Shown piece by piece: positions 1 through 17,189 of a stretch of DNA of 17,189 bases. The notes beneath the pieces were generated by a model. That model had not been told where the DNA came from, did no database searches, and was given only the letters and a program-made list of their open reading frames with translations. The position numbers were made by a program, and so were the translations under genes. Each line of letters starts with the position of its first letter. The stretch's first letter is position 1. The stretch comes from Candidatus Odinarchaeia archaeon (lineage in GTDB: Archaea > Asgardarchaeota > Odinarchaeia > Odinarchaeales > Odinarchaeaceae): positions 1-17,189 of the forward strand of contig JAHQXC010000023.1 of assembly GCA_029856525.1 (NCBI GenBank), written 5' to 3'.

Positions 1-2
1 AC

Positions 3-116
3 AGGGAGCTTTTAGCCGCTTTAGAGTTGAAACATAATTCAGGCGAGATCAGCTCTGAAGAATATTATAGTTTAAAATCTAAATATGAGGATAAGATTCG
101 TAGGCTTTCAATTTAA
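3..116 (+). CDS. 3' end of a gene entering from the left; C-terminal SHOCT-like helical motif
   Basis: Frame +3 is open from the window edge to TAA at 114-116 and reads RELLAALELKHNSGEISSEEYYSLKSKYEDKIRRLSI*. The L-x5-GEIS-x-EEY-x2-LK pattern resembles SHOCT-type C-termini. Not in the ORF track. Confidence 0.6.
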   Translation, partial: RELLAALELKHNSGEISSEEYYSLKSKYEDKIRRLSI

Positions 117-129
117 AAAGGGGGTTTTA

Positions 130-324
130 ATGGATAAAGCTAAGTTGAAAAACACTTATATTATTATAATAGGTTGGAGTGTTTTTCTATTAGCCTCAAT
201 TATTTTAAAATTTCTAAAACCGTCTCCGATTCCTTTAACAATATCGGATAATCTATGGGTTTTACCGGTTTGCTTCATCCCGCTTTTAACTATTCTTCTA
301 GAAGATTATCTTTCAAGCAGATGA
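130..324 (+). CDS. Small hypothetical membrane protein (64 aa, two hydrophobic segments)
   Basis: The ORF track gives 85..324. ATG at 130 follows a GGGGG SD-like run and avoids overlap with the upstream gene ending at 116. Hydrophobic stretches are YIIIIGWSVFLLASIIL and LWVLPVCFIPLLTILL. Confidence 0.6.
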   Translation: MDKAKLKNTYIIIIGWSVFLLASIILKFLKPSPIPLTISDNLWVLPVCFIPLLTILLEDYLSSR

Positions 325-327
325 TTA

Positions 328-345
328 GCCGAAAATATTATATAC
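328..345 (+). promoter_or_regulatory. Putative BRE/TATA promoter for the trpB2 leader
   Basis: GCCGAAAA followed by TATTATATAC matches the archaeal BRE plus TATA arrangement. The predicted start is near 368-372. Confidence 0.55.
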
Positions 346-396
346 TTCTTTTATCAATTTATTTTTCAATCTTTCAGTAAGGGTGTATGCCTTGGA

Positions 397-534
397 ATGG
401 GATTCGCTTTAACCGTGCAGTGCGCGTTCAGATTTAACCCTTACTTGAAAGTAGACTCGTTTTTAAATATTTTTTCACCTAAGGCCTCTACTACTAGCTT
501 ATTCTGGGCTTGGCGTTGGTTAACGTGGCCTTAG
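397..534 (+). CDS. Putative Trp-rich leader peptide upstream of trpB2 (start uncertain: ATG397, GTG415 or TTG445)
   Basis: Frame +1 reads MGFALTVQCAFRFNPYLKVDSFLNIFSPKASTTSLFWAWRWLTWP*. TGG codons lie at 505, 511, 517 and 526, and the stop TAG is at 532-534, 65 nt before the trpB2 ATG. Confidence 0.55.
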   Translation: MGFALTVQCAFRFNPYLKVDSFLNIFSPKASTTSLFWAWRWLTWP

Positions 535-570
535 ACGCCACTGCAATGGTTAGCCTATCCCTCTAAAATA

Positions 571-577
571 TTTTTTT
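571..577 (+). terminator. T7 tract between the leader ORF and the trpB2 SD (candidate attenuator terminator)
   Basis: Seven consecutive T at 571-577, followed by SD GGAGGT at 588-593 and ATG at 600. Oligo-U tracts are the known archaeal termination signal. Confidence 0.4.
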
Positions 578-599
578 AAAAAATTATGGAGGTTAAATT

Positions 600-1907
600 A
601 TGTCTAATTTGAACGATGTGAAGGTTCAACTTGGATTGGATGAAATGCCTAGGAGATGGTATAATATATTAGCGGATATAAAATCAGAGTTTCCACCGTA
701 TCTTAATCCGGCGACGAAGGAGCCTATTCCAATGGAGGCTTTGATGAATCTGTTTCCTAAGGAGTGTGTGAAGCAAGAGTTTGCAGAGGATCGCTATATA
801 AACATTCCAGAGGAGCTTTTAGAGTATTACTATAGACTCGGCCGGCCTTCCCCATTATATAGGGCCAAGCGACTTGAACAAAGACTTAACACGCCTGCGA
901 TGATCTTCTTTAAGAGAGAGGATTTATCTCCAACTGGAAGTCATAAACCTAACACCGCGATAGCGCAAGCATACTATGCTGAGAAGGAGGGTGTTAAAAA
1001 TCTTACAACTGAGACAGGAGCCGGGCAGTGGGGGAGTGCTTTAGCCTACTCTTGTGCGATGGTGGGTATAAAATGCACTGTTTTCATGGTAAGATGCTCT
1101 TATAATCAGAAACCGTATCGGAAATATATTATGAAGCTTTTAGGAGCTGATGTTTACGCTTCTCCGAGTGATAAAACAGAGTACGGTCGAAGCCTTCTAT
1201 CTAAGGACCCGAATCACCCCGGCTCTCTCGGTATCGCTATCAGTGAGGCGATAGAGATGGCGGTTAAAAACCCTGGTACAAAGTACACTCTCGGCAGTGT
1301 TTTAAACTATGTTATATTGCATCAAACAATTATCGGTCAAGAACTTATAGAACAGATGAATAAACTTGATCTTACACCTGATTATTTAATAGGCTGTGTC
1401 GGCGGTGGCAGTAATTTCGCCGGCTTCAGTTTCCCGTATCTAGGTAAAATATTGAGAGGTGAATTAGCATCCCCTGAGGTTTTAGCGGTTGAACCTGTCG
1501 CCTGTCCGTCTCTTACAAAAGGTGAATATAGATATGACTTCGGTGACACAGCGAAAACAACACCCTTAATAAAAATGTATACTTTAGGATGCGAGTTTAT
1601 TCCACCATCAATTCATGCAGGCGGATTAAGATATCACGGCGCCGCTCCGACTGTGAGTCTGCTGAGAGATGAAGGGTTCATTAAAGCAGTAGCGTATTCA
1701 CAGGATCAGGTGTTTCAATGCGCTAAGCTTTTCGCTGAGTCGGAGGGTCTTATACCAGCCCCTGAGACCAGTCACGCGATATGTGCAGCTATAGATTTAG
1801 CGCGGGAGGCTAAAAAGAGAAATGAGCGGAAGGTGATCGTCTTCAACTACAGTGGCCACGGTTTACTCGATATTGAAGGGTATAGGACTGTTCTGAAACT
1901 TGACTAA
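600..1907 (+). CDS. trpB: Tryptophan synthase beta chain, TrpB2 type
   Basis: PLP lysine motif PTGSHKPNTA, plus TTETGAGQWG, YTLGSVLNYV, GCVGGGSNFAG, IHAGGLRYHG and PAPETSHA. The N-terminal extension (MPRRWYNI, LYRAKRLE) is typical of TrpB2. SD GGAGGT at 588-593. Confidence 0.96.
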   Translation: MSNLNDVKVQLGLDEMPRRWYNILADIKSEFPPYLNPATKEPIPMEALMNLFPKECVKQEFAEDRYINIPEELLEYYYRLGRPSPLYRAKRLEQRLNTPAMIFFKREDLSPTGSHKPNTAIAQAYYAEKEGVKNLTTETGAGQWGSALAYSCAMVGIKCTVFMVRCSYNQKPYRKYIMKLLGADVYASPSDKTEYGRSLLSKDPNHPGSLGIAISEAIEMAVKNPGTKYTLGSVLNYVILHQTIIGQELIEQMNKLDLTPDYLIGCVGGGSNFAGFSFPYLGKILRGELASPEVLAVEPVACPSLTKGEYRYDFGDTAKTTPLIKMYTLGCEFIPPSIHAGGLRYHGAAPTVSLLRDEGFIKAVAYSQDQVFQCAKLFAESEGLIPAPETSHAICAAIDLAREAKKRNERKVIVFNYSGHGLLDIEGYRTVLKLD

Positions 1908-1908
1908 C

Positions 1909-1920
1909 CCTCCTTTTTTT
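1909..1920 (+). terminator. Pyrimidine/T7 tract after trpB2
   Basis: CCCTCCTTTTTTT follows the trpB2 stop directly and overlaps the convergent tyrA stop codon. It resembles the tract after hppA. Confidence 0.55.
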
Positions 1921-2806
1921 AACTTTTCTCTAATAACCTGTATATTCTCTTATAAGATTTCTCCAAGATTTTATTATCGCCTTTAACAGGTGTTATATAA
2001 GTTTTCCAGAATTCTTCGAATTTACCTATATCCCTGTTAGCAACTATTTCAAATAATTTATTGAAGTATTCTTTTAAGTATTCTAAAACTTCAAGCGTAT
2101 AACTGTTATCGATTTGAATGTGAGCGTAAAGCTTCCATGATTCTGAGGGAAGACTTTCCGCTAACAGCTTTAATATTTTGAATGTTGTACCAGCGTAGTT
2201 TTCAATACTATTATTATTAGACTGGTGGCTGTTAACCACGGCTGTGAACAGCATGGTTACAAAATGCGGTAAAGCTAAAGTTAAAGCGACTTTCCGATCA
2301 TGTTCCCTGTAATCGCATTCAACTACATTCGCACCCTGTTTTTTTAGAAAATCTTTAACAGAGTTTAATAGACTCAGATTCCCGGGGTGAGGGATTAATA
2401 TTATATTTTTTCTTTTAAGAGTTTTAGCTCCAGGCCCGAACATTGGATGAGCTGAGAGGAGAGTAATGTTTTTTTCACTTAGATAATTAAAGTTTTCTTT
2501 AAGAAATTTTTCAACAGGTGTTTTAACAGAGGATAACTCTATTATAAAAGTGTTAGGTTTCAGGTATGGTAGGATTTCTTTTAAAACATTCACGGTCTCC
2601 TCTAATGGGACACTTACTATAACACCGTCTGCGATGCTTGCCGCTCTCTTATTATCTTGGTAGGCTTCCACTTTAACCTCTTCTATAAAAGACTTGTATT
2701 TCTCAAGGTTAGGGGTGGCTATAACTGTTTGTATTTTATGAGTGAGTAAGAATCTTGTAATCCAGGCTCCAAGCCTTCCAGCTCCTCCTAAAACCGCTAT
2801 TTTCAA
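1919..2806 (-). CDS. tyrA: Prephenate/arogenate dehydrogenase (TyrA family)
   Basis: Rossmann motif IAVLGGAGRLG, plus VIVSVP, ELSSVK, AHPMFGP and HDRKVA...LPH. TTG start with GGAGG SD, downstream of the chorismate mutase domain. Confidence 0.92.
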   Translation of the reverse strand: MKIAVLGGAGRLGAWITRFLLTHKIQTVIATPNLEKYKSFIEEVKVEAYQDNKRAASIADGVIVSVPLEETVNVLKEILPYLKPNTFIIELSSVKTPVEKFLKENFNYLSEKNITLLSAHPMFGPGAKTLKRKNIILIPHPGNLSLLNSVKDFLKKQGANVVECDYREHDRKVALTLALPHFVTMLFTAVVNSHQSNNNSIENYAGTTFKILKLLAESLPSESWKLYAHIQIDNSYTLEVLEYLKEYFNKLFEIVANRDIGKFEEFWKTYITPVKGDNKILEKSYKRIYRLLEKS

Positions 2807-2810
2807 AAAT

Positions 2811-4211
2811 TTAGCCTCCGCTAGGTTCCAGGCTCTTTTTTACAGTCTCCTCTTCGAATTTAACCGTTAACTTGATTAATTCTCTAACCAGGCTTGCAGC
2901 ATACTCTTCAGGTAAACCTATTCTCTTAGCGTAGGCTACAGCTTCACTTATCAGAGTGTTTTCTCTTTCAATATCTCTTAACTCGGTGTGCCTCTCAGCT
3001 TTTATTTTAGCGAGAACCTCAGCTGCATCTAATCTCCGCTTGAATAACTCTAAAATTCTTAAAGTGAACTCTTGAATCATGTTCCTCTGGTATTTTAAAT
3101 CTTTTTTATCAGAATAAACAGTCTGTCCGAAATAGCCTGCTTGCATCAATAAATCAGCTATTACAACGGCGGTGATAGCCTCTACAACAGGTACAGCTCT
3201 CGGAACTATGCATGGATCGTGCCGTCCTTTAATTTTTATAGTGGTCTGAGTTTTACTCTCTAAGTTGACTGTCTTCTGCTCTTTTGTTATTGAAGAAGTC
3301 GGCTTAAAAGCCACGTTGAAGATAACCGGCATACCTGTTGTTAAACCGCCTAGAACACCTCCAGAATTATTCGTCTCAGTTATAATTCTGCCGCTTTCAT
3401 CGTATTTAAACCAGTCATTGTGCTCAGACCCTTTCATTAAAGCTGCTTTAAACCCTGAACCGAATTCAATTCCTTTCACACCTGGTATAGAGAACACGGC
3501 TTTAGAGATCACGCTTTCTATTGAAGAGAATACAGGTTCCCCTACACCTGGAGGAAGCCCTATGATCATGCATTGAACCACTCCTCCTACACTATCCCCT
3601 TCACTTTTAGCGTCTAATATTTTTTTAATCATCTTCTCCGCTGCTTCTCCATCAGGAGAGTATACTGGATTCTTATCCCGGTTTATTTTAATCTCCTCTA
3701 ATTGGCCTGGTATCCTCGCTGTTTCACCGGCTATCTGATATGTGTAAGCTAAAACCTGTATTCTTTTAGTGGCTAAGAGCTGTTTAGCTACAGCGCCAGC
3801 CATTACAAAGCTTGCTGTAATTCTCCCGGAGAACTGGCCTCCCCCTCTATAATCGTTGAACCCGCTGTACTTGATATAAGCTGTTAGATCCGCGTGCCCC
3901 GGTCTAGGTTTTAATATAAACTCCTCGTAGTCTTCGCTTCTAACATTCTTATTCTCTATCATCATGCAGATAGGGGCGCCTGTTGTGAATCCGTTTAGCA
4001 CGCCTGAATATATTTGAACTTTATCTTCTTCTAAACGTGTAGTGGATATATCCGAGAACCCTGGTCTTCTTTTATCTAGCTCGGCTTGAATTATCTGCTC
4101 GCTTAACTTTAATCCAGCTGGAACGCCATCCACTACTACTCCTACCACTCTTCCATGGCTTTCCCCGAAAACAGTGATTCTAAAAATTTTTCCGAGACTG
4201 TTATCCGGCAT
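2811..4211 (-). CDS. aroC: Chorismate synthase fused to a C-terminal AroQ-type chorismate mutase domain
   Basis: AroC motifs GESHG, PRPGHAD, KGIEFG, TNNSGGVLGG and GRHDPCIVPRA. Residues about 368-466 align without gaps to the E. coli AroQ domain, including RDIERE versus RDIDRE. Confidence 0.93.
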   Translation of the reverse strand: MPDNSLGKIFRITVFGESHGRVVGVVVDGVPAGLKLSEQIIQAELDKRRPGFSDISTTRLEEDKVQIYSGVLNGFTTGAPICMMIENKNVRSEDYEEFILKPRPGHADLTAYIKYSGFNDYRGGGQFSGRITASFVMAGAVAKQLLATKRIQVLAYTYQIAGETARIPGQLEEIKINRDKNPVYSPDGEAAEKMIKKILDAKSEGDSVGGVVQCMIIGLPPGVGEPVFSSIESVISKAVFSIPGVKGIEFGSGFKAALMKGSEHNDWFKYDESGRIITETNNSGGVLGGLTTGMPVIFNVAFKPTSSITKEQKTVNLESKTQTTIKIKGRHDPCIVPRAVPVVEAITAVVIADLLMQAGYFGQTVYSDKKDLKYQRNMIQEFTLRILELFKRRLDAAEVLAKIKAERHTELRDIERENTLISEAVAYAKRIGLPEEYAASLVRELIKLTVKFEEETVKKSLEPSGG

Positions 4212-5541
4212 CCGTTTCCTCCTCTAATCTTACTCCTATGCTTCTAAGATCTTTAATAAAGTTAGGGTAAGAGTCACTGTATGTTTCTAATCCGTTAATT
4301 ACGCAGGGTTCACTTGCTTTAAGAGCGGCTACGCAGAGAGCCATGAAGATTCTATGATCTCCATGTGCGTTTAAACTGTTACAGCCGGAGACCACGCCTC
4401 CGCCTTTTATCGTTAAACCTGTTTTATTCTCCTTCACTCTAACACCCATTTTACTAAGCTCTTCCCGGATTGTTAGAAGTCGATTACTCTCCTTATACCT
4501 TACATGCTCAGCGCCATATAATATAGTCTCACCTTCAGCGTAGGCGGCTACCACAGCAAGCGCCGGTATAAGATCAGGGGTGTTACTGCAGTTGATTCTA
4601 GCTCCTCTAAGTTCCCCGCCGTGAACTGTGAGCTCCCCTCTCTCATAGTCTTCTTCTATTTCCACCCCCATTTTTCTAAGATCCTCTACTATTTTTCTAT
4701 CAGCGCTCACTGATTGAAAGTCAACGTTCACTATTTTCAAACTTGATTTCGTTATAGCAGCCGCTGCTAGTATGAAGGAGATTGAAGACCAGTCTCCTGG
4801 AACATTATACTCTTCAATATTATAGTGCTGGTTTCCCCGTATTATAAAATTTTTTAAATCTTTAGAAGCTTTTATGCTAACACCGCTTTGACTTACTATT
4901 TCAAGAGTCATTTTAATATAAGGCTTGGATTTCACAGGGGGTTTAATATGGATTATAGAGTCGCTGGTTGATTTCGGCAAGGCTAGAAGGAGGCTTGAAA
5001 TAAACTGGGAGCTGACGCTTCCTGAAATCCAAGTTTCACCTCCCAGCTTATCTGTTCCTGTTATAGCTAGAGGCGGGTATCCGTTTCGCTCAAGATACTC
5101 GCATCTCGCTCCTAACCTGTTTAAAGCATCCACTAAATCCGCCATAGGTCTTTTTCTAAGTTGAGGTGAACCTGTCAGCCGCGTCGTTCCTTTAGCTAGA
5201 GCGGCTATAGACATCATGAATCTGATAGTTGTCCCGGAGTTTTTAGCGTCTAATACCTTGCTCGGAGCTATTAAACTATGAGGAGGGATTATTTCAAGCA
5301 GTTTATCTTTTATCTTAAATTCTGCGCCAAATAATCTGCAGCAGTCTATTGTAGCGTTCACATCTCCGGCTAGAAGCGGATTATACACTTTCACACCGTT
5401 ATCAGATAGTAATCCTACTGTTAGTATCCGGTGAGTGTGGCTTTTAGACGGTGGAGCTTCAACACTCCCTTTTAAAAGGGTGGTTGGATGAACCGTTATT
5501 TTAACCATTTTCACGGGCTTATCTTTTAGACCGCCCTTCAC
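4201..5541 (-). CDS. aroA: EPSP synthase (start uncertain: GTG5541, GTG5514 or ATG5508)
   Basis: Motifs PPSKSHTHR, NSGTTIRF, SSQFISSLL, PDLIP, RYKESNR and GDHRIFM. The stop overlaps the aroC start by 11 nt. Confidence 0.95.
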   Translation of the reverse strand: MKGGLKDKPVKMVKITVHPTTLLKGSVEAPPSKSHTHRILTVGLLSDNGVKVYNPLLAGDVNATIDCCRLFGAEFKIKDKLLEIIPPHSLIAPSKVLDAKNSGTTIRFMMSIAALAKGTTRLTGSPQLRKRPMADLVDALNRLGARCEYLERNGYPPLAITGTDKLGGETWISGSVSSQFISSLLLALPKSTSDSIIHIKPPVKSKPYIKMTLEIVSQSGVSIKASKDLKNFIIRGNQHYNIEEYNVPGDWSSISFILAAAAITKSSLKIVNVDFQSVSADRKIVEDLRKMGVEIEEDYERGELTVHGGELRGARINCSNTPDLIPALAVVAAYAEGETILYGAEHVRYKESNRLLTIREELSKMGVRVKENKTGLTIKGGGVVSGCNSLNAHGDHRIFMALCVAALKASEPCVINGLETYSDSYPNFIKDLRSIGVRLEEETDAG

Positions 5542-5544
5542 CTC

Positions 5545-6441
5545 CTATAATACAGTAGCGGATGCTTTACTATTATTTATATTTACAATTTTAACTTCGC
5601 CTTTAAAACTACTCCAAGCTTTTTTAAGAGATTCAACTTCATCTTCATCTATTAACGCAGCTATAGTAGGTCCTGTTCCTGAAACACTTACACCTTTAGC
5701 ACCGGCTTCAAACGCTTTGAAAACAATATCCATCGGTGTATTATAACAGGCCCCGTATAGGAAGCCGTTTAAACTCATAGCGTCTTCCACTAACCCCTTC
5801 TTAACTAATTCTACTAAGTGAGGTATCAGCCCTCCTATAAGCTTTGTTTTATTAATCGTCTCTGGTGTGCGTGTTAACGGTTTAAACTCGGGGATAAAAA
5901 GAGCTACTTTCACTTTATCTGTGAATGGTTTCCTGAATATTATCTCCCGTTTAACATTATCTGTGAGAACTAAACCGCCGAAGTAGGATGCCGCTGCATC
6001 GTCGAACGCCCCTGTAACGGTTACCTTAGACTCTATAGCGGCTTCAACTCCTATTTTAATGATCTCTATATCTGAAGCGCCCACTCCAAGCGCTTTAACA
6101 GCCGCTAACACGACGGCGTTAGCCGCTGCACTGCTGCTTTTAAGACCTTTCCCTATTGGAATATTACTGTAAGTTACCACTTTAACTCCTTGATTCCTTA
6201 TATTATATTTTTCGAATATTTTTCGTATACAATTCTCTATTAATTTAGTCTCCGTGTTTTCAAACCCTGAAATCACATACTCATATTTCTCTTCTGGCAG
6301 TAACTTCACTTCCGCGCGCGTCCATAAATCTACTCCTATCGCAGAGCCTAAACCAGCCGCTATCGCGTTGATAACTGTTATAGCTCCATGTGCAACAGCT
6401 GCAGCTCTTCTATTCAATTCATTCACCGGTTTCCTGTTCAA
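5545..6441 (-). CDS. aroK: Archaeal shikimate kinase (GHMP kinase superfamily)
   Basis: HGAITVINAIAAGLG, GHMP ATP loop PIGKGLKSSSAAANA, TGAFDDAAASYFGG and SGTGP, in an aro context. TTG start after GAGGGG. Confidence 0.92.
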   Translation of the reverse strand: MNRKPVNELNRRAAAVAHGAITVINAIAAGLGSAIGVDLWTRAEVKLLPEEKYEYVISGFENTETKLIENCIRKIFEKYNIRNQGVKVVTYSNIPIGKGLKSSSAAANAVVLAAVKALGVGASDIEIIKIGVEAAIESKVTVTGAFDDAAASYFGGLVLTDNVKREIIFRKPFTDKVKVALFIPEFKPLTRTPETINKTKLIGGLIPHLVELVKKGLVEDAMSLNGFLYGACYNTPMDIVFKAFEAGAKGVSVSGTGPTIAALIDEDEVESLKKAWSSFKGEVKIVNINNSKASATVL

Positions 6442-6482
6442 CCCCTCTTTTTAAATTTAAGCGAGCTCGATTGTAATTTTTT

Positions 6483-6508
6483 AAGCATCAATGCTTTTTA
6501 TATTTTCG
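6483..6508 (-). promoter_or_regulatory. Putative aroK promoter with an adjoining palindrome
   Basis: The minus strand reads CGAAAA (6508-6503) then TATAAAAA (6502-6495), overlapped by the inverted repeat AAGCAT-tg-ATGCTT (6496-6483). Confidence 0.45.
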
Positions 6509-6529
6509 TATATTTACATGGAGATTCAC

Positions 6530-6738
6530 GTTTAAACTTTATCGGCGTGAAGTCCCCCTGTGAAAGCTGGGGAAGCTGAAAAGTATTTATAGTTTCCCGA
6601 TCTTTAAAAAGGATAGTGATGCGGTGCGGGGGGCAGCTCTGAGACGCATGTTGAAAGAGAGCCTCTACCGGTCGAAAACACCGGCACGCTTCATCATTGA
6701 AGCAGGAAACCTCATCCGATAGAGGGGGGGTAGTTCAT
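6530..6738 (+). mobile_element. Non-autonomous IS200/IS605-family miniature element (209 bp, no tnpA or tnpB)
   Basis: Left end: TCAC (6526-6529), then 19 nt later GAAG (6549-6552) at the foot of hairpin TCCCC..GGGGA (6553-6573). Right end: TGAAGCAGGAAA, an imperfect hairpin CCTCATCC-GATA-GAGGGGGGG (6710-6730), then TAGTTCAT. The pairs GAAG/TCAC and GAAA/TCAT follow the TnpA(Y1) guide-to-cleavage-site pairing rule known from IS608 and ISDra2. Confidence 0.72.
6575..6592 (+). promoter_or_regulatory. BRE/TATA promoter inside the mini-element
   Basis: GCTGAAAAG followed by TATTTATAG is a near-consensus archaeal promoter. The predicted start near 6613-6617 is where the GC-rich structured segment begins. 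Confidence 0.6.
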
Positions 6739-6758
6739 ACTTTTAATTTTAAGTCTGT
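6615..6758 (+). ncRNA. Putative TnpB omegaRNA (reRNA): scaffold about 6615-6738 plus a 3' guide from flanking DNA
   Basis: GC-rich segment of about 124 nt with hairpins GCTCT..AGAGC, CCGGT..ACCGG and GCTTCA-tcat-TGAAGC, then the right-end hairpin and TTCAT. The GAAGCAGGAA..GGGGTAGTTCA ending is characteristic of tnpB 3' ends. Boundaries are inferred. Confidence 0.6.
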
Positions 6759-13764: not shown

Positions 13765-14775
13765 GTGCCTTTGAATCAGATACGGAAAGATTATTTAACC
13801 GATGATAGAGTGCTCATAGCGACTATTAGAAGTAGTAGGCCTAGGGGGGTCCCGGAGGAGCTGGCTGAGAAACCAGGGTTCGAGTGCCCTTTCTGCCCGG
13901 GTAAGGAGAAAAATCTAGCCGCTGCTAAGGTAGTATACTTGAGGGATGAGAGCGGAAAAATATTCACTAAAGTGGAGGAAGAGGATTCTCGTGAAAGCTG
14001 CTGGCTTGTCAAAGTATTAGATAATAAGTTCCCTGTATTCGAGCCTGTTGAGTCAACTCAGCCTGTTGAAGAAAAAGATTTATCTTACACTATCCCCTTC
14101 GGTGTACACGAGCTGGTGGTCGACTCACCTCGCCATGATAATTATTTTCATATTATGAAGTCTGATGAAGTTCAGCTTTTATTTCAAGTCTACAGGGATC
14201 GTTTCAACGAGCTTGCACGTGATGAACGAATCCAATTTATAAGTATATCTAAAAACCACGGTCCTAAATCCGGCGGAACATTACTCCACCCTCACAGCCA
14301 CGTGATTTCCTCGAGTTTTATCCCTAACCGTGTAGTTAAAGAGTTGAATGCTTTAGAAGCTGCTGAAAACTGTTTAATGGAGAGTGTTATAGCCCGGGAG
14401 AGGAATTCGCCGAGATTTATATTAGAGCAACAGTATACTATCGTAATAAGCCCTTATGCGGCTGTATTCCCATATGAGGTTTGGATTATTCCTAAATCAC
14501 ACGCTTCCAACATAACTAAATTAAACGAAGATGAATTCGGTGAGCTGGCTTTAGTTTTAAGAGACGCATGCCGCGCGCTTGATAATCTCCTAGATAAACC
14601 TTCATATAATTTTATTATTAACCAAACAGTTAGAAATGAAAAATACCATATGTATATTCGATTATTCCCTCGGTTTTATTTTGAAACAGGATTCGAGATA
14701 AGCCTAGGCCTTCCAGTAAACGAAGTTGCTCCTGAGAAAGCTGCTGAAGAACTTCGCAGATTCTTCGGCGGATGA
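13765..14775 (+). CDS. galT: GalT-like (galactose-1-phosphate uridylyltransferase fold) HIT-superfamily protein
   Basis: QIRKDYLTD..IATIRSSRP, CPFCPG, NKFP, HELVVD, KNHG..SGGT, HPHSH, PYEVWIIPK and GFE..G..VN. The activity is uncertain because of the HxHxH motif. GTG start. Confidence 0.75.
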   Translation: MPLNQIRKDYLTDDRVLIATIRSSRPRGVPEELAEKPGFECPFCPGKEKNLAAAKVVYLRDESGKIFTKVEEEDSRESCWLVKVLDNKFPVFEPVESTQPVEEKDLSYTIPFGVHELVVDSPRHDNYFHIMKSDEVQLLFQVYRDRFNELARDERIQFISISKNHGPKSGGTLLHPHSHVISSSFIPNRVVKELNALEAAENCLMESVIARERNSPRFILEQQYTIVISPYAAVFPYEVWIIPKSHASNITKLNEDEFGELALVLRDACRALDNLLDKPSYNFIINQTVRNEKYHMYIRLFPRFYFETGFEISLGLPVNEVAPEKAAEELRRFFGG

Positions 14776-14871
14776 GTTTATGGTAGACATATAAATTTAT
14801 AAGTAAGTTGTTATTAATCTCTGAATTGCAAATTCAACTATCGTAATCGTTTTAATGGAGTTGACGATGAT

Positions 14872-17166
14872 ATGTTTCAGCTTACATTAGAATGGGCTCT
14901 TTTATGGTTTATCCTCCTAGTATCCATCAGCGGCCTCGTATACGCGGTTCTACTAATAAAACAGATTCTTAAAAAAGACGAGGGTACCCCTGCAATGGTT
15001 AAGATCGCTAAAGCAATCCGCGGGGGTGCTAACAGCTATCTTAGACGTCAATTCCGCGCTATTTTCCCAATCGTCGCTGTTCTCACAATCGCCTTATTCT
15101 TCACCGCTTATCTTGCTACGACTTCATACTACACAGCTGGAACACCGGAAGCTGTATTTTATGGAGCTGGACGTGCGGGAGCATTCGTTATGGGCTCAGT
15201 TTTCTCAGCTAGCGTAGGATATATAGGCATGAACATGGCTACACGCGGAAACGTCAGAGTCGCAAGCGCGGCTAGGAGAAGTTTCAGTGAAGCTCTACAA
15301 ATCGGTTATAGAACCGGGACGATAACTGGAATGCTTACAGACGGTCTCGGTTTACTAGGCGGCGTGATAGTTTTCATGATCTATCAGCAATACGCTTTCG
15401 AAGTGCTACTCGGCTATGGTTTCGGAGGATCTCTTATAGCATTATTCATGCGGATTGGCGGTGGAATATATACTAAAGCCGCGGATGTAGGAGCGGACAT
15501 GGTTGGAAAAGTTGAGAAAGGGATACCTGAGGACGATCCTAGAAACCCGGCTGTAATAGCAGACCTTGTGGGTGATAACGTAGGTGACTGCGCGGGGATG
15601 GCGGCAGATATATTCGAGTCATATGAAGTCACCATCGTGTCAGCTATGATTCTAGGATACCTTGCATTAGGTTTCGCAGGAGTCATCTTCCCGTTAATAG
15701 TCAGAGCTATAGGGTTAATCTCATCTATAATAGGCACATACTTCGTTAAGGCTAGAGGAGAGATGAAAGACGCTTTAAGATCTATTAAACTAGGTTTTAA
15801 CACTTCGGCAGCTATATCTATAGCAGGATTCTTCATAGCAGGCATCCTGTATGTTGGATTATCAAATCCATCCGGTATACCAGTAGGAGTTGACCCTCTT
15901 ACGCTTTCCATAAGGTTAGCTATAGCTACGTTAACCGGTGTTATACTAGCTATATCAATCAACGAGTTAACTGACAGATTCACATCCATAAAATACTCGG
16001 CTGTTAAAGGCCTCGCTAGATCAACTAATACAGGCGCAGCTACAACAATTCTTAGAGGTTTATCCGTCGGCTACGAGGGTAGCGTATGGAATATAATAGT
16101 TATAGCAACCGCCATACTTGTCTCCGCTGTAATCTTCGTAGGATTACCGCCTGTCTTCATCTTCTACGGTGTAGCTTTATGCGGTATAGGCATGCTCACA
16201 CTTACAGGTAACAATATCTCTATGGACACGTTCGGCCCTGTCTCTGATAACGCTCAAGGCATCGGTGAAATGTCTGGGTTAAAAGAGGGTGAAGCTGCTG
16301 AAATACTAGCGCAACTAGATTCTGTAGGAAACACTACTAAGGCTATTACAAAAGGTATTGCAATAGCATCCGCTGTAATCGCCGCAGTCGCATTATTCTG
16401 GTCTTATGTCGCTGATACCGGTATTGGAATAATAGATGTCGCAAACGTTTACGTGTTTATAGGGCTTCTAATAGGCGGATCAATACCATTCTTATTCAGC
16501 TCCATAGCTGTTCGCGCAGTTGATAGGGCTGCTTCTAAGATAATACTTGAAGTTCGAAGACAATTCCACACGATACCAGGCCTCATGGAGGGTAGAGCTG
16601 AACCTGATTACAACACATCTGTAGCCATATGCGTTTCCGCAGCTCAGAGAGAACTGGTAGGCCTCGGTGTTATAGCTATTCTAACACCTTTAATAGTCGG
16701 ATTCCTGTTAGGTGTGCCAGCGCTTGGAGGATTTTTAGCCGGTGTAATCCTCGTCGGTCAGCTTCTAGCAGTTTTCATGGCTACATCGGGAGCTGCATGG
16801 GATAACTCTAAGAAAGCTATAGAGGCTGGTTTATACGGCGGCAAGCACTCAGAAGCCCATAAAGTCAGCGTTATCGGCGACACTGTAGGTGATCCGTTAA
16901 AGGATACAGCTGGACCTGCAATCAACCCAATGATTAAAGTGATAAACCTGGTTTCATTACTGATCGCACCGCTTATAGCATACGGGTTAGTAGAAGCCGG
17001 GGCGGCGATAGGGGCAGGCGACATCGGCGCTGTGATAGTGGATGCAGTGATAGGCTTCTTGCTAATGGCGGTTGTCGGCGTTGTAATATGGAACAGTAAG
17101 AGAGAATCCAAGGAGATGCTTCAAATCATAGAGGAGATGCAGAAGCAACAGCAGAAAAATAGCTGA
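14872..17166 (+). CDS. hppA: Membrane-bound H+-translocating pyrophosphatase, K+-independent type
   Basis: DVGADMVGKVE, EDDPRNP, DNVGDCAGMAADIFE, GPVSDNAQG and GDTVGDPLKDTAGP, with many transmembrane segments. The signature GNTTKAITKG has Lys at the K+-determinant position. Confidence 0.96.
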   Translation: MFQLTLEWALLWFILLVSISGLVYAVLLIKQILKKDEGTPAMVKIAKAIRGGANSYLRRQFRAIFPIVAVLTIALFFTAYLATTSYYTAGTPEAVFYGAGRAGAFVMGSVFSASVGYIGMNMATRGNVRVASAARRSFSEALQIGYRTGTITGMLTDGLGLLGGVIVFMIYQQYAFEVLLGYGFGGSLIALFMRIGGGIYTKAADVGADMVGKVEKGIPEDDPRNPAVIADLVGDNVGDCAGMAADIFESYEVTIVSAMILGYLALGFAGVIFPLIVRAIGLISSIIGTYFVKARGEMKDALRSIKLGFNTSAAISIAGFFIAGILYVGLSNPSGIPVGVDPLTLSIRLAIATLTGVILAISINELTDRFTSIKYSAVKGLARSTNTGAATTILRGLSVGYEGSVWNIIVIATAILVSAVIFVGLPPVFIFYGVALCGIGMLTLTGNNISMDTFGPVSDNAQGIGEMSGLKEGEAAEILAQLDSVGNTTKAITKGIAIASAVIAAVALFWSYVADTGIGIIDVANVYVFIGLLIGGSIPFLFSSIAVRAVDRAASKIILEVRRQFHTIPGLMEGRAEPDYNTSVAICVSAAQRELVGLGVIAILTPLIVGFLLGVPALGGFLAGVILVGQLLAVFMATSGAAWDNSKKAIEAGLYGGKHSEAHKVSVIGDTVGDPLKDTAGPAINPMIKVINLVSLLIAPLIAYGLVEAGAAIGAGDIGAVIVDAVIGFLLMAVVGVVIWNSKRESKEMLQIIEEMQKQQQKNS

Positions 17167-17169
17167 GTA

Positions 17170-17189
17170 AACCCTTCTCCCTTTTTTTT
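17170..17189 (+). terminator. Pyrimidine/T tract after hppA
   Basis: AACCCTTCTCCCTTTTTTTT follows the hppA stop and has the same style as the tract after trpB2. Confidence 0.6.

What the first reader, a model, noticed from the sequence alone, without database searches (positions are those of the whole stretch)
397..534. Four Trp codons in eight positions immediately upstream of trpB2
Seen: TGG GCT TGG CGT TGG TTA ACG TGG CCT TAG at 505-534, all in one frame that is open back to ATG397. TGG is a single, rare codon in AT-rich DNA, so this cluster directly before a tryptophan synthase gene is unlikely to be chance. Inference: a TrpL-like leader peptide. The weak point is the lack of an unambiguous start codon with a well-spaced SD.
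Basis: partly seen in the sequence, partly recalled or inferred. Interest (0 to 1): 0.85.

Follow-up and report, generated by a model that had tools for sequence, protein, structure and literature searches.

The report
Tryptophan-codon leader ORF before Odinarchaeal trpB2
A small 45-codon reading frame that ends in four tryptophan codons, embedded in a conserved folded RNA, sits in front of the tryptophan-making gene trpB2 of this Asgard (Odinarchaeia) archaeon and its relatives; it looks like the ribosome-based amino-acid sensors ("attenuators") that are established only in bacteria.

Summary
ATG397 to TAG534 is an open 45-codon frame with TGG at 505, 511, 517 and 526, 65 nt before trpB2 (600-1907). 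Only four such Trp clusters occur in all six frames of the 1.32-Mb genome.

The organism is an Odinarchaeia (Asgard) archaeon. In seven complete Odinarchaeial lineages (TrpB2 identity down to 77%) the ATG, the frame, the stop and all four Trp codons are kept. Peptide identity falls to 36% and shows no protein-like codon-position pattern. More distant relatives keep in-frame Trp clusters in rewritten sequence.

A 14-bp helix (371-384 with 437-451) covaries strongly. A long-range helix is plausible but not significant.

A second small ORF before the convergent shikimate operon keeps Trp, Tyr and Phe-Phe codons in all lineages. That fits codon-based sensing.

My best reading is a translated regulatory leader ORF that senses Trp-tRNA supply (0.72). 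How it switches trpB2 is unresolved: U7 termination or masking of the ribosome-binding site.

No expression data exist. I found no report of such a device in archaea. This scan has already noted the same element in other Odinarchaeia and other Asgard genomes.

The parts
329..344 (+). Archaeal-type promoter (BRE CCGAAA + TATA-like ATATTATATA); predicted transcript start near 368
   Evidence: Invariant or nearly so in all Odinarchaeial copies (alignments A1, A3). The start site is inferred from the usual archaeal TATA-to-start spacing and was not measured.
371..384 (+). 5' strand of helix H1 (CUUUCAGUAAGGGU), includes the SD-like GGGU(G)
   Evidence: Pairs with 437-451. 95% of cells are paired, 8 of 14 pairs have changes on both sides, and 0 of 500 shuffles reach the observed values.
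397..534 (+). Leader ORF, 45 codons, MGFALT...FWAWRWLTWP*
   Evidence: Frame, ATG, stop and Trp codons are conserved, while the peptide sequence otherwise drifts.
437..451 (+). 3' strand of helix H1 (ACCCUUAC-U-UGAAAG), inside leader codons 14-18
461..475 (+). Internal U5 and U6 tracts just 3' of H1 (possible pause or early termination site)
   Evidence: Sequence. T runs are present at this place in most copies. The function is inferred only.
505..528 (+). Four Trp codons (505, 511, 517, 526): the proposed sensing codons
   Evidence: Invariant in 7 of 7 complete copies. Genome-wide rarity shown.
525..541 (+). Hairpin GUGGC-N7-GCCAC with the fourth Trp codon in the stem and the stop codon UAG in the loop
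   Evidence: Invariant in 7 copies. L106 has AUGGC/GCCAU, which is one compensated pair.
399..427 (+). 5' arm of the long-range helix LR (leader codons 1-10)
   Evidence: Pairs with 535-561 in the MFE fold and in RNAalifold. 79% of cells are paired, but covariation is not significant.
535..561 (+). 3' arm of LR, starting one base after the stop codon; contains the invariant GCCACUGCAAUGG
559..564 (+). CCCUCU, complementary to the trpB2 SD; its CCC is shared with the base of LR
   Evidence: Sequence. A clear copy is present in win, G001, G002, L104 and f16; it is weak or absent elsewhere.
571..577 (+). U7 tract followed by an A run, between leader and SD (candidate archaeal oligo-U termination site)
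   Evidence: A T5-T9 run is present in all nine Odinarchaeial copies. The function is inferred.
588..592 (+). Shine-Dalgarno GGAGG of trpB2
   Evidence: Conserved in all copies.
600..1907 (+). trpB2 (TrpB-like PLP-dependent enzyme, long form)
   Evidence: NCBIfam NF009057 at 684 bits and TIGR01415 at 642 bits.

Best explanation
The 397-534 frame is a translated regulatory leader ORF. It reports the supply of charged tRNA-Trp to the downstream trpB2 gene.

Proposed course of events:
- Transcription starts at the conserved BRE/TATA promoter (329-344), so leader and trpB2 share one RNA.
- A ribosome starts at AUG397 and opens helix H1 as it passes.
- When Trp is plentiful it runs to UAG534. There it covers the 3' arm of the long-range helix (535-561), which begins one base after the stop.
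- When Trp-tRNA is scarce it stalls on the four UGG codons (505-528), about 10-30 nt short of that arm. Segments 399-427 and 535-561 are then free to pair.
- The two folds give different outputs. My preferred version for this genus: the long-range helix ties up the CCC of CCCUCU (559-564) and leaves the trpB2 SD free, which is ON. Without it CCCUCU pairs with GGAGG, and/or RNA polymerase stops at the U7 tract (571-577), which is OFF.

Shown: the ORF, its conservation, the Trp codons, helix H1 and the layout. Inferred: co-transcription, translation, stalling and the switch itself.
For: 1. Rarity: this is one of only 4 such Trp clusters in the genome, and it lies 65 nt before trpB2.

2. Frame conservation across seven complete Odinarchaeial lineages:
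- ATG, stop and 4 Trp codons are invariant.
- Lengths are 45-47 codons.
- Peptide identity falls to 36%.
- Frame 0 has no stops, against 2-6 in the other frames.
- The chance of an open frame from composition alone is 0.016-0.107 per lineage.

3. Variable sites by codon position are 24/32/25 of 42 columns. The product is not under protein-like selection, as expected for a leader peptide.

4. Divergent relatives keep in-frame Trp clusters at the end of a short frame before trpB2:
- L106: ..IWPWH*
- L107: MIWPWRKLTWHW*
- f16: MGFALT...SWHPWHSWRWQ*
- f3: ..GWPWRGPWQ*
- f18: ..WASSWHW*
- f6..VCLGQWQWG..PV*
Of 78 non-Odinarchaeial trpB2 loci from the genome-contig collection (archaea and bacteria, with four Thorarchaeota loci among them), 3 show a cluster of at least 3 Trp in 10 residues. 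All three lie 130-474 nt upstream and not at the end of a frame.

5. A second leader ORF before the convergent shikimate operon (11635-11703, minus strand) keeps C-W-R plus Tyr plus Phe-Phe in eight lineages. One lineage has a YN to NY swap. The sensed codons match the pathway.

6. RNA structure:
- H1 covaries: 95% paired, 8 of 14 pairs doubly changed, 0 of 500 shuffles.
- H1 and the long-range helix exclude each other in folds.
- In win and L103 the fold switches with the modelled ribosome position, and partly so in G001 and G002.

7. No TATA-like sequence is placed to give a trpB2 mRNA that includes its conserved SD. Read from the sequence, this argues for co-transcription.
Against: - No expression, ribosome or start-site data exist for this organism.
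- The leader AUG has no well-spaced SD.
- The conserved peptide blocks are also conserved at synonymous sites, so RNA-level constraint explains part of the conservation.
- The long-range helix shows no significant covariation and is not predicted in L104 and L105.
- The modelled effect on SD accessibility appears only in three of seven copies.
- The U7/A-run could instead be a TATA box for a leaderless or short-leader trpB2 transcript. In that case the leader would be a separate unit.
- The genome's full trp operon (contig C99) has no such leader.
- At 45 codons the ORF is much longer than classical leaders.
Confidence: 0.72

Rival explanations
1. A structured cis-regulatory or stand-alone RNA, such as a riboswitch-like element or a binding site for a protein or for tRNA-Trp. 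Its UGG triplets and helices would be what is selected, and the open frame would be a by-product.
For: Block-wise nucleotide conservation includes synonymous sites. H1 covaries. GCCACUGCAAUGG is invariant and nearly palindromic. There is no third-position excess of substitutions. The block GUGU(A)UGCCUUGG..AAUGG is shared with family f6 but read in another frame.
Against: The frame stays open in four largely independent lineages, although each has only a 2-10% chance of doing so by composition. All length changes are multiples of 3. Trp triplets stay in one frame with a stop just after them, even where the surrounding sequence is rewritten (L107, f16, f3, f18). The third UGG lies in a predicted loop, so pairing does not explain it. 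The shikimate leader keeps W, Y and F codons through a YN/NY swap. There is no Rfam match and no TRAP gene.
Confidence: 0.12
2. A functional small protein: a 45-residue peptide with a Trp-rich C-terminus, for example membrane-active or a partner of TrpB2. Its product would matter, not the act of translating it.
For: The ORF is conserved with an invariant M1, A10, Y16 and WAW-W--W tail. One source called the L105 copy as a gene.
Against: Variable sites are 24/32/25 by codon position. Nonsynonymous single-base differences outnumber synonymous ones in six of the seven pairs compared; win versus L103 has 7 synonymous and 6 nonsynonymous. The length ranges from 12 codons (L107) to 59-66 (f16, f3), and only the Trp tail is shared. 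A profile search of 5.8 billion proteins finds nothing beyond the L105 copy.
Confidence: 0.06
3. A TnaC-like arrest peptide. Free tryptophan, not tRNA charging, would stall the ribosome at the Pro-stop end of the leader and so change downstream expression.
For: Six of the nine Odinarchaeial copies end in W-P-stop. The stop codon sits in the loop of a conserved hairpin immediately before the 3' arm of a helix.
Against: The terminal residues are not conserved: WL* in L105, HW* in L107, WQ* in f16 and f3. There is no TnaC-like W..D..P spacing. Induction by excess Trp makes little sense for a Trp-forming enzyme.
Confidence: 0.05
4. Chance ORF in an AT-rich spacer, or an independent short transcript unrelated to trpB2.
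For: The U7 tract could end a short transcript, and the AT-rich spacer contains TATA-like runs.
Against: The element stays linked to trpB2 while the upstream neighbours differ. Rarity and conservation are as given above.
Confidence: 0.03

Closest known systems
Escherichia coli/Salmonella trpL ribosome-mediated transcription attenuator (Rfam RF00513 Trp_leader); likewise pheL, hisL, leuL, thrL
   Same: A short ORF lies in the 5' leader of a Trp-pathway gene. Cognate codons cluster close to the ORF's end. The peptide sequence is otherwise free. RNA helices overlap the ORF and exclude one another. A U tract precedes the structural gene.
   Different: The host is an archaeon (Asgard). There is no sequence or covariance-model match. 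The ORF has 45 codons rather than 14. It has four spaced Trp codons rather than two adjacent ones. No GC hairpin abuts the U tract. Archaeal RNA polymerase and termination factors differ from bacterial ones. The regulated gene is a stand-alone trpB2, not the trp operon, which has no leader here.
Actinobacterial and other non-enteric leader-peptide attenuators predicted by comparative genomics (PMC1262725), and mycobacterial poly-Cys short ORFs acting as Cys-responsive attenuators (bioRxiv 10.1101/834739)
   Same: These are regulatory codon runs in small upstream ORFs found by conservation. Some act on translation or by termination without a classical terminator.
   Different: All are bacterial. 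Their sequences and folds are unrelated to this one.
Trp-codon upstream ORFs before trpB2 in other Asgard archaea
   Same: Same gene, same position and the same Trp-cluster-then-stop ending. Family f16 shares the MGFALT start. Family f6 shares the nucleotide block GTGTGCCTTGG..AATGG.
   Different: The Odinarchaeial and f16 forms are long (45-59 codons) and enclose the RNA helices inside the ORF. The f6 form has about 17 codons. Covariance model R1 of the H1 domain finds only Odinarchaeial copies.
Bacillus TRAP / (G/U)AG-repeat trp leader, and T-box leaders
   Same: These are Trp-responsive 5' leaders with triplet repeats or a specifier codon.
   Different: Only four UGG triplets occur here. 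Their spacings of 6, 6 and 9 nt stay in frame. The genome has no TRAP gene and there is no T-box match.

Membership tests
Bacterial trpL-type leader-peptide transcription attenuator (Rfam RF00513) | Short ORF in the 5' leader, same strand, directly upstream of a Trp-synthesis gene | tested here: met
   ORF 397-534; trpB2 600-1907
Bacterial trpL-type leader-peptide transcription attenuator (Rfam RF00513) | Clustered cognate (Trp) codons near the end of the leader ORF, conserved in relatives | tested here: met
   Four TGG within codons 37-44, invariant in 7 copies, with in-frame clusters in more distant ones
Bacterial trpL-type leader-peptide transcription attenuator (Rfam RF00513) | Frame conserved while the peptide sequence is not | tested here: met
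Bacterial trpL-type leader-peptide transcription attenuator (Rfam RF00513) | Mutually exclusive helices (pause, antiterminator, terminator) whose choice depends on ribosome position | tested here: inconclusive
   H1 is well supported. The long-range helix is not significant. A position-dependent switch is seen only in modelled folds of some copies.
Bacterial trpL-type leader-peptide transcription attenuator (Rfam RF00513) | Intrinsic terminator: GC-rich hairpin immediately followed by a U run before the structural gene | tested here: not met
   U7 lies at 571-577, but the nearest predicted helix ends at 561, 9 nt away. Archaeal oligo-U termination would not need a hairpin (established knowledge).
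Bacterial trpL-type leader-peptide transcription attenuator (Rfam RF00513) | Match to the family's covariance model | tested here: not met
   No hit at the gathering threshold or at E up to 10
Bacterial trpL-type leader-peptide transcription attenuator (Rfam RF00513) | Expression responds to charged tRNA-Trp through leader translation | not testable with these tools
   No RNA or ribosome data are available
Asgard trpB2 Trp-codon upstream ORF (class noted earlier by this scan) | Short frame ending in a Trp cluster 60-190 nt upstream of trpB2, within a conserved leader | tested here: met
   Odinarchaeial copies; families f16, f3, f18 and f6
Asgard trpB2 Trp-codon upstream ORF (class noted earlier by this scan) | Detectable sequence relationship between family versions | tested here: met
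   f16 shares ATGGGATTTGCTTTAAC (MGFALT). f6 shares GTGTGCCTTGG..AATGG. The H1 model itself does not reach them.
TRAP-regulated trp leader | 9-11 (G/U)AG repeats with 2-3 nt spacers, and a TRAP (TrpBP) gene in the genome | tested here: not met
   Four UGG only. PF02081 was not found in the 93%-complete genome.
T-box leader | Match to the T-box model with specifier loop and T-box sequence | tested here: not met
TnaC-type arrest peptide | Conserved Trp, Asp and C-terminal Pro-stop at fixed spacing | tested here: not met
   The ends vary: WP*, WL*, HW*, WQ*

The most novel reading that the evidence does not exclude
Asgard archaea, the closest prokaryotic relatives of eukaryotes, use a family of ribosome-mediated, codon-matched leader ORFs to control aromatic amino-acid synthesis. 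The frame before trpB2 carries Trp codons only. The frame before the shikimate operon carries Trp, Tyr and Phe. This would be the first amino-acid-sensing leader-peptide attenuation system in Archaea. It would work with archaeal RNA polymerase and oligo-U or factor-dependent termination and/or masking of the ribosome-binding site, and it arose independently of, or long before, the bacterial attenuators.
Probability: 0.6. Interest if true: 0.85.

Novelty: new variant of a known kind. Interest (0 to 1): 0.78.

Why it matters
Leader-peptide attenuation is a textbook example of gene control that depends on coupled transcription and translation. As far as I could find, it has been demonstrated only in bacteria (searches found no archaeal case; one tool paper, PMC10219788, merely states in general terms that uORFs act in archaea).

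A conserved, codon-matched pair of leader ORFs in Asgard archaea would:
- show that the same logic operates with an archaeal, eukaryote-like transcription machinery;
- give a concrete system for studying coupling and termination in archaea;
- provide a simple marker (Trp-cluster uORF plus trpB2) for annotating regulation in uncultured lineages.

It also bears on whether eukaryotic uORF control has prokaryotic antecedents.

Tried and rejected
- tRNA or split tRNA: ARAGORN finds none in the window.
- Known RNA families: none at gathering thresholds. Only two chance hits (E 0.47 and 7.8) appear in a permissive scan of 300-640.
- Repeat or mobile element: the stretch is single copy in the genome.
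- Sister family f2 of the same order: trpB2 there follows a divergent ACT-domain regulator gene and has no Trp ORF.
- TrpB2 relatives at 68% identity (L159-L161): other gene contexts, no leader.
- Metagenome scan with the 5' block GGTGTATNSCTTGGAATGG: 50 hits, all chance.
- Protein search with the leader-peptide profile: only the L105 copy itself.
- Expression: no RNA holder listed among public runs.
- Whole-leader folds are not more stable than shuffles (z -1.55 and -1.21).
- Modelled SD accessibility as a read-out works for win, G001 and G002 but not for G003 or L103-L105. I do not rely on it.
- Long-range helix covariation is not significant.
- A Trp leader before the real trp operon on contig C99: none.
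- The three other Trp clusters in the genome are off-frame noise.

Full report
OBSERVATION. ATG is at 397. TGG GCT TGG CGT TGG TTA ACG TGG CCT TAG runs from 505 to 534. All lie in one frame that is open from 325, and ATG397 is its first start codon. The product is 45 residues, MGFALT...FWAWRWLTWP.

The next gene (600-1907, SD GGAGG at 588-592) is a long-form TrpB-like PLP enzyme, that is TrpB2 (NCBIfam NF009057 at 684 bits, TIGR01415 at 642 bits). It is convergent with a nine-gene operon on the minus strand: ADH synthase, DHQ synthase II, aroD, asd, aroE, shikimate kinase, aroA, an aroC-chorismate mutase fusion and tyrA.

The genome (1.32 Mb, 38.5% GC) has TGG at 0.85% of six-frame codon positions. 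Windows of eight codons with four or more TGG are expected 0.48 times and occur four times. The other three are off-frame noise. The stretch is single copy. It is not a tRNA and matches no Rfam family.

WHO CARRIES IT. Record titles of same-genus loci name Candidatus Odinarchaeota, which are Asgard archaea. Three same-genus genomes keep the region at 83-89% nucleotide identity. From a protein search with TrpB2 and contig look-ups I obtained more distant Odinarchaeia:
- L103 (TrpB2 85% identical), L104 (78%) and L105 (77%);
- L106 (75%, contig cut 130 nt upstream);
- L107/L108 (71%).

In the seven complete copies the ATG, the stop and all four Trp codons are invariant. Lengths are 45, 45, 46, 46, 46, 47 and 47 codons, so every net indel is a multiple of three. 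Peptide identity to the window falls to 36%. Frame 0 has no stop in any copy, while the other two frames have 2-6 each. The chance of an open frame from base composition alone is 0.016-0.107 per copy. L106 ends ..IWPWH*. L107 has a 12-codon ORF, MIWPWRKLTWHW*, in rewritten sequence.

Where the element is not found:
- The sister family of the same order has a divergent ACT-domain regulator gene instead.
- TrpB2 relatives at 68% identity have other contexts.
- Among 78 non-Odinarchaeial trpB2 loci from the genome-contig collection (archaea and bacteria, four Thorarchaeota among them), only three have a cluster of at least 3 Trp in 10 residues. All three lie 130-474 nt upstream and not at the end of a frame.

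BEYOND ODINARCHAEIA. I sampled 150 genomes of the phylum and read 26 trpB2 loci of other families.
- Family f16 has a 59-codon upstream ORF. It starts with the same MGFALT (same nucleotides ATGGGATTTGCTTTAAC) and ends SWHPWHSWRWQ*, 83-90 nt before trpB2.
- Family f3 has a 66-codon ORF ending GWPWRGPWQ*.
- Family f18 has a 58-codon ORF ending WCICWASSWHW*.
- Family f6 has about 17 codons, M(I/V)(R/S)VCLGQWQWG..PV*. Its coding block GTGTGCCTTGG..AATGG is the same nucleotide block that lies in the Odinarchaeial 5' UTR, but it is read in another frame.

So the Trp-cluster-then-stop ending before trpB2 recurs across Asgard families while almost everything else changes. Earlier notes of this scan had reported the same element in other Odinarchaeia genomes and Trp uORFs in other Asgard lineages. 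The checks above are my own.

PROTEIN OR SENSOR? In a codon-aware alignment, variable sites number 24, 32 and 25 at codon positions 1, 2 and 3, out of 42 ungapped columns. Nonsynonymous single-base differences outnumber synonymous ones in six of the seven pairs compared; win versus L103 has 7 synonymous and 6 nonsynonymous. The product is therefore not under protein-like purifying selection. What is kept is the act of reading: start, frame, Trp codons and stop. Several nucleotide blocks are also conserved at synonymous sites, which points to RNA constraints.

A profile of the peptides finds only the L105 copy among 5.8 billion proteins.

A SECOND, MATCHING LEADER. The small ORF is kept in the three congeners and in four distant Odinarchaeial contigs. 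The versions are:
- MVGCWRYNFFGEYS..
- ..GCWRYNFFGEAF..
- ..GCWRYHFFGRFT..
- ..GCWRYHFFEEYS..
- MREVECWRNYFFSSWNERN*

Cys-Trp-Arg, one Tyr and Phe-Phe are always present. One lineage has Tyr and Asn swapped. The rest is free. Codons for Trp only precede the Trp enzyme, and codons for Trp, Tyr and Phe precede the common aromatic pathway. Codon-based sensing predicts exactly this, and an RNA-only reading does not explain it easily.

RNA STRUCTURE.
- H1. The 5' UTR segment 371-384 pairs with 437-451, inside leader codons 14-18. This gives 14 bp with one bulge. All eight Odinarchaeial copies can form it. A covariance model of this domain recovers every lineage (E from 3e-33 to 2e-3). On the resulting alignment 95% of cells pair, 8 of 14 pairs carry changes on both sides, none of 500 shuffles reaches this, and slid controls pair at 27-52%. 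One caveat: the alignment is fitted to the model.
- LR. A long-range helix joins 399-427 (codons 1-10) to 535-561, which begins one base after the stop. It is the MFE and RNAalifold solution. Its inner part (UGCAGUG-GCGU with ACGC-CACUGCA) is complementary in five of seven copies. Covariation is not significant: 79% paired, with 52 of 500 shuffles as high.
- Stop-codon hairpin. GUGGC-N7-GCCAC (525-541) holds the fourth Trp codon in its stem and the stop codon in its loop. It is invariant in seven copies and reads AUGGC/GCCAU in L106.

H1 and LR cannot both form as nested structures. LR and a CCCUCU:GGAGG pairing share 559-561.

In partition-function folds I made about 30 nt unpairable to mimic a ribosome. 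With the ribosome at Trp codons 1-3, LR stays formed. With it at the stop codon, LR is abolished, and H1 forms in win and L103. In win, G001 and G002 the trpB2 SD is less paired in the first state: 0.28-0.39 unpaired against 0.00-0.05 at 37 C. The direction is the same at 65 C, where the contrast is weak in G001 (0.63 against 0.44). G003 and L103-L105 do not show this. A T5-T9 run followed by an A run lies between leader and SD in all nine copies.

MECHANISM. I commit to the following, with the steps marked.
- Shown: a conserved promoter; a conserved ORF with four Trp codons just before its stop; a covarying helix that the ribosome must open; a stop codon abutting a conserved segment that can pair far upstream; a U tract; and a conserved SD.
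- Inferred: one transcript from about 368 through trpB2, since no TATA-like sequence is placed to give an mRNA that includes the SD.
- Inferred: translation starts at AUG397.
- Inferred: when Trp-tRNA is scarce, the ribosome stalls at 505-528 and leaves 535-561 free to pair with 399-427.
- Inferred: when supply is good, the ribosome reaches UAG534 and covers that arm, so the other fold forms (H1, the stop-codon hairpin and a free CCCUCU).
- Inferred output: either the SD is masked by CCCUCU, or termination at U7 is changed. H1 with the U5/U6 tracts behind it (461-475) may play the part of the bacterial 1:2 pause hairpin, holding the polymerase until a ribosome arrives.

I put 0.72 on 'translated Trp-sensing leader ORF acting in cis on trpB2'. 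I put only about 0.3 on the particular switch described.

COMPARISON WITH KNOWN SYSTEMS. The logic is that of E. coli trpL and its relatives. Membership in that family fails on the covariance model and on the terminator hairpin, and the host machinery is archaeal. The element is not a TRAP site: there are four triplets only, they stay in frame, and the genome has no TRAP gene. It is not a T-box. It is not TnaC-like, because the ends vary.

Full-text searches found no archaeal amino-acid-sensing leader peptide. PMC10219788 only says in general terms that uORFs act in archaea.

CONTEXT WORTH NOTING. Unlike its three congeners, this genome carries a complete trpEGDCFBA operon on contig C99. The congeners lack TrpA; one of them is a single-contig assembly, 98% complete. 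The flanks of the operon are syntenic and lie only about 400-570 nt apart in the congeners, next to an intron-containing tRNA-Glu. That operon has no Trp-rich upstream ORF. In this genome, therefore, the leader controls only the stand-alone trpB2.

LIMITS. There are no RNA or ribosome data. Eight to nine related sequences are few for covariation tests. Thermodynamic folds of AU-rich RNA at 37 or 65 C are crude for a thermophile.

Noticed in passing
window 11635-11703 (minus strand), leader region 11503-11760: A 22-codon ORF (TTG start, MVGCWRYNFFGEYS...) lies between a conserved promoter and the first gene of the shikimate operon. Cys-Trp-Arg, Tyr and Phe-Phe codons are kept in three congeners and four distant Odinarchaeial contigs, with a Tyr/Asn swap in one, while the rest drifts. 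It is a candidate aromatic (Trp+Tyr+Phe) leader peptide.
   Followed up: yes
own genome contig C99 (locus L169) 1561-8555: A complete trpEGDCFBA operon sits between flanks that are only about 400-570 nt apart in three same-genus genomes, which lack TrpA. It was either gained here or lost there. It lies next to a tRNA-Glu(CUC) gene with an intron (C99 1425-1540). There is no Trp-rich upstream ORF.
   Followed up: partly
L177, L181, L182, L184, L187 (Asgard family f6), about 250-330 nt upstream of trpB2: Repeated TGTACA-like hexamers (for example ATGTACA..TGTACATCAATGTAC) lie just upstream of the promoter and uORF. From memory they resemble the TRP boxes bound by the archaeal regulator TrpY. Protein-based and uORF-based control may be combined there.
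   Followed up: no
window 538-549; L106 about 72-83: CCACTGCAATGG directly after the leader stop is nearly palindromic, and it is a perfect 12-nt palindrome (CCATTGCAATGG) in L106. It could be a DNA operator or an RNA dimerisation site rather than, or as well as, a helix arm.
   Followed up: no
window 381-400 versus L182/L187 uORF: The block GTGT(A)TGCCTTGG..AATGG is shared between the Odinarchaeial 5' UTR/start region and the coding part of the short f6 uORF (VCLGQW), but in a different reading frame. This suggests an RNA-level element older than either ORF version.
   Followed up: partly
window 6442-6946: A 505-nt gap with no ORF of 90 aa or more interrupts the shikimate operon between shikimate kinase and aroE. 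I did not examine it.
   Followed up: no
L019-L021 (family f2, same order): trpB2 there is preceded by a divergently transcribed ACT-domain regulator-like gene instead of a leader ORF. This is a different regulatory solution in the sister family.
   Followed up: no

Follow-up and report, generated by a model that had tools for sequence, protein, structure and literature searches.

A probable PATE derived from a tnpB-only IS200/IS605 element between two shikimate genes of an Asgard archaeon

The shikimate locus and the layout of the repeat copy

The window, that is, the whole stretch of 17,189 nucleotides analyzed here, carries on its minus strand genes for a DeoC-type aldolase, DHQ synthase II, dehydroquinase, aspartate-semialdehyde dehydrogenase, shikimate dehydrogenase, a GHMP-type shikimate kinase, EPSP synthase, and chorismate synthase fused to chorismate mutase, in this order. 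The shikimate dehydrogenase gene (6947–7840, minus strand; Pfam Shikimate_dh_N, Shikimate_DH, and SDH_C) and the gene for the GHMP-type (archaeal) shikimate kinase (5545–6441, minus strand; Pfam GHMP_kinases_N and GHMP_kinases_C) overlap in all three congeners, whereas here they are 505 bp apart. The last ~9 codons of the dehydrogenase gene are unlike those of the congeners because of the insertion, which gave the protein a new nine-residue tail (C-terminus comparison). The kinase ORF is N-terminally extended and retains the ancestral GTG start inside (congener comparison). This means that a tightly overlapped aroE–aroK pair can be pulled 0.5 kb apart with both reading frames kept.

The original prediction placed a simple insertion at this site, but 551 bp (6428–6978) have no counterpart in the congeners; the element accounts for ~202 bp of them, and the other 349 bp are unexplained. 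The extra DNA on the left of the element (6428–6530) is unique and includes an AT-rich stretch resembling a promoter for the shikimate kinase gene that lies downstream, and that on the right (6739–6978) is likewise unique and of unexplained origin. Neither part is repeated elsewhere in the genome or matched in seven genomes of the order, and neither gave an nhmmer match to the family profile described below, even at E 100, with Smith-Waterman scores falling within those of shuffles. A 24-nt match of 6849–6872 to 6547–6570 (79%) and a AGCCTCTGCC match in the extra DNA, neither of them significant, give a hint that the right-hand part may hold a second eroded left end. The repeat copy on C126 shows a similar excess, with 326 nt where one congener (G001) has 1 nt; our guess is that eroded older insertions may be the source of such DNA. 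A CTAAACG[C/G]TTA-like motif occurs in three copies right of the element (6769–6779, 6829–6839, and 6947–6958), and its reverse complement, AAGCGTTTAA, occurs twice just after the right end of a related tnpB element (L073) in another genome, possibly by chance.

Between the two genes lies a repeat copy whose features are all on the plus strand. It follows a TTTAA target site (transposon-adjacent motif; 6531–6535), which belongs to the flank and not to the element, and an ambiguous base A (6536), which is assignable to either. The element proper (6537–6738, ~202 bp), delimited by family alignment and nhmmer and interpreted below as a PATE, contains ORFs of just 20–32 aa, one of which is a residual tnpB C-terminus, and a transposase ORF is absent. 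Its left-end module (6549–6574), read directly in the sequence, consists of GAAG (6549–6552) and the imperfect hairpin TCCCC...GGGGA (6553–6574). An archaeal promoter-like block, AAAAGTATTTATAG (6579–6592), with the TATA box TTTATA at 6586–6591, corresponds to the tnpB promoter of the parent element. The remainder (6594–6738) corresponds, by homology to the tnpB element L074, to the final ~135 nt of tnpB together with the right end, which would jointly form an omegaRNA/reRNA scaffold region. A residual tnpB frame of 44 codons (6588–6722) stops at a TAG in the right-end hairpin loop. The right-end module (6706–6738) is composed of GAAA (6706–6709), an imperfect hairpin (6710–6730), and the terminus TAGTTCAT (6731–6738; consensus TAGTTCAC). 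The adjoining flank, ACTTTTAATTTTAAGTCTGT (6739–6758), would act as the guide of an omegaRNA, should one be produced, as the guide begins directly after UUCAC in a characterized system (PMC11043419). A second full match to this flank was not found in the genome, and 6739–6762 gave just chance AT-rich 14–17-mers.

GAAG with its hairpin, GAAA with its hairpin, TCAC at 6526–6529, and TCAT at 6735–6738, on which the original prediction was built, are all present, and its right border at TCAT holds, in that the family ends there (6737/6738) with the consensus TTCAC. It had also called both ends apparently intact. All modules are indeed there, but the two ends are intact just roughly: the conserved C at the terminus is replaced by T (TTCAT vs TTCAC), an extra A follows TTTAA, and the right-end hairpin reaches only -6.9 kcal/mol, compared with -11 to -17 kcal/mol in well-preserved relatives. 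An internal stem of the "long" sub-family and of L074 is eroded in this copy. Single-sequence folding of the stretch gave modest z-scores against shuffles (-1.9 on the plus strand and -1.2 on the minus strand). No Rfam family was found in the window at gathering thresholds, with just noise at E up to 10 in 6400–7000, and ARAGORN found no tRNA or tmRNA in the window.

The repeat family and related tnpB elements

The window belongs to an Asgard-archaeal assembly of 1.32 Mb in 127 contigs (93% complete), which we searched for the repeat by BLAST and iterated nhmmer. Window 6531–6738 is one of 19 full-length copies of 156–205 bp, and nhmmer detected ~13 further fragments in the same assembly. Pairwise identity between the copies is 53–91% (median 77%), and the window copy is ~85% identical to its closest sisters. 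The copies, mostly intergenic, short, and non-coding, start with (T)TTTAAC TTTATCGGCGGGAAG and a hairpin and finish with GGAA[A/G], a hairpin, and TAGTTCAC; the left end of the repeat thus written out is (TTTAA)CTTTATCGG..., and the right end is ...GGGGTAGTTCAC. When the copies were aligned with 40-nt flanks, similarity set in at window 6531 and ceased at 6737/6738. The borders are sharp and asymmetric, and terminal inverted repeats and terminal complementarity are absent. Every copy keeps the left-end module, which related tnpB elements also have at their left ends, and the promoter-like block AAAGTATTTATAG is the best-conserved internal part of the repeat: its TATTTATAG columns are 90–100% conserved, and TTTATA is kept in 17 of the 19 copies. 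Several copies are truncated or eroded at the right end and carry internal deletions. The repeat is absent from three other species of the genus (G001–G003, one of them a closed genome).

More diverged left ends of the same superfamily were also seen (C93:3500–3629, C125:9458–9551, C125:9968–10115, C13:10371–10504, and C18:1814–1883). They show TTTAAC..., a hairpin, and a CTTATAAAAG-type TATA box, and their right end is often unrecognizable; the count of 19 full copies understates the number of eroded relics in the genome. A second mini-element family (C125:32–230, C71:10614–10760, C29:3851–3970, C77:29838–29927, and C78:10460–10531) consists of the last 24–49 codons of the tnpB type found on C93 (89–100% amino-acid identity), in one case fused to the first 20 codons, and its members look like PATE-like derivatives of another parent.

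Candidate parents were sought by a BLAST scan of 400 genomes of the phylum for left-end-only and right-end-only matches adjoining tnpB genes. L074 (genome G018) is a complete element of 1297 bp that begins with TTTAA-A-C..., continues with a left hairpin, a TATA box, and a gene for a 397-aa TnpB, and ends in ...GGAGTAGTTCAC. Its TnpB has the Pfam domains HTH_OrfB_IS605, OrfB_IS605, and Cas12f1-like TNB. Three further genomes contain Pfam-confirmed tnpB genes between matching left and right ends (L071, L072, and L073). The parent-type elements L071–L074 are thus tnpB-only, occur in other Asgard genomes, and have both ends in common with the repeat, so that the original expectation of tnpA/tnpB elements with matching ends was borne out in the form of tnpB elements. 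The terminus ...GTAGTTCAC is common to every well-preserved copy and every related tnpB element, while the window copy ends in ...GTAGTTCAT.

Positions 64–192 of the repeat profile, which comprise everything behind the TATA box, align to L074:2868–3005 (nhmmer, E 1e-13), and the homologous stretch of L074 (2868–3017) covers the 3'-terminal ~135 nt of its tnpB together with its right end. The residual frame of the window copy reads ...FIIEAGNLIR*, compared with ...VVEPGNSPR* in L074, and both end at the same TAG inside the right-end hairpin loop. These matches, together with the common stop, argue that the repeat is the parent's left end and promoter fused to its guide-RNA (omegaRNA) region. 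The homologous TATA box of L074 lies ~37 nt upstream of the tnpB ATG; the AAAAGTATTTATAG block of the window copy is accordingly best read as a putative promoter that now faces the guide-RNA region. That region has the composition expected of an omegaRNA/reRNA scaffold, namely the tnpB 3' end and the right end, and ends at the transposon boundary. The original prediction had left the orientation uncertain, and the direction of the parent tnpB, the promoter, and the residual frame with the same stop settle it as the plus strand.

A 244-bp derivative in another genome (L028:1500–1743, G007) is an independent case of the same kind of core deletion. One half of it matches one end of L074:1716–3017 (G018) at 97% identity and the other half the opposite end at 95%; it keeps the first ~16 tnpB codons, and its deletion joint is unlike that of the window's family. 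The host of L028 is a different species from that of L074, of the same genus.

The right-end module consists of GGAA[G/A], an 8-bp hairpin with a tetraloop, and TAGTTCAC. Its stems differ widely among related elements yet remain complementary, that is, the hairpin covaries between the invariant GGAAG and TAGTTCAC, and the hairpin loop (GATAG) contains the tnpB stop codon both in L074 and in the window's family. A wider scan for right ends, with an alignment of the four TnpBs as the query, found the module in elements labelled Borrarchaeum, Sifarchaeum, and Hydrothermarchaeales and in several bacteria, including Thermincola and Syntrophomonas, which speaks for the right end as described in the original prediction. 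These right ends (L101–L180) lie ~20–60 nt after each tnpB match and read ...CAGGAAGC, an 8-bp hairpin with a tetraloop, and GTAGTTCAC, with freely varying stems. In the Borrarchaeum copies, left similarity begins at TTTAT and is followed ~12 nt later by AGAAGA and a hairpin; the left end there is laid out alike, but its target differs slightly. When 22 right halves were folded as a consensus, the terminal hairpin alone was recovered because the alignment is heterogeneous. The rule behind the original prediction would have the fourth guide base covary with the terminal base (GAAA with ...CAT). Copies ending in T numbered 2 of 9 with GAAA and 0 of ~20 with GAAG, a difference that is not significant (Fisher p ~0.09).

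Identity, mobility, and possible RNA function

Window ~6537–6738 on the plus strand is very probably a PATE, that is, a protein-less internal-deletion derivative of a tnpB-only IS200/IS605 (IS1341-clade) element. What was observed directly in favor of this reading comprises the repeat family, its borders, its target motif, its absence from congeners, and the homology of its ends to tnpB elements. The deletion would have removed the core of the parent, so that the left end (GAAG and hairpin) and the tnpB promoter are followed, directly after the TATA box, by the final ~135 nt of tnpB and then by the right end (GAA[A/G], hairpin, and TAGTTCAC). Members of the family insert as single strands 3' of TTTAA without target duplication and end in TTCAC; they are presumably mobilized in trans by a Y1 TnpA, and a guide-RNA-like transcript may start from the internal promoter. 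The earlier claim of a protein-less, non-autonomous IS200/IS605 element is supported by the copies with common borders, the empty sites at other loci, and the matching tnpB ends.

The same element had been called mobilizable, a view that the divergence of the copies (53–91% identity), the lack of an empty allele at the locus, and the lack of a cognate autonomous element in the assembly leave unsupported. With ~85% identity to its closest sisters, a mutated terminal base, a weak right hairpin, and no cognate TnpB, the window copy is most likely an immobile relic. Neither an autonomous element with these ends nor fragments of a cognate-type tnpB were found in the assembly (93% complete, 127 contigs); given this incompleteness and the several contigs that end inside copies, a full-length element present in repeats could have escaped assembly. 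The assembly contains two tnpB genes (on C44 and C93), which show 23–34% identity over partial lengths to the cognate-type TnpBs. The gene on C44 is part of the assembly's one tnpA–tnpB element, whose tnpA looks intact and is the only one in the genome. The left end of that element is related to the repeat, while its right end appears different, with TCAA ten bases after the hairpin. The one public run found to contain the locus, available as contigs and probably from the source sample, contains other repeat copies and no contig that skips the element.

The tnpA–tnpB element on C44 (L021:1003–2903; G000 C44:8002–9902) has further features of its own. Between its left end with promoter and tnpA lies a ~47-nt stretch, GCGGGCTATGAGGACTCTGAGACACCTGTTGAAGTGGAACCTTTACC, that shares homology with the 5' portion of the guide-RNA region in the repeat and is followed by a perfect palindrome, ACGGTTTTAACCGT; the ATG of the next gene overlaps the tnpB stop. 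By its layout, this element may be nested in a PATE.

It is doubtful that the cassettes of the family are anything but inert, but two forms of such activity may be considered at low probability: they might yield transcripts on which a TnpB, resident or unassembled, draws in trans, or the cassette and the 349 bp of extra DNA might have split a translationally coupled aroE–aroK pair, giving the shikimate operon a new promoter and antisense control. Also improbable is a domesticated family of guide-RNA or regulatory-RNA genes kept by the host, whose omegaRNA-like transcript would act in trans with a resident TnpB or as an antisense or cis regulator, e.g., of the shikimate operon. The strong conservation of the internal promoter block would fit host retention, but a recent common master copy predicts it equally. 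Scaffold hairpins are retained with some compensatory changes, whereas the copies otherwise decay in a neutral-looking manner, with eroded or truncated right ends and internal deletions, and none lies at an orthologous site in congeners. Two TnpB proteins are encoded in the genome as possible partners, although both are distant from the cognate type, and the window promoter points antisense into the shikimate dehydrogenase gene, although the guide region has no second genomic target. The PATE reading, with the window copy as a decayed member, is favored over both.

The finding matters for annotation, in that small Asgard genomes contain gene-less IS200/IS605 relics by the dozen, and these may be taken for regulatory elements or for RNA genes of a new kind. 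Two specifics are of use in recognizing them: the Sulfolobus-type TTTAA/TTCAC rule is obeyed, and the right-end module is common to tnpB elements of several archaeal phyla and some bacteria.

Target site, left border, and comparison with known systems

The original prediction had the element at 6530–6738, with a left cut after a TCAC cleavage tetranucleotide, a length of 209 bp, and an empty site reading GGAGATTCAC|ACTTTT. A genome-wide BLASTN search for copies with the same boundaries, which it had proposed, did find many with common borders, and 6530–6738 lies within 1 nt of the limits of family similarity (6531; 6737/6738). TCAC ahead of the border is peculiar to this copy: TTTAA starts 26 of 26 left ends in the genome, whereas TCAC occurs within 10 nt leftward of 1 of the 26, namely that of the window copy itself, and ~20 left ends from other genomes show no TCAC consensus. 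From these counts and the empty sites below, the TCAC at 6526–6529 is a coincidence of the window locus.

Empty sites were sought by using the flanks of individual copies as queries against the same-genus genomes G001–G003. That of the C24 copy is clean and reads ...aaaactaTTTTAAATATTCGATG in all three relatives, the occupied site here being ...aaaactaTTTTAA-C[TTTATCGG...CAGTTTAT]-TATTCAATG. The empty site of the C109 copy reads ATTTAA|ATAGTTAAAC in the relatives, that of C51 reads TTTTAAA|TCTTCAATT in G001, and those of C32 read TTTAAT| and TTTAAG| in G001 and G002. At all four loci, TTTAA is found once, right at the junction, and there is no target duplication; TTTAA is therefore flank, and C TTTATCGG is where the element proper starts. 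At C24 and C51, where the right termini are mutated, the junction is ambiguous by one base. C30, the fifth of the five alignable empty sites, has no clean TTTAA and is too diverged to read, as are those of the copies at C93:16062, C29:13202, and C11. The window copy has no empty allele, as its locus sits inside the 551 bp that the congeners lack, so that the proposed search for one succeeded in related species at other copies and not at the window locus.

Transferred to the window, this rule would place the start of the element at ~6537 (C TTTATCGG...), with TTTAA at 6531–6535 as its target and a length of ~202 bp; the start thus moves ~7 nt rightward from that of the original prediction. The empty joint would read ...GATTCACGTTTAA(A)|ACTTTTAATT (with ACTTTTAATTTTAAG as another rendering of the right part), cut after TTTAA(A) at 6535/6536. 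The exact TCAC-cut version, with an element that is still mobilizable, is therefore very improbable and largely refuted already. A spacing of 19 nt between TCAC and the left hairpin does resemble that of IS608 (PMC3201880), and the family's own right end finishes in TCAC, which makes a TCAC-type left site conceivable by analogy. Against these points stand not only the left-end counts and the empty sites but also the age of the copies, the missing empty allele, and the fact that TTCAC is an end motif and fails as a target motif in the closest characterized system (PMC11043419). The left border was misplaced because the 19-nt left spacing of IS608 had been transferred, which illustrates that IS608 geometry applied by rule can yield a wrong border. 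A classical MITE or another repeat class unrelated to IS200/IS605 (REP-like or structured intergenic repeat) would likewise be short, non-coding, multi-copy, and mostly intergenic, but terminal inverted repeats and target duplication are both absent, and the homology of both ends to tnpB element ends, together with the empty sites, already refutes it.

IS608 of Helicobacter pylori has TTAC 19 nt before its left hairpin and TCAA 10 nt after its right hairpin (PMC3201880). The present family is like IS608 in its asymmetric ends, in its subterminal imperfect hairpins with a short sequence 5' of each hairpin foot, and in having the left cut site outside the element and the right one inside, so that target bases are neither gained nor lost. 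Unlike in IS608, TTTAA here lies ~16–17 nt from the left hairpin and TTCAC ~7–8 nt from the right hairpin.

In the IS605 elements of Sulfolobus islandicus REY15A, TTTAA serves as both insertion site and TAM; the right end closes with an invariant TTCAC, which the guide follows immediately and which fails as a TAM (PMC11043419). The pair of TTTAA target and TTCAC end found here is exactly the motif pair of those elements. The family further resembles the S. islandicus IS605/TnpB7 reRNA, as far as its published description goes, in having an RNA region that spans the tnpB 3' end and the right end. The S. islandicus elements are autonomous tnpA–tnpB elements with copies >94% identical and with demonstrated RNA and nuclease activity, whereas the present one has no gene and is a diverged derivative whose parent is a tnpB-only relative.

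The definition of PATEs, from Haloquadratum walsbyi, is that of IS605-related elements without inverted repeats, with near-terminal palindromes, without target duplication, too short to code, and arising in part by core deletions (PMC3119063). Meers et al. reported that PATEs often encode omegaRNAs that need TnpB in trans and described omegaRNA-encoding PATE-like elements in Geobacillus stearothermophilus (PMC10055086). The window repeat is like these elements in lacking terminal inverted repeats and target duplication, in its near-terminal palindromes, in being too short to code, and in the heterogeneity of its copies; it also shares with them a core deletion of the IS605/IS1341 type with the guide-RNA end retained. 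Unlike known PATEs, it resides in an Asgard archaeon, the guide-RNA region immediately adjoins the TATA box of the parent at the deletion joint, and the assembly of the same genome contains no cognate autonomous element. The kind of element has thus been described already, and the window repeat is a further example of it.
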